DNA from: an uncultured Phycisphaerales bacterium
GTDB lineage: Bacteria; Planctomycetota; Phycisphaerae; Tepidisphaerales; Tepidisphaeraceae
Length of the DNA stretch: 64,000 bases
Assembly (NCBI GenBank): GCA_963758525.1
Contig: CAVWVQ010000003.1
Coordinates: 3,264,001 to 3,328,000 of the forward strand
Direction of reading: 5' to 3'
Positions 1 to 64,000 of the stretch are shown here, piece by piece. The position numbers were made by a program, and so were the translations under genes. The notes under the pieces are model-generated. The model made no database searches and was not told the DNA's origin. It saw nothing but the letters and a program-made list of their open reading frames with translations. Numbering within the stretch: the first letter of the stretch is position 1; the number at the start of each line of letters is the position of its first letter.

Positions 1-906
1 TCATCAAATGCCTGACTCGTGTTCAACAGCACGTGATTGATGTGCAGCTTGTTCACGGCGTCGTGAATCGCGCAGGTGCGCGGCGACGTTTTCGAGATAA
101 CGCGTTCGCATGAGCGCGGGATCGAGCTTCATCCGGTCGTTTCCGCGCTCCAGATTCTCGAACTGTGTCCATTTGCGGAACGGAAACTCCAGCTCATCGT
201 TGGCCATGATCTGCAGCAGCAGCACTTCGTGGCGTTTGTGTCGCAGATGATGAAACGCCTCGATGAGCGCGTCGGCTTTATCGAACAGATCGCTGATGAT
301 CACGACCATCCCGCGCCTTGGGATGCGCTCGGCCACTTCGTGCAGCAGCGGGGCGATGCCGGATTCCCTCTCGGCCCGCGTCTCATCCAGCGTCCGCAAC
401 ATGCGCATCAAATGGGACGGCGCGGATCGCGCGGGAATGAAATCGCGCACCTTGTTATCGAACGTGACCAGGCCGGCCGAGTCCTGCTGATGCAGCACCA
501 GGTAACTCAGGCACGCCGCCACGAACTGGCCGTAGCGAAACTTGCTCATCGAATCGCCCGCGCCGCGATAGGCCATCGATCCGCTGGCATCCAGCACCAG
601 ATGACACCGCAGGCTCGTCGAGACTTCATACTGCTTGATGTAATACCGTTCGCTTTTGGCGTACACCCGCCAGTCGATCCGTTTGACGTCGTCGCCGGCC
701 ACGTATTGGCGATGCTGCGCGAAATCCAGCGCGAACCCAATATGCGGCGACCGATGCAGCCCCTGCACATACCCGTCCATCAACTGGCTCGCCACCAGTT
801 CCATCTTGCTGATCTTCTGCAGAACCGCCGGTTCCAGCAGCGAGCCCGCCGACCGAGCGCTGGCGGCCGCGGGAGACATCGCCGAGGTGTTGGATGCGGT
901 AACCAT
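1..906 (-). CDS. DUF58 (vWA-like) MoxR-associated protein; 3' end frameshifted and runs off the window
   Basis: GLHRSP, FAQHRQYVAGDDVKRIDWRVY, LVLDASGSM and VVIISDL motifs; lies downstream of MoxR. A shifted frame near 65 continues (…DAVNKLHINHVLLNTSQAFD). Confidence 0.9.
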
Positions 907-937
907 TGCCGTCGCTACGCTCCGAAACCCTTGTCAA

Positions 938-1175
938 AATGACGAAACCGATGCCAAACCCGAATGACGAAACCAGAAACCGGAATCAAGCCCGAAATCC
1001 GAATGACGAATGACGCGGGGACCCACATGTCGAGCAACTGGGTCGATGGACGCGAACCACATGTCGCGCAAGTTTGCGTTCGAACCGGAACGGCAACATT
1101 CGCGGTTCCACATTCGGACATTCGTCATTCGGATTTGATTATTTGATTCTGGTTTCTGGTTTCGTCATTCGGACT
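938..1175. repeat. Intergenic imperfect inverted repeat array (CGAATGACGAA family)
   Basis: Repeated cgaatgacgaa/aaaccagaaacc units at 938-1012 are mirrored by ttcgtcattcgg/ggtttctggttt units at 1110-1175. Related copies at ~4800-4835 and ~9015-9050. Confidence 0.75.
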
Positions 1176-1210
1176 TCTGCCTCTTCTCAACGTGCCTTCG
1201 TGCCTTCCCG

Positions 1211-2245
<1,035 letters not shown>

Positions 2246-2392
2246 GGATCTTCCTCTCGAAGTAGAGCCGCGTTTTCCCGTTGTGGGAAACGCCATGTGC
2301 CGTTGTTTGATACAGGTTGTATCACCCCACGTTGCCGGCGGAACATCGGGGATGAAAACGCGCGGGCCTCGACTTGCGGCTTGCAGCCGCAG

Positions 2393-2602
2393 TCACCGCA
2401 CCGGCGGTTCCGTCGGGCTGAGAATTTCCGCGGCAAGTGTCCCAATGAGCCGCGCCCTGGCCAGGGCCAGTTCTCTCGGATCGTCCGGCTGATCCTGCAC
2501 GTTGCGAAGGCCCTCCCAGATTTCGCCGGAGGTCACCATGGCCGCGGCAATGGAGATGGCTGTCGCCTGTGCGTTGTCAGAAGGTTGGATTGGTTCTGCC
2601 AT
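2393..2602 (-). CDS. Small hypothetical protein (69 aa)
   Basis: ATG preceded by an AAAGGA SD-like motif; same strand as neighbours; no recognisable motif. Confidence 0.5.
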   Translation of the reverse strand: MAEPIQPSDNAQATAISIAAAMVTSGEIWEGLRNVQDQPDDPRELALARARLIGTLAAEILSPTEPPVR

Positions 2603-2756
2603 GAGATTCCTTTCGCGGAGGCGATTGTTGGTGAGAGACCGAAACGTTCATCAATATACAGGGGAACGCGGATTTCGGCGCGTCGCGCTTCCGACGCAGC
2701 GGCCGAGAGCTGTGGGCGAAATTCGTGACGGATTAATCACCGCGAATTCGAGTCGT

Positions 2757-2786
2757 CCCCTCCCCTGGTACTCCAAGGGAGGGCTG
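2757..2786. repeat. CCCCTCCCCTGGTACTCC hairpin repeat, copy 1
   Basis: The 18-nt core is identical at 2757-2774, 9087-9104 and 11988-12005; an inverted relative lies at ~6094-6135. Confidence 0.7.
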
Positions 2787-2861
2787 GTCCCGCAGCAGAA
2801 AAAGGTCGCGTTTCTATGCAAGAGATGAATATCGCTGATCGGGAAGCGGAAACAGCGGGGA

Positions 2862-2934
2862 TGGGCCGTGAGGGACTCGAACCCCCGACATCCTGCGTGT
2901 AAAGCAGTGCTCTAGCCAACTGAGCTAACGGCCC
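2862..2934 (-). tRNA. tRNA-Val (TAC)
   Basis: Minus strand reads GGGCCGTTAGCTCAGTTGGCTAGAGCACTGCTTTACACGCAGGATGTCGGGGGTTCGAGTCCCTCACGGCCCA: cloverleaf, TAC anticodon, GTTCGA T-loop; CCA not encoded. Confidence 0.97.
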
Positions 2935-3135
2935 GGATTTCCTGGATGGGATTGTAACGAATTGATGGATGTGCGGGAAGAAGAGCGGAAGAGACCATGT
3001 TTGGCGCTGAAGGCGCGACCGAACGCCGAGAGTGCTCGCACCCTCGGTTCCCCGCGTCAGCTACGAAAGACCAAAGAACCGAGGTGCGAGCACCCTCGGC
3101 GTTACGCGACTTTGCTCTTTCAGCTTCTCACTCGC

Positions 3136-3597
3136 TCACGCCCGGTATTCGCATAGCTCGAGCAGATTGCCCTCGGGATCGCGAAAGTAGAGGAGACGCT
3201 TGCGAACTCCGCCGGCGTAGGTCACCTGCGCGTCGGGGACGGTCTGGACGGAGCTGAGTGGTCGAACCCCAAAGCTTTGGAGTTTCGCTACGACCGCATT
3301 GATATCAGCCACGCGAAAAGCAAGATGACGGAGTCCGCGCGTGTTGGATTGATCGAGGCCAGGGGGATTCGCGCCGGCGGGTTGAACGTAGCGAAGAAGC
3401 TCAACGCGCGGGCCGTCGGGGAGTTCGAGGTAGACGACGTCTCCGATGGCGTTGTGCAGGCCCACGGTGGCATCGACCCATGGGCCGCTGATGGTCACGC
3501 GCTTGGTGACGGCAAATCCCAGCACGTCGCGGTAGAACTCCACCATCGGCTCCAAATCCGCGACAACAATATTCACGTGATCGATCTGCTGGAGCAT
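3136..3597 (-). CDS. VOC/glyoxalase-family protein
   Basis: IDHVNIVVADL..FYRDVLG, VELL, GLRHLAFRVAD, YFRDPEGNLLELCE (H/E/H/E metal ligands). Confidence 0.92.
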   Translation of the reverse strand: MLQQIDHVNIVVADLEPMVEFYRDVLGFAVTKRVTISGPWVDATVGLHNAIGDVVYLELPDGPRVELLRYVQPAGANPPGLDQSNTRGLRHLAFRVADINAVVAKLQSFGVRPLSSVQTVPDAQVTYAGGVRKRLLYFRDPEGNLLELCEYRA

Positions 3598-3600
3598 CCG

Positions 3601-4731
3601 CTACTCCTGCATAGACTCGACGTCGATCCCATTCTCGATCAGCCAGTCGCGGTACGCGAAGGGGGAGATCTCGCTCGGCTTGATCTCGCTGCGGCCGCCC
3701 CAGAAGACGTTGGTGTAACTCACGGGAATGCCGATCGAGGCGAGGTGCTCGTCGATCGCTCGTTTGTGGGAGAGCACCACATCCTTGTCAGTGCCGTGGG
3801 CGACGCCCATGATGTTGACGTTGTTGAACTCGGGGCCGCCCTCGCGCCAATAGGCGTGGGTCATGATGTGGAATCGGCCCACTTGCCGGCCGGTTTCAAT
3901 TTCGCGACCGGCGGGGACTGCCCAATGGAACAGGGCGTTAAATTTCGTCACGCGCTCGCCGGTGGTCAGCGGCTTAACGTGTTCGAGAAACGTCGAAAAT
4001 CGGCCGATCACGCGGCGCTCGTTCAGGCCCTTCGCCACTTCCTGAAACACGCTGAGCGGCACGCCGGCTTCCGCGGCACGCGGCGCCCAGAGATTCGGCT
4101 GAATCTCGTCAGCCTCGAATTCCCGTTTTAGCGACATCAGCACACGCCATTCCAGATCGGTCAGCTCCACGATGTTGGTGTCGAGCACTTCCGCCAGCTC
4201 GTCGGACTTGCTCCCCGGCTCCATGCCCCGCCGGCGCACGTGGCCGACGCCCAGTGCGAACAACCGCTTGGCGGGCATGAGCCGATAGTGCTCCGCGCCG
4301 GTCAGCCGCATCAGCACGTCGGCGTGCCGCGACAACGAAAATCCCTGGGGAACTTTCAGCGTGGTCCAGAGCCGGTATTTTGAGCCGGCGGTCTGCTGGT
4401 CCGTCGAACGAATCACGACATGCCCGGAAGATGGATCGCGCTGGAACATGAAGTCGAACGCCGCGGACAGTTTCTCCGGCGGGACCTGCCAGGCGACCAG
4501 CGCGCCGCGGGCGAGATTCGTCGCCATCAGTGTCTGACGGACCCGGCGGATTGTTCCCGCGCGCAGCATCGCCGCGATCCGTTCGCGCACCGTCGCCTCA
4601 TCGAGATCGGCCTGTTTCGCGATCTGCCCGATCGGATCGGGCTGGAACCCCTGCAGTTTGTCCTCGGAGATGGAGAGGATTCGGGCGTTGATCGGATCGT
4701 CCGTGGCGATGGGAAGGGATAGAGTGTTCAC
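3601..4731 (-). CDS. Lrp/AsnC-fold two-domain protein, siroheme decarboxylase AhbA/AhbB (NirDL)-like fusion
   Basis: Two HTH+AsnC-type repeats (G.IRR / VIGRF), HAYWR (HxYxR) and MGVAHG motifs; GTG start. Confidence 0.7.
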   Translation of the reverse strand: MNTLSLPIATDDPINARILSISEDKLQGFQPDPIGQIAKQADLDEATVRERIAAMLRAGTIRRVRQTLMATNLARGALVAWQVPPEKLSAAFDFMFQRDPSSGHVVIRSTDQQTAGSKYRLWTTLKVPQGFSLSRHADVLMRLTGAEHYRLMPAKRLFALGVGHVRRRGMEPGSKSDELAEVLDTNIVELTDLEWRVLMSLKREFEADEIQPNLWAPRAAEAGVPLSVFQEVAKGLNERRVIGRFSTFLEHVKPLTTGERVTKFNALFHWAVPAGREIETGRQVGRFHIMTHAYWREGGPEFNNVNIMGVAHGTDKDVVLSHKRAIDEHLASIGIPVSYTNVFWGGRSEIKPSEISPFAYRDWLIENGIDVESMQE

Positions 4732-4837
4732 TACCGGATTCTACCTCCGCCAATAGGCGACGCCACTCGGCATTCAGACGGAAGGGCCAGGGTTGGGAGG
4801 AAGCCCGAATTCCGAAACCAGAATGTCGAATCAAACC

Positions 4838-5875
4838 CTACATCACTCCAAACCGATACACCGCAGTCTGCCGATACGTCTCCCCCGGCCGCAGGATCGT
4901 TGACGGGAAATGGCGGTGATTGACTGAATCGGGGAAGTGCTGAGTTTCGAGGCAGAACGCGCCGTGCTTGTTGTACTGGCCTCCGAGGCCGGTGAGAGAG
5001 CCGTTGAGAAAATTGCCGGTGTAGAACTGGATGCCGGGTTGCGTGGTAAGCACGTCCAAGGTCCGCCCGGTGGCAGGCTCCTCGACGTGGGCGACGGGAA
5101 TGAGTTTTCCGGTTGCGTGATCGATCACGTAGTTGTGGTCGTATCCGCCGGGCACTTCATGAATGCGTTTGCCGATCGGCATCGGCTTTGTGAAGTCCAT
5201 CAACGTATTGGCGACCGGAAGAATTTCGCCGGTGGGAATGAACTGGTCGTTCACGGGAGTGTAGTGCGACGCGCGGAGCGTGAGCATGTGATCGTAGATC
5301 ATCCCGGAGCCGGGGCCGGCGAGGTTGAAATAACTGTGATTGGTGAGATTGACTGGCGTTGGTTTGTCGGTGGCGGCCTCGAATTCGATTCGGACTGCGT
5401 TGTCGTCGGTCAGCGTGTAGCGCACGACGATCGAGAGATTGCCGGGGAACCCCTGATCGCCATCGGGGCTGACCAACTCGAAATCGACGCCGGGTCCGTC
5501 GGCGTGAGTCTTGGGAGCGGCCGTCCAGATCGCGCGATCGATGCCGGTGGTGCCGCCGTGCAGTGTGTTGGGGCCATTATTGATCGTGAGCTGGTATCGC
5601 ACGCCATCGATCTCAAATGATCCGTGGGCGATCCGATTGGCGACGCGTCCGGCGATGCAGCCGAAGTATTCCGTGTGAGCCACGTATGGCGCCAGTTGAT
5701 CGAAGCCGAGGACGACATTGCCGATGCGTTTCTCTCGATCAGGAACGTGCAACTCGGTGACACGCGCGCCATAATTGGTGAGCTTGAGAATCGCTCCGCC
5801 GGCATTAGTAAGGGTGAAAAGCTCAGCGGCTTTTCCATCGGGCGTGCGTCCGAATTCGCTGCGAACGATTGGCAT
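4838..5875 (-). CDS. galM: Aldose 1-epimerase (galactose mutarotase)
   Basis: GRVANRI, NTLHGG, NLTNHSYFNL, GYDHNY, FCLETQHFPDS. Start placed at MPIVRSEFG. Confidence 0.95.
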   Translation of the reverse strand: MPIVRSEFGRTPDGKAAELFTLTNAGGAILKLTNYGARVTELHVPDREKRIGNVVLGFDQLAPYVAHTEYFGCIAGRVANRIAHGSFEIDGVRYQLTINNGPNTLHGGTTGIDRAIWTAAPKTHADGPGVDFELVSPDGDQGFPGNLSIVVRYTLTDDNAVRIEFEAATDKPTPVNLTNHSYFNLAGPGSGMIYDHMLTLRASHYTPVNDQFIPTGEILPVANTLMDFTKPMPIGKRIHEVPGGYDHNYVIDHATGKLIPVAHVEEPATGRTLDVLTTQPGIQFYTGNFLNGSLTGLGGQYNKHGAFCLETQHFPDSVNHRHFPSTILRPGETYRQTAVYRFGVM

Positions 5876-6266
5876 GTTGGCAGTATAGCCGGACGCGTGG
5901 GGAGCCGGAAAGTTGCGCGCAGCCAAAGAACAGAAGAGCTGCGAAGCAGCGAAGCAGCGAAGACAGACGCGAAGAAGACGAGTATCGGAGGTAGAGTTGG
6001 CTCGAGCTTGCCGACGGTCGCCGCCGTGGCTTGCCCCTTCGCGGAGCGTCACCATGTTCCTATTACACAGCGCTTGTTGCGCGATCCCGACCAGCCCCCA
6101 CCCCGGCCCTCCCCCGGATTACCAGGGGAGGGGGTAAGGGCGGCCGCTTCGGTACGGCGCTTTCAGCGAAAGCGGCGTACGTTGGGGAGCAGCCAACTGA
6201 GGATTGCATCCCATCGCGCAGGACGTCGGATGCTTCTGAGAGAACAACAAAGCGGTCGGCAAAGCC

Positions 6267-7149
6267 ATGAGTGAATTGCGGACACCTGCGATTGGCGCGC
6301 CACTGGTCGAATCGCACGCGGTCTGCCGTCACTGCTGCTACGACCTCCACGGCTTGCCCGCGGACGGGCGGTGTCCGGAATGTGGAAGGCAAATCGCATT
6401 ATCACTTCGAGAAGAGCTGTTAGTCTTTGCTGATCCGCTATGGATAGCATCACTCCTGCGCGGCGTGCGTCTGCTGCTCATCGGCGTGGGTCTGGCGGCT
6501 CTGCTGTTTCTCGTCTCATTGCCGATTGCTGCCTCGTCATCGGACCGAACAACAAGCACGCTTCTTTGCGCCTCAGCCGCGTGCATGGTCGCTTGGTTTA
6601 GCTATGGCGGCTGGCTGCTTTCGGTACGCGATCCATCGGGCCGTGGCGAACACGAATACGGAAGATCGCGGAAGCTCACGAGATGGGCCCTCTGCATCGG
6701 AGCCCTGCACGGGTTCCTCGACTGCATTGTGATCTACACGGGTGATCGGTGGCCCAGCGAGGTGCTGAACGCCATCTTTATCGAAGCCGCCGTTGCTCAG
6801 CTCATTGGGATCACGCTCTTTGTCGCTCATCTGGATTACCTGCAGAAGCTGCTCTTGCGCATCCCATCACAAGCTGTCGAACACCGCAGGGTTCCTCAAA
6901 TCGATGATTCCGGCGCTGTGGCTGTGTGCGCTGATTATAGGTTTTCTGGGAATTGTGAGCCGTTGGAACGATTCAGAGTTCGGAGGCGCGAAAATATTCT
7001 TCGGGTGGGCGCTGGTCGTTGCGTGTTTCTCGCTCCCCGTACTGTTGATCTATCTGATCTTTCTCGTGCGGCTGGAGCGATGTCTGAGCCGAGCGGCTCG
7101 TCAGGTGTGCGTCAGCGGGAAGGCCGCAGCCGGATCGGCAAAGCCATGA
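6267..7149 (+). CDS. Zn-ribbon (CxxCxYxLxGL..CPECG) multi-pass membrane protein, copy 1; frameshift near 6875
   Basis: N-terminal Cys cluster and hydrophobic helices. The C-terminus lies in the frame of ORF 6793..7149 (AGFLKSMIPALW…), matching AGFLKVAISLVW in copy 2. Confidence 0.75.
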
Positions 7150-8105
7150 GTGAGTTGCGGACACCTGCGATTGGCGCGCTACTGGTGGAATCTCACGCGG
7201 TCTGCCGTCACTGCTGCTACGACCTCCACGGCTTGCCCGCGGACGGGCGGTGTCCGGAATGCGGTTCGGCGGTGGCGTCGTCGCTGGGGGAAAGCCTGCT
7301 GAAATTTGCAGACCCGCGCTGGCTCGCGTCGCTCGTATGCGGTGCGCGCATGTGGCTGACGGGTCTGCTGCTGGGCGTTGTGACGGTGGTCTTCGGCATT
7401 GTGTCCAATTCCGTATTTCTGTGGAACGGCGCGAGCCGTTATTTCTGTCTCTTCGTCGGGTTCATCATCGCCTGGTGCGCGGCGGGCGGCTGGCTGCTTT
7501 CAAAGCCGGACCCCGCCGGATCGGGCGAAAGGGAATACGGAAGAGTTCGCAAGATTGCGCGGTTGGCTTTGCTGCTGGGCGCGCTGCAGGGGTGCGTGGA
7601 TGTCGCGGCGATCTACCCGAATGCGCCGTTCTGGCTTACCGGACGAATATTCTTGGAAACTGCGCTGCGCAGATCATCGGCGTCGTCGGAGCCTTCGCCC
7701 ACCTGCAATATCTACAGATGCTCACTGCGGAGCGCCGACCGAACCATCACAGACGCGGCGGGATTCCTCAAGGTTGCGATCAGCCTCGTTTGGTCTCTTC
7801 TCTACCTCCTGACACTGCTCACGATTTTGCAGGAACGGTCTTACTTTCACGTGCCGGAGGAAGTGCTGGCGTGTTTCGCGATGATCGATTTGCTCCTGGG
7901 CGGCCTGTTCACGCTGTTCTACCTGTTTTTTCTCTACGCGCTGGCTTCGGCGCTCGCCGGCGAGCTTCGTGAGGCGCGACGGTTGCGGACATTACCCCGA
8001 ATCGACTTCGGATGCATCAATCAACTGGAGCATATGACCGAACAATCAGAAGCAGAACAGACGCCGGCGCAAACTGCAGAGAGCGAAGATCATCCTCCCA
8101 GGTAG
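7146..8105 (+). CDS. Zn-ribbon multi-pass membrane protein, copy 2 (paralog); short out-of-frame stretch ~7665-7735
   Basis: ATGA overlap with the copy 1 stop; same N-terminus. The alternative frame gives AAQIIGVVGAFAHLQYLQ, matching copy 1 VAQLIGITLFVAHLDYLQ. Confidence 0.75.
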   Translation: MSELRTPAIGALLVESHAVCRHCCYDLHGLPADGRCPECGSAVASSLGESLLKFADPRWLASLVCGARMWLTGLLLGVVTVVFGIVSNSVFLWNGASRYFCLFVGFIIAWCAAGGWLLSKPDPAGSGEREYGRVRKIARLALLLGALQGCVDVAAIYPNAPFWLTGRIFLETALRRSSASSEPSPTCNIYRCSLRSADRTITDAAGFLKVAISLVWSLLYLLTLLTILQERSYFHVPEEVLACFAMIDLLLGGLFTLFYLFFLYALASALAGELREARRLRTLPRIDFGCINQLEHMTEQSEAEQTPAQTAESEDHPPR

Positions 8106-8995
8106 GCTTTCTTCACATCGGGATGATGCAGCAGATTTTTCGCGGTGTCGGTGAGCAACACCTCGCCGGTTTGGAGGACGTAGCCGCGATGGGCGATGGC
8201 AAGGGCCATGTGGGCGTTCTGCTCGACGAGGAAGACGGTCGTGCCGGCGGCGTTGATCTCGCGGATGATCTGAAAGATTTTGCGCACAATCAGCGGTGCG
8301 AGGCCGAGGGAAGGTTCATCGAGCAGGAGCAGCTTGGGATGGGCCATCAGGGCCCGGCCGATGGCGAGCATTTGCTGTTCGCCGCCGCTGAGCGTGCCGC
8401 CGCGCTGGGTGGTGCGCTCGGCTAAGACCGGGAAGAGGGCGTAACAACGATCCAGATCGGTCTGCAACTGCGGGCGCGATGTCTGCTGGTATGCGCCGAG
8501 GAGCAGATTTTCGCGAACGGTCAGGTCGGGGAAAATCTGCCGGCCTTCGGGAACGTGGCTGATGCCGAGCCGAACGATTTCATGCGCCGCAAGCGCCGCG
8601 AGATCTGCTCCGCTTCGCAGTTTGGAGGGAGCGTATCGCACTTCCGCGGGGGCGTCGGGAGAAGATGCTGGCTCCACGAGCGTGCGCGAATTTTCGGGCG
8701 GCACATTGTGGTGCGGGCTTCCAGCCTGCAATTCCGGTCGTGCAAGCGCAGTTCGTTCCTTCTCGCCCAGAAATTCGCCAACGCCCGGGTCGAATGATGG
8801 GCCGTTCGCGTTCCATCGCATCTCGCCGGCGGTGGGGCGCAGCAGACCGCTGATGGTTCGCAGGAGCGTGGTTTTGCCGGCTCCGTTGGAGCCGATGAGC
8901 GCGACGATTTCTCCCCGGTCGATCTTCAACGAGATGCCGTGCAGCGCTTTGATCGAGCCGTAGGCGACGTGGAGGTTGTCGATCCTGAGAAGCAC
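8090..8995 (-). CDS. livF: Branched-chain amino acid ABC ATPase LivF with ~67-aa in-frame insertion
   Basis: GSNGAGKTT, HVPEGRQIF, LSGGEQQMLAIGRALM, LLLDEPSLGLAP, LVEQNA, terminal AYLGG. Confidence 0.92.
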   Translation of the reverse strand: MLLRIDNLHVAYGSIKALHGISLKIDRGEIVALIGSNGAGKTTLLRTISGLLRPTAGEMRWNANGPSFDPGVGEFLGEKERTALARPELQAGSPHHNVPPENSRTLVEPASSPDAPAEVRYAPSKLRSGADLAALAAHEIVRLGISHVPEGRQIFPDLTVRENLLLGAYQQTSRPQLQTDLDRCYALFPVLAERTTQRGGTLSGGEQQMLAIGRALMAHPKLLLLDEPSLGLAPLIVRKIFQIIREINAAGTTVFLVEQNAHMALAIAHRGYVLQTGEVLLTDTAKNLLHHPDVKKAYLGG

Positions 8996-9014
8996 ATCGG
9001 GGAGAATAGCGGAC

Positions 9015-9195
9015 TCAATCCGAATGACGAAACCCCAAACCGGAATCAATTGCTCTGCTGAAATCCTCTCGCCGTCGCTTGTTTTCCCCCTCCCCTGGTA
9101 CTCCGGAGCGGGGTTGGGGTGGGGGTTTGCCGGGCGAACGACAAGGATTTCAGCAGAGCAGAATCAAATCCGATTGTCGAATGCCCGAGTGACGG
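9015..9195. repeat. Composite repeat tract (CGAATGACGAA family plus CCCCTCCCCTGGTACTCC copy 2)
   Basis: cgaatgacgaaaccccaaaccggaatcaa resembles 961-989; 18-nt core at 9087-9104. Confidence 0.7.
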
Positions 9196-9206
9196 AATTC
9201 GTAGAT

Positions 9207-9727
9207 TCACGAGTTCAACGCGGCCAACGCCAGATCGAGATAGGCGCCGTTAATCAGGTCAGCGGGACGAATCTCTAACTGAGTCATCAGCCGACGGGCT
9301 ATCTGCTCTCCCTGCGGCTCGGTTTGCTCTGGGCGGAGCACGACTTCCAGCTCGATAAAGTCTCCAAGACCCTCGACACGGTCGAAGTGAATGCGAGTCT
9401 GGCCGGCGAAGTAGACCGTGCGCTGCTTCCGGATTTCGCCGCGAACGCCCAGCGCGGCAATCAGGATCCGCGCAACGCGGCGGGCTCAGTGGTCTCAACG
9501 AGGGAGAAGTGGCTGGACTTGGGGCCGGCGATGTCCTCGCGGTCGTAATGAATCAGTTGGCCCCTTTCGGTGCTGAGTTGGCGCAGCTTCAATCGTCCGG
9601 ACGGCGCGAGGAAAAACGTATCGACCTGATGGAGTGATTCCGCAGGCGCGGTCGCCAGCGCGGCTGCGAGCGCTTCCTGGCGCTGGGGGTCATGGGCTCT
9701 TGCCTTTATTTCTATGTTAACGGGCAT
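9207..9727 (-). CDS. CYTH-domain protein (class IV adenylate cyclase / triphosphate tunnel metalloenzyme); frameshift near 9470
   Basis: NIEIKAR (ExExK), QVDTFF, GRLKLR; after the shift, RKQRTVYFAGQTRIHFDRVEGLGDFIELEVVL…AYLDL. Confidence 0.88.
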
Positions 9728-9731
9728 ATGG

Positions 9732-11121
9732 CTACATCCATTCGAGGCTCTCTGGATAGAAGAACGTTTTGTCCTTCTCCACGCCGGGTTGGGAGAAGGC
9801 ATCGGGATAGACCTGGAGCCAGTGCTTCGCCACGACGATCTGGAGCGGGGCGGTGAGCTCGACGACGCCCGGCTTGCAATTTCCGGCGGCCAATTCGCGC
9901 ATGCAAGCGAACAGTTCGGAGCACGTGCAGTCGAGTATTGCGCCCTGCAGCGGCATATCGAGGAAATCGATCGGCGTTCCATGCTCCAGCACGTAAAAGC
10001 ACTTTCCCGATTCCCTGACCGTGTACCTTTCGATCGGGCATGCGCCGTCGTGCTGAGGCGTGAGATCTTTGATGTCGCACAGCTTCGCCAATCCCTCAAC
10101 GTCAATCTCAATGTTCTTGGATGATGCGCTACAGAGGATGATTCCGTCCTTGAAATCCGGGAGATCGGCGACGCGGATCGATCTTCTGCCGGAGCAGCCC
10201 ATGACAATGTCGGATTCGCGAAGCAGTTGCGCCAGGGGGATCGGGAAGAAGCCCCGGCCATAGGCGAGCATCGTTACGACCGGGTCGATGTCGTAGATAT
10301 CGACGACGGCGTTTCGTCCTTTGAACGCCGTCGCGACTGATTTGCCGATGTTTCCCCATCCCACGACACCGCAGCGCATCCCGTCGAGAATGGAGGACAT
10401 CTGAGTCCGCATGGCCTTTTCAAGGCTATAGACGCACGCGTCGCCAATGAGCGAATCCTCGACGCGCTTGAGTGGTGTGTCCGCCATCGAGAGCACGGGC
10501 ACCCCTAGCGGATTCTTGCGGGCCGCGGCCTGGTAGCGCCAGAGCCCATTTTTGGTGTCTTCGACGCAGCCCTTGAAGTTCGGGCATTTCGCAAGCTCGT
10601 GCGTCCAGTCGGCGAAGTAGCCGCCAACTTCCTGGATGAGCGCCGGGTATTTCACCCGGCTGATGCGCTCGACGGCGAGCTTCCACAGGTCGTTGAGCAT
10701 GAATTCGATGTCGGGCGGAACGTAGACGTCATATCCCTTCGCTTTGAGCAGCGCCACGGTTTTCTGGTCTGCCGAGTAGGAGATCGCGATGACCAGGTCG
10801 ACGGGGTAGACGCTGTTCACCTGCTCGATGAACTCGACCGTCGTCGGCAGAATGTGCTGCAGGATAATCGAGTGCGTATTGTCAGGGTTGCGGGTTTCCG
10901 ACGTCAGCTTCTGCAGTACTTTCAAATGCCCGTCAAGGTCACGCAATCTGCTTGTGCCGGCAGAGGAAGCCGAGGCCACGGCCGGGCCCCGCGGGTTGTC
11001 GGCGCCCAGCGGCCGCGTGGTCTGCGTATCACCTGCGCAGCTCCGTCGCAATGCAGGCAATCATCGCGGACACCATTCCCGCAGCCATAAAATCGCGGCG
11101 ATTGACGTCATGCTTTGTCAT
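9732..11121 (-). CDS. Divergent adenosylhomocysteinase (SAHH)-like NAD-binding protein with twin-arginine signal; frameshift near 11040
   Basis: QHILPTT, QEVGGYF, VEDTKNG, LKRVEDSLIG, Rossmann VVGWGNIGKSVA, DIDP, EIDV. The upstream frame MTKHDVNRRDFMAAGMVSAMIACIA starts at an ATG overlapping the livG stop. Confidence 0.75.
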
Positions 11122-11971
11122 GTTCGCAGCTCCCGAATGGTTTGATCTGGAGTCTGGTCCTCGATGTCCCCCGGCTCTCCAAGATACGCCTCGATCACCT
11201 TCGGATCGCTCCGAATTTCCGGGGGCGTTCCCTCCGCGATGATCTCTCCGTGATCGAGAACGGTGATTCGTTCGCAGACACTCATCACCAGCGTCATGTC
11301 GTGTTCGATCAACAGGATCGCCAGGGAGAATTTGTCGCGGATGAAACGGATGAGGTTCATCAGCTCGATCTTTTCCCGCGGATTCATTCCCGCGGCCGGC
11401 TCGTCGAGGAGCAATACCTGCGGGGATGTCGCCATGCCCGGGCGATTTCCAGCCGGCGCTGATTGCCGTAGGCCAGATTCTTTGCCTGTTCGTTCGATTG
11501 CTGCCGCAGACCGAAGACGTCGAGCAGTTCAAGGGAGTGCTGGTTGATTGCACGTTCGGCGGCGACGTATCCGCCGGTGCGGAGGATGGTGCTCCACAAG
11601 CCGTGAGGATGCCGCATCTGTCCGCCGACGCGAACATTGTCGAGCACGCACAGCTCGCCGAAAAGTCTGATGTTCTGAAATGTCCGGGCGAGGCCGGCAT
11701 GTGCGATCTGGTGCGGGCGCTTGCCATCCAGGCGCTGCCCGTGGAGGCGCACGGACCCGGTGTCTGGCCGATAGATGCCTGTCAGCACGTTGAACGCGGT
11801 GGTTTTGCCCGCGCCGTTCGGCCCGATCAGTCCATGAAGACTTCCCGGCGGAAGCGAGAGATTAAAATTCTGCACGGCCTTGAGTCCGCCGAAGGCGATC
11901 GAGACATTCTGCACTTGGAGCAACGTATTGCTCGCCACGCTCGCCGATTTGTCAGGGAGCACATCATTCAT
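11118..11971 (-). CDS. livG: Branched-chain amino acid ABC ATPase LivG; frameshift near 11435
   Basis: FGGLKAV, GPNGAGKTT, ARTFQNIRLF, LAYGNQRRLEIARA, then LLLDEPAAGMN, IEHDM, VIEAYLG. Confidence 0.92.
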
Positions 11972-12059
11972 GGTGATAAGGTCTTCCCCCCTCCCCTGGT
12001 ACTCCGGGGGAGGGAGGGCACAAGACCGTTAGCCCTGCTTTGCTGCACCGGCGTTTCGC

Positions 12060-13380
12060 TCATGCGGGCGCTCCTGCCGGGAGCGCGACGGCGGATTTGC
12101 TTCGCCAGAACTGCCAGGAGTCCGGAAGATAGTCCCAGACTTCGCGGACCCCGAACAATCCCTGCGGGCGGACGATCATGATCATGATCAACATCAGCGC
12201 ATAGAGCACCATGCGATAATCCGACAAGCTGATCCCGGCTCGCGCCGCGCCCATCGCAGCAGTTCCCAGCCCGCGCAGACGCCGGCGAGCGTCAGCAGCG
12301 GCCCGCGCTGCGCGGCGCGAACAACCCGATCAATACAGCAATGACGGCGGCAACGACAAGCCCCCACGGCCACAAGCTTGGGGGATCGCGCAAGAGTTCG
12401 GGGAGCAGCGTCAGAATCACTGCGGCGATCGCCGCGCCGGAGACCGATCCGAGCCCGCCGAGCACGACCATGATGACGATGTCAAAACTTTTCTGGAATG
12501 CCAGCTCCCCTGCGTTGATCGTGCCGACTTTCAATGCGTACAGCCCTCCTGCCAGTCCAGCGAAAAACGCGGAGAAGACAAATGCACGCACCTTATACCT
12601 GGTGATGTTGACGCCCATCGCTGAGGCGGCGATCTCGTCTTCGCGGACGGAAAGCAATGCTCTGCCGTAGCTGGATTGTTTCAGGCGGATGATCGCCGAC
12701 AAGGTGATCGCGACGGCGAGCCAGACCCAGAACACCGTGCTGTAGGCCGGTGCGCCGCTGAAGCCCAAAGCTCCTCCCAGATGGATGAGCAGGCGGGGAA
12801 AAGAGAGATCGGCCAGGCTTGGATCGGTGGAGGTGACGTCGAGCTGATCGGGTGTTCCCTGAATGATGACGCGAACGATCTCGCCGAAGCCGAGCGTGAC
12901 GATCGCCAGGTAATCCCCTCGCAATCTCAGCGAGGGCAAGCCGACGATCCAACCAGCGATTCCCGCGACGATCGCTCCGCTGATGCAGGCGAGCACGAAC
13001 AGCCCGTCACCTTTAGTCAGCAACGGCCCCGCGCACGCCGCGCCGGTCCAACTCAGCAGACCGCCGTGGAAATCGAAGTCGCCAAAGAGACGGTAAGAGC
13101 CGTAGTAGACAATCGTCGCGGCGGTGTATCCGCCAAGCGACATGAACCCGGCATGACCGATGGAAAACTGCCCGGTGAACCCGTTCACGACCGTCAGCGA
13201 TGTTGCCAGGATGATGGCAATCCCTGAGTTCACGAGCAGATCCGATCCGAATCCGCCGATGCGCGGCGCGACGATGAAATAGAGCAGAGCTGCCAGTGCC
13301 AGTGCGAGCGCGACCGGCCACAACGCCCGCGGCGCGGCAGTCCAGATTGGCGGGCGGTACGTGGTTCTGGCTGGGGTCAC
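12060..13380 (-). CDS. livM: Branched-chain amino acid ABC permease LivM; frameshift near 12300
   Basis: GFTGQFSIGHAGF, LRLRGDYLAIVTLGFGEI, GRALLSVREDEIAA, MVVLGGLGS; tail RMVLYALMLIMIMIVRPQGLFG. Confidence 0.9.
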
Positions 13381-14327
13381 ACCTTCTCCATGACCCGCGA
13401 GCCGAGCAATCCCTGCGGGCGGACGAGCAGGACCAGGATCAACACCATAAAGACGTAGACATCGCGATAGTCGCTGGAGAGATACTGCACGCCGAAGAAT
13501 TCAATCAGGCCGATGAGGAGCCCGCCGAGCATGGCGCCGCGCACGTTGCCGATGCCTCCGACCACCGCGGCGACGAATGCTTTCAATCCGAGCAGCACCC
13601 AGACGGAGGAAGCGGTCTGCTGCAGTTGCGAATATTTCATTGAGTAGAGAAATCCAGCCGCCGCCGCCAGGGCCGAGCCGGTGACAAACGTAATGGAAAT
13701 CACGCGATCCACGTTGATCCCCATGAGGGCGGCGGTTTTCACGTTGAACGAGACGGCGCGCATCGCCATCCCGAATTTCGTGCGGTAAATGAGAAATTGC
13801 ATCGCGGCCATCAGGATGATCGCGGCGATGAGAACCGTCGCGTCAACCAGCCGCACCTGCACGCCCGCCATCGCGAACAGCACCTTGTCCGGCAGAATCT
13901 GCGGCACCTCTTTGGGATATGGCCCAAACGCCCAACCGAGCTGGCCGGTGTTCTCGAGCAGCAGCGAGACGCCGATCGCTGTGATCAGCACGTTTAATCG
14001 CGGTGCGCCGCGCAGCGGGCGGTAGGCAAATCGCTCGATGCAAAACCCTGCCAGCGAGCAGAGCGCAATTGCGCCGACCGGCACCGCGATTGCGAGAAAA
14101 ACGGGGTGGCCGAGAAATGCCGGACCATGGCTGGCGGCGCGAGTGAGTCCGATCGCCAACGCGTAGCTGAGCCAGGCGCCCAGCGCAAAGATATCGCTGT
14201 GTGCGAAGTTGATGAATTGCAGAATCCCAAAGACCAGCGTGTAGCCCAGGGCGATCAGGGCGTAGAGCGCTCCGACGGCAATCCCATCGGTCAGCGTCTG
14301 CACGAGCGTCTGAAGGAAATGATTCAC
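13377..14327 (-). CDS. livH: Branched-chain amino acid ABC permease LivH
   Basis: YALIALGYTLVFGILQFINFAH, ERFAYRPLR, GLKAFVAAVVGGIG, RPQGLLG. Confidence 0.95.
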   Translation of the reverse strand: MNHFLQTLVQTLTDGIAVGALYALIALGYTLVFGILQFINFAHSDIFALGAWLSYALAIGLTRAASHGPAFLGHPVFLAIAVPVGAIALCSLAGFCIERFAYRPLRGAPRLNVLITAIGVSLLLENTGQLGWAFGPYPKEVPQILPDKVLFAMAGVQVRLVDATVLIAAIILMAAMQFLIYRTKFGMAMRAVSFNVKTAALMGINVDRVISITFVTGSALAAAAGFLYSMKYSQLQQTASSVWVLLGLKAFVAAVVGGIGNVRGAMLGGLLIGLIEFFGVQYLSSDYRDVYVFMVLILVLLVRPQGLLGSRVMEKV

Positions 14328-14357
14328 GCGATCTTGCAGACTCGAAGCGTCGTCCGT

Positions 14358-15485
14358 CTACTTGGGAGGTTCAACGATGGCATAGAACGAAAAGCTCCCG
14401 TTATCCATTTTTTGGATGACCGCGAGTTTTTTCGCATTGCGATTTTCATCGAGCGTGATTGAGCCAGTGACGCCCTTGAAATCCTTGGTGCCGTTGATTG
14501 CAGCCGCCAGATCTTTCCCATCCAGACTCTTGGCGCGGCCCATTGCGTCAAAGAGCAGATTCGCGGCGTCATACCCAAGGGCCGCCATGCTGTCGGGTGA
14601 TTGGCCGTACGCGGCGTTGAATTTCTTGAGAAACTCCTTCACCTCCGGGCGATTGTCTTCCTTCGAATAATGATCGGAGAAGTAGCATCCATCCAGCGCG
14701 TGGCCGGCGTTTTTGAGTTCATCGGAAACCCATCCATCGCCGCCGAGCATCGGGCAGGTGATCCCCAGCTTCCGCGCCTGCTGGGCGATGTTGACCACTT
14801 CGGTGTAATAGCCGGGGATGTAGATGAACTGCGGTGCCGCCTCGCGAATCGCGGTGAGCTGGGCGGAGAAATCGTTGTCTCCGTCGGAGTATGCCTGCTC
14901 GGTCAATACCTTCCCGCCAAGCTTTTTGAACGCCTTGGTGAAATCCGTTCGCAGCCCGCTCGAGTACGGCTGTGCGCGGTTGTAGAGCACCGCCGCCGTG
15001 TCGAATCCGAGTTTGTTTTTCGCAAAGCTCGCCCCGACGTATCCCTGAAACGAATCGATGAAGCAGACGCGCGAGATCATATTGCCGATTGCGGTGACCC
15101 TGGCGTTGGTGCTGGAGGGAGAGATCATCGGAACGGCCAGCCGCTGCGCGACGGTGCCGCCGGCGATGGACATTTTCGAAGCGACTTCGCCGATCACGGC
15201 GACGACATGGTCCTGTTGAATCAGCCGGGTGACCGCGCTGACGGCCTCCTGCTGAGTGCCTTTGTCGTCGTACGCGATCAGCTTGATTTTCTTGCCATTG
15301 AGGCCCCCCTTGTCGTTAAATTCTTTCACCGCCAGCTTGACGCCATCGTCTGTAGAGATGCCAAACGTGGCCTCCGAGCCGGTCATGGAGCCATATTCGC
15401 CGACAACAATGTCGTCATCGCCCCAGGCCGGGAGCGATTGGAAGGCAATCGCAAGAATCGAGACGGCAAAAAGGGACCATCGCAT
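14358..15485 (-). CDS. LivJ/LivK-like ABC substrate-binding protein
   Basis: Signal peptide, GGLNGKKIKL..DD, PMISPSSTN, RVCFIDSFQG, ALGYDA, FKGVTG. Confidence 0.92.
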   Translation of the reverse strand: MRWSLFAVSILAIAFQSLPAWGDDDIVVGEYGSMTGSEATFGISTDDGVKLAVKEFNDKGGLNGKKIKLIAYDDKGTQQEAVSAVTRLIQQDHVVAVIGEVASKMSIAGGTVAQRLAVPMISPSSTNARVTAIGNMISRVCFIDSFQGYVGASFAKNKLGFDTAAVLYNRAQPYSSGLRTDFTKAFKKLGGKVLTEQAYSDGDNDFSAQLTAIREAAPQFIYIPGYYTEVVNIAQQARKLGITCPMLGGDGWVSDELKNAGHALDGCYFSDHYSKEDNRPEVKEFLKKFNAAYGQSPDSMAALGYDAANLLFDAMGRAKSLDGKDLAAAINGTKDFKGVTGSITLDENRNAKKLAVIQKMDNGSFSFYAIVEPPK

Positions 15486-15617
15486 GATCAGCGCTCCGAA
15501 TCGGATAGGTTTGCGGCAACAGCCAGACACCGGCGGTTTCAGGTTGATCGCACTCTAAACGGCAGGGGGGCGGGGGGCAAGACGAGGGCCAGGCACGTGC
15601 GGCATGAACTGGGGTTC

Positions 15618-15946
15618 TCACGAGTTTCGGATTGCCCAGTTCACGTCGCGTGATCCATGAAGCACACGAACGACGTCAACGCCGCCGTCTGGAAGCGGGA
15701 GGTAGAACAGAACGTACGGACCGAATGATGTGAGCGGCCACGAACGAAGCCCTTTGAGTCGCCCGCGTTTTTCGCCGAATCGAACCAAGGCCCGGCATCT
15801 CCGCAAGCCGTGTCGCGGACTTGTAGAACTCAGCTAATAAACCATCCCGTGGAATGGCCGTCAAGATAACGGACTATTTCCTCCAAATCCAAAGCAGCCC
15901 GCGGACGGATGCGAAGCGGATGAGGAGGCGTACGCGACACCGACAC
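15618..15946 (-). CDS. ParE/RelE-family toxin (frameshifted)
   Basis: LRIRPRAALDLEEIVRYL…RLAEMPGLG…LRSWPLTSFGPYVLFY…VVRVLHGSRD pieced together from three frames; start approximate. Confidence 0.8.
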
Positions 15947-15957
15947 TCCGCTGAGGT

Positions 15958-16197
15958 TCAGCCCTGCCGGGCACGACGCTTGACGTCATTGAGTAAATCA
16001 GATGTGAGGGGAACCGACGGCCCACTATCAAGTCCTCTCAGCAGTTCGCTTTCAAGCTCGGGATCGATCGCGAGCGTGTCATTTCCCTGGATCAAACTGG
16101 CAATATAGGCATCAACCGAGGGAAACCCCGCTTCCGATGCTTGCGTCTCGGCGCACACTTTGAGGTCTTCCGCGAGATTGACTGTGAGTGTTGCCAT
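15958..16197 (-). CDS. ParD-like (ribbon-helix-helix) antitoxin
   Basis: MATLTVNL.EDLK…GFPSVDAYIASLI…LESELLRGLDSGPS; directly upstream of the toxin. Confidence 0.8.
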   Translation of the reverse strand: MATLTVNLAEDLKVCAETQASEAGFPSVDAYIASLIQGNDTLAIDPELESELLRGLDSGPSVPLTSDLLNDVKRRARQG

Positions 16198-16275
16198 ACC
16201 TTTGAATTTTAGCCTGGAGCCCGCCCGTCGCAACCGAAATCCGGTTTACCCTTCGGCCGGCAACTCTTTGAGAGG

Positions 16276-17285
16276 TCAGGCGCTCGACCTGAAATACTGG
16301 ACGCTGAACCAGCCTAGCGGGTCTGTCCACACCGCCTCGCGCCGGTAACCGGCCGCGGCGGCTAACGTCTCGAAAGAGTCGATCGTGTATTTGTAACAAC
16401 TTTCGGTGTGAATACTTTCCCCATCTTCGAATCGGACGCTGACGCCCTCGCTCAGATCGACAATCTGGGATTGTCGGCTCACCAAGTGCATTTCCACGCA
16501 CCCATTCGCCGGGCTGTAGAATGCATAATGCGCGAATGCATCGGCGTTAAAATTCGAGCCGATGTCGCGATTGATACGGCGGAGGATATTGAGGTTGAAG
16601 GCGGCGGTGACGTTGGCCGCGTCGTTGTAGGCGGCGTGAAGGAGGGCGGGGTCTTTCTTGAGATCGACGCCGATGAGCAGGCCGCTGGCGGGGCCGCAGG
16701 TCGTGCGGACGGATTTCAGGAACGCCAGCGCTGATTCGGGCTCGAAGTTGCCGATCGTCGAACCGGGAAAGTAGGCGACGGTCCGCGCGGGCAGCTCTTC
16801 GTCAAATGATGGCAGCCAAAACCGGCGCGTGTAATCCGCGCAGACGGGGCGGATCGGGAGATCGGAGTAGCTGGCAGCAAGCGCGCGGGCCGCGTGCATC
16901 AGATGGGCGCGGGAAATATCGATCGGGACGTAGCCAACAGCGTCGGACAGGTGATCCAGGAGAATGCGCGTTTTGAGGCTGCTGCCGGAGCCGTATTCCA
17001 CCAGCAGAACACGCGAGCCCATCGCCTCGACCATTTCGTCGGCATATGCGCGCATGATCGCGACTTCCGTGCGTGTCGGGTAATACTCGGGCAGATTGCA
17101 AATTGCATCAAAGAGCCGGGAGCCGCGGTCGTCGTAGAAGAGTTTGCACGGCAGCGTCTTGCGCGGTTTGGTCAGCCCGGCCAGCACCTCGGCGCGAACG
17201 TCGTGAGCGGCGGGGTGAAAATCGAGCAACTTGATCGGCGGCGACAGAAGCTCAACGCCGCCATGGTTCGAACGCTTTTCCCGTC

Positions 17286-17289
<4 letters not shown>
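16276..17289 (-). CDS. egtD: L-histidine N-alpha-trimethyltransferase
   Basis: KTLPCKLFYDDRGSRLFDAICNLPEYYPTRTE, EYGSGSSLKT, FPGSTIGNF, AYNDAANVTAAFNLN, IHTESCYKY; ATGA-coupled to egtB. Confidence 0.95.
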
Positions 17290-18584
<1,295 letters not shown>

Positions 18585-18716
18585 GGTGAAATAAGGATAG
18601 GCCCGTATTGCGCTGCCGGCGCGGTGGAGAAATGTTTCAGACACTTTGGCCGTTCAGTTGGGATAGCCCTCTGGCGACAACGACCACGGCGGACGCTGTC
18701 GAATTGCTCACACGCT

Positions 18717-19067
18717 TCAATGCAGCAGCGACTGCCAGTCCGAAGGAACCTTCCCCTTGGGGCCGGGTGTCGGCTGATTCTCCGGATGCGCATGAGGCGG
18801 CGGCAGCTCCGCGCCCTCGATCATCTGGTCCTCTTCGTAGTCGTAAAACCAGTCCTCCCCTGGCTCGAAACTGGCAATCACGGGATGACCGGTCTGTTGC
18901 GCATGACGCGACGCGTGTTGCCTGGGAGAACTGTCGCAACATCCGATGTGTCCGCACTCGGCGCATCGGCGCAGGTGAAACCACCAGCCACCCTCGGCAA
19001 GGCACTCGACACAGCCCTCTCCGCTTGGCTTGGAAGCGAGGTTGATTCCTTTGCGATGTTGATGCAT
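18717..19067 (-). CDS. Stand-alone UBP-type zinc-finger protein
   Basis: GCVECL…WFHLRRCAECGHIGCCDSSP.QHASRH…SFEPGEDWFYDY; start uncertain. Confidence 0.85.
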   Translation of the reverse strand: MHQHRKGINLASKPSGEGCVECLAEGGWWFHLRRCAECGHIGCCDSSPRQHASRHAQQTGHPVIASFEPGEDWFYDYEEDQMIEGAELPPPHAHPENQPTPGPKGKVPSDWQSLLH

Positions 19068-19233
19068 TGCTCGGTTCTCCGGCGTTCGTTCGGCTATTTT
19101 AGCGGAACATACACAATCAGGCATCGTCGATTCTTTCGGTGATTTCACTCCGAATTGGTGCGGGGCGCGGAGAAAAACCCCAGAGCTGCTTTCCTGCCTC
19201 CTCCCCTCGTATCCTGGGGAAGCACAACGTCAT

Positions 19234-20745
19234 TTACGAACGCGCTTTCCGTCGGAGTCCGCGGGGCACGAAGAGTTTCTCCAGCAGCCCGAAGCCGCCC
19301 TGCACCAGCAGCGCGAGAATTGCGGCCGGGACGGCGCCGAGCAGGATCAGGCGGTTGTCCGCGAGACGGATGCCGGTGAGGATCGGCTGACCATATCCGC
19401 CGGCGCCGATCAACGCGCCGATCGTCGCGGTGCCGACGTTGATCACTGCCGCCGTTTTGATTCCCGCGAGAATCGATGGAGCCGCCATCGGCAGTTCGAT
19501 TTGCAGCAGCCGCGCCATGGGCGAAAGGCCAAGCACAACGGCGCTCTCACGCAATCCCGGCGGGATACTTGCAAGACCCACGTGCGTATTGCGAACAATC
19601 GGGAGCAGCCCATACAAGAACAGCGCGACGATGGCCGGCCACGTGCCGATGCCGAAGAGGGGAATCATGAAGACCAATAGCGCGAGCGAGGGAATCGTGT
19701 AAATCACGGCAAGCGTCGCGAGGATGACGTGCCCCAGGCGAGGCCGGATAAAGGCGAGCACGCCCAATGGGACCGCGATCACGATGGACGCCGCCAGCGA
19801 AATGCCGACCAGCAGCAGATGCTCGCGCGTTCGCATGAGCAGGCCGCTCCATACGCTTCTCTCGCTCGCGCCCGTTTTCATCTGCAGCCGGGCGAGCAGA
19901 AAATCGGCGGCGACCCGCGACTCGGGAACCTTGTCGAGCTTGCTCGCGCGGTTCATCGCGATCATGCGCGGCGCGTCGATCAGTCCTTCGAGCCGGCTGA
20001 TTGCTTTCACGAACGCCGGCGCCCGCTGATCCAGATCGAGCCGATACAGATAGACCGCGTCGTACTCGGGAAACAGATGCTGATCGTCCTCGAGCACGCG
20101 AAGTTGATAGAACGCGATTTCCGGCTCGGTGGAGTAGAGATCCATCACATCAGTCTTCCCGGATGCGATCGCGCGGTAGGCCAGGTCATGATCCAGTCCG
20201 GTCACATTCGTCTGCGGCAGGCGGTAGGCGGCGCGCGCGGCGGGCCAGCCGTCCTTGCGTTCGAGGAATTCGTTGCTGAATCCCATGCGAAGCTCCGGAT
20301 GACTTCGCAGATCGCCGATCGTTTGAATGTTCAGTCGGGCAGCGAGCGATTCGAGCATGCCGATCGCGTACGTGTCGTTAAAACCGAGCGGGCGCGTCAT
20401 GCCGATGCCATGTTGCGCCAGAGCAGCGCGCAGAGCGATCGGGTCCGAGGGCGTGCCCGGCAACAGCTCCTGCGTGATGGTGCCGGTGTATTCGGGATAC
20501 GCATCGATTTGTCCGCTGAGCAGCGCGTCCCACAACACGCGCGTGCCGCCAAGCTGGCTGCGATGAATGGCATCGACGCCCGACTGGCGGCCAAGCTGCG
20601 TTGCAAGTTCGCCGAGAATAACGCTTTCGGTGAACACTTTTGATCCCACGCGTATCTCTTGCGCCGCTGGGGAGGCAGCGGCACAGGCCGCGCAGACGCA
20701 GAGCGCGATGATCAGGGAGTTTGCAGACAGCCCAGCACACTTCAT
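19234..20745 (-). CDS. Fused substrate-binding/permease subunit of an Opu/ProU-type quaternary amine ABC importer
   Basis: VGSKVFTESVILGE, YPEYTGT, GFNDTYAI, FPEY; C-terminal permease TIPSLALL, LYGLLPIVRNT, IGAGGYG. Confidence 0.9.
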   Translation of the reverse strand: MKCAGLSANSLIIALCVCAACAAASPAAQEIRVGSKVFTESVILGELATQLGRQSGVDAIHRSQLGGTRVLWDALLSGQIDAYPEYTGTITQELLPGTPSDPIALRAALAQHGIGMTRPLGFNDTYAIGMLESLAARLNIQTIGDLRSHPELRMGFSNEFLERKDGWPAARAAYRLPQTNVTGLDHDLAYRAIASGKTDVMDLYSTEPEIAFYQLRVLEDDQHLFPEYDAVYLYRLDLDQRAPAFVKAISRLEGLIDAPRMIAMNRASKLDKVPESRVAADFLLARLQMKTGASERSVWSGLLMRTREHLLLVGISLAASIVIAVPLGVLAFIRPRLGHVILATLAVIYTIPSLALLVFMIPLFGIGTWPAIVALFLYGLLPIVRNTHVGLASIPPGLRESAVVLGLSPMARLLQIELPMAAPSILAGIKTAAVINVGTATIGALIGAGGYGQPILTGIRLADNRLILLGAVPAAILALLVQGGFGLLEKLFVPRGLRRKARS

Positions 20746-21488
20746 GCGTCTTCCCTGACGGGGGTATGGGACTGCTGTGCTCGTACAAATTGGCTGACGA
20801 ACGATTCGGCCGGGCGATTGAACAGATCATCGGCCGTTCCCGTTTGCACGATGCTGCCGGCACGCATCAGGATGATCTGATCCGCAAAGAAAGCCGCCTC
20901 GTTGATGTCGTGCGTCACGAGGATCACCGTTTTTTGCAGGCGTCGGAAGATAGCGGCCAGATCGTCCCGCAGTTCGGCGCGCACCATCGGATCCAGCGCC
21001 GCCAGCGGCTCATCCAGCAGCAACACGTCGGCGTCGAGCATCAGTGCCCGCATCAGCGAGACGCGCTGCCGCTGACCGCCGGACATTTCACCCGGGTAGC
21101 GCGACAGCAGTCCCGGGGAGAGGCGCGCCAGCGACGAGAGTTCCTCCAGGCGCTGACGAATCCTTTCGGCGGACCAGCGGAGATGCCGAGCCATGATCGT
21201 GACGTTGGCGAGCCCCGTCAGATGGGGAAAGAGCCCGCCATCCTGAATCACGTAGCCGATCCGGCGACGGATCGACGGCAGGCGCGCAGATGTAATAGTC
21301 TGGTCTTCGAAAGTGATCGAGCCCGCATCCGGTCGCAGCAATCCGGTCATCAGCCCGAAGACGGTCGATTTGCCGCAGCCGCTGGGACCAATCAGTACGG
21401 TGTTTCTGCCGGTGGGCGTGGTGAAACTGATGTCATGGAGTACGGGGTTGCCGTCGTAGGATTTGTGAACAGCGGCAAAGCGGAACAT
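20742..21488 (-). CDS. Opu-type ABC ATPase
   Basis: GPSGCGKST, IGYVIQDGGLFPH, SGGQRQRV, LLDEPLAALDP. Confidence 0.9.
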   Translation of the reverse strand: MFRFAAVHKSYDGNPVLHDISFTTPTGRNTVLIGPSGCGKSTVFGLMTGLLRPDAGSITFEDQTITSARLPSIRRRIGYVIQDGGLFPHLTGLANVTIMARHLRWSAERIRQRLEELSSLARLSPGLLSRYPGEMSGGQRQRVSLMRALMLDADVLLLDEPLAALDPMVRAELRDDLAAIFRRLQKTVILVTHDINEAAFFADQIILMRAGSIVQTGTADDLFNRPAESFVSQFVRAQQSHTPVREDA

Positions 21489-21654
21489 CAAGCTGATCGT
21501 AGCAGGAAAACGACGTGCGAGAGTTCGAAAGATCCGCGAACCGGAACGAATCAGCCCGCCATCACCGGCGGCAAGTCCGTCCGGCTATCTCGCTCGGGTG
21601 GAGACGTCTTTTCGGGCGCTGCCACCGCGTGCGGAGTGCTTGGTGGTGTTCGTT

Positions 21655-21858
21655 TTAGGTCTTGCTCATGTCGCGGCGGTCGCCGCGGTGCTTGTTCATA
21701 TTCCCGCTTGCGGTGACGCTGCGGTTCACTTCCGTCAAGGCTGCCTCCTCGTTCATCGGGTGCGTCGGGGAGGGGCCGGTTAACTTGGTGATGGACGAGC
21801 GGCCGCGTTGTTTCCGATTTTTGCCCCCATGCATGCCGTTCTTTTTTGACTTCGCCAT
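21655..21858 (-). CDS. Small basic hypothetical protein (may extend to ~21585 across an indel)
   Basis: Strong GAAGGAG SD; K/R-rich; a shifted frame continues TNTTKHSARGGSARKDVSTRAR. Confidence 0.5.
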   Translation of the reverse strand: MAKSKKNGMHGGKNRKQRGRSSITKLTGPSPTHPMNEEAALTEVNRSVTASGNMNKHRGDRRDMSKT

Positions 21859-21906
21859 TGCGTACTCCTTCGGGAGTCTTTTATCCCAATAGAGATTCAG
21901 CTCCGT

Positions 21907-23100
21907 TTAGCCGCCAACGGGTTGCGGCGCGAAAGTGAGCCGGAATACCGAGCCAACGCCAGGCGTTGAGTCGACGGTAAGCTCCGCGTTCAAAAGTTTT
22001 GCGGCCCGCGAGGCAATGGTGAGTCCGAGCCCCGTGCCATGCTGGCCCTGTTCGCCGCATTGGAAGCGTCGCAAATAACATGCAGCTTGTCCGGTGCGAT
22101 CCCAGGCCCTTCATCGGACACCGAGAGAACCCAGCGAATGCCGTTGCCCGGGCTCATCTTCTGCGCGGCCTGAACACGTACTACGCCGCGGGTGGCATAC
22201 TTCACGGCATTCGAGAGCAGGTTTTGCAGCACCAGTCGGATGAGTTCAGGGTCACTATTCACTCGGGCCGTCGCGGGAACATCGATGGCCAGCGTGAGAT
22301 TCTTCTGTTCCGCTTTTCCGGCAAATTGCCTGACGATACGGCTGGCAAGATGGTTCAACTCGACCGTGCCGGTCTTGGGCTCCCCCGCCTGATGCCGAAG
22401 TCGCTCAACCTGCAGCAGTCTCGCCATTCCCCGCATCGTTTCGACAATGCCCTGCGTTGCGGCTCCAGTAACTCAACATCAGCGGCGAATCCCGCCCGCG
22501 CGCAAGCCGCTGCCGAAGAATGTGAAGCGAAAGAGAAATGTTGTTAAGATTGCCGTTGAGATCGTGTGACAGGAAAGAGAGATATCTTAATTCGGCTTCG
22601 GCGGTCTCTCGCAGCCGCTGGTTCTGATGGCCGACGAAGGCAACCATCGCCTGCTGTCCCATCAGGTCGATTGCCCAATTCAATGCCGTCTCTTCCTCAA
22701 TGGTCTTTCTGCGACCCAGCGCGTCGTCGACATGCTCGAGGATCAACCGCCGGAGCATCCGGTCCTCCGTCGCCAGTTGCGTAACGTCGTAATGCAGCTG
22801 AAACCGATGAATTCCCTGCTCCGGCGAGCGTTGAAACAGATGATTAATTTCCAGGACGTCGTCGGAAAACAAAGCGTCGGCCATGTTATTAAGGATTTCC
22901 GGAAGGTGGTCCAGCACTTCGGCGAAGCTCACATCGCTGGCGGGCGGCACGTGCGTCCGCACCAGGCCTTCCCACTCGCGCAGGATGGGCTCGATGCGTG
23001 ACCGCAGGGCTTCGGCGAGCTCGCGATACGTGCGCTCGCGCAAGGGACCGTTAACAGGGTCGCCTGCCAGGCCACGTCGGACAAATTGGTTCGTCAAATG
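21907..23100 (-). CDS. Cytoplasmic sensor histidine kinase with RsbRD-N-like helical input domain (frameshifted; start approximate)
   Basis: H-box FLSHDL, N-box LQNLLSNAVKY, G1 VSDEGPGI and G2 GTGLGL over three frames; N-terminal ILREWE…DHLPEIL…HRFQLHYD. Confidence 0.8.
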
Positions 23101-23343
23101 AAACTGCTCCAGCGCGCTCGTGTCAGGTTGCCCGCATGATCGGCGATGATTCGCCGGTGCCCCTGCGTACTCCGGAACAAGAACACGCTGAGGTGCGTGT
23201 ACGTGACCCCGGGGACCGGCATGCGCCTTCTCCCATTGCCACACGGCAGGGAGAAAAGTCTGCACGGCGGAAAACATACACGACAAGACGAAATGGAAAT
23301 ATCAGGAATATCCTGTGTTCACGGCAGCCAATCAGGCACGGAG

Positions 23344-24210
23344 TCAGAGGATCGGCTTTCCGCCGGTGACGGCGACTGTCGCGCCCGAGACGTAGCTCGC
23401 CTCGTCCGATGCGAGCAGGACGTAAACTGGCGCCAGTTCCGCCGGTTGTCCCGGCCGTTTCATCGGGACGCTTTGACCGAAGGTCTTGACCTCTTCGACG
23501 GGCATCGTCGCAGGAATCAACGGCGTCCAGATCGGCCCCGGCGCTACACAATTGGCGCGAATCCCCTTTTCCGCCAGCAGCTGCGCCAGCCCCCCGGTAA
23601 AATCCTGTATCGCCGCCTTCGTTGCGGCGTAGCCCAGCAGCGTGGGTTTGGGGCTGTCGGCATTAATCGAGGTCGTGTTCACGATCGCGCTGCCCGGCTT
23701 CATGTGCGGCACGGCGGCCTTCGTGAGCCGGAACATCGCTCCGATGTTTACATCAAACGTGTAGTCCCATTCGTCGTCGGTAATCTCGTCGATCGATTCG
23801 TGCGACTTCTGAAACGCCGCGTTGTTCACCAGCACATCGACCCGGCCGAACTCGTCCACCGCCTGCTGAATGATGTTCCGGCAGTGCGCGTGGTCTGCGA
23901 GGTCGCCGCGGACGGTGAGCGCCTTGCGGCCCGCTTCGCGGACCCAGCGGGCGGTCTCGTTGGCATCGTCGTCTTCGTTGAGGTAGGCGATCAAGACGTC
24001 GGCGCCTTCGCGTGCAAACGCGATGGAAACCGCCCGGCCAATGCCGCTGTCACCACCGGTGATGACCGCCACCTTCCCGTCGAGTTTGCCAGAGCCCTTG
24101 TAGCTGCTCTCGCCGTGGTCGGGCCTGGGGTTCATCTCCGCAGTGCGGCCGGGTACGCGATCCTGTTGTTGCTCAGGCAGCGGAGGAATGGGACGTGATT
24201 GTGCGGTCAT
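23344..24210 (-). CDS. SDR oxidoreductase (YghA/general-stress type)
   Basis: PDHGESSYKGSGKL, TGGDSGIGRA, YAATK, VAPGPIWTPLIP, RPGQPAELAP. Confidence 0.93.
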   Translation of the reverse strand: MTAQSRPIPPLPEQQQDRVPGRTAEMNPRPDHGESSYKGSGKLDGKVAVITGGDSGIGRAVSIAFAREGADVLIAYLNEDDDANETARWVREAGRKALTVRGDLADHAHCRNIIQQAVDEFGRVDVLVNNAAFQKSHESIDEITDDEWDYTFDVNIGAMFRLTKAAVPHMKPGSAIVNTTSINADSPKPTLLGYAATKAAIQDFTGGLAQLLAEKGIRANCVAPGPIWTPLIPATMPVEEVKTFGQSVPMKRPGQPAELAPVYVLLASDEASYVSGATVAVTGGKPIL

Positions 24211-24833
24211 TATGTTGCTCCGTTAAACGAGTGCGTCGTTGGATTGCTTTGGTACCCGATGAGGAACCGCGGCGTGAAGTAGCGAAATTCCTGAGGATCT
24301 GACTTTGGCGGATCAGACAGAGCCTAGCCCAAGTTACACAGTAAACCGCGTTTTTGAAATGCGACAGCGGTTTTCGAACTCTTTTTTTCACTACATCGCG
24401 CAAACTTCGGCGACGAACGCCGGGAGTTCAAGGCTAGGCCCCGGCCGTGGTTGTTGCCCCTTAAATGGCTGCGTGACCGTGTCGTTCAACGAATCGGGCG
24501 TCTACCGGTTGCGGAGAATCGACACATCTCGCTGGTGAGCAGTTGGTCGACGGATCTGCGCTACGAACCCGGCCAGGCAGTCCGGAAGACGCGGGATCAT
24601 TCCTGGACGCCGCACGATTGATCCTCGCATGGGCGGATGGAAGGATGTGAGAAATGGCTGCAATCACCAGGGCAATACCGACAAGGAAGCACAGGAACTC
24701 AAGGAGGCTCTGGAAGCCTATGAAGCCGAGCACAAAGGTGCCGAGGCCGCCTTATATCGCCAGAACAACGCGTTCGGCTTGATCCCCCGCAGGATCACTT
24801 CCGCATACGGAGTGTTGCAAATGACAGCACGCC

Positions 24834-25856
24834 TCAGAACTCCACGAATACCTCGGTGATGATACCCCATCGCAATTCGTCACGAGCGCCCTGGTCGATC
24901 GGGAGCTGACAGCCGATCTCCACGTGAGGGTCGAACTGGCCCAGCGAGCGAAAATTGACATCCGCGCCGGCGACGCCGAACAGCGCGTCCTGCCCCTGGC
25001 TGGAGAGTGAAGACTGACCATCCAATTCGATGATCGGCGTGAGTTTTTCGATGAACGGCAGCGGCAATTGCTCGCGAGATATTTGATAACCGAGCGATGC
25101 GCCATAGATCAACTGGTCGGTCTGATGCGGAGCGATGGTGAACTGGATCCCGCTCCAGGCTTCGAGGCTGATGTGGTTGCCGATGCGAAGAAGATGCCCG
25201 AGAAACGGTGTGAGCTGCAGGTCGGTGCCGGAAGCGGCGGTTCGCGTGGGAATGCCGACGCCCAGACGGGCAATGGCGGTGTAATCGAAGAAGTCGTCCG
25301 TGCTCACGTATTGGAAGAGCGGGTGATAGATCGCCAGGTCCACGTTTTCAAACCCTCGGGAGTTCGGATTGTCATCGCCCTCGCCGCCCGCTCCGGTGTG
25401 GATGTTGATCTGGTGTTCCGAATCCCACCCGAATTCACCGGCGATGGTCATCTGCCCGAAGATGTTCCACTGAAATCCCGCGTCGATCTCGTCATTGCGC
25501 ACACCACGCTTTTCGCTGTGAAGGTAATCCAACTCAAGCTGTCGTTCTGCATCGAACTCCGGCCCGAGAAACGGATCGGGGAAAAAGTCCCGGCCATAGC
25601 TGGAACGATGATCCAGCAACCCCAAGCAATATCGGCTGGAACCGCCATTTGAAGCCGCAGACGCCGACGGAGCACGTTTCTCGTCATCATCGTCGTCGTC
25701 CAGAAGAGCAATCCGGCGAGGGACGCATGTTTCGATGGCCGCATTCAGAGCAGTCACCTCAGAAGCAGGCTGCGTCGGACCGGCCGCAAGAACAGCCGAA
25801 CCGTCTGCGAGAAGAGTTGCTGTCACGATCGCAAACGCTAGTTGGCCGCTTGTCAT
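24834..25856 (-). CDS. Secreted, probable outer-membrane beta-barrel protein
   Basis: Signal-like N-terminus (MTSGQLAFAIV…VLA), alternating beta-strand patterns, C-terminal …FVEF. Confidence 0.6.
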   Translation of the reverse strand: MTSGQLAFAIVTATLLADGSAVLAAGPTQPASEVTALNAAIETCVPRRIALLDDDDDDEKRAPSASAASNGGSSRYCLGLLDHRSSYGRDFFPDPFLGPEFDAERQLELDYLHSEKRGVRNDEIDAGFQWNIFGQMTIAGEFGWDSEHQINIHTGAGGEGDDNPNSRGFENVDLAIYHPLFQYVSTDDFFDYTAIARLGVGIPTRTAASGTDLQLTPFLGHLLRIGNHISLEAWSGIQFTIAPHQTDQLIYGASLGYQISREQLPLPFIEKLTPIIELDGQSSLSSQGQDALFGVAGADVNFRSLGQFDPHVEIGCQLPIDQGARDELRWGIITEVFVEF

Positions 25857-26073
25857 AGGGAGGCGAAGGTTAACGGGTCGTTTTACGGCGGACAACAAAA
25901 CAGCGCCCCGGTTTCTATTTTGCTTCAGCATAAATGCTGGCGCACCGACGCTGACTGCTCCCAGCGTCTCCAATCCCGCAAACAAGCAAGTCGCAGCCCG
26001 GCCCGGGTGCACTGCTCCAGACGGTTCCAAAGCGTCATTCCGCTACAGCCCATCCCGCCAGGAAAACTTTTGG

Positions 26074-26694
26074 TTACGTCTGCTTCTCCGGCATGCGATG
26101 CGGATCGGAGCGAGGTTGCGCCCCGCTGATGAGGATCTCCACAAGTCTTCTGCCGCTCTGCTGCCAGCCGGAACCGGACGACATGTGCGAGGCGCCGATC
26201 AGCGCTTGGAGCAGATCGGCAGGATCGAGATCGCTGCGAATGTCACCGCTGCTGATTGCCCGTTTGATCAGCGCGTCATTTGCCGCCTGAATCAGAGACC
26301 GCGAACCCTCGAACAACTTTGTGGGGCCTCCGGCAACACTATTGAGAGCCGGTGCGATGATCCGCTTTGCGGCGATGAAGTCGACGACCAGCAGCATCCA
26401 GGCGCGCAATGCGTCGAGCGGAGGCATCGTTTCACTGAACTTGCGTTCGGCGGCGGCCAGCTTTTCGACTTCGCTCCGATAGACCGCCTCGATCAAAGTG
26501 TCGCGGTTGGGAAAGTGCCGATACAGCGTGCCGGGTCCGACGCCCGACTTTTTAGCGATATTGTCCAGACTGGCAGTGGCGCCAAAGCGTCTGAACGCTT
26601 CCTTGGCCACCTCCAGGATGCGCTCCCGATTTCGCAGCGCATCCGTGCGAGGTTTTCTTTGCCGGGTTTTCGCGCGTTTCTTTGCCATCACCAA
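26074..26694 (-). CDS. TetR/AcrR-family regulator
   Basis: RTDALRNRERILEVA…SLDNIAKKSGVGPGTLYRHFP; divergent from the SDR genes. Confidence 0.95.
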   Translation of the reverse strand: MVMAKKRAKTRQRKPRTDALRNRERILEVAKEAFRRFGATASLDNIAKKSGVGPGTLYRHFPNRDTLIEAVYRSEVEKLAAAERKFSETMPPLDALRAWMLLVVDFIAAKRIIAPALNSVAGGPTKLFEGSRSLIQAANDALIKRAISSGDIRSDLDPADLLQALIGASHMSSGSGWQQSGRRLVEILISGAQPRSDPHRMPEKQT

Positions 26695-26709
26695 TTTTAC
26701 ACTTGAAAA

Positions 26710-26755
26710 CGGAGACTGTCTCCGCCTACGCTTGCTTAACCGGAGACGTTCTCCA
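26710..26755. promoter_or_regulatory. Paired palindromic operators (probable TetR sites)
   Basis: CGGAGACTGTCTCCG (26710-26724) and CGGAGACGTTCTCCA (26741-26755) in the divergent intergenic region; TTGCTT -35-like box between them. Confidence 0.7.
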
Positions 26756-26804
26756 CTTTATTGAGGGACGCGCGGCTCGTCAACAACCACAGAAGGAGTA
26801 TCTC

Positions 26805-27656
26805 ATGCCTGGCAAGATCTGGTTTATCACTGGGGCCTCTCGCGGTTTTGGACGCATCTGGACCGAAGCCGCGCTGATGCGCGGCGATAAAGTTACCGCC
26901 ACGGCTCGCACCTTGGCCGACGTCGCTGATCTGAAGGAGCGCTTTGGAGACTCCGTTCTCCCCCTGGCGCTGGATGTCACCGATACTGAGCAGGTTCAGC
27001 ATGCTGTACGGCAGGCGCACGCGAATTTTGGAAAGCTGGACGTCGTGCTGAACAATGCCGGTTACTCCCTGGTCGGCACGGTGGAAGAAGCGAGCGAAGC
27101 TGAAGTCCGCGCCGTTTTTGACACGAATTATTTCGGCACACTCCGGGTCATCCAGGCTGCCTTGCCGCTGCTGCGCCAACAGGGCAGCGGGCATATCGTC
27201 GGCGTGTCGAGCGGCCTGGGAATCATCACGATGCCACTGATTGGCTTCTATTGCGCAACCAAATGGGCCTTCGAAGCACTGCACGAAAGCCTGGCGGACG
27301 AGGTCAAAGCGTTTGGCATTAAGGTGACGTTGCTGGAGCCCGGAGCCTATGCGACCGGTTTTGGAAGTCCCGCGTCGCGGAAGATGGCGTCGGGCATGGA
27401 CGCCTACGCCAATCTTCGCAAGCAAATGCAATCGACGTTGTCGAGCATCGAACGCGGCGATCCGCAAGCGACAACAGAAGCAGTCCTGAAGATCGTCGAC
27501 GCAAAAGATCCGCCGCTACGTGTCATCCTCGGGAACGTCATCCTGCCTGCGGCGCGGGCTGCCTACGCTGCTCGCCTGGCCACCTGGGAGGCATGGGGAG
27601 CGGTATCGAATGCGGCGCAGGGTCAGTCGCGGGTTGAAGCCATCGCCTCGTTTTAG
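26805..27656 (+). CDS. SDR oxidoreductase
   Basis: WFITGASRGFG, LNNAGY, YCATK, LEPG; AGAAGGAG SD. Confidence 0.93.
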   Translation: MPGKIWFITGASRGFGRIWTEAALMRGDKVTATARTLADVADLKERFGDSVLPLALDVTDTEQVQHAVRQAHANFGKLDVVLNNAGYSLVGTVEEASEAEVRAVFDTNYFGTLRVIQAALPLLRQQGSGHIVGVSSGLGIITMPLIGFYCATKWAFEALHESLADEVKAFGIKVTLLEPGAYATGFGSPASRKMASGMDAYANLRKQMQSTLSSIERGDPQATTEAVLKIVDAKDPPLRVILGNVILPAARAAYAARLATWEAWGAVSNAAQGQSRVEAIASF

Positions 27657-27710
27657 CGGGTGGTCACGGCCGAACTTTTACGAAACTCTTACCACAGAAG
27701 GAACAATCTC

Positions 27711-28632
27711 ATGCGTGTATTCGTGACGGGTGCTACAGGGTTCGTTGGTTTCGCAGTCGTCTCCGAGTTGATGAAGGCGGGCCATCAGGTGCTCGGCCTT
27801 TCTCGCTCCGATGCCGGCGATAAATCTCTCGCCGCCGCTGCGCGCAGGTGCATCGAGGGGATCTTCAGGACCTGGAAAGCCTGGGGAGCGGGGCTGCGAA
27901 GAGCGATGCCGTGATCCACACCGCTTTCATTCACGACTTCTCGGAGTTCAGGGAGGTTTGCGAAATTGACCGGCGCCAATCGAGGTGCTCGGCGGCGCAC
28001 TGTCTGGCTCGAACCGCCCGCTGATCGTTAGCGGCGGACTGCACCCCACACCAGGCCGACCGACCACGGAGGAGGATGAGCCGCCGGCTGATTGGCCTTC
28101 TCCCCGGGTTTCGGAACAGACAGCATTGTTGTTTGTCGCCAAGGGCGTGCGGGCGTCGGTGGTGCGCCTGCCACAGGTGCATGACAGGGACAAGGCGGGT
28201 CTGGTCACTTATTTGATTGCGCAGGCTCGCGAGAAGGGAGTCTCCGCCTACGTGGGCGAGGGCTTGAACCGCTGGCCCGCAGTTCACCGACTCGATGCGG
28301 CGAGGCTCTACAGGCTGGCGCTGGAGAAGGGCACCGCCGGCGCGAGGTATCACGCGGTCGCCGAGGAAGGCGTGCCGCTGCGCCAGATCGCGGAAGCGAT
28401 CGGCCGGAGCTTAAAGGTTCCGGTCGTCTCCAAATCCCCCCAAGACGCTGCCGCCCATTTCGGCTGGCTTGCGCTCTTCGCGCAGATGGACGGCCTGGCC
28501 TCCAGTGCCCTGACCCAGCAAAGGCTCGGGTGGCATCCGACCGAGAAGACGGGGCTGATTGCTGATCTCGAACCCCTGCGGGCGGGTAGTAAGGCATTTC
28601 CGACGCCTTCGTCCACGGCTATATTGAGATGA
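27711..28632 (+). CDS. NAD-dependent epimerase/dehydratase (atypical SDR), frameshifted
   Basis: [13 protein letters not shown], then [10 protein letters not shown] in another frame, then [28 protein letters not shown]. Confidence 0.85.
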
Positions 28633-28768
28633 TGCGGGCCAAGGACGAAGGGATGGACAACGCCGAGCCGCGCACGCCAGCGGCGACCACGCCCACCGCC
28701 TTGCGGGCTTGGTGCGAGCTCGTCCTCAAATCCGCCGCAGTCGGTTGAGTTCTGCGGCCGGAGCCGAA

Positions 28769-29764
28769 ATGTCAAACGAGATGGATCGACGTCAGTTCCT
28801 GGCCGCCGGGGCAATGGCGGTCGCCGTCGGGATGGAGGGCTGCGCCACAGCACCATCGAATCCCCACGAACAAGCTGACACCGATCGATTAAGGGAGCCA
28901 AAGATGGCGAACGACATCAATGACGCAAGCACCGGCGGCCCGTTCGCTTTCGAGACACTGAAGGTAAACAGAGCCGGGCCGGTCCTGTTTGTAACAATTT
29001 CCGCACCGCCGATGAATCTTCTGGGGCCTGAACTAGTGAGAGATCTCGTTTCAATCATTCAGCGAAGTGAGGCTGATAACACTGTTCAAGTGCTGGTATT
29101 CAAAAGCGCTGATCCTGATTATTTCATTTCGCACGTGGACATCACGCGTGTGAGGGAATATCGCAACGAGGCGGCGAAGCTGACCGGCGAAGCGTCGATC
29201 GGGCTCATGTTTCGGCATTTATGCACGAGCCGCCTCGTAACCATCGCGCAGATCGAAGGACGCGTGCGCGGGGCGGGCAGCGAGTTCATATTGGCCTGTG
29301 ACATGCGCTTCGCCGCTCGGGAGTCCGCGATCTTCGGACAATTCGAGGCTGGCTTTGGTCAGGTTCCGGGTGGCGGCGCCGTGCAGCATCTGGCGCGACT
29401 CATGGGTCGCTCGCGCGCCCTTGAGGTGCTTTTAAGCGCTGAAGATTACAACGCCGAACTGGCCGAACGCTATGGCTGGATCAATCGAGCACTTCCCCAT
29501 GCCGAGCTTGATCGTTTCGTCAAATCACTTGCCCACCGGATCGCGAGCTTTCCGGCCGCCGGCCGAGCAGCGGTGAAGGACCGGGTGAACGCGATCACGC
29601 TCGCACCGGCCGACGAGTTCCGTCGGGATTCCAACCTGTTTGCTGAGCTCGTGACTACACCCGAAGCACAGCGTCGCATTACCGCCGCGATGAAGCGCGG
29701 ATTTCAAACCAGGAGTGGAGAAATGTCACTTGCGCGAATGCTGGACGACTTTTCGGCCCCGTGA
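28769..29764 (+). CDS. Enoyl-CoA hydratase/isomerase (crotonase) family protein with possible Tat-lipoprotein signal
   Basis: APPMNLL, IAQIEGRVRGAGSEFILACDMRFA, QFEAGFG..PGGG; N-terminus MDRRQFLAAGAMAVAVGMEGC. Confidence 0.88.
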   Translation: MSNEMDRRQFLAAGAMAVAVGMEGCATAPSNPHEQADTDRLREPKMANDINDASTGGPFAFETLKVNRAGPVLFVTISAPPMNLLGPELVRDLVSIIQRSEADNTVQVLVFKSADPDYFISHVDITRVREYRNEAAKLTGEASIGLMFRHLCTSRLVTIAQIEGRVRGAGSEFILACDMRFAARESAIFGQFEAGFGQVPGGGAVQHLARLMGRSRALEVLLSAEDYNAELAERYGWINRALPHAELDRFVKSLAHRIASFPAAGRAAVKDRVNAITLAPADEFRRDSNLFAELVTTPEAQRRITAAMKRGFQTRSGEMSLARMLDDFSAP

Positions 29765-29828
29765 CAGAAGCGGAGAATTGGGCCCGTCCTGTTGCGCTCC
29801 CGCATCGGACCGCGGCGGTTCGCATCTC

Positions 29829-30182
29829 TCACGCATCGCCTTTGTTCATCACCCAGCCATCCACGATGCTTTGCAGCACAACCAGCGCGCTCTCCGGCAC
29901 GCCGGATGGGAGATAGACCTTGTCGGCGGATTCCTCAATTCCATCTCGAAGCGGCAGCTGGTCGTCGACCAAAGAATTGCCCGAAAGCGAAGGGCGAACC
30001 GTATCTTGCCAATACGGATGCTCCAGGAGGTGCTGGGCAAGGCTGTGCGACTCCGCTCGGCGGACACAGATATAGGGCCGCACTTCGACGATGATTTGGT
30101 AGAGCGCTCGCATCTTTGATGATCTTAGGCAATTTTCCGGCTCCATCGAGAAATCACCGCCGCCAATGGCAACGATCGGCAT
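29829..30182 (-). CDS. Hypothetical ORF / gene remnant; start resembles the N-terminus of peptidase E
   Basis: MPIVAIGGGDFSMEPEN resembles the IIAIGGG.FSMEPEN start of S51 peptidases; the remainder is unrecognised. Confidence 0.35.
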   Translation of the reverse strand: MPIVAIGGGDFSMEPENCLRSSKMRALYQIIVEVRPYICVRRAESHSLAQHLLEHPYWQDTVRPSLSGNSLVDDQLPLRDGIEESADKVYLPSGVPESALVVLQSIVDGWVMNKGDA

Positions 30183-30294
30183 GGCTGGGAAGATGGTTTC
30201 CCGCTGAACGAACTCCAAACTGGTCAATCGATAATCAGCCCGGCCATTGCATCCAAGGCACAGGAGCACCGGCGGTGCTGGTATAATGCCGCAC

Positions 30295-30450
30295 ATGTCG
30301 AATGCGGAGCTGCCATCTTTAGCTGCGGTGTTGCGCGGCGACCCTTACTGCGGGGAATGCGGCTATTCACTCAAGGGGCTCGAAAATTCAGCCCGCTGTC
30401 CCGAGTGCGGAAAGGCCATCATCGACGTCCTGATGCGGCGCAAAATTCAT
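30295..30450 (+). pseudogene. Truncated Zn-ribbon protein
   Basis: YCGECGYSLKGLENSARCPECGK, then low-information sequence; TGGTATAAT ends 7 nt upstream of the ATG. Confidence 0.5.
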
Positions 30451-30644
30451 TCGACTCCATCATTTTCTGGGAGGATATCCTCCGACGGCGGCCGAGAGCT
30501 TCCTGCCGATCCCGCTGACCCTCGCGCCAGCGCTTCTGTCGGCCGCCCTTATCGGCGCGCCCTCGCGTTAGTGCGGCTCCGATCGCAATCGCAGCACGGT
30601 TGTTCATCGGCGGAACAGGACCAAAACCCTACGTGGAGGATTGT

Positions 30645-31773
30645 GTGATCGCACGCTTTGAATTAGTGCCTTTGCTCTGGACTCTGCTGTTGGCCATTGC
30701 TCTGACTGCGGCGCAAACTTGCGCAGGTGCCGTCGAAAGAGGCCGGTGCGGGCAAGACGCTCATCGACTACTTCCTGCCCATGCCGATCCGGGCCGCGTT
30801 GTCGAAGGACGTTTGGGGAGCGCCGGGCGTGTTGCCCCGCGACCCGCACAATGGGTTGGAAGATCCCACGATTCAGAAATGGGACTATTGGGATGGGCAG
30901 ATCGTCAAATCTCCGGACGGCAAATACCATCTGTTCGCCAGCCGGTGGGACCATTCCAAGGGACACAAGGGGTGGACCAGTTCCGTGGCGGTCCATGCCG
31001 TGAGCGACGACGTGATCGGCCCGTACGAAGACACGGGCATGCTCTGGCCCGACAACATGGGTGGCAAGGGACACAACGTAACGGCCCTGATCATGCCCGA
31101 TGGGCGCTATGCGGTCACCGTCAGCGAGATCCGACCCGGCGAAGTCTTCGCCTCCAAATCGCCCGACGGGCCGTGGGAATCGCTGGGGAAAATCACCGTC
31201 AAGGACCAGCCCAAGTGGCATGCCTCGAACGTCACGCCGATGCTCCGGCCCGACGGGCAGTACATGATCGTGCAGCGCTCGGGCCAGATCATGCTCGCCA
31301 ACGACATCATCGGGCCTTACATCGTTGGGGGCCCGTCCATCTACAAAGACCTCAAGGACCTGCCTCAGGAGCACCTGGAAGACCCGGCCGTCTGGTACAG
31401 CGGCGGGCTGTATCACATCGTCGTGAACAGTTGGAAGATGCGCAAGGCGTTCCACCTCACCTCAGAGGACGGGCTGACGAACTGGAAGTTTCGCGGCCTG
31501 GCCTACGATCCGACAACCGACTTCATTCGCTACACCGACGGGACGGTCAACCACTGGGAAAAAATAGAGCGGCCCGCGGTCTTCATCGAGAACGGCCACG
31601 TCACGCACTTCACCTTTGCTGTCATCGACATTCCCAAGGAGGAGAACAAAGGCAACGATCGTCACGGCAGCAAGGTGATCGTCGTGCCGTTCGACGGCGC
31701 CGCGATGGACCGCGACCTGGCCGAAATCGTGAAGCAGGAAAAGGCAGCCTCGCAACCCGCAGGGGGAAAATGA
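30645..31773 (+). CDS. Secreted glycoside hydrolase, five-bladed beta-propeller type (GH43/GH117-like); frameshift near 30725
   Basis: GGAGG SD, GTG start and signal peptide in one frame; WDGQIVK..DGKYHLFASRW, GHN, EDPAVW, IERP in the next. Confidence 0.75.
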
Positions 31774-31899
31774 GGTCGAAGTTGCCTCAGGTAGCTGCCA
31801 GGCGACACAAGCTCAAGCGGTCGCAGATGGTCGCCCGGGGCTCATGCGCCGATCCGACTGTCCGGTTGTCACCCGGTCACCGGCAGGTGTACGATAATG

Positions 31900-32315
31900 G
31901 ATGAGATGCCGCAGAAAGACCTTCAAATCGAGTTCTCCCTTCGTGGGACACTTTGGCGGCGTCGAGATAACGCCGGCCACCATCGGTTTGCACCGATTTA
32001 ACGAGTTTAACCAGCAGGTTGAGGCGTTTATCGCCGGGTCTGAACGGTTCAAACACCGGCAACGAGGATGCAACCGGCAACTTGACGATCGCGGCCGATG
32101 CCTTCGACGACGCGTACCCGGTGGGCGCGCTGCCGTCGGCTGTCTATCATTTCTCCGCGCACATCAAAGCCGGAAAATCGCAGCGTTTTGTCGTTCGCGG
32201 CCGCTACCTCGGCGAAGGTTCACTGGTCCCCGGAACATTTAATCTCAATATCGTGGCCACGCTGGATGGCGCAACTGCGCAGACCACCACCCCGGCGACG
32301 TACACCGTGAGCTAA
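31900..32315 (+). other. Probable fragment of a secreted beta-rich protein
   Basis: Coding-like NTGNEDATGNLTIAAD…GTFNLNIVATLDG…TYTVS*; no clear start. Confidence 0.3.
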
Positions 32316-32624
32316 TGGTTCGTCAAAGTTGTCTCGGTCGTGCTCTCGGTGACGAAGCTGCTGCAGCCGAGCATCGAGGCACGTGCGGCGGTTGATCGGC
32401 TAGAGGCTGTCGTTTCGGAACGTGCCTGTGGATCGCCTGCACGATGGACGCCCTGGGTTGGCAAGAGCCGGGATCTCCGGGCCGGCCGTCCCAGAAAGCG
32501 TGAGGCGGCGACGAAAATAACAGACGGCCCGCTGGCCTCGTTTGATTTCCCTGATCAATGGTGATTAATGGAGCAAGTTAACAAACAATGGACAAGTGCC
32601 GAGCGGAGGCTAGACTCATTGACA

Positions 32625-32855
32625 GTGACTGCAATCCGCGTCATTTTCGATGGCAAAGCGTTCATTCCTCAGCAGCCGGTCTCGTTGCCAAATCAGTCCG
32701 AAGCGCTGGTCATTGTTGAACAGAATGATCCTTCGGCCGACGCCGAACTCGATATGGCCACTCGCGCGTACTATCGGCACGAAACGGACGCTGAGGATGA
32801 CGCGTGGGGCGCTGCCACCGCTCCACAATCGCAGCGCGCATGGGACGGCGACTGA
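32625..32855 (+). CDS. Antitoxin (DUF104/AF2212-like)
   Basis: MTAIRVIFDGKAFIPQQPVSLP with an acidic tail ending …AWDGD; upstream of MazF. Confidence 0.7.
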   Translation: MTAIRVIFDGKAFIPQQPVSLPNQSEALVIVEQNDPSADAELDMATRAYYRHETDAEDDAWGAATAPQSQRAWDGD

Positions 32856-32871
32856 ATCGAGGCGCTGGGGG

Positions 32872-33211
32872 ATGGCTACCTTCCCGCGACGTGGCGAAGT
32901 CTGGCTCGTCGATTTTCCCGATGATCCCAAGTCTCGGCCTGCCTTGATTGTGTCCCTTGATGCCCGCAACGAACTCGCCAACAGTGTTCTGGCTGTCCCA
33001 ATTACCACCAACCTGCGCCCGTCTCCCACGCATGTGACACTGCCGGCTTAAGCAGGGTGGGCTAATGCACGACTCGATGGCTCGTTGCGAGAACGTCAGC
33101 TATTTGCATAAGTCACGGCTCTCCCGCGGCCCGCTGGGCGGCACGGTCGGCGCCGCGCTCATGCGCGATGTCGAGCGGTGCCTGCTGCGATCACTCGGAA
33201 TCACAGTATAG
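32872..33211 (+). CDS. mazF: PemK/MazF-family toxin; frameshift near 33050
   Basis: PRRGEVWLVDF…KSRPALIVS…AVPITT, then GGLMHDSMARCENV…LMRDVERCLLRSLGI. Confidence 0.85.
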
Positions 33212-33249
33212 GCTCACGCAAATTCCCCAATGAAGTTGCGCCGTTTGAT

Positions 33250-33368
33250 CTCATGGTTCGGAGGACGCGCGTCTGCTGATATTCCGGGAAATCGATTGGG
33301 GGACGGCCTGAAGACCGGGGTGCCGCCGAGAATCCCGGGTCGATGGTGATGAGATCGCTGGCGTCCAT
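33250..33368 (-). pseudogene. DUF433 antitoxin relic
   Basis: MDASDLITIDP, then (shifted) ILGGTPVFR, then …DFP…; the middle of the domain is missing. Confidence 0.6.
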
Positions 33369-33522
33369 GGCCCTGGATTGGCACGTCTCATGCGATGCGG
33401 CAAAACACGGTGCCGCAATGCCGGGCTGTCGGGTGTCACTCCGCAAATCGCTCCGCAGAGTTGCGTCTCCACTTCCTCCGTGCGACCATACCCGCCCGGT
33501 TTTTTTGAGGAACAGAGGATTC

Positions 33523-35658
33523 ATGGCGGCGATCAAGCTCCCGGATGGAAGCGTTAAAGAAGTCCCCGATGGAACAACGGTGGCGCAGCTTGCCGAGTCG
33601 ATCGGCAAGCGCCTCGCGCAGGCGGCCATCGTCGGCAAGGTCGACGGGAAACTCGTCGATCTGTCTCATCCGCTGACCGGCTCACACGAAGTTGCGATCA
33701 TTACCGAACGTGATCCGGATGGACTCTTCGTCATGCGCCACAGCACCGCCCACGTGCTCGCGCAGGCGCTGCGGCATCTCTATGGCAAGGATGTGCAATA
33801 CACGATCGGGCCCGTGATCGAGAACGGGTTCTTTTACGACTTCGAGCTGCCGAAGAGTTTCTCCGCGGAGGATCTGCCCAAGGTCGAGGCGGAGATGCAG
33901 AAGATCGTCGATCAGAATCAGCCGTTTCATCGGGAGGATGTGTCTCCCGGTACAGCGCGCGACCTGCTGCACGGGGAAAATCAGCGGTTTAAGGACGAGA
34001 TCATCAACGAACTCGAGCAGGGGGGTGAGAAGTCGGTCAGCACCTATCAGCAAGGCGACTTTCTGGATCTCTGTCGCGGGCCGCACGTGCCGGGCACGGG
34101 CAAAATCAAGGCGTTCAAGCTGCTGAGCGTGGCCGGTGCGTATTGGCGGGGCGACAGCACCCGCGAGCGCCTCACGCGCATCTACGGCACCAGCTTCTTC
34201 GACAAGAAGGAGTTGGAGAAGCATCTGCAACAGGCGGAGGAGGCGAAGCAGCGCGACCATCGCGTGGTCGGGCAGAAGCTGGGACTCTTTACCATCGACG
34301 ACCAGGTCGGCCAGGGATTGATTCTGTGGAAGCCCAAAGGGGCGATGGTGCGGATTCTGCTGCAGGAGTTTCTGCAGGCGGAATTGTTTCGCCGCGGGTA
34401 TGAGATGGTCTATACACCCCACATCGGCCGGGTGGAGCTTTACAAAACGAGCGGGCATTATCCGTATTACGAAGAGAGCCAGTTTCCCACGATGCAGTTG
34501 TTGCGGGAGTCGGCGTTCCCGCTGGTGATTGCGCTGCGGGATGTGCGCGACGGGAAGCGCCAGCCGCTTTCGCGCGATGAGGAGACGGCGCTGGTGAAGC
34601 AGGCGGGGATCGACGCGGCCAAATATCCGTGGGATCAGACCGATCCGGCGCTGCGATACTCCTTCGCGCGGGCAATGAGCCAGTCGGGCGAGGATTATCT
34701 GCTCAAGCCGATGAACTGCCCGCATCACATCAAGATTTACGCCAGCGAGGCGCGCAGCTATCGCGGCCTGCCGCTTCGGCTGGCGGAGTTTGGAACGGTC
34801 TATCGCTTCGAGCAGTCCGGCGAGCTTTCCGGTCTCACCCGCGTGCGCGGCTTCACGCAGGACGACGCCCACATCTTCTGCACCCACGAGCAGGTCAAAG
34901 GCGAATTCCGTTCGACGATCGAACTCGTGCAGTTCGTCTTCAAATCGCTCGGCTTCAATGACGTGCAGATCCGCCTGAGCAAGCACGATCCCAAGAGCGA
35001 GAAATTCGCCGGCAACAAAGCCGTCTGGCTGCAGGCGGAAGGGGAGATCCGCGACGTGCTGGTCGATATGAAGGTGGATTTCGAGGAAGCCGAGGGGGAG
35101 GCGGCGTTCTACGGGCCCAAGGTGGATTTTCTGGTTCGAGACGTCATCGGCCGAAAATGGCAGCTTGGAACGGTGCAACTGGACTACGTGCTTCCAGAGC
35201 GATTCGCGCTGGAATACACCGGCTCGGACAATCACGCCCATCGCCCGGTGATGATTCACCGCGCTCCGTTTGGCAGCATGGAGCGATTCATGGGAATCCT
35301 CATCGAGCACTTCAACGGCGCGTTTCCGCTGTGGCTCGCGCCGGTGCAGGTGGCGGTTCTCTCGATCAGCGAGAAGCACAACGCATATGCCGAGGAAGTC
35401 TACAAGAGCCTGAAAGTGGCGGGCCTGCGGGCAGTCGCGGATCTGGGAGCCGACAAGATCGGCTCGAAGATCCGCCTGGCGACGATCGGGAAGACGCCGT
35501 TGATGCTCGTCATCGGCGAGAAAGAGGAAACCGACAAAACGGTGACAGTTCGTCCGTACTTCGACGTACCGGACGCCATCCGCGGCGCCATGTCGCTCCA
35601 GGAGTTCGTCGATCAGACGGCCGCGAAGGTGTCTGAGCGGTGGCATCCCTCGAAATGA
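33523..35658 (+). CDS. thrS: Threonine--tRNA ligase
   Basis: TGS domain, RHSTAH, DLCRGPH, RDHR, LKPMNCPHH, RVRGFTQDDAHIFC, GEAAFYGPK, HRAPFGSMERF. Confidence 0.98.
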   Translation: MAAIKLPDGSVKEVPDGTTVAQLAESIGKRLAQAAIVGKVDGKLVDLSHPLTGSHEVAIITERDPDGLFVMRHSTAHVLAQALRHLYGKDVQYTIGPVIENGFFYDFELPKSFSAEDLPKVEAEMQKIVDQNQPFHREDVSPGTARDLLHGENQRFKDEIINELEQGGEKSVSTYQQGDFLDLCRGPHVPGTGKIKAFKLLSVAGAYWRGDSTRERLTRIYGTSFFDKKELEKHLQQAEEAKQRDHRVVGQKLGLFTIDDQVGQGLILWKPKGAMVRILLQEFLQAELFRRGYEMVYTPHIGRVELYKTSGHYPYYEESQFPTMQLLRESAFPLVIALRDVRDGKRQPLSRDEETALVKQAGIDAAKYPWDQTDPALRYSFARAMSQSGEDYLLKPMNCPHHIKIYASEARSYRGLPLRLAEFGTVYRFEQSGELSGLTRVRGFTQDDAHIFCTHEQVKGEFRSTIELVQFVFKSLGFNDVQIRLSKHDPKSEKFAGNKAVWLQAEGEIRDVLVDMKVDFEEAEGEAAFYGPKVDFLVRDVIGRKWQLGTVQLDYVLPERFALEYTGSDNHAHRPVMIHRAPFGSMERFMGILIEHFNGAFPLWLAPVQVAVLSISEKHNAYAEEVYKSLKVAGLRAVADLGADKIGSKIRLATIGKTPLMLVIGEKEETDKTVTVRPYFDVPDAIRGAMSLQEFVDQTAAKVSERWHPSK

Positions 35659-35724
35659 ACTTTGTTCTCTTCGGTTCTGATCAAACTGAAAAACATCCCC
35701 CGCACCGCCGGAGTATAATTGAAA

Positions 35725-36873
35725 GTGACCCCGCCTCGTTTGCACTACCTGCTCTTCCTGACGCTCTGCACATTTGCCGTGATCAGCGCCGGTTGCGATC
35801 GGAAAGACCAGATCGAGACCTACTCGGTTCCAAAGACGCTGGCGGTATCTTCCGAACCGATTGCTGATGCGGGAGACACGATAGCCGCGCCGAAGTGGAC
35901 GGTGCCCGATGGCTGGACCTATGTCCCCGGGCGGGACATGCGGTATGCCAGCTTTCGAGTCTCCCAGGATCACCCCGACGTTGAGCTGACGGTGGTGCCG
36001 CTCGACTCTGCCGGTGGAACGTTGCTCGACAATTTGCACCGCTGGCAGAAGCAGCTTGGACTCGAACCGTCTCCGGTCGAAGATCTGAAAAAGATTATGA
36101 CCTCGGCCGATCTGTCGGGAACGCCCGCAGGCGTGTTCGACCTCACTGGCGCGGTTCCCTCGGACGGCACGCCGCAACAGCGCATGCTGGCAGCAATCGT
36201 GCCGCAGCCGACGCAGACATGGTTCTTCAAGCTCATGGGCCCGATCGACGTGGTCTCGGCACAGAAAGACAATTTCGACCGATTCATTCACTCGCTGAAG
36301 TTCGAGGGCGCGGCCCAGGAAGCCGGCGCGCCAGAGCCGGCCGAAGACGCGGTGCCCGCCACGCAGCAGAGTCCAATCAGCTACGTCGTCCCGGCCGGCT
36401 GGACCCAGCAGACGCAAGCCAATCAATTCCGCGTGGTCGCTTTCAACATTCCCGTTGGGAATCAGAGCGGAGCGGTTATCGTCGCGCGAATGCCCGTAAA
36501 TTCCGGCACCGTGCTCGACAACATCAATCGCTGGCGGCAGCAGGTGAATCTGCCCCCGCTGACGGATGAGGCGCAAATTCCCGCGCAGACGCTGAAAATC
36601 GGCGGGCTCGATGCAATGATGTGGGATATGCACGGCGACAATACGGCCCAGCCGCCGCATGATTCGGATTCGGCATCGCAGCAGGGAGACGCTGTGGCAG
36701 GGTCCGGGCTGCCCGAATCACAACGTGCCTCGTCGATCGTCGTGGCGATGCTGACGCGCGGGTCGGAATGGTGGTTCTTCAAGCTCCAGGGGCCGGCTGC
36801 GATTGTGACGGCGCAAAAAGAGACATTCATGACATTTCTTCAATCCGTTCAGTTTTCGGATGCTGCACCGTGA
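35725..36873 (+). CDS. Lipoprotein with internally duplicated domain, coupled to the cytochrome c biogenesis gene
   Basis: Lipobox ISAGC; two copies of VP.GW…R..F…LDN..RW..Q…WFFKL.GP…F..S..F; stop overlaps the next GTG. Confidence 0.8.
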   Translation: MTPPRLHYLLFLTLCTFAVISAGCDRKDQIETYSVPKTLAVSSEPIADAGDTIAAPKWTVPDGWTYVPGRDMRYASFRVSQDHPDVELTVVPLDSAGGTLLDNLHRWQKQLGLEPSPVEDLKKIMTSADLSGTPAGVFDLTGAVPSDGTPQQRMLAAIVPQPTQTWFFKLMGPIDVVSAQKDNFDRFIHSLKFEGAAQEAGAPEPAEDAVPATQQSPISYVVPAGWTQQTQANQFRVVAFNIPVGNQSGAVIVARMPVNSGTVLDNINRWRQQVNLPPLTDEAQIPAQTLKIGGLDAMMWDMHGDNTAQPPHDSDSASQQGDAVAGSGLPESQRASSIVVAMLTRGSEWWFFKLQGPAAIVTAQKETFMTFLQSVQFSDAAP

Positions 36874-39857
36874 ACGAAACGCTCAAACAGATTCTCAAGC
36901 CGCTCGCGTCGCTCCGGCTCACGGTCGTGCTGCTGGCGATGTCGATGGTCCTCATCTTCGCCGGGACCTGGGCGCAAATTGACTCCGACATCGTCGTCGT
37001 GCAGCACAAGATGTTTCACGCCTGGTTCTGCTGGATCCCGTTCGCCCTGTTCTGGTGGCGGCGGCCGACGGGCGGGCTCGCGTTCCCCGGGGAAATTCCA
37101 TTTGTCGGCGGCTACACGCTGATCGCCGCCCTGCTCATCAATCTGCTGGCGGCCCACTCGGTCCGTTTCAAGCTCACCTGGAAACGCGCGGGAATCATCC
37201 TGATTCATCTCGGCCTGATCACGCTCCTCTGCAGTGAAGTCCTCACCACCTGGTTCGCCGAGGAGGGGACCATGCGACTGACGACGAACATGGCGCAAAA
37301 CTATGTCGAGGACATTCGCCGCAGCGAGTTGGCGATCGTTGACTCTTCCGCGAAAGATCACGACGACGTGACCGTCATCCCCGCTTCGCTGTTCGACAAG
37401 CCGGGGACAAACCTTCACGACCCGCGGCTGCCCTTTGATGTTCAGGTGGACGACTATTACGAAAATTCGCAACTGCTCGGTCCATTTCAGGACGGCCCAA
37501 AGCCCGATCCCCGCGTGGACGCGGGGACTGAGGTCGGGCGTCGCATCGTCAAAGCCGCGCCAACCAGTGGCGTGGGCGCCGATGCCGACAAAGTGAACCA
37601 GCCTGCGGCGATCGTTACCCTCAGCAGCGGCGGCAAGGGGTTGGGCACATACCTGGTGTCCTCGTGGGCCGATGCGCCGCAGCCGGTCGCTCTTCCTGAT
37701 GGTCGGTCGTTCACGATCGATTTGCGGTTTGTCCGGACATACAAGCCATACACGCTCAAGCTGCTCAAATTCACCCACGAGAAGTACGTCGGCTCCGACA
37801 TCGACAAGAATTTCGCCAGCCGTGTGCAGTTGGTCGACCCGTCGCGCAACGTCAATCTGGAAGCGCTCATCTGGATGAATCATCCGTTGCGGTATGACTC
37901 GCAGACGTTCTACCAGGCCGGCTTTGACGAGCACCGGGCCGATCTGACGACGATTCAGATCGTGAAGAATCGCAACTGGCTGTTGCCGTACATTGCGCTG
38001 GGAATCGCGATCATTGGACTGCTGACGCATTTTGGAATGACGCTGATTCGTTTCCTTGGCCGGCAACTGAGCAGTGTGCCGGCGGCGCCGGGAGCGCACG
38101 TCAGTTCCTCCTCACCCGGCTGGGCAAACACCATCGCGATCGCGGCGCCTCTGGTTTGTGCTTTGATCCTGATCGCGGCAAGCCTTCCGCGCGACAATCC
38201 GGACGATCATGCGTTCGATCTGAACGCCTTCGGCCGGCTTCCAATCAGCTTTGACGGGCGGGTGATGCCGCTTGATTCGCTCGCGCGAACGAGCCTGAAA
38301 ATCATTCACGGCCGAGAGGCATTGGATGATATCAACAAGCACCGCGTGCCCCCGATCGAATGGCTCGCCGATCTGCTGAGCAACTCGGAGAAGACCAACA
38401 TCTACCCCGTTTTCCTTGTCGACAATCCCGACGTGCTGAACACCACCGGTCTCGACCCCGGCCGAAAATATTTCTCCGCGGATGATCTGATCGCCCACGA
38501 GAAGACGCTGCTCCCCGAATTGCAGCGCGTCATGAAGCGAGCCAACGATGAAGGGACCGGGAAGTTCGACGTAACGGACAAGAAGCTTTTCGATCTGGCC
38601 GAGCATCTCGTTCTGCAGCGCAAGCTCGGCGGGCTTGGCGAGCTGTATCTCGTCCCGCCGATCGGCGGACGCGATCAGTGGCAGAAAGTGGACGACGCGG
38701 TGCTCGAGACGCAGAAGACCGGAAAGTCGCCCGAAAGCCTCCGGTCGTTCATGGATATTCTGAAGCACTATTCCGAGAATAAGCCCGCCGAGTTCAACAC
38801 TGCGGTCGCCGCATATCACGACACGCTCGAGCAGAATCTTCCCGCGCAGCACAAGATCGATTCCGAGGCCTACTTCAACCGCTTCGATCCGTTCACGATC
38901 TGCCTGGTTCTCTACGTTGGCGTGCTGCTGTTGGCAATGATCTCCTGGCTCGTCTGGCAGCGACCGCTCTCAACCGCGGCGCTGAGCCTGATGGCGTGCG
39001 CTTTTCTCCTGCACACCACGGCGCTGATCTGGCGCATGGTGCTTTCCGGACGCCCGCCGGTCACCAATCTCTACTCTTCGGCGCTCTTCATCGCCTGGGG
39101 CGGGGTGCTGCTGTGCCTGGCGCTCGAACTGCTCTATCGCAACGGCGTCGGAAGCGTCGTGGGCGCCACGATCGGGTTTGTCTCGCTTCTGGTTGCCAAC
39201 GCGCTGGCTGCCGAGGGGGACACGATGGAACAACTTCGGGCTGTCCTGGATACCAACGGCTGGCTCGCGACGCACGTGGTCTGCGTGACGATCGGGTATG
39301 CATCCACGTTCGTCGCCGGTCTTCTGGGAGTTGTTTACATCTATCGCGGCCTGGTCTCCGCTCAGTTTGACGCCGACCAGCGCAAGGCCGTGAGCCGAAT
39401 GATCTATGGCATTGTCTGTTACGCGCTGCTGTTCAGCTTCGTCGGCACGATCCTCGGCGGGATCTGGGCCGATCAGTCGTGGGGGCGATTTTGGGGATGG
39501 GACCCCAAGGAAAATGGTGCAATCCTCATCGTTCTCTGGAATGCGATTATTTTGCACTCACGTTGGGGTGGCCTGGTGCGCGAACGCGGCATGGCGGTGC
39601 TCGCGGTGGGCGGCAACATCGTCACAAGCTGGTCTTGGTTCGGCACCAATATGCTGGGCGTCGGCCTGCACAGCTACGGGTTTACCGACAGCAGCCGGGA
39701 ACTGATCCTGATTGCCTTCATGATCTCCCAATTGCTGATCATTGGCATCGGACTCATCCCTACGGTAAGCTGGAAAAGCTATGCCGTTGATGCGGCACCG
39801 AGCTTTCCGGTCGGCCGTCCGAAAGGCGGCCTGCGCCCTGAGCCGGCATCTGTCTGA
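36870..39857 (+). CDS. ccsA: Fused system II cytochrome c synthase (ResB/CcsB-like + CcsA)
   Basis: LASLRLTVVLL, IHLG, MNHPLRY; C-terminal GRPPVTNLY, WLATHV, GGIWADQSWGRFWGWDPKE (WWD domain), GLHSYG. Confidence 0.92.
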   Translation: MNETLKQILKPLASLRLTVVLLAMSMVLIFAGTWAQIDSDIVVVQHKMFHAWFCWIPFALFWWRRPTGGLAFPGEIPFVGGYTLIAALLINLLAAHSVRFKLTWKRAGIILIHLGLITLLCSEVLTTWFAEEGTMRLTTNMAQNYVEDIRRSELAIVDSSAKDHDDVTVIPASLFDKPGTNLHDPRLPFDVQVDDYYENSQLLGPFQDGPKPDPRVDAGTEVGRRIVKAAPTSGVGADADKVNQPAAIVTLSSGGKGLGTYLVSSWADAPQPVALPDGRSFTIDLRFVRTYKPYTLKLLKFTHEKYVGSDIDKNFASRVQLVDPSRNVNLEALIWMNHPLRYDSQTFYQAGFDEHRADLTTIQIVKNRNWLLPYIALGIAIIGLLTHFGMTLIRFLGRQLSSVPAAPGAHVSSSSPGWANTIAIAAPLVCALILIAASLPRDNPDDHAFDLNAFGRLPISFDGRVMPLDSLARTSLKIIHGREALDDINKHRVPPIEWLADLLSNSEKTNIYPVFLVDNPDVLNTTGLDPGRKYFSADDLIAHEKTLLPELQRVMKRANDEGTGKFDVTDKKLFDLAEHLVLQRKLGGLGELYLVPPIGGRDQWQKVDDAVLETQKTGKSPESLRSFMDILKHYSENKPAEFNTAVAAYHDTLEQNLPAQHKIDSEAYFNRFDPFTICLVLYVGVLLLAMISWLVWQRPLSTAALSLMACAFLLHTTALIWRMVLSGRPPVTNLYSSALFIAWGGVLLCLALELLYRNGVGSVVGATIGFVSLLVANALAAEGDTMEQLRAVLDTNGWLATHVVCVTIGYASTFVAGLLGVVYIYRGLVSAQFDADQRKAVSRMIYGIVCYALLFSFVGTILGGIWADQSWGRFWGWDPKENGAILIVLWNAIILHSRWGGLVRERGMAVLAVGGNIVTSWSWFGTNMLGVGLHSYGFTDSSRELILIAFMISQLLIIGIGLIPTVSWKSYAVDAAPSFPVGRPKGGLRPEPASV

Positions 39858-39945
39858 TGTGAAGACAATAACGCGATTCAATTCAAAGCTGAATTTTGAA
39901 TTCGCCAAATATGACGTAGATTGAGGGGAACAGCCGCTTCCCCTT

Positions 39946-40257
39946 ATGCTCACCAATATCCACCTATCCCCATCAGCCCTTCGGATACTCCTGGCCATTG
40001 TGAATTTTGGCATTGGCGTTGCCGGCATCATTTACATCCGGATTATTGCCCGTGACATGCGCTGGTCGCGGTCCAATAAACGCTTTGTCACCCGCGACCC
40101 CCAGCCGGAGTTATTCTGGCTGAAGCTCGTGTTCGGTAGTCTGGCAATCACCTTCACGTTCGCGATCGGACTGCTGCTCCTGTTTCCACCGTCCTACCGG
40201 ATATCCCACTGGAACCCCATCCGATTGCCGCAGTTGGACAACGCAAAACAGCGTTAG
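39946..40257 (+). CDS. Small two-TM hypothetical protein
   Basis: Two hydrophobic segments flanking VTRDPQPELFW; lower GC than neighbours. Confidence 0.55.
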   Translation: MLTNIHLSPSALRILLAIVNFGIGVAGIIYIRIIARDMRWSRSNKRFVTRDPQPELFWLKLVFGSLAITFTFAIGLLLLFPPSYRISHWNPIRLPQLDNAKQR

Positions 40258-40311
40258 CGCTTCCGAGAACGGCTTTCGCCCGAGCCGCTCGAATTTTTTC
40301 TTCTTTTTTGC

Positions 40312-40355
40312 TTGCTAGTCCGGTAACTGTTAGGTATACTAATCCCTAACAAGTT
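40312..40355 (+). promoter_or_regulatory. Sigma70-type promoter with overlapping palindromic operator
   Basis: TTGCTA (40312-40317), 17 nt, TATACT (40335-40340); TGTTAGG-N10-CCTAACA (40328-40351). Confidence 0.65.
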
Positions 40356-40387
40356 GGCGATGGATTCGCCACGGGAGCGGCAAACTC

Positions 40388-40975
40388 ATGATGACTGTGC
40401 GACATCTTGAACGGCAATGGACGGCCAGGCAATACACCAAACTGCTGGAGGGTCTGCTCGAGGCCCGCGCTGAGGCGGCGTTTCAATTCGATTCTCATGC
40501 ATCGCAAGCAGCGCGTGCGGCGGCGCTGGCGCTGATTCGTCTGGAAGAGTTAGACCAAGGCCACGTGCCGCTGGCGGCATCGCTGCGGCGAGCGCTGTTG
40601 GCGATGCAGGAATCGGATGGGGGATGGGGCGATCCCGCGGTCAGCGCGCTGTGTCTGCGGGCGCTGTTGCTGGGGAAGGGCGGCGGACCAGCTATCGAGC
40701 GGGGGTTGACGTATGTTGCCAATCTGCAACAGGCAGACGGGATTTGGCCTGCGGGTCCCATCCGCCGGATGCCGGCCGATTCGGCGACTTCGGCGTTTAT
40801 CCTGGCGCAGCTTGTCGAGCAGCCGCGCTTTCGCCAGTTGGTTCGCGTTGATGACGCGGTTGCCTGGTTCGCCCGCCATCGCGGATGCCTTGATTCGCAA
40901 ACCGCACAAATGTGGGATCGTCTGCGTGCCCGCTGTCAGCCGCAGCTTAATTCCGGGGCGTTGCTGTTTAGTTGA
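40388..40975 (+). CDS. Prenyltransferase/squalene-cyclase QW-repeat protein
   Basis: LLAMQESDGGWG and GLTYVANLQQADGIWP QW motifs. Confidence 0.7.
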   Translation: MMTVRHLERQWTARQYTKLLEGLLEARAEAAFQFDSHASQAARAAALALIRLEELDQGHVPLAASLRRALLAMQESDGGWGDPAVSALCLRALLLGKGGGPAIERGLTYVANLQQADGIWPAGPIRRMPADSATSAFILAQLVEQPRFRQLVRVDDAVAWFARHRGCLDSQTAQMWDRLRARCQPQLNSGALLFS

Positions 40976-41002
40976 TTAGAGCTGGAGCGACGTCGTCCAT
41001 TA

Positions 41003-41055
41003 TGGTGCGGGCTTCCAGCCTGCTGGTTGAAGCAGGCTGGAAGCCTGCACCACAA
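41003..41055. repeat. REP-like hairpin (TGGTGCGGGCTTCCAGCCTGC family) between convergent genes
   Basis: 21-nt arms at 41003-41023 and 41032-41052; the left arm is identical to 8709-8729. Confidence 0.8.
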
Positions 41056-41081
41056 ACGCCGACATCAACTCGAAAACTGTT

Positions 41082-42080
41082 CTACGAGGCCCGCGCGACG
41101 GCCGTCGGCGGAGCGGGGATCTTCAGAATCTCGCCGAGCTTGAGCTTGCCCTTGTTCGGGCCAATCTTGTCTTTATTCAGCTCGTACAGGTGATCGGCCT
41201 CTTCGCCGGAGCCATAGAGACGCATCGAAATCTTGTAGAGGCTGTCGCCGGAAACCACGCGATACTCTTTCTGGGCGTCTGACGCCGGCACGACGGTCTT
41301 GCCGGCGTCGGATGCTCCGCCTGCGGCAGGCTTCTGGGCGCTCTTGCTCGATGACTTCAGCTCTGACGCGTCGGGGAGATTGATGACCGTTCCGGGCCGC
41401 AGGCGGTTTGGGTTGATCTTTGGATTCGCCTGGGCGATCTGATCGTAATACCGCGAATCACCGTAGACCGCCTTGGAGATCGATGCGAACGTCTCGCCGC
41501 GCGCAACCTTGTGCGTGCGAGCTCCTGGCGATGCGGGGGTGTCCACCGGCGCCGGCTTGCTGTTGTCAGCCGCAACAGGCTGATCAACCGGGCTGGCGGA
41601 TGCTGGGGGATTGGTCGTCGAGCCCGCATCGGGAGCGGGGAGCTGCTGGCTCAGTGGCAGCACCGCGCTGACGACCGGGATATTGGGGTCGGGCGACTGT
41701 GTTACCACCGGCGATGCGGACGAATTGTTGGCATCGGAGGCGACGGGCGCGGGCGTATTGCCGGCAAGCAGACCGACCCAGTCGGTGTTCTTTTTTGCGT
41801 CTGCCGCGGGCACCGGCGCAGGCGTATCCGTTGCCTCCTGCGGCACGGGCGCGATGATCGGCGGCGGGAGGGTAATGCTGGCGCTGGTTTCCGGCACGGG
41901 AGCCGGCGGCGTCGTCGGAGCGGGGATGTCGCTCCCCGAATTCGCCCCGGTCTTATCGAGCGTCACCTGGTTGTTGTGTTTCTTGGAGCCGCTGACGACG
42001 ACTCCCCAGACGATCAGCACCGCCAGAAGCACTCCCCCGATCGCCAGTCCAATATGCAGGTCTTTTCGCACGGTGGGCAT
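41082..42080 (-). CDS. Membrane-anchored protein with two LysM domains
   Basis: N-terminal TM, Pro/Ala linker, HKVARGETFASISKAVYG…IAQANP and YRVVSGDSLYKIS…LKIP. Confidence 0.9.
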   Translation of the reverse strand: MPTVRKDLHIGLAIGGVLLAVLIVWGVVVSGSKKHNNQVTLDKTGANSGSDIPAPTTPPAPVPETSASITLPPPIIAPVPQEATDTPAPVPAADAKKNTDWVGLLAGNTPAPVASDANNSSASPVVTQSPDPNIPVVSAVLPLSQQLPAPDAGSTTNPPASASPVDQPVAADNSKPAPVDTPASPGARTHKVARGETFASISKAVYGDSRYYDQIAQANPKINPNRLRPGTVINLPDASELKSSSKSAQKPAAGGASDAGKTVVPASDAQKEYRVVSGDSLYKISMRLYGSGEEADHLYELNKDKIGPNKGKLKLGEILKIPAPPTAVARAS

Positions 42081-42142
42081 CCTTTCCCAATCGAATGAGT
42101 TGTTTGCAGCGTTGAACAATCCCGCGACACACGCTGCGAAAT

Positions 42143-42170
42143 CCGTTTAGCTGCTGCCCCAAGGGCAGCG
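42143..42170. repeat. CCGTTTAGC.GCTGCCCC.AGGGCAGCG hairpin repeat, copy 1
   Basis: 26/28 identical to 46083-46110. Confidence 0.75.
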
Positions 42171-42184
42171 CGTCTTCGCAATCT

Positions 42185-45100
42185 TCACGTCCCCGCGCGT
42201 TCAAGTTGCGCGGCGGGTCGCTCGTTGCGCGAGGGCGGCTGTTGCTTGTTTCCCAGAAGAAGAATTGGCGCCGCGATCGCTACCGACGAGTACGTTCCAA
42301 CCAATATGCCAACCAGCAACACGAAAGTAAAGCCGTGAATGCCGGGTCCGCCAAAGAAATACATAATTGTGACAGTCATGGTGGTCGTTCCCGCCGTCAG
42401 CAACGTGCGCGACAACGTCTGATTCACCGCGTCGTTGATGATCTGCCGGCTGACCAGACCGTACTTCCCACGGTTCTCTCGGATACGGTCGAAGACGACG
42501 ATGGTATCGATCATCGAATATCCCATGATGGTGAGAATGCCCGCGACGACCACCAGGTTGATGCGGAACGGCTCAAGCGCCAGCACCTCCCGAAGGCCCG
42601 GGACGAGCACCAGATAGTGGGCAATCCCCAGGGCCGCCACGACGAAGATGGTGTCGTGCAGCAGCGCGACCACGGTGGCGGTTCCATATTTGAGATTACC
42701 GAACCGCACCCAGATGTATGCCATGATCACGACCACCGACATGCCCAGTGCCATAAACGCGTCTTTCTGGGTGTCGCCCGCGACGGCGGCGTTAAAATTC
42801 TCCACCTTCTGCAGCTGCGCGGGCCTGCCGATGGCGTCAGTCGTCACTTTCCACATCGGGCCGGCCAGTTGCGTCTGCCATTGATCCTTGTCCTTGTCAT
42901 ATGGAATCGCATCGTCGCGCACCAGGATGACGGCAAGGTCAGTGGGCGCGTCCGCACCCCTGGGCGATTGAACGACAAACTCGCGCTGGGCCGCCAGCGG
43001 CGAGGTATCGGATTGCAACTGCTGCTCCACGATCCGCTGGCGGATGACGTTGGTCGACAGCGGCGGATCGAGATGATTCAGCACAATTGCCGCGCCGCCC
43101 GAATAGTCGCGCGCGGCCGGCGGAATAAATCCATCCGGCCACTGCTTCGCATCTGCCAGGATCTCCTTCGTGAGCGGCAGGACCGCTGGCGGGGTCATTT
43201 TCAATGCATCGCCGATCGACGAGGAACTGCCGTCAAATTTCGAAGGCAATGACGCCTGCAGACGATTGCCAAGCACCTTGAGCACTTCATTCTTCACCTC
43301 CACGCTGTTGGCGTTGGGGGTGATGATCTCGTAAGCCGTGTTCGTCCCGCCATCGGCGGATTGCACTGCCACGATGCTCGGCGAGGGAATCGCCTTGGCG
43401 TCGGCGGAGTCAAACAGCTTGCGGACGTCTTCAATCGGCGTCGGCTGCTTGAGCTCAAAGTCGACCGACGTTCCCGACGCAAACTCGATATCGAGCATTT
43501 CGCCCGAGCGGGCCTTCTGCACGAACATCGCCATGCCGACGGTGATGGCGATCACGCTGAAGACGACAAAGCCCCAGACGAGCCTCATCCAGTCGATGTT
43601 TGGACGCAGCAGTTTGTCCCACTTCGGGTGGGTCAGCGGGAAGCTCGAAAGGTTCCTGATGTGGAACGTGTCGATTAGCACGTCGAAGATCGTTCGCGTG
43701 ACAAACAGCGCGGTAAACAAGCTGGCCACGATCCCGATGATGAGGGTGATCCCGAAGCCTTTGACTTCCTCGGTGCCGAACAGAATCAGCGCCATCGAGG
43801 TGATGACGGTGGTCATGTTGGAGTCGACGATGGCGCTGAATGCCTTCCCATAGGCGTTGCGCAGCGCCATGCGCAAGGACAGCCCGCGATGCTGCTCTTC
43901 GCGAAGCCGCTCGAAAATGAGGACGTTGGCATCGACGGCGGTGCCGATCGTCAACACGATGCCGGCGATGCTCGGCAGGGTAAACGTGGCGTTCAGCGCC
44001 GCCATCGTTCCTAAAATCAGCAGCACGTTCATGAACACCGCGAACGTGGCGACCACGCCCGCGAGGTAGTAATAGCTGATGAGGAAGACTGCGACGACAA
44101 TCAGGCCAAGCCCGCAGGCGACCAGACCGTGTTTGAGATTGTCCTCGCCCAACTGCGGGCCGACGGTCTTTTCACTGATCGGCTCGTCCGCCAGCTGCGC
44201 CGGAAGACTTCCGGCGGTGAGCGTGTTGATCAGATATTCCAGATCGCTCTCACTGAAGCCATCGGCGCCGCCATCGATCTGACCCCGGTCGGAGATGCGC
44301 GATTGAATGGTGGCGACGTTGATGATCTTGTCATCCAGCACCACCGCCATCGGCTTGCGCAGGTTGTTGCCGGTCATGTTGCCAAACGCATTGCCGCCGG
44401 CGGGATCGAACGAAAACGCCACGACAGCGTCCCCTTTTTCGCCGGCGCCGCGGCTCGCATCGGTCAGTGCCCATGCCGGCTGTCCGACGCGATGATCCAG
44501 CGATTTCTCCGGCGTCACCCAGAGCAGTGCATACGGCTTCCCGTTGTACAGGGTGGTCGGCGTGTGGGTGGCCTCAGGCTTGTCCACCTGATACCAGCGC
44601 ATCCGATCGTTCGCTTCAACGCGCGGCCCCTCGCTCTGCAGGCGCTGCCGCATTCGCGAGATTTCCGCTCGATCGGCGGTCGTGAGGTCCGGGTCGCGAT
44701 CGTCCACAACGATATGAAATTCGAGGACCCCCGAGCCGCGCAGCATGCGCTTGAGATCTTCGGTGTCATCGATGGCGTTCTTCAGTTTCGCCTGCGCGTT
44801 GGCCGCGGCGACGTAATCATCGATCGCCTTGAGACGCGCGCCGAAACCTGCAAATCTGCTTTTGAGGGCGGCAATGGCCGCAGCGGGGTCGGGAGCGGAA
44901 AGCGCATCGTCCAGCTCGCTGACGCGCAGATTGGTTGAATCCAGCGGATCAACCCCCGTGCTCGCAGAGGGCTGAAGGATCTGCTGATACTCAGCGCGCA
45001 GGCGGGCCTCCAGATCCGCGTTGTGCGCCTGATGTGCCGCCTCCAGCTTGTCCCAGGTGCTCGTCAGCTTCGCGAACAGCGCTTCGCGGGCGGGATCACC

Positions 45101-45592
45101 GTCGGCAAAACGCGCCAAATCAGCCCGCGTCCGCCCATTCTTTTGCTCAACCGCGTCTGTCACATCAGAAGCCCGCACATTGGTGGCCTCCAGCGCCGAG
45201 CGTGCTGCCAGGACCTGCTCGCCCGCTTCGCGGCGCTTGGCCGCGTTTTCGTGTGCGTTGCCGGAGAAGGGCATCTGGATTTCCAGACGATCGTTGCCTT
45301 CGGGGCGCCAAATGAGATTTCGCTGACCGAACGGATCGACGCGGCGCTTCAGCGCAACCATGACGCGCTGCGCCAGGTCGTCCTTGCCCTGCAACCCGCC
45401 GGGCGGCTTCTTGATCTCATACAGCAGGCTGGTTCCGCCGACGATGTCGATGCCCGGATTCAGGTTCAGCCAGTGGTCGATCTTCTCGGAAGGGTGCGCC
45501 AGCTTGACGAGCACCGGCGAAAAAATCGCCACCAGCGCGCACCCCAGCGCCAGCAGCACGACAAATAGCCTCGACCCGTGTTTCTCAGACAT
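42185..45592 (-). CDS. secDF: Fused protein translocase SecDF
   Basis: LNPGIDIVGG, AGSLPA, VGPQLG, TLPSIAGIVLTIGTAVDANVLIFERLREE, GYSMIDTIVVFDRIRE, QTLSRT. Confidence 0.96.
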   Translation of the reverse strand: MSEKHGSRLFVVLLALGCALVAIFSPVLVKLAHPSEKIDHWLNLNPGIDIVGGTSLLYEIKKPPGGLQGKDDLAQRVMVALKRRVDPFGQRNLIWRPEGNDRLEIQMPFSGNAHENAAKRREAGEQVLAARSALEATNVRASDVTDAVEQKNGRTRADLARFADGDPAREALFAKLTSTWDKLEAAHQAHNADLEARLRAEYQQILQPSASTGVDPLDSTNLRVSELDDALSAPDPAAAIAALKSRFAGFGARLKAIDDYVAAANAQAKLKNAIDDTEDLKRMLRGSGVLEFHIVVDDRDPDLTTADRAEISRMRQRLQSEGPRVEANDRMRWYQVDKPEATHTPTTLYNGKPYALLWVTPEKSLDHRVGQPAWALTDASRGAGEKGDAVVAFSFDPAGGNAFGNMTGNNLRKPMAVVLDDKIINVATIQSRISDRGQIDGGADGFSESDLEYLINTLTAGSLPAQLADEPISEKTVGPQLGEDNLKHGLVACGLGLIVVAVFLISYYYLAGVVATFAVFMNVLLILGTMAALNATFTLPSIAGIVLTIGTAVDANVLIFERLREEQHRGLSLRMALRNAYGKAFSAIVDSNMTTVITSMALILFGTEEVKGFGITLIIGIVASLFTALFVTRTIFDVLIDTFHIRNLSSFPLTHPKWDKLLRPNIDWMRLVWGFVVFSVIAITVGMAMFVQKARSGEMLDIEFASGTSVDFELKQPTPIEDVRKLFDSADAKAIPSPSIVAVQSADGGTNTAYEIITPNANSVEVKNEVLKVLGNRLQASLPSKFDGSSSSIGDALKMTPPAVLPLTKEILADAKQWPDGFIPPAARDYSGGAAIVLNHLDPPLSTNVIRQRIVEQQLQSDTSPLAAQREFVVQSPRGADAPTDLAVILVRDDAIPYDKDKDQWQTQLAGPMWKVTTDAIGRPAQLQKVENFNAAVAGDTQKDAFMALGMSVVVIMAYIWVRFGNLKYGTATVVALLHDTIFVVAALGIAHYLVLVPGLREVLALEPFRINLVVVAGILTIMGYSMIDTIVVFDRIRENRGKYGLVSRQIINDAVNQTLSRTLLTAGTTTMTVTIMYFFGGPGIHGFTFVLLVGILVGTYSSVAIAAPILLLGNKQQPPSRNERPAAQLERAGT

Positions 45593-45655
45593 GGAAACCG
45601 TCCTCAGTTCCTCGTTCCGCAATGCTCAGATCGAATCATCCCCCACCGTCATCCT

Positions 45656-46003
45656 CTATTTTACCACGGCCTTTTCGTCCTCGATCACGCTCGCGATCGC
45701 CTTTCGGGAAAATTTAATTTTGGTGTTGTTGCTTTCATCCACCTTTACCACCACGTCGCTCTCGCGCGCTTCCACGACGGTTCCAAGGATCCCGCCGATG
45801 GTCTGGATGCGGTCCCCGCGCTTGAGATCCTTGAGCCGGTTGGTCAACTCCTTGTCTCCGCCGCGCTTGCTGCGGAGAAAATAAATCCAGACGACCACCA
45901 CCACGATCATCATGGGGAACTGGAAGCTGTGAAAAAACGGGTACCAGCCCGGGGGCTGTTTATCCGAGGCGGCGTCCGCGAGAAATGCCATGAACGTGCT
46001 CAA
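45656..46003 (-). CDS. yajC: Preprotein translocase subunit YajC
   Basis: TM helix then LKRGDRIQTIGGILGTVV; lies between tgt and secDF. Confidence 0.93.
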   Translation of the reverse strand: MSTFMAFLADAASDKQPPGWYPFFHSFQFPMMIVVVVVWIYFLRSKRGGDKELTNRLKDLKRGDRIQTIGGILGTVVEARESDVVVKVDESNNTKIKFSRKAIASVIEDEKAVVK

Positions 46004-46082
46004 TTACAATCTCCTGCTGCAACGACTCAGTCGTCGGCGTTGCGATGCTATGTGACCCCGCGCAATAACGCGCTTCCCAAAA

Positions 46083-46110
46083 CCGTTTAGCGGCTGCCCC
46101 GAGGGCAGCG
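46083..46110. repeat. CCGTTTAGC.GCTGCCCC.AGGGCAGCG hairpin repeat, copy 2
   Basis: Direct repeat of 42143-42170. Confidence 0.75.
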
Positions 46111-46145
46111 TTCATCCGCACCAGCGCTTACTAGCGCTAGTTCAT

Positions 46146-47297
46146 CTAAGGCTCCGCGCGACTTGCGGCGGAGCCCGGTCCAAGACCCGTCCGCGGGTCA
46201 TCCCGGCGAAACGCATCGAAGGTTCCGTCGGCAATCGCCTGGCGGATGTCTGCCATCAGGCGTTGGTAGAACCGCATATTATGCACGGATGCGAGCACCG
46301 GGCCAAGCATCTCGCCCGCGCAAAAAAAGTGGCGGATCGCCCCCCGCGTGAAGTTGCGGCAGGCATAACAGTCGCAGTGTGCCTCGATCGGCTCCCCATC
46401 CCGCGCCAGTTTGCTGTTCCGCAGCCGCAACGGTCCCTCAGCCGTGAACGCATACGCATTCCGCCCGTTTCGCGTCGGCAGCACGCAGTCGAACATGTCG
46501 ATTCCGCTCGCCACCGCGGCCACGATATCCCGCGGAAAGCCCACGCCCATCAGGTATCGGGGCCGATCTGCGGGCAGCAGCGGTCCTACCTGCTGCAAAA
46601 TATTGCGCATCGCTTCGAAACCCTCTCCAACCGCCAGCCCGCCAAGAGCATAACCCGGGAAGTTGAATTCCGAGAGTCGTTCAAGGCACTGGGCGCGTAA
46701 CGCCGGGTCTGTTCCTCCCTGCACGATCCCAAAAAGCGATTGCTCGTCCGGCCGCCCGTGAGCGGCGACGCATTCCCTGGCCCACTTGATCGTCCGTTCC
46801 ACTGCCGACCGCTGCACGTCCACCGGCGCATCGCCCGGAGGGCATTCGTCAAACGCCATGATGATGTCTGCGCCAAGTGCGTTCTGCACTTCGATGCTCC
46901 GCCTCGGCGTCAGCATCACCGTCGACCCGTCCACATGACTCTGAAACTTCACGCCGTCATCGCTAATCCGGCTGATATCCGCCAACGAGAAAACCTGAAA
47001 CCCGCCGCTGTCGGTCAAAATCGGCCCTTTCCAGCTCATGAACCGGTGCAATCCACCCAATTCGCGAACGACACTTTCGCCAGGCCGGAGCATTAAATGG
47101 TAGGTGTTTGCCAGAATGATCTGCGACCCGGTGGCCGCAACATGATCGGGGAGAATGCCTTTGATCGATCCCTGGGTGCCGACCGGCATGAACGCGGGAG
47201 TATCGAACCCGCCATTGCGCGTCGTCACACGTCCAGTTCGCGCGTGCGAAGCTAAATCAGTTGCCGAGATGCTAAAATCGAGCGGTCGATCCATCAT
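46146..47297 (-). CDS. tgt: tRNA-guanine transglycosylase
   Basis: TPAFMPVGT, LANTYHL, TDSGGFQVFSL, FGIVQGG, DMFDCVLPTRNGRN, CDCYAC. Confidence 0.97.
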   Translation of the reverse strand: MMDRPLDFSISATDLASHARTGRVTTRNGGFDTPAFMPVGTQGSIKGILPDHVAATGSQIILANTYHLMLRPGESVVRELGGLHRFMSWKGPILTDSGGFQVFSLADISRISDDGVKFQSHVDGSTVMLTPRRSIEVQNALGADIIMAFDECPPGDAPVDVQRSAVERTIKWARECVAAHGRPDEQSLFGIVQGGTDPALRAQCLERLSEFNFPGYALGGLAVGEGFEAMRNILQQVGPLLPADRPRYLMGVGFPRDIVAAVASGIDMFDCVLPTRNGRNAYAFTAEGPLRLRNSKLARDGEPIEAHCDCYACRNFTRGAIRHFFCAGEMLGPVLASVHNMRFYQRLMADIRQAIADGTFDAFRRDDPRTGLGPGSAASRAEP

Positions 47298-47550
47298 GGA
47301 GGACGATCATCGGGAACACTCGTGCGGGATCAACAGCATTGTCCCGACGGAACCGACGGTGCAAGCACCGTCGGCGTTCTGCGCGCGGGAAGCGTCTTCC
47401 GGGGACGGGAGGGGGTCAGCAAGCAAATCTGCTTGATTCAACGCCGAGCGATGCTTGCACTCTCGGTTCTTCGCTTCTCCCGCACGCCCGCGGCTCAGAG
47501 ATCTTCGCGTTTGCTTCCCTTCCCACCCATGCCGGGGGAGGGGCTTCTCA

Positions 47551-48312
47551 TCATGACAGTTTCTCGACCTTCTCGCTCTGCAATGCCGATCGCCAGCGCG
47601 CGGGGACCGCTTCCCAGGCTGATTGGTAGGTTGATTCGAGCGGCAGCGGGACGTAGATCTCTGCGGTGAGGAAGAGCGGCATCTCGGGCAGGGCGGCACC
47701 TACCGCCACCGGCTCGATGAACGCCTCCTGGCAAATGCCTCCGATGTAGGACGCCATGGTCAGCGGGCGATCCGCCGGAAGGAGAAAGTCGCTGGTGTCC
47801 AATTCATCCCAAATCACTTTGTGAATCCCTTGGGGATCGCGCGGGCCTGGCGGAAACGGATCGATGACCACCAGGTGAATCCCGCCGCGAAGCAGTTGGG
47901 AGGCTTTTTCGACAAACGTGCGGATGGCACCGGGAGTGCTCTTGTTTCCGGGGGAGACGATTCCGATGACGGCAACCGTGCGGTCACCGCTGACGTGCTT
48001 GATCGCTATTCGGCTGGCCTTGGCAGCGTAGATGTCCGCCTCGGTTCGCGCCTGGAATGATACTTTTGGCGGGACAGTCGCCAGAGCCACCCCGCCGCCG
48101 GATTCCCCGCCGCTTTGCTGGCCCGCTGATCTGTCCGGTCCTTCGAGCGTTAGCACGTCGGGACCGAACCCGCCGGCAAGTTGCTCAGCCAGCGCATAAT
48201 AGTCCGGCGGGAGAAGCCTTCGGTTTAGCGCGCGCTTTATCTCCTCAATCCAAGCATGGTGGAAATCGTGAAAGATACCCGCCTTGACCCGCGTCCAATC
48301 GTGAATGGGCAT
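47551..48312 (-). CDS. DUF4058-family (PD-(D/E)xK-like) planctomycete protein
   Basis: MPIHDWTRVKAGIFHDFHHAWI, PDVL, VSPGNK, GIHLVVID.FPP.PRDPQGIH, LPEMPLFL. Confidence 0.8.
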   Translation of the reverse strand: MPIHDWTRVKAGIFHDFHHAWIEEIKRALNRRLLPPDYYALAEQLAGGFGPDVLTLEGPDRSAGQQSGGESGGGVALATVPPKVSFQARTEADIYAAKASRIAIKHVSGDRTVAVIGIVSPGNKSTPGAIRTFVEKASQLLRGGIHLVVIDPFPPGPRDPQGIHKVIWDELDTSDFLLPADRPLTMASYIGGICQEAFIEPVAVGAALPEMPLFLTAEIYVPLPLESTYQSAWEAVPARWRSALQSEKVEKLS

Positions 48313-48475
48313 TGTTTCTCCGTGATTGGCCGCCGCGGGCTGGCCGATGGCCATTATACCCGGCCGCGACGATTTGCCTCAAATCACTGGAACAATGAAA
48401 CGATGGGGGCAACACAAAAGGCGTGGCCCCGGCTTGACGCGATGTGCCACGTCCTTTCGAGCAAGAAGAGAAATT

Positions 48476-48584
48476 GCCACGAAAAGACGCAAAAGACACA
48501 AAAAAAAGATGCAGGGGATGAGAGCACATTTCTGCTGCTCCTCGACCCTCTATTTCCCCTTTTGTGTTTTTGTGTTTTTGTGGC
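48476..48584. repeat. AT-rich inverted repeat (GCCAC-AAAA-CACAAAA family)
   Basis: gccacgaaaagacgcaaaagacacaaaa … ttttgtgtttttgtgtttttgtggc. Confidence 0.7.
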
Positions 48585-48738
48585 GATTCTCTTTCTCTTG
48601 CCCGTATTTTTTCCCGGTCGTGATCTCGCGACGAATCCCTAACTTAAAACACCGCGCATTCTGTGGCCCACCCGGAAAAGGAGGGCCTGTCACAGCGCGG
48701 GTTGTGCGCGGCCTGCGGCTCCGCGAGAATCGGTCGCG

Positions 48739-49503
48739 ATGAATGGCGTCGCGGTCAACATCACGGGCGTGGAGCGAACATTTCCCAACGGCGTACGCGC
48801 TCTTCAACAGATCACGCTCGCGATCGATCCCGGCGAATTCGTCGCCGTCGTCGGTCCCTCAGGCTGCGGCAAATCGACGCTGCTTCGCCTTGTCGCAAAA
48901 CTCGACAACGCGCAGGCCGGGTCCGTTACGCTCGATCCTGATGACGCGCATCAACTTGCTTTTGTCTTCCAGGACGCGCAGCTCCTCCCCTGGCGGAATG
49001 TGCTGCAAAATGTCGCCGTTCCGCTGGAGCTGATGCACGTCTCAAAGCCTCAGCGGCTCGAAGCGGCCCGCGCCGCGATCGCGCAGGTCGGCCTCGCCGA
49101 CGCGGCAGATCGATATCCGAACCAGCTCTCCGGCGGCATGCGCATGCGCGTGTCGCTGGCGCGAGCGATGGTCACAAAGCCGCGGCTGCTGCTGATGGAC
49201 GAGCCGTTCGCGGCGCTGGATGAAATCACCCGCCAGCGGCTGGACGAGCAACTTCTCTCGCTCTGGTCTTCCAGCGGGGCGACCGTGTTGTTCGTCACGC
49301 ATTCGATCGCCGAGGCGGTCTTTCTCTCGCAGCGGGTGGTGGTCATGTCGCCGCGCCCCGGCCGGATCATTCTCGACCGCAAAATCGATCTGCCGGCGCA
49401 GCGCGTGGCGCAGCTTCGCGGCACGGCGGAGTTCGCCGCGCAGACCAAAGACCTCTTCGAGGCGTTGCGCCAGGAGACAGAAGCGGCGGGGAGCGCTGCA
49501 TGA
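48739..49503 (+). CDS. NitT/TauT-family ABC ATPase
   Basis: GPSGCGKST, FVFQDAQLLPW, LSGGMRMRVSLARA, MDEPFAALDEITR, FVTHSIAEAV. Confidence 0.92.
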   Translation: MNGVAVNITGVERTFPNGVRALQQITLAIDPGEFVAVVGPSGCGKSTLLRLVAKLDNAQAGSVTLDPDDAHQLAFVFQDAQLLPWRNVLQNVAVPLELMHVSKPQRLEAARAAIAQVGLADAADRYPNQLSGGMRMRVSLARAMVTKPRLLLMDEPFAALDEITRQRLDEQLLSLWSSSGATVLFVTHSIAEAVFLSQRVVVMSPRPGRIILDRKIDLPAQRVAQLRGTAEFAAQTKDLFEALRQETEAAGSAA

Positions 49504-50255
49504 GGCGAATCGTTCCGCCGGTGCTCGTGCTGATGTTCGCTGTCGCCGCGCTGGAAATGGCGGTTCGCTGCCTGGGAGTCTCGACATACCTCGTGCCGCC
49601 TCCCTCGCTGGTCGTGAAGGTCATCTTTCAAAACACGGAGAATCTTCCGCAAAAAATGTGGGAGACGGGCATGGCGGCGGTGATCGGCCTGGTTCTGAGC
49701 GGCATCCTCGGGATCGCTCTGGCGATCGCGCTCTCGTCGGCACAATGGATTCAGCGGGCCTTCTATCCGTATGCGGTCTTCTTTCAGACCGTCCCGATCA
49801 TCGCGATCGCGCCATTGCTGGTCATCTGGCTCGGCTACGGACAACCGACGGTCATTGCCTCGGCCTTCATCGTTTCGATCTTCCCGATGATCGCCAACAC
49901 CTTGGCCGGGCTGACCGCAACTGACCCGGGTCTGCGCGACATGTTTCGGCTGTACGACGCAGGCCCTGTCGCAACGCTGCTGAAGCTGCGGCTCCCCTCC
50001 GCGCTCCCGCAAATCATGACGGGACTGCGCATCTCATCCGGATTGGCTGTCATCGGCGCCATCGTCGGCGAATTCATCGGCGGGGGAGGGCTCGGTGCGG
50101 TCATCGAAGTGGCGCAGCGACAGCAGCGCGCCGACATCTGCTTCGCGGCGATCGTGCTCGCGTCCCTCCTGGGACTGGCGATGTTCGGCGTCGTCAATCT
50201 GGTGAGCATCGTCGCGCTCGGGCGGTGGCATCCTTCGGAAGGCGCCAGGGACTGA
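49500..50255 (+). CDS. NitT/TauT-family ABC permease
   Basis: QTVPIIAIAPLLVIWLGYG, KLRLPSALPQI, IGAIVGEF; ATGA overlap. Confidence 0.92.
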   Translation: MRRIVPPVLVLMFAVAALEMAVRCLGVSTYLVPPPSLVVKVIFQNTENLPQKMWETGMAAVIGLVLSGILGIALAIALSSAQWIQRAFYPYAVFFQTVPIIAIAPLLVIWLGYGQPTVIASAFIVSIFPMIANTLAGLTATDPGLRDMFRLYDAGPVATLLKLRLPSALPQIMTGLRISSGLAVIGAIVGEFIGGGGLGAVIEVAQRQQRADICFAAIVLASLLGLAMFGVVNLVSIVALGRWHPSEGARD

Positions 50256-50318
50256 GAAAACGACGGGAATGACCCCGGCAGTCATTGCCTGTTCACGCGG
50301 TCTTACACCTGGTCACGA

Positions 50319-52697
50319 TCAGGTGGTCACAGTTTGAGCCACGGCGTTCGAGCTGCTGGTTGTGAACTGCGTATTTCCGCCATAAACGGCCGTGATTGAG
50401 TTGCTGCCGACCGGCAGCATCGTCGTAGTCAGCGTGGCGATGCCGCCGCTGAGCGCGGCGGATCCGATGGAATTTCCGCTGTCAAAAAACGTGACGATGC
50501 CAGTTGGTGTTCCGGCGCCGGGGCTGACTGCAGCGAGTGTGGCCGTGAAGCTCACGCTTTGGCCAGAGCCGATCGACGTGGAGGTATTCTTCGTCAGCTT
50601 GGTGGACGTCGCGGATTGAAGGACGGTCTGGGTCGTGCTTCCCGAAGCGCTCGTCGAAAAGTCGGCATTCCCGCCATACACAGCGGTGATCGACTGACTT
50701 CCAACCTGCAGCGCGGCGGTGGTGAAAATGGCGGTGCCGCCGCTGAGCGCGCCAGTTCCCAGCGTGGTCGCGCCATCCTTGAACGTTACGATTCCCGAGG
50801 CAGTGCCCGCGCCTGGGCTGACCGCAGCAACTGTTGCAGTGAACGTGACAGCTTGGCCGTAGTGAACAGCAGTGGAGACATTTTTAGTCAATTTGGTGTT
50901 CGTCGATGACTTGCCAACGGTCTGGCTTAAAGCGGCGGAAGTGCTCGCGGCGAAGTTCTGATCGCTGCCGTAGACCGCGCTGATCGAATGATTTGCGACC
51001 GGCAGCGCGCTTGTTGTGAAGGTGGCGACGCTGCTGCTCATTGTCGCAGTTCCGAGGATGGTCGAGCCGTCTTCGAAAGTCACGATGCCGGTGGGAGTGC
51101 CGGCGCCGGGGCTAAGGGCAGAGACGCTGGCGGTGAAGGTAATGCTCTGTCCGAACTTCGCCGCGGCGCTGGTGCTTTTGGTCAATTTCGTGGTTGTGGA
51201 AGATCGAGTCACCGTCTGCGTCACGGCGACCGACGTGCTGGAAGCGAAGTTGGCGTCGCCGCTATAAACGGCTTGCACCGAATTGCTCCCGGTCGGCAAC
51301 TTCGTGGTCGAAAGCAACGCAACGCCGGCGCTGAGCGTGGCGGTTCCGAGTGCCGTCGACCCATCCATGAAAGAAACGGTTCCGGTGGGCGTGCCCGAAC
51401 CCGGACTGACGATCACGGTGGCGGTGAAAGTCACGCTCTGACCGAACTTCACCGCGGTGGTTGTGTTCTTGCTGAGTTTGACCACCGGCGGCGCGATGCC
51501 GTATCCGCTGCCGGTCACCTCGAACACTCCGCCGTACCCGAGGCCGTAGGTGGTATGGCCGTTCAGGTCGCCGTACAGATTGCCGGAAGAATCGACCGCC
51601 AGGGATGCAGCTTGCGGATATGCTAAATTGTTCACATCAAATGCGCCCAGCGCCTTGATGGTTTGCGTGCCGGCGGGCACTTCATACACCGCTCCGTATC
51701 CTCCGGAGGCGCCGGTTGACGTCGTTCCAAAGATGTTTCCGTACTGATCGCGAATGATGCCGGTGACGGGGTTGGCCCCCGGGTCGCTGGTGCTGTCGAA
51801 AGATGCCAGCGTCGAGATCGTATGGGTGTTTGCGGCAATCTCGATGACCGCCCCGACGCCATTGACGCCCCCGCCTGAGGTTGTCCCGTACAGATTGCCG
51901 GCTGAGTCGACCGACAGCGCAGGGGCACCCACGCCATAGTCGAACGTGGAGAAGGCGTGGGCGCCGGCAGTGACTTCGAAGATCGAGCCCCTTGCGGTCG
52001 GACCTCCGCTGGCGGTCGTCCCGTAGATATTTCCCTGCGCGTCGGTCACCAGGACCGGGTTGGGATTCCGGGTGTCCTGGAACGTCACCACATCGGACAC
52101 GGAATGGTCGCTGGCGGCAACTTCGAACACGGTTCCGTAGCCGTAGCTGAAGAAGCTTCCAGCCACATAACCGTATCCTCCTTCTTCGGCGGTTCCATAG
52201 AGATTTCCCGCGGAATCGAAGACCAGATTGCCTTTGGGAAGCCACCCGTTGGTGCCGTTCAGCGAGGCGATAGTCGTCAGTTGATGGGTGGTGGCATCGA
52301 CCTCGAATACCGATCCATCGCCATAGATGCCTCCCCCTGCCGTTGTCCCGTAGAGGTTTCCCTTTGAGTCAGCGACGAGAGTTCCTTCGGGGGACGAACC
52401 GCTCAGCGGATCGAAGGTGCCCGGCGTGGACAACTGGCGCGTGGTTGCCGCAACTTCGAAGACCGTGCCCGAGTTGGTATTCATATTGCCGGAGGTGGTC
52501 CCAAAAAGGTCCCCGGCCGAGTCGATGTACAGGCCGGCGTCGGGGAACGCGTTGCTGGAGCCGTCAAATGTCACGAGGGTGCTCAGGGTCGCAGTGAGAA
52601 GCCGGCGGCTTTCAAGCCGCTCTGCACGCGCCGGCCGGCCGGATGGAGTTTTTCTACCGGCACCCAGAACCCCGCGAGTTCGAAATGATCGCATCAT
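50319..52697 (-). CDS. Surface protein: LEPR-XLL-type leader, GNLYGTT/GTVFE beta-propeller repeats, four Ig-like (Big_3-type) domains
   Basis: ERLESRRLL; about six D..GNLYGTT..GG..G.G.VFE repeats; four GQSVTFTATV…PTG.VTF.DG…ITAVY.G repeats. Confidence 0.88.
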   Translation of the reverse strand: MMRSFRTRGVLGAGRKTPSGRPARAERLESRRLLTATLSTLVTFDGSSNAFPDAGLYIDSAGDLFGTTSGNMNTNSGTVFEVAATTRQLSTPGTFDPLSGSSPEGTLVADSKGNLYGTTAGGGIYGDGSVFEVDATTHQLTTIASLNGTNGWLPKGNLVFDSAGNLYGTAEEGGYGYVAGSFFSYGYGTVFEVAASDHSVSDVVTFQDTRNPNPVLVTDAQGNIYGTTASGGPTARGSIFEVTAGAHAFSTFDYGVGAPALSVDSAGNLYGTTSGGGVNGVGAVIEIAANTHTISTLASFDSTSDPGANPVTGIIRDQYGNIFGTTSTGASGGYGAVYEVPAGTQTIKALGAFDVNNLAYPQAASLAVDSSGNLYGDLNGHTTYGLGYGGVFEVTGSGYGIAPPVVKLSKNTTTAVKFGQSVTFTATVIVSPGSGTPTGTVSFMDGSTALGTATLSAGVALLSTTKLPTGSNSVQAVYSGDANFASSTSVAVTQTVTRSSTTTKLTKSTSAAAKFGQSITFTASVSALSPGAGTPTGIVTFEDGSTILGTATMSSSVATFTTSALPVANHSISAVYGSDQNFAASTSAALSQTVGKSSTNTKLTKNVSTAVHYGQAVTFTATVAAVSPGAGTASGIVTFKDGATTLGTGALSGGTAIFTTAALQVGSQSITAVYGGNADFSTSASGSTTQTVLQSATSTKLTKNTSTSIGSGQSVSFTATLAAVSPGAGTPTGIVTFFDSGNSIGSAALSGGIATLTTTMLPVGSNSITAVYGGNTQFTTSSSNAVAQTVTT

Positions 52698-52990
52698 GCA
52701 CCTTGGTCTGAATTGAAGCCCAGCGCATCACCCCGATTGGATGTGCAATGACTTCTGAAGATCGGGATCAAACAATGGCGGCAGCATAGCACGCCGTCGC
52801 GGGATGCGGCAAGCAGCCTGCGATTTCTCGATTTCTCCGCATCCGACAGGATAACAAACGGCTTTGCATTCATCGCGCGGTGACGGTCGGCAGCGACACC
52901 GTTGATCTCATGCAGCCTCAAACCGCCAGACTCGATCGGGAAGCTCGCCGGGTGTAACTTTTATTTGTGGCGATTGCAGATTTTGCGATC

Positions 52991-53058
52991 GTAGGGCGGG
53001 ATTCATCCCGCCGTTTTCTCAGCCGGCCAACAAATCGGCGGGATGAATCCCGCCCTAC
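52991..53058. repeat. GTAG-type REP doublet
   Basis: Perfect 22-bp inverted repeat GTAGGGCGGGATTCATCCCGCC (52991-53012 / 53037-53058); each arm is itself palindromic. Confidence 0.85.
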
Positions 53059-53154
53059 TCGGAGCCGATCGCCACTTTCGAGCGCCACACCCAGCTCGCC
53101 AGTCGTTCGCGTTGCACTCTTGCCCCCGCACATCCTGCCCGATACGTTCCTTTC

Positions 53155-53851
53155 ATGCCTCAATGGCCCGCCACAGTCCTCTTTGATTTCGACGGCGTTC
53201 TCGTCAACAGCGAGCCGCTGCATTTCCAGGCGTTTGCCGAGGTGCTCAAGGCTGAGGGGATCGAACTGGGCGAGGAAGAATACTATCGGGAGCTGATTGG
53301 TTTCGACGACAAGGGAGCGTTCAGGCATCTCTACGAAAAACGCGGGATTCCGCTTTCGCCCAAGACGTTTCTGGCGCTGATGACGCATAAGAGCGAAGCG
53401 ATGATGGACCTGATTTATCGTCGGCAATTTTCAGCTCTCCCCGGTGTCGAGGAGTTTGTCCGCGGATTATGGCGCCGCCATCCCCTGGCGATCTGCTCGG
53501 GGGCGCTGCGATGAAATCGAGGCGATGCTGGAAGGGATCAGCCTGCGCGATTGCTTCTCGGTCATCGTCGCGGCGGAGGACGTCACCGTCGGCAAGCCCG
53601 ATCCGCAGGGATATCTCATGTCGGCCCGGCTGATGTCGGAGAAGATGAACCGGTCGCTCAAGCCTGCGGATTGCCTGGTTGTCGAAGATGCGCCGACGGT
53701 GATCCGCTCCGTGCGCGCGGCCGGGTTTCCAGTCCTGGCAGTGGCGAACAGTTATCCTTTGGAGAAGCTGACCGATGCCAACTGGGCGACGCCCACCCTG
53801 AAGATCGCGGATGTGCACCGGGCGATGCCAAGCTTGAAAATCGGCCCGTGA
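53155..53851 (+). CDS. HAD-family phosphatase; frameshift near 53510
   Basis: LFDFDGVLVNSEPLH, LAICSG, then GKPDPQGY, CLVVEDA. Confidence 0.9.
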
Positions 53852-53857
53852 GGTTCG

Positions 53858-54175
53858 ATGAAGTTCGGACGCCTCTTCCTCTCTCTGTTTCTCGTTGCAT
53901 CACTCTGGCACGCTGCGCTGGGGGCCGCGGCAAACCACTCATTCACTGCCCAGACCGTCCCGGCTTCGACAACGCCGGCCGATACGACCGATGCAGCGGA
54001 GATGATCCCGCGGCCAAGTCACTGGCCGGCGGTGGTCTTGAGCGCGTCCCTTGGTCTGTTTGTGATGGCTGCGATCATCGGACCGGTCGTCGCGGCGCAG
54101 GCTCGCGACAAAGACGCGCTCGTCGGGTCCAAGGGCGATCATCCGCCGCGAGCGGGCAGAACAAAAGCAAGGTGA
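53858..54175 (+). CDS. Small membrane protein
   Basis: Signal-like N-terminus plus one TM helix; GAGG SD. Confidence 0.6.
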   Translation: MKFGRLFLSLFLVASLWHAALGAAANHSFTAQTVPASTTPADTTDAAEMIPRPSHWPAVVLSASLGLFVMAAIIGPVVAAQARDKDALVGSKGDHPPRAGRTKAR

Positions 54176-54238
54176 TCGCGCCCGCGCAAAAGCAGCCGAT
54201 TCAGCAAGCGGAGATTCCGCTCGGGTCGGCGTTACCAA

Positions 54239-54916
54239 TCAGGTTCCAGTCGCGGTAGCAGGTCCGGGCATCGGCGCAGGTGAACTGACCGCCGGACGGG
54301 CCGCTGCAGGCGCAACCGGTCGCGGCGCGGCTGGCACTGCCGCGCGGGCGGGGATATTCATGCTGCTGCCGGTCTTGGGCTCGGGCGGGCGGGCGGTCGC
54401 CGGGTTTTTGTGGTCGGGCTGAAGGACCAGCGTCATTCGCTTCCCTTCCATCTTCGCGTCGCGCTCGACTTTGCTCACGAGAAACAATTCCGATTTGATC
54501 TTCGTGAACAGATTGCGTCCCAGATCCAGGTGCGCCATTCGCGCCCCTTGAAGCGCAGCGTGAACTGAACTTTGTTGCCTTCCTTGAGGAACTCGCGGGC
54601 GTGGTTGATCTTGATGAGCAGATCATGCTCGCCGATGCGGATGGTGTCGATGTTGAGCATCTTGAGCCGGCCCGCGCGAGCTGGCTCGCGACTTGTCTTC
54701 CTTCTTTTGCTGCTGGTATCGCCATTTGCCGTAATCCATGATTCGGCAGACGGGTGGGCGGGCGGTGGGAGCAACTTCAACCAGGTCGAGCCCGGCCTCG
54801 CGGGCCATGCGCAGCGCATCGGCAGTGGACACGACGCCAACCTGCTCTTCTTTATCGTTGATGAGCCGAACCGGAGAAATGCGGATCTGTTCGTTGTGAC
54901 GGAAATTCGTAGAAAT
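54239..54916 (-). CDS. infC: Translation initiation factor IF-3 (ATT start; several frameshifts, probably sequencing errors)
   Basis: [71 protein letters not shown] 9 nt upstream of ATT. Confidence 0.93.
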
Positions 54917-54991
54917 GGCCTGACACTCCTGAAAAAACTTCGGACTGCGCGCCGATCATCCGGTCACACCGGGGTGGATCGCACGGGTGAA

Positions 54992-55154
54992 GTACCCAAT
55001 CGCAAACGCGCCTCAGTCCTGAAAAGCCCGGCGCCCGCGAGTATCTGCCGAATGCGGAAGGTCTGCCACCAACAACATCGGACAGATCGGACCGTCTGCA
55101 TTCATCAGAACGGCTCCCGAAAGACGACGCCGTCCCTGCGCTGCAAATCGGCAC
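54992..55154 (-). ncRNA. Candidate rod-shaped structured RNA (6S-like or infC leader)
   Basis: Nested pairings GTGCC/GGTAC, GTCTT..GGGAGCC/GGCTTTTCAGGAC, TGAATGC/GCATTCG, TCTGTC/GGCAGA; begins 5 nt after a -10 box. Confidence 0.5.
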
Positions 55155-55159
55155 GTCTC

Positions 55160-55188
55160 ATAATGGTAAGCGAAATCCGCTTTGGCAA
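55160..55188 (-). promoter_or_regulatory. Sigma70-type promoter
   Basis: TTGCCA (55188-55183), 17 nt, CATTAT (55165-55160). Confidence 0.6.
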
Positions 55189-55300
55189 GGGGGAAAAGTT
55201 CGATTCCCAGCTATTTGGTCCGCACAGCGCGGAATTGCCCTAATCCGCTGATCCAACGGATTTTTCGCATTTCCAATACCCAGCGTATCTTCCGTCTAAT

Positions 55301-56135
55301 CTAATCCTTCGGAGATGCGGAGGTGTCGGCGCTGCTGGTGGCCGTGTCGGCGTCGCTGCGGAACGGGTTCTGGAGGTGAATCTTCGTCACATCAACCATC
55401 GGAATCGGCCCCTCGGGAATGATCGGCTTGGCCAGATCGCTCTCCGGCTTGAGCCCCGGTCCGGGAACCACGCCAATCTCACGCAGCGCCGCGTTGATCT
55501 CGTCATCCTTGTCATTCAGAGCGTACGCGTGACGCAACTCCGGATCGGCGTTCTGCACGTCCTTGAGCTTCATCAAATACAGGCTGTACTCCTTGGCGAT
55601 GTCAAAGTCCTTGCGATCGAGCAGGGCGGCCTGGCGGTATGCCTGAACGGCGGCGTCGGCGTCCCCAAGATGGCGATCGACTTTGGCGAGGAGGAAATAT
55701 TTCTCAGAAGTATCCTGGCCCTGCGCCACTGCCTGGGTCTCCGCCTGCGGATCGCCAGTGGCGGCCAGTGACTCCGCAAGCCCGTTGAGCGCCTTGAGCC
55801 GGAATGGTCGATCCATCGTTCCTTCCAGCGAACTGGGCATGATCGCCAGGCAGGTTTGGAATTGCTGAATGGCCTGGTGGTATTCCTTGTTTTGCGCGTA
55901 ACAGGCACCGAGGTAATAGTGCGAGCGATAATCGGCGGGATTCTGGCGAATCGCATTCCGGAACGCCCCGGCTGCGTCCGTGTAGTTCTGCTGATCGTAC
56001 AGTTCCATCCCCTTGTGCGCGCGACTCCTTCGCGTAGGTAATGACGTCCGAGCAACCGCCCAAGGCAATCATTGCGCCGATAGCCAACGAACCAACCGCA
56101 ACAATTCGAAACGAGAAAGAAGTGAACGTCTTCAC
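55301..56135 (-). CDS. TPR-repeat lipoprotein; frameshift near 56025
   Basis: Lipobox LGGC in one frame, followed by TPR helices (GMELYDQQNYTDAAGAF…HYYLGACY). Confidence 0.8.
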
Positions 56136-56259
56136 GGCTACCTCCCTGTAGCTAGGGTTTCCATTGCTCGCGTCGCGCGACGCAAAAAATGCCTGAACAA
56201 AAGTAGGTTAACGTTGGTCGCGGATTTTGCAAGGGGGGCTTGGGAAAGAAGGCACGGAG

Positions 56260-57757
56260 GGGTGTGACCATTTTTTTGGGAGGTCATGCGGCCTTTCGAG
56301 ATTCCCGCTCCCAGTAAAGGTCCCATTGGCCGCTTTCTCGCAGGGCCAGCAGGTTCATCATCGCTGCGGCGTTGTCACGGTCCCACTTCATGCCCGGCCG
56401 CTTGATCCGCAATGTCAGCGTTTTGCACGTCGCTTCGGTGGGACCTGATCCGATGTCCCATCCTTCACCCAGCGCCCGTCCATAGTTGAGCATCTCGCGA
56501 CGTTCCTCAATGTAATTCTGCAGACCACGCAGGCTTTGCTTCTTTGCCGGTGAACGAACTTTCTTCTCCAGGGCCGTGATTGCTTCCAGCATGGCGGGGA
56601 TGGCGGATTGCTTGGCCTCGGTCAGTCGATCATGGGCCCAGTCGCGGGCGGCTTCTCCTTCGCCCAGGCAAAGCCGCGCGGTGGCATGCACATGCTCGGC
56701 CAAGTGGTAAAAGTCGAGAAGGATCGCCTGCAAACAGAGCAACGCCAGGCAGACCTGCCGGTATATCCAGACCGCTCCGTCGAAGAGGCAGATGGTCTGG
56801 TCCGCCCGTTCAAAACCGATCTGCTTGGAATAGCTTGTCAGCAGCGGGGCAAAATCCTTGCTGAGCTTCTCAGTGGCAAACGCGTGGCGGTGGGTCTTGT
56901 CCTGATCGTAGAAGATGCCGATTTTCATCTCTTTGAAGCCCTCGTCAGTGCCAGGTTTTGCCGGCGGCAATGGCTTGGTGTTGTCCACCCCCGCCTTGCC
57001 CCTTTGCTGGCGGCGAGTGATGTGCTGCTGACGGCGCTTGTCCTTCTCCGCCTGCGTGACCGTTGGAGCCATCACCCCGTCGACGCCTCCGTAAATTCGG
57101 CTGCGCCCATCGGGCAGTTTCGCATCATCCGCCGACCACGCCGCGGGCAACTTGCTCTCGTCGCGAGCCTTGCGCACCTCTTTGCCTTCCGCTTCGGTGA
57201 TCTGACGCAGCCGCTCGCGGCTTACTGACAATCCAACGACTCGTACCAGGTCCCGGCATGATTGCTCAAAATCCTGCCCGATGGCCAGCAAACAGCACAG
57301 CTCTCGGGCACCCGGTGTCACATTGGACTTCTCAACACCCACCAACGCATCAGCCGGATACGTTCCGCCCGCTTCACCGCTCCAAAAATATTTGCGCTGC
57401 AGCCGCACTTCACCCCCGGCGGTGAGCACGTCCAGCCCGTGAGTTCCCTTGTTCTGCGCCTTGGCATGGCCCGGAGGGGGAAAAAGCCGCCGGTTTGGCG
57501 GCATCCAACTTCGCCTGCAAAATTCGCTCAAACGCCTGGGCAGTGAGCTTCTGAAAGACTTCGCGCACTTCCCATTCGCTTGCCGCGATCCACGCCCCGT
57601 CCGGAGCGCGCTGCACGGCGTCCATTGCCTGATCAAGAGATTGGTGGGATTGGTCCGTCAGTTCGCGCTTCAGCGCTTCGCGGTCCATAGCGGCCTCCAT
57701 GCCAAAAAGGGCGGAGCCAATGGAATTGTACCCTCTCCCAAAAAAATGGTCACACCC
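56260..57757 (-). mobile_element. Complete insertion sequence, ISKra4-like (1498 bp)
   Basis: Perfect 23-bp terminal IRs GGGTGTGACCATTTTTTTGGGAG (56260-56282 / 57735-57757); 9-bp direct repeat GGCACGGAG at 56251-56259 and 57758-57766. Confidence 0.92.
56284..57688 (-). CDS. ISKra4-like DDE transposase, two ORFs joined at TTTTTCCCCC
   Basis: VDGVM, FDGAVWI, LDFYHLAEH, IGSGPTEATCK, RIKRPGMKW; short upstream ORF ends …AAFSP over T5C5 (57476-57485). Confidence 0.88.
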
Positions 57758-57945
57758 GGCACGGAGGCACGAACGGAAGGGAAAAGGCACGTAGGGACGT
57801 AGGCACGTAGGCACGAAGGCACGAAGGGATCGACGCGGCTGAGGCCGCGAGCAAATGAGTTTTTGAAAACAGATGCCGCGCAGCGTCATCCCCTTCGTGC
57901 CTCCGTGCCTTCGTGCCTTTTCCCGTCCCTTCCCTTCCCTCCGTG
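57758..57945. repeat. GGCACG(A/T/G)A 8-mer inverted repeat array, interrupted by the IS
   Basis: ggcacgga/ggcacgta/ggcacgaa units mirrored by ttcgtgcc/tccgtgcc units; related cgtgccttcgtgcc at 1191-1208. Confidence 0.75.
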
Positions 57946-57987
57946 CATATTGCTGTCTCCTCCCGACATTCATATGATCCGTCCCGC

Positions 57988-58809
57988 ATGCCGCTCGGAA
58001 TTGTGGAAAAAGTTGGGTTTCAGGTCACCCTCAGGCTGGCGCAGCTGGGGAACTTCTTCAACTTCGTGTGGCGCACCTTCGTCTGGCTCGGCATGACGGC
58101 GTTCCGCGTCAAGACGTTGCGGCTGCTGCTGCCGCAGGCGTTTGAAGTGGGAGTGAAATCGGTGCCGGTCGTCGGGATCACCGGCGCGTTCATCGGGATG
58201 GTGATGGCGGTTCAAATGGTGACGCAGTTCAAGGCGATCGGTCAGGAAAGCCGCATGGGAGTGCTGATCAACCTCTCGGTGGTGAAGCAGATCGGGCCGG
58301 TCATGGCGGCGGTGATGCTTGCGGGGCGCGTCGGCGGGGCGTTGACCGCCGAACTGGGAACGATGCACGTGACCGAGCAGCTCGACGCGTTGCGGGTGAT
58401 GGGCTCCGACCCGATCGCGTATCTGGTCGTCCCGCGGTTTATCGCCTGCGTGTTGCTCACGCCCATCCTCACGATGTACAGCGATTTCATGGGCGTCATT
58501 GGAGGATGGTTCATCTCCACGTACTTCGAGGGCATCGCCAACGATGCCTACTGGCATTTCTCTGCCATGGGCGTCGGGCACTGGCAGATCCTGGAAGGGA
58601 TCGTGGTCAGCATATTCTTTGGCGCCGTGATCGGACTGGTCAGTTGCTACAAAGGATTCCACAGCGGCTCGGGCGCCAGCGGCGTCGGACGCGCCTGCAC
58701 GGAGAGCTTTGTCGCAAGCTTCATCGTCATCATGGTCATCAACTTCATCTTCGCGCAGATTTCACAGTCAATGTATTATCGGATCTATGGGGTGAAGGGC
58801 ATCTTTTGA
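57988..58809 (+). CDS. mlaE: MlaE-family ABC permease
   Basis: GPVMAAVMLAGRVGGALTAELGTM.VTEQLDALRVMG.DP..YLVVPR, GVGRA.T.SFV. Confidence 0.93.
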   Translation: MPLGIVEKVGFQVTLRLAQLGNFFNFVWRTFVWLGMTAFRVKTLRLLLPQAFEVGVKSVPVVGITGAFIGMVMAVQMVTQFKAIGQESRMGVLINLSVVKQIGPVMAAVMLAGRVGGALTAELGTMHVTEQLDALRVMGSDPIAYLVVPRFIACVLLTPILTMYSDFMGVIGGWFISTYFEGIANDAYWHFSAMGVGHWQILEGIVVSIFFGAVIGLVSCYKGFHSGSGASGVGRACTESFVASFIVIMVINFIFAQISQSMYYRIYGVKGIF

Positions 58810-58879
58810 GATGAACTGGCGCGACCGCACGCTTTGCTGAAGGTTTGTTGGTTTTTTCCCCACTCTCACCGCACCCATT

Positions 58880-59644
58880 ATGGCGCTGATCGAACTCCGC
58901 AGCATCGTCAAGCGATTCGGGCGGCAGCTCGTGCTGAACCATCTTGACCTGACCGTCGAGGAAGGGGAGTGCCTGGTCATTCTCGGCGCCAGCGGAAGCG
59001 GCAAGAGCGTCATCCTCAAGCATATCGTCGGCCTGCTGGAACCCGACGAGGGGGAAGTCTGGTTTGACGGCAAACGCACCGATCTGCTCAGCGAGCGGGA
59101 TTGGGTGCCGGTCCGCACTCAGTTTGGATTTCTGTTCCAGATGGGGGCGCTGTTCGATTCGATGACGGTCGAGGAGAACGTCGCATTCCCGATGGTGGAG
59201 CATTCCAAAATGTCGCCGGCGGAGATCGACGCGCGAGTGGGGCAATGGCTCGGACTGGTAGGCCTTCCGGAGGTGCGGAAGAAGATGCCAGGCGAACTTT
59301 CCGGCGGGCAGCGCAAGCGCGTGGGGCTGGCGCGGGCCATCGCGCTGGAGCCGCGCGTGATTCTGTATGACGAGCCGACGACCGGCCTCGATCCGATTCG
59401 TTCTGACGTCATCAACGAGCTGATTGTGAAAATGCAGCGGGAGCTGAAGGTGACCAGCATCGTCGTGACGCACGACATGCACAGCGCATTCAAGGTCGCC
59501 ACGCGCCTGGTGATGCTCTCGGAGGGGAAGCTGATCTTCAACGGCAGCGCGGAGGAAATTCAGCACACCAGCAATCCGGTCGTTCGGCGGTTCGTGATCG
59601 GCGAGGCTGACGAGAAAGAGCTGGCGACCATCAAGAGTCTGTGA
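58880..59644 (+). CDS. mlaF: MlaF-family ABC ATPase
   Basis: GASGSGKSV, LFQMGALFDSMTVEENVAFP, LSGGQRKRVGLARA, LYDEPTTGLDP. Confidence 0.93.
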   Translation: MALIELRSIVKRFGRQLVLNHLDLTVEEGECLVILGASGSGKSVILKHIVGLLEPDEGEVWFDGKRTDLLSERDWVPVRTQFGFLFQMGALFDSMTVEENVAFPMVEHSKMSPAEIDARVGQWLGLVGLPEVRKKMPGELSGGQRKRVGLARAIALEPRVILYDEPTTGLDPIRSDVINELIVKMQRELKVTSIVVTHDMHSAFKVATRLVMLSEGKLIFNGSAEEIQHTSNPVVRRFVIGEADEKELATIKSL

Positions 59645-59781
59645 GCGGCTTGCAACGCGCGCGACGCCCGCGAGAATCCGTTTGAATCACTTGCGCGAGC
59701 AGGCGCTCGCGCGAATCAAAGGCTGCCCACGGGGCAGATGCCAGACGCTCTTCGGAGGCGCGTGCTCGCGCAAGGTCATTT

Positions 59782-60771
59782 ATGTCTCCCCAACGCAGAA
59801 ACGTGATTGTCGGCGTGGTGGTGCTCGGCGGACTGGGCCTGCTGGTGTGGATGCTGCTGACGTTCGCCGGCGGCGCCGCGTCGATCTTCACCAAATCCGG
59901 ACTGACCGTCGCGCTGACGGCCGAGCGTGCCGATGGTCTCTCACCCGGGTCGATCGTGTACTACCGCGGCGTGGAGGTCGGGCGCGTGATGTACGTTCGG
60001 CTGCTGCCGGACAACGTGCATGTCGAGATCGGATTGGACGTGTTCAGCAATCCGCCGCTCCCGCGCAATCTGGTGGGGCTGATCCGAACCAACAGCGCCC
60101 TGGGTTCTGCCGCCGCGGTCACGCTCGAGCCCCAGGGGCCGCCCGACAAGACTCCGTTGCAATCAGGCGCGCAGCTGGTGGCGACGTACGTCGGGCTGGA
60201 GTTGTTTCCGCCGGAAATCACGCAGCTCGCCGGGCAGTTTCGCCAGCAGCAACTCGTGCTGCACCTCGACCAGACCGTGATGAGCATTCGCGAGCAGGCG
60301 GAGAAAGTCGGCGCGGTTCTCGACTCGGTGCAGAAGATCGTTTCCGACCCGAAGATTCAGGAACAGGTCCACGAGGCGATTGCCAACATCCACAATGCCA
60401 GCGAATCAGTCTCGCGCATCGGCGCGAAGTTTGAGAAGCTCACCGACAAGGTCGATACCGTCGTCGATAACGCCAACGGGACCATGACCGATTTGCGGGC
60501 AACCGTCGTCCATGCCAACGGTCATGTCGACGATCTTTCCCGCCAGATCGGCGACGACACCGAAAAGCTCGGCAAGGTGTTGGATCAGTTTCAAACAGCG
60601 GCGGCCACGCTCAACCAGGGGAAGGGAACCGCCGGCCTGCTGGTGAACGATCCGAAGCTGTACAACAGCCTCGTTGACACGGTGAAGACGCTCAACGCCA
60701 CTGTTTTGGATCTCAAGCGTGTCATCGATCAATGGGAACAGGAAGGCGTTTCACTGAAGATGGGGAAGTAG
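59782..60771 (+). CDS. mlaD: MlaD/MCE-domain protein with helical extension
   Basis: N-terminal TM, ADGLSPGSIVYYRGVEVGRV, GKGTAGLLVNDPKLY. Confidence 0.9.
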   Translation: MSPQRRNVIVGVVVLGGLGLLVWMLLTFAGGAASIFTKSGLTVALTAERADGLSPGSIVYYRGVEVGRVMYVRLLPDNVHVEIGLDVFSNPPLPRNLVGLIRTNSALGSAAAVTLEPQGPPDKTPLQSGAQLVATYVGLELFPPEITQLAGQFRQQQLVLHLDQTVMSIREQAEKVGAVLDSVQKIVSDPKIQEQVHEAIANIHNASESVSRIGAKFEKLTDKVDTVVDNANGTMTDLRATVVHANGHVDDLSRQIGDDTEKLGKVLDQFQTAAATLNQGKGTAGLLVNDPKLYNSLVDTVKTLNATVLDLKRVIDQWEQEGVSLKMGK

Positions 60772-60995
60772 GGCGGCTCGTCTGGTTCGTCTCCCTCCCG
60801 CGCACATCGGATTCGCGAAAGCAGCCGCGGATGTACATCCGCGGCTCCGAGCAGTTGGCGCCAAGTTAGACGGGGTTTGCTCTCATCGCGATTTCTGGAT
60901 CACAGGCCGCTCGTCTGCGACTACAATAGTTTCCTTGCGATCGCTCGGAACGGTTTTGAGCCGATCGCGTGTCAAACGCGGGAAGGAAACAGATC

Positions 60996-61370
60996 ATGAA
61001 GATTCGTACGTTTTTGTCGGGAGCGGGATTGTTGCTGGCGGCCTTGGTTGCGGGCTGCACCTCAAGCACGGAGCAAGGCGTCAAGAGCGACTACCACACC
61101 CAGTGGACCATGGTCGCCGCCGACACCAAGACCACGACGGATGCAGCCAAATCAGTTTTGGAAGCCAGCGACTTGAAAGACGTCACCGCCAGTTCGACCG
61201 CTGTCGATGGCATGGCCGCCGGAATGAAAGCCGACGGGAGCAAGGTTGAGGTCACCATCGCCAAGACTGATGTCGGCAGCAAGGTTTCCGTCACCGTTGG
61301 GACGCTGGGCGATCCGGCGCTTGGCGCATCCTACGCCGCGCAGATCAAGCAGAAGGCCGAATCGAAGTAG
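60996..61370 (+). CDS. Lipoprotein (DUF3568-like)
   Basis: Lipobox VAGC; tail SKVSVTVGTLGD…I; AAGGA SD. Confidence 0.7.
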   Translation: MKIRTFLSGAGLLLAALVAGCTSSTEQGVKSDYHTQWTMVAADTKTTTDAAKSVLEASDLKDVTASSTAVDGMAAGMKADGSKVEVTIAKTDVGSKVSVTVGTLGDPALGASYAAQIKQKAESK

Positions 61371-61500
61371 ACACGCGGCCGCATGGAGCCGATGCAGAGG
61401 TCCGTAGAAGAGCCTTTAAAGCACGTCGTGAGGCAACTCGCATCGCGGCTCTTCCGCGGACCTTTTGCGCGCTTCAACAGTCCCAACGCCGGTTTGCTTC

Positions 61501-61576
61501 GTGTAGCCGGCGAGCATGCTCGCCGATTGTTCCCGCAACCAAGAAAAAGCCGGCGAGCCATGCTCGCCGGCTATAC
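61501..61576. repeat. GTAG-type REP doublet between convergent genes (may also act as a terminator)
   Basis: gtagccggcgagcatgctcgccg … gccggcgagccatgctcgccggctatac. Confidence 0.75.
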
Positions 61577-61606
61577 GTGCCTATGAGTTTTGCCCAGTGA
61601 TCCGCG

Positions 61607-61978
61607 TCAGGCGGCTTTCACACCGACCAGAAACGGCCGCGCCATCTCCACGATCGCGTCGAACGCGGTCGGATCGCTGATGGCCAATTCGCTGAGCATC
61701 TTGCGATTCAGCTCGATGCCGGCGGCAATCAGCGCGGGAATGAATCGGTTGTAGGGAATTCCCTTCTCGCGGACGGCGGCGCTGAGCCGGCTGATCCAGA
61801 GGGTGCGGAAGTGCCGCTTGCGCTGACGGCGATCGCGCGTCGCGTAAGCGGCGGCCTTGCGGGTGAACTCGATGGCCTGGCGATATTGCGTGCCCGGGCC
61901 GCCGCGGAATCCGCTGGCTCGCTTGAGGACGCGCTTCCGTTTGCGAAGGTGCGGGGGACCGCCTTTAGTGCGTGGCAT
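61607..61978 (-). CDS. rplT: 50S ribosomal protein L20
   Basis: KRVLKRASGFRG, YATRDRRQRKRHFRTLWISRLSAA, LNRKMLSELAI. Confidence 0.97.
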   Translation of the reverse strand: MPRTKGGPPHLRKRKRVLKRASGFRGGPGTQYRQAIEFTRKAAAYATRDRRQRKRHFRTLWISRLSAAVREKGIPYNRFIPALIAAGIELNRKMLSELAISDPTAFDAIVEMARPFLVGVKAA

Positions 61979-62101
61979 GAAACTGACTCTCTTTCAATGA
62001 CTTCTCTGATGAACAAGCGTGAGTACGCTCGTTCAAAATATAACGCTGCTTCCGGGCCGGCAGCTCACCGAATCGCAAAAGCCAACTCGGGCACATTCGG
62101 T

Positions 62102-62374
62102 TTACGCAGCCGGCGCGGCGGCCTTCTTCTTGGCCGCAAGGGCCCGCTCGTGCGCCGTCTTCAGTGGTTTGAGCGCGCTGACGCCCATGAGCTGTCGGAA
62201 ATTCCGCGCGTGGCCTTCCGCCAGGATCGCCGGGCGGCGCAGGATCCGCCGTTTTCCGGCGGGGCGGGCGCTCATCAGGTGGGAAGTGAAGGCATGGTGC
62301 CGCTTCAGCTTCCCGGTCTTGGTCACCTTGAACCGCTTGGCGACGCTCTTATTGGGCTTGAACTTGTAACCCAT
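62102..62374 (-). CDS. rpmI: 50S ribosomal protein L35 with Ala/Lys-rich C-terminal extension
   Basis: KFKPNKSVAKRFKVTKTGKLKR.HA.TSHL; upstream of rplT. Confidence 0.93.
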   Translation of the reverse strand: MGYKFKPNKSVAKRFKVTKTGKLKRHHAFTSHLMSARPAGKRRILRRPAILAEGHARNFRQLMGVSALKPLKTAHERALAAKKKAAAPAA

Positions 62375-62584
62375 CACGTTTCCTCAAAAAAAAACACCCC
62401 TCCATCGGGGGGCGGGAATACTAACAGGCGGCGGCGAGAGAGTCCAGCAGGCCGAAGCAATCGCGTAATTGTTCCTAATCATTCGCCTGCGAGAGCAGTT
62501 CAAACCTGACGCCCAAGGGTCGCCCAGCAATTTAGATAGCGGGCTGATCTTGGCTGGTGGCATAACACGGGGTACAACGTCAGT

Positions 62585-63330
62585 GTGGTGGACGCGCCTG
62601 TAATACTTCCCGTCAGGCTGTATCTGAAACGGAACTTTGGCGCCCGGGAGAATGGGCGCGGCGGGTTCACCCTCGTGGAACTACTGTCGGTCCTCGGCAT
62701 CATCGCCTTGTTGATCGCCATGTTGCTGCCCGCCTTCGGGCGGGCGCGAGAATTGCGCGGCGCACGCAGTGCCTGAGCAACATCCGCCAGCTCGGGCTGG
62801 GGTTGATCATGTATGCCAACAATCACAAGTTGGTTCTGCCTCGCGGCGCACTCAGCGCCGGTGCTCAGAACGATGATTGGATCTACTGGCAGTCGAACCG
62901 CAAGCTCAGCGACTCGATGATCGCCCCCTACCTCGACGTCGGGACGCTCGCCAGCGTCTTCCGGTGCCCGTCCGATGATCTCTCCTTCCGCGTTCGCGGC
63001 GGGGCCAATGCCTACTTCTACAGCTACTCGAGGAATTCGCTCATGCAGGAGATCAAGCTGACGTCCATCCGCGCGTCGGCCGGCAAGATGCTCCTGTATG
63101 AGGAAGCGGCCGAAACCATTGATGACGGGTACGGCACGCCCCAGCCTGGCGGCTCAATCAATCTCCTGTCCATCCGCCACGATTCGAGCCGCCAGAATCC
63201 CGACAACGTCACGACCGGGCTGACCCTCAACGGCGCTTGCCGCGGCAATGCACTCTTCTGCGACGGACATGCCGAGTACATCGACCGCAAGACCCTGCAC
63301 AGCCAACCCGTCTACGATCCAAATTATTGA
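62585..63330 (+). CDS. Prepilin-type N-terminal cleavage / DUF1559-like protein with H-X9-DG motif; frameshift near 62755
   Basis: [29 protein letters not shown], then [26 protein letters not shown]. Confidence 0.88.
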
Positions 63331-63376
63331 ATTGAAGTTGGATGAAGCAGATCTTTGCTTTGCCGGCAACATGCCC

Positions 63377-63958
63377 TTATTCGTCGGCGCTCGAATTTGC
63401 GAACGGAGCCGGACCGATTGCCTGGGTCGAGAAGACCTGTAGTCGGGCCTCGGCGCGCCTCCACGTGTCGGCTTCAAAGCCCATCTTTTCCGTGCAAAGC
63501 TTGCTGAGCAATTGTTCGCGCGACCACCCGGTTTCGCGGCCGACGTCTGGCAGAAAACATCCCGAGCGTCCCGCGATGCTCAGATAAATTCCATCCCGTT
63601 GCGGATCAAAATCCAGCGGATCTGCCGCCGGCCGGAGCGGCGAGAGCACGCTGATCTCGATCTCCAGGCTCGGCAATTCTTCCACCGACACTGGATCGGC
63701 GGCAAATCGCGGATCGTCCAGCGCATCGATGGCGCTGCTGATGGCCGACTGCCAGAGCGGGGACGCGTTTAGCCGGCCGATGCATCCGCGCAGCCGGTGC
63801 GAACCGTGTTCGTGCAGCGTCACGAAACACCCGGCCGGCTCCAGCAGCGCCGTATCGTTCGGATGAGCTGGGGTGAAGGAACGGCCCGTCAGCGCGTGAC
63901 GAATTGCGTCACGTGCCAAGTCCAGAAGTGTCTCGCTTTGTTCGCGCGAGAGGGGCAT
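63377..63958 (-). CDS. amrA: AMMECR1-family protein (AmmeMemoRadiSam protein A)
   Basis: GCFVTL…LRGCIG, DPRF, IEISVLSP, DGIY, FLPDV..E.GW, LC.EK.G. Confidence 0.92.
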   Translation of the reverse strand: MPLSREQSETLLDLARDAIRHALTGRSFTPAHPNDTALLEPAGCFVTLHEHGSHRLRGCIGRLNASPLWQSAISSAIDALDDPRFAADPVSVEELPSLEIEISVLSPLRPAADPLDFDPQRDGIYLSIAGRSGCFLPDVGRETGWSREQLLSKLCTEKMGFEADTWRRAEARLQVFSTQAIGPAPFANSSADE

Positions 63959-64000
63959 GGCAGTGAGAGTATAGGTCTGAAGGACGGGTGATTGGTGATT

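Follow-up and report, generated by a model that had tools for sequence, protein, structure and literature searches.

What does an enzyme of the SAH hydrolase (SAHH) fold, headed by a twin-arginine leader, do inside a liv operon? The window (the whole 64-kb stretch of DNA analysed here) carries on its minus strand the genes livJ-livH-livM-livG-[leader and AdoHcyase-like gene]-[CYTH gene]-livF. As a first, sequence-only reading had noticed, livG (11118..11971) and livF (8090..8995) are split by two co-oriented genes. The leader (11029..11121) begins at ATG 11121, which overlaps the livG stop codon (ATGA) and stands 8 nt behind a GGGAG ribosome-binding-like site; its ORF terminates at a TGA (11031-11029). 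A low-complexity linker and an AdoHcyase-fold body with a rebuilt active site follow at 9732..11060, open from 11060 to a TAG (9734-9732), and the ATG of the CYTH gene (9207..9727) comes 4 nt after that stop codon. livF starts approximately 210 bp downstream of the CYTH gene. The space between these two holds a 110-bp element (9051..9160, no strand assigned) with perfect 17-nt terminal inverted repeats, of which a second, 98% identical copy is present elsewhere in the genome. A scan for promoters and terminators gave nothing exceeding shuffled sequences. The AdoHcyase-like gene has a host-like GC3 of 0.78, and neither GC nor GC3 marks the insert as foreign. With its active site rebuilt and a signal that predicts both export and anchoring in the membrane, this rare relative of SAHH likely modifies nucleotide sugars on the outer side of the cytoplasmic compartment.

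The assignment of the body rests on a Pfam match, an AlphaFold model and a residue comparison. The model has a pLDDT of 92 and its strong structure matches are SAH hydrolases only (Z 35.6, rmsd 3.5 A over 380 residues), with the next family at Z 17.5. The SAHH-fold body proposed earlier is hereby confirmed as the AdoHcyase two-domain fold with a Rossmann NAD site. In common with SAHH (AhcY; TIGR00936, PF05221 plus PF00670; PDB 6gbn, 3x2f, 1li4) the protein has the whole two-domain fold, GxGxxG, His55, Thr157, Lys186 and an acid at or beside Asp190. Identity to SAHH amounts to 20-23%. In Pfam only PF00670 is matched and PF05221 is not, and the AhcY models stay below their cut-offs (75 versus 498 bits for TIGR00936, 83 versus 275 for NF004005). 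In a FastTree phylogeny the family is a clade of its own, separate from the 15 canonical-type proteins included.

Using the numbering of the window protein (P0001), SAHH His55, Thr157 and Lys186 correspond to His42, Thr142 and Lys171; Asp190 is aligned to Asp175 by hhalign or to Glu174 by MAFFT. Other positions differ from SAHH: Glu156 is Asp141, Asp131 is Val118, and the Gly300-His301-Phe302 gate is Ser286-Ser287-Lys288. Its own clade and the Tat/lipobox leader set the protein further apart. The adenine-contact positions, Thr57/Glu59 and the His353 loop are rebuilt as well. The motif calls first made by eye against canonical AhcY (His55, Lys186 and GxGxxG kept; DDGG to EVGG, EETTTG to EDTKNG, GHF to SSK) hold. 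The same replacements recur throughout the family, with Val, Ile or Leu at the Asp131 position and Ser-Ser-Lys/Arg at the gate in close (67), mid-distance (20) and distant (137) members. For the residue roles in SAHH, including NAD binding, 3'-oxidation and the action of Asp131 on the C4' proton, we follow the accessible part of PMC4647836.

The canonical C-terminal tail had also been thought absent. This is true for distant members but doubtful for the close family, since 66 of its 67 proteins keep a conserved tail (D-K-x-F-x-[YFH]-P). The spacing of Lys404 and Tyr408 in this tail (Lys-x3-aromatic) equals that of SAHH Lys426 and Tyr430, a pair that covers the neighbour's NAD. Because hhalign left the region unaligned, the equivalence of the two pairs is tentative, and the Lys/Tyr tail is possibly a further likeness to SAHH.

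A canonical ahcY is present in the source genome, in four of the four named hosts of close homologs (once in two pieces) and in two of the five mid-group MAGs scanned. Replacement of AhcY by the divergent enzyme was considered and rejected, as hosts keep ahcY. Given the loss of Asp131 and His301 and the normal ahcY in the genome, the window enzyme is probably not a SAH hydrolase. The residue changes support as probable the altered specificity suggested at first sight; a thioether substrate of the SAH or MTA type, suggested along with it, is disfavoured by the loss of the Asp131/His301 machinery. Family members carry an adenosylhomocysteinase annotation in public records. As the family is without the residues for SAH hydrolysis, hundreds of proteins are probably misannotated in this way.

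The leader and the body are one frame step apart in the assembly. The break, which amounts to one surplus base or two missing ones, lies at 11029..11063, and the Cys23 codon of the leader lipobox (11055-11053) is out of frame with the body. Within 11063-11029 there are 34 bases of which any single one, when deleted, yields a 462-aa ORF, and 24 of these deletions retain Cys23. The suggestion that one indel near 11040 joins the leader to the SAHH-fold body is borne out to the extent that a single-base removal within this interval suffices.

That the leader belongs to the AdoHcyase-like gene is supported by a homolog. A protein search yielded approximately 66 full-length homologs at 60-75% identity, and one of them (P0003, present in both NCBI and Logan) carries an in-frame leader in which 12 of 23 residues are identical to the window leader, including RRxF and Ala22-Cys23. 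The bodies of P0001 and P0003 are only 71% identical. Both proteins are sisters in an IQ-TREE phylogeny of 32 chosen rows with the leader columns removed (support 100/98) and in a FastTree phylogeny of 149 rows (support 99). When the N-terminus of P0003 was compared to all 113,917 Met-started six-frame 30-mers of the genome, the window leader was the best match (score 49); nothing else came within 8 points, and the next Tat-like start scored 17.

Both leaders show the general Tat motif Z-R-R-x-phi-phi (as given in the accessible part of PMC13673990), namely N-R-R-D-F-M at residues 7-12 of the window leader and N-R-R-A-F-L in P0003, and an uncharged h-region, which is apolar in the window leader. 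TIGR01409 scores them at 13.5 and 14.5 bits respectively, both under the cut-off of 16.7. After the h-region both have a lipobox Cys23 (M-I-A-C in the window leader), first noted here using a PROSITE-style pattern, which refines the leader to the lipoprotein type. TatC, Lgt and LspA are encoded in the genome, and the proposed Tat export of an NAD-loaded enzyme is plausible. As the sister protein has the same leader in frame, with the lipobox Cys23, the window protein is a predicted Tat-exported lipoprotein; for the lipoprotein leader the evidence is one independent homolog.

Export is rare in the family as a whole. A hydropathy screen found export leaders in three of the 66 close homologs (P0003 and P0046, both Tat-like, and the Sec-like P0002) and, among 16 mid-distance proteins, in P0078 (Tat-like) plus one doubtful case; none of the 117 distant proteins has a credible one. 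On a tree of 32 sampled family members the leaders need three to four separate changes. In the other 63 close homologs the first segment is polar and can be aligned to the N-terminus of SAHH, and most homologs are without an RR leader. RR pairs found in other homologs were rejected as Tat signals, there being no h-region after them. Since 63 of the 66 close homologs have no export leader, the family is mainly active in the cytoplasm, with export perhaps a side branch.

From these observations we tentatively propose, at slightly less than even confidence, a horizontally acquired AdoHcyase-fold enzyme that is exported by Tat in its NAD-loaded form, lipid-anchored, and active in redox-neutral chemistry on the ribose of nucleoside 5'-monophosphates rather than in SAH hydrolysis. 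The protein would fold with NAD in the cytoplasm, be exported by TatC and be lipidated at Cys23 by Lgt and LspA. The bound NAD+ would then oxidise the ribose 3'-OH by means of Lys171, Thr142, Asp141 and Glu174/Asp175. The 3'-keto intermediate so formed would undergo epimerisation or loss of the base at C2' and subsequently be re-reduced, such that free NAD outside the cell is unneeded. The periplasm has no free NAD pool, and the cofactor would therefore have to be trapped and recycled within the turnover. Chemistry at C2' is proposed because Asp131 and His301, the drivers of 4',5' elimination and addition in SAHH, are Val118 and Ser287 here. It would be the most economical outcome for an enzyme that retains 3'-oxidation but has lost the 4',5' machinery. 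At the 5' gate the loss of an acid and the gain of Ser-Ser-Lys (286-288) would suit a 5'-phosphate, a substrate that may fit since the partner enzymes of relatives all make or use nucleoside monophosphates (NMPs). Both the C2' and the 5'-phosphate ideas come from the alignment.

Precedents for such an export exist. The accessible parts of the sources describe Tat export of the NADP-bound GFOR of Zymomonas (PMC13673990) and a Tat-signal 3-keto-glycoside oxidoreductase with tightly bound NAD (bioRxiv 10.1101/2024.03.25.586180). As far as these parts go, the proposed enzyme would share with GFOR and the Gfo/Idh/MocA proteins AL3/BT3 the export in folded form with a trapped nicotinamide cofactor, and the 3-keto chemistry that acidifies C2. 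The latter proteins, however, have the Gfo/Idh/MocA fold and are described with sugar or glycoside substrates, and the window protein is not a member of that family.

The neighbourhoods of relatives add to the picture. NUDIX fusions are seen in four of the ten long homologs scanned, and HD genes stand beside close homologs at two loci (L036 and L050). Plasmid members of Lactiplantibacillus and Staphylococcus have an HD phosphohydrolase, MFS, PRTase and NUDIX nearby. Operons at four distinct loci combine genes of three types (adenylate kinase, cysteine desulfurase-like and HIT-like), and genes for a secreted S1/P1 nuclease or EEP occur at L028 and L017. These varied partners suggest a convergence on nucleoside monophosphates. 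A wider version of the proposal, possible but rather doubtful, is that a large branch of the superfamily was converted to NAD enzymes which are self-sufficient and either epimerise or cleave NMP ribose, and that these left the cytoplasm several times independently, here as a Tat-exported lipoprotein, to act on nuclease-freed nucleotides or nucleoside antibiotics.

The same 240-285-aa neighbour was observed at four close loci (three of them independent), with a Sec-type signal in three. It is found in one of the 351 Pseudomonadota genomes searched, follows S1/P1 nucleases on Bradyrhizobium plasmids and is not in the source genome. It scores 0.78 in the Atlas comparison to DUF1937-type clusters and has no match in Pfam or Foldseek. 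A likeness to nucleoside deoxyribosyltransferases was considered but is too weak to be more than a lead (best Z 5.3; NDT structures at Z 3.4-3.8).

Genomic context also offers arguments for a role in conflict or signalling, in which the family makes, destroys or senses a modified nucleotide (as in anti-phage defence or detoxification of nucleoside antibiotics) and exported copies intercept compounds outside the cell. Close homologs occur amid defence-type genes, integrases and transposases at six loci (L016, L017, L030, L035, L036 and L041), and the distribution of the family is patchy across phyla. Nonetheless, three other loci (L018, L019 and L031) are not islands, the window copy sits in a housekeeping operon, and no PADLOC 2.0 model matches the enzyme (P0001, P0008 and P0024, at E 0.01). 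Neither the enzyme nor the recurring neighbour has a relative among viral contigs, phage records give only weak partial matches, and plasmids hold no close-family member (best 24-29%). We consider this role unlikely, while noting that the chemistry could be the same as that proposed for NMP ribose, so the two do not exclude each other.

An accessory role closer to known enzymes has still less in its favour. The protein might be a SAH or SIH hydrolase, or a dehydratase of the AgmF type, whose catalytic residues are rearranged yet equivalent, Glu117 or Glu174 taking the place of Asp131. The full SAHH fold over 380 residues and the retention of His55, Lys186 and the invariant acids are consistent with this, as are methyltransferases near some family members. 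AgmF, the angustmycin dehydratase, is a SAHH homolog that needs His56, Asp129, Lys184, Asp188 and His299 (accessible part of PMC8599513). According to the same part, AgmF takes no SAH and recycles its bound NAD on a nucleoside sugar; the shared fold is a likeness to the window protein, and its work with PRTase and phosphatase partners is a likeness to the window family. Unlike AgmF, as far as its residues are described there, the window protein is without equivalents of Asp129 and His299.

A second parallel is the pen cluster for pentostatin and vidarabine, in which nucleoside sugars are modified. As far as the accessible descriptions go, its SAHH homologs PenD and PenG lie beside an MFS exporter, and plasmid members of our family likewise combine MFS, a phosphohydrolase and the enzyme. 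PenG is listed as a SAH hydrolase in the part of a review at hand (PMC12648386), which would favour an accessory hydrolase; PenD and PenG differ from the window enzyme in being reported as SAH hydrolases. In a homolog search from a streptomycete member, no Pen name occurs among the 120 listed of 914 matches. Against an accessory hydrolase or dehydratase it counts that Asp131 and Gly-His-Phe are replaced across about 220 family members, that the missing residues are essential in AgmF, that hosts keep the canonical ahcY and that SAH is a cytoplasmic by-product. Altogether we regard such a role as quite improbable. Given that AgmF needs the equivalents Asp129 and His299, the loss of both Asp131 and His301 could also indicate that the site is dead or serves for binding only.

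The proposal of an exported NMP-ribose enzyme further depends on the frame break between leader and body. If the break is real, the gene may be decaying, or a leaderless cytoplasmic protein may start from GTG 10979 or TTG 11060, as in most of the family. In support of this it can be said that in contigs of three soil runs 11004-11171 is uncovered, and that sequencing run X1 contained 0.14 of the words. Moreover, the AdoHcyase-like gene is a lineage-specific accessory and the leaderless state prevails among homologs. On the other side, breaks of the same type affect three neighbouring genes: livM, livG (near 11435) and CYTH (near 9470, missed in the first reading) each change frame once compared to intact relatives. 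Frame breaks were also seen in 6 of 42 conserved genes sampled genome-wide, a small sample that includes livG and leaves out livM. Since these neighbours are likewise broken, and breaks recur genome-wide, we read the break at 11029-11063 as probably an assembly error. The body is stop-free, all family-invariant residues are kept, and GTG 10979, the automatically called start, has no ribosome-binding-like site upstream. A real break is accordingly given a small chance.

The placement beside CYTH and liv genes carries little weight. The CYTH gene is identified as CyaB-like by a domain match; one half of the split window gene scores 30 bits on TIGR00318 (CyaB) and an intact ortholog of 65% identity 42 bits, against a cut-off of 58. 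No signal peptide is found in the CYTH protein, which would place it in a different compartment from the exported enzyme. The same CYTH type is present in 39 of 140 family genomes. CYTH flanks none of the 17 distinct close homolog loci and 2 of the 18 more distant ones, one of which (L056) has a co-oriented CYTH-guanylate kinase fusion upstream of the homolog. The idea of a CYTH-coupled module is not sustained by these counts, and CYTH, likely inserted together with the enzyme gene, would be a nucleotide phosphohydrolase of the cytoplasm rather than an obligate partner.

Similar tendencies are observed for the liv genes, whose importer the enzyme had been thought to feed: they flank none of the 43 homolog loci, of which 35 are distinct and many have short flanks, and the linkage is found in the source genome only. 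Among 104 family genomes with livG and livF the two are adjacent in 77, separated by a wider gap in 16 (including the source genome) and apart or on different contigs in 11; these counts include the unpublished genome G004, also the source of one canonical reference, and no conclusion rests on it. Twelve of the 15 other wide gaps were fetched and inspected. In six of them the genes are unrelated ones; three have a 23S-IVP protein, and the other three have GIY-YIG, a PMT-type glycosyltransferase and a multi-gene insert, respectively. In both congeners livF is located elsewhere with different neighbours. Given that homolog loci are without liv genes and that the livG-livF gap of relatives holds unrelated passengers, the position is likely incidental, the result of a passenger insertion that uses the liv promoter. 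It is very improbable that the genes were recruited as a module in which an exported SAH, MTA or nucleoside enzyme feeds the Liv importer and CYTH performs a nucleotide step, for which the tight spacing, the host-like GC3 and two distant homologs (the one with the fusion, the other with a convergent CYTH) could be cited, because besides the counts above a close homolog is absent from 140 other family genomes and 400 sampled phylum genomes, none of 24 fetched loci of orthologous CYTH adjoins liv or the enzyme, and LivJ belongs to the ordinary binding proteins of the branched-chain type.

The usual treatment of SAHH is that of a uniform housekeeping enzyme in the cytoplasm. Judged from aligned positions, the window protein is a member of the AdoHcyase superfamily that fails membership of both AhcY and AgmF on their defining residues. 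In the literature covered, with most subscription journals and the supplementary AgmF network outside its scope, we found nothing about this family or about any SAHH-fold protein that is exported, and searches for AdoHcyase with phage defense and for a twin-arginine SAH hydrolase in the periplasm likewise gave nothing. A 2026 review of SAHH (PMC13406329) has no occurrence of the terms signal peptide, periplasm, secreted, PenG or AgmF.

Summarizing, an exported, lipid-anchored member of this superfamily would argue that the chemistry is redox-neutral and the cofactor trapped, leaving a short list of possible reactions. If the wider version of the proposal, with its exported NMP-ribose enzymes, is true, the window protein would be the first extracytoplasmic enzyme of the SAHH fold and would add a new reaction to that fold. 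An enzyme that epimerises or cleaves nucleotide ribose could prove useful as a biocatalyst, and would be relevant to the ways in which bacteria produce arabino-type nucleosides or neutralise them.

The livG-livF junction, where the gene of the SAHH-like enzyme lies in the window, is a recurrent insertion site within the Tepidisphaeraceae (livG-livF gaps L114, L115, L117, L118, L120 and L121), and livF is separated from livJHMG in both congeners and in the single-contig family genome G140. In the livF of the window, the ATPase domain contains about 65 inserted residues of low complexity, in frame (8600-8800); the congeners have an insertion at the same site, but a shorter one. At 9051-9160 lies a 110-bp element whose two ends form perfect inverted repeats of 17 nt. 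A second copy of this element (98% identical) is present at position 2955984 of contig C3 in the source genome, and a purine-rich repeat inside the element has approximately 200 matches in the genome. The element is MITE- or REP-like. Elsewhere in the window, an AhbA-AhbB-like (siroheme decarboxylase) fusion gene is followed by a glyoxalase-family gene (3601-4731), and in a single long ORF (6267-8105) a gene for a zinc-ribbon membrane protein seems to occur twice in tandem, the two copies having probably been joined by assembly frame breaks.

The clade of the SAHH-like enzyme also includes a 373-aa actinobacterial subfamily of at least 914 clusters. Among the matches listed, nearly all named clusters are annotated as adenosylhomocysteinase; despite this naming, the only member aligned (L096:5920-7041) lacks both Asp131 and His301, the SAHH residues for 4',5' elimination/addition. 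At locus L053 a divergent member of the family faces a short SAHH homolog of more canonical type (426-1580 and 2949-4091), with an MFS gene between them. Distant members reside on Lactiplantibacillus plasmids (L094) and a Staphylococcus epidermidis plasmid (L095), in cassettes of MFS, HD phosphohydrolase and enzyme genes. The L095 cassette additionally holds a PRTase, a NUDIX protein, a PLP enzyme and a flavin hydroxylase, and resembles a nucleoside-analogue biosynthetic cluster.

Close-family genes are repeatedly directly adjoined by a gene for a 240-285-aa protein, mostly with a Sec-type signal (L017:7168-7881, L028:756-1586, L030:2535-3344 and L038:755-1609), which is weakly similar to DUF1937 and nucleoside deoxyribosyltransferase folds. 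On Bradyrhizobium plasmids (L161, L162) this protein is encoded immediately 3' of S1/P1 nucleases. The arrangement is possibly a module for extracellular scavenging of nucleic acids.

One operon layout is kept across the 40%-identity subgroup (loci L021, L022, L025/L046 and L026): a HIT-like protein, a cysteine desulfurase-family enzyme (at L021 scoring above the TIGR01977 cut-off), an adenylate kinase and the SAHH-like enzyme, with an EamA exporter gene in three of the four loci. This operon appears to be a pathway leading to a nucleoside that contains sulfur or selenium.
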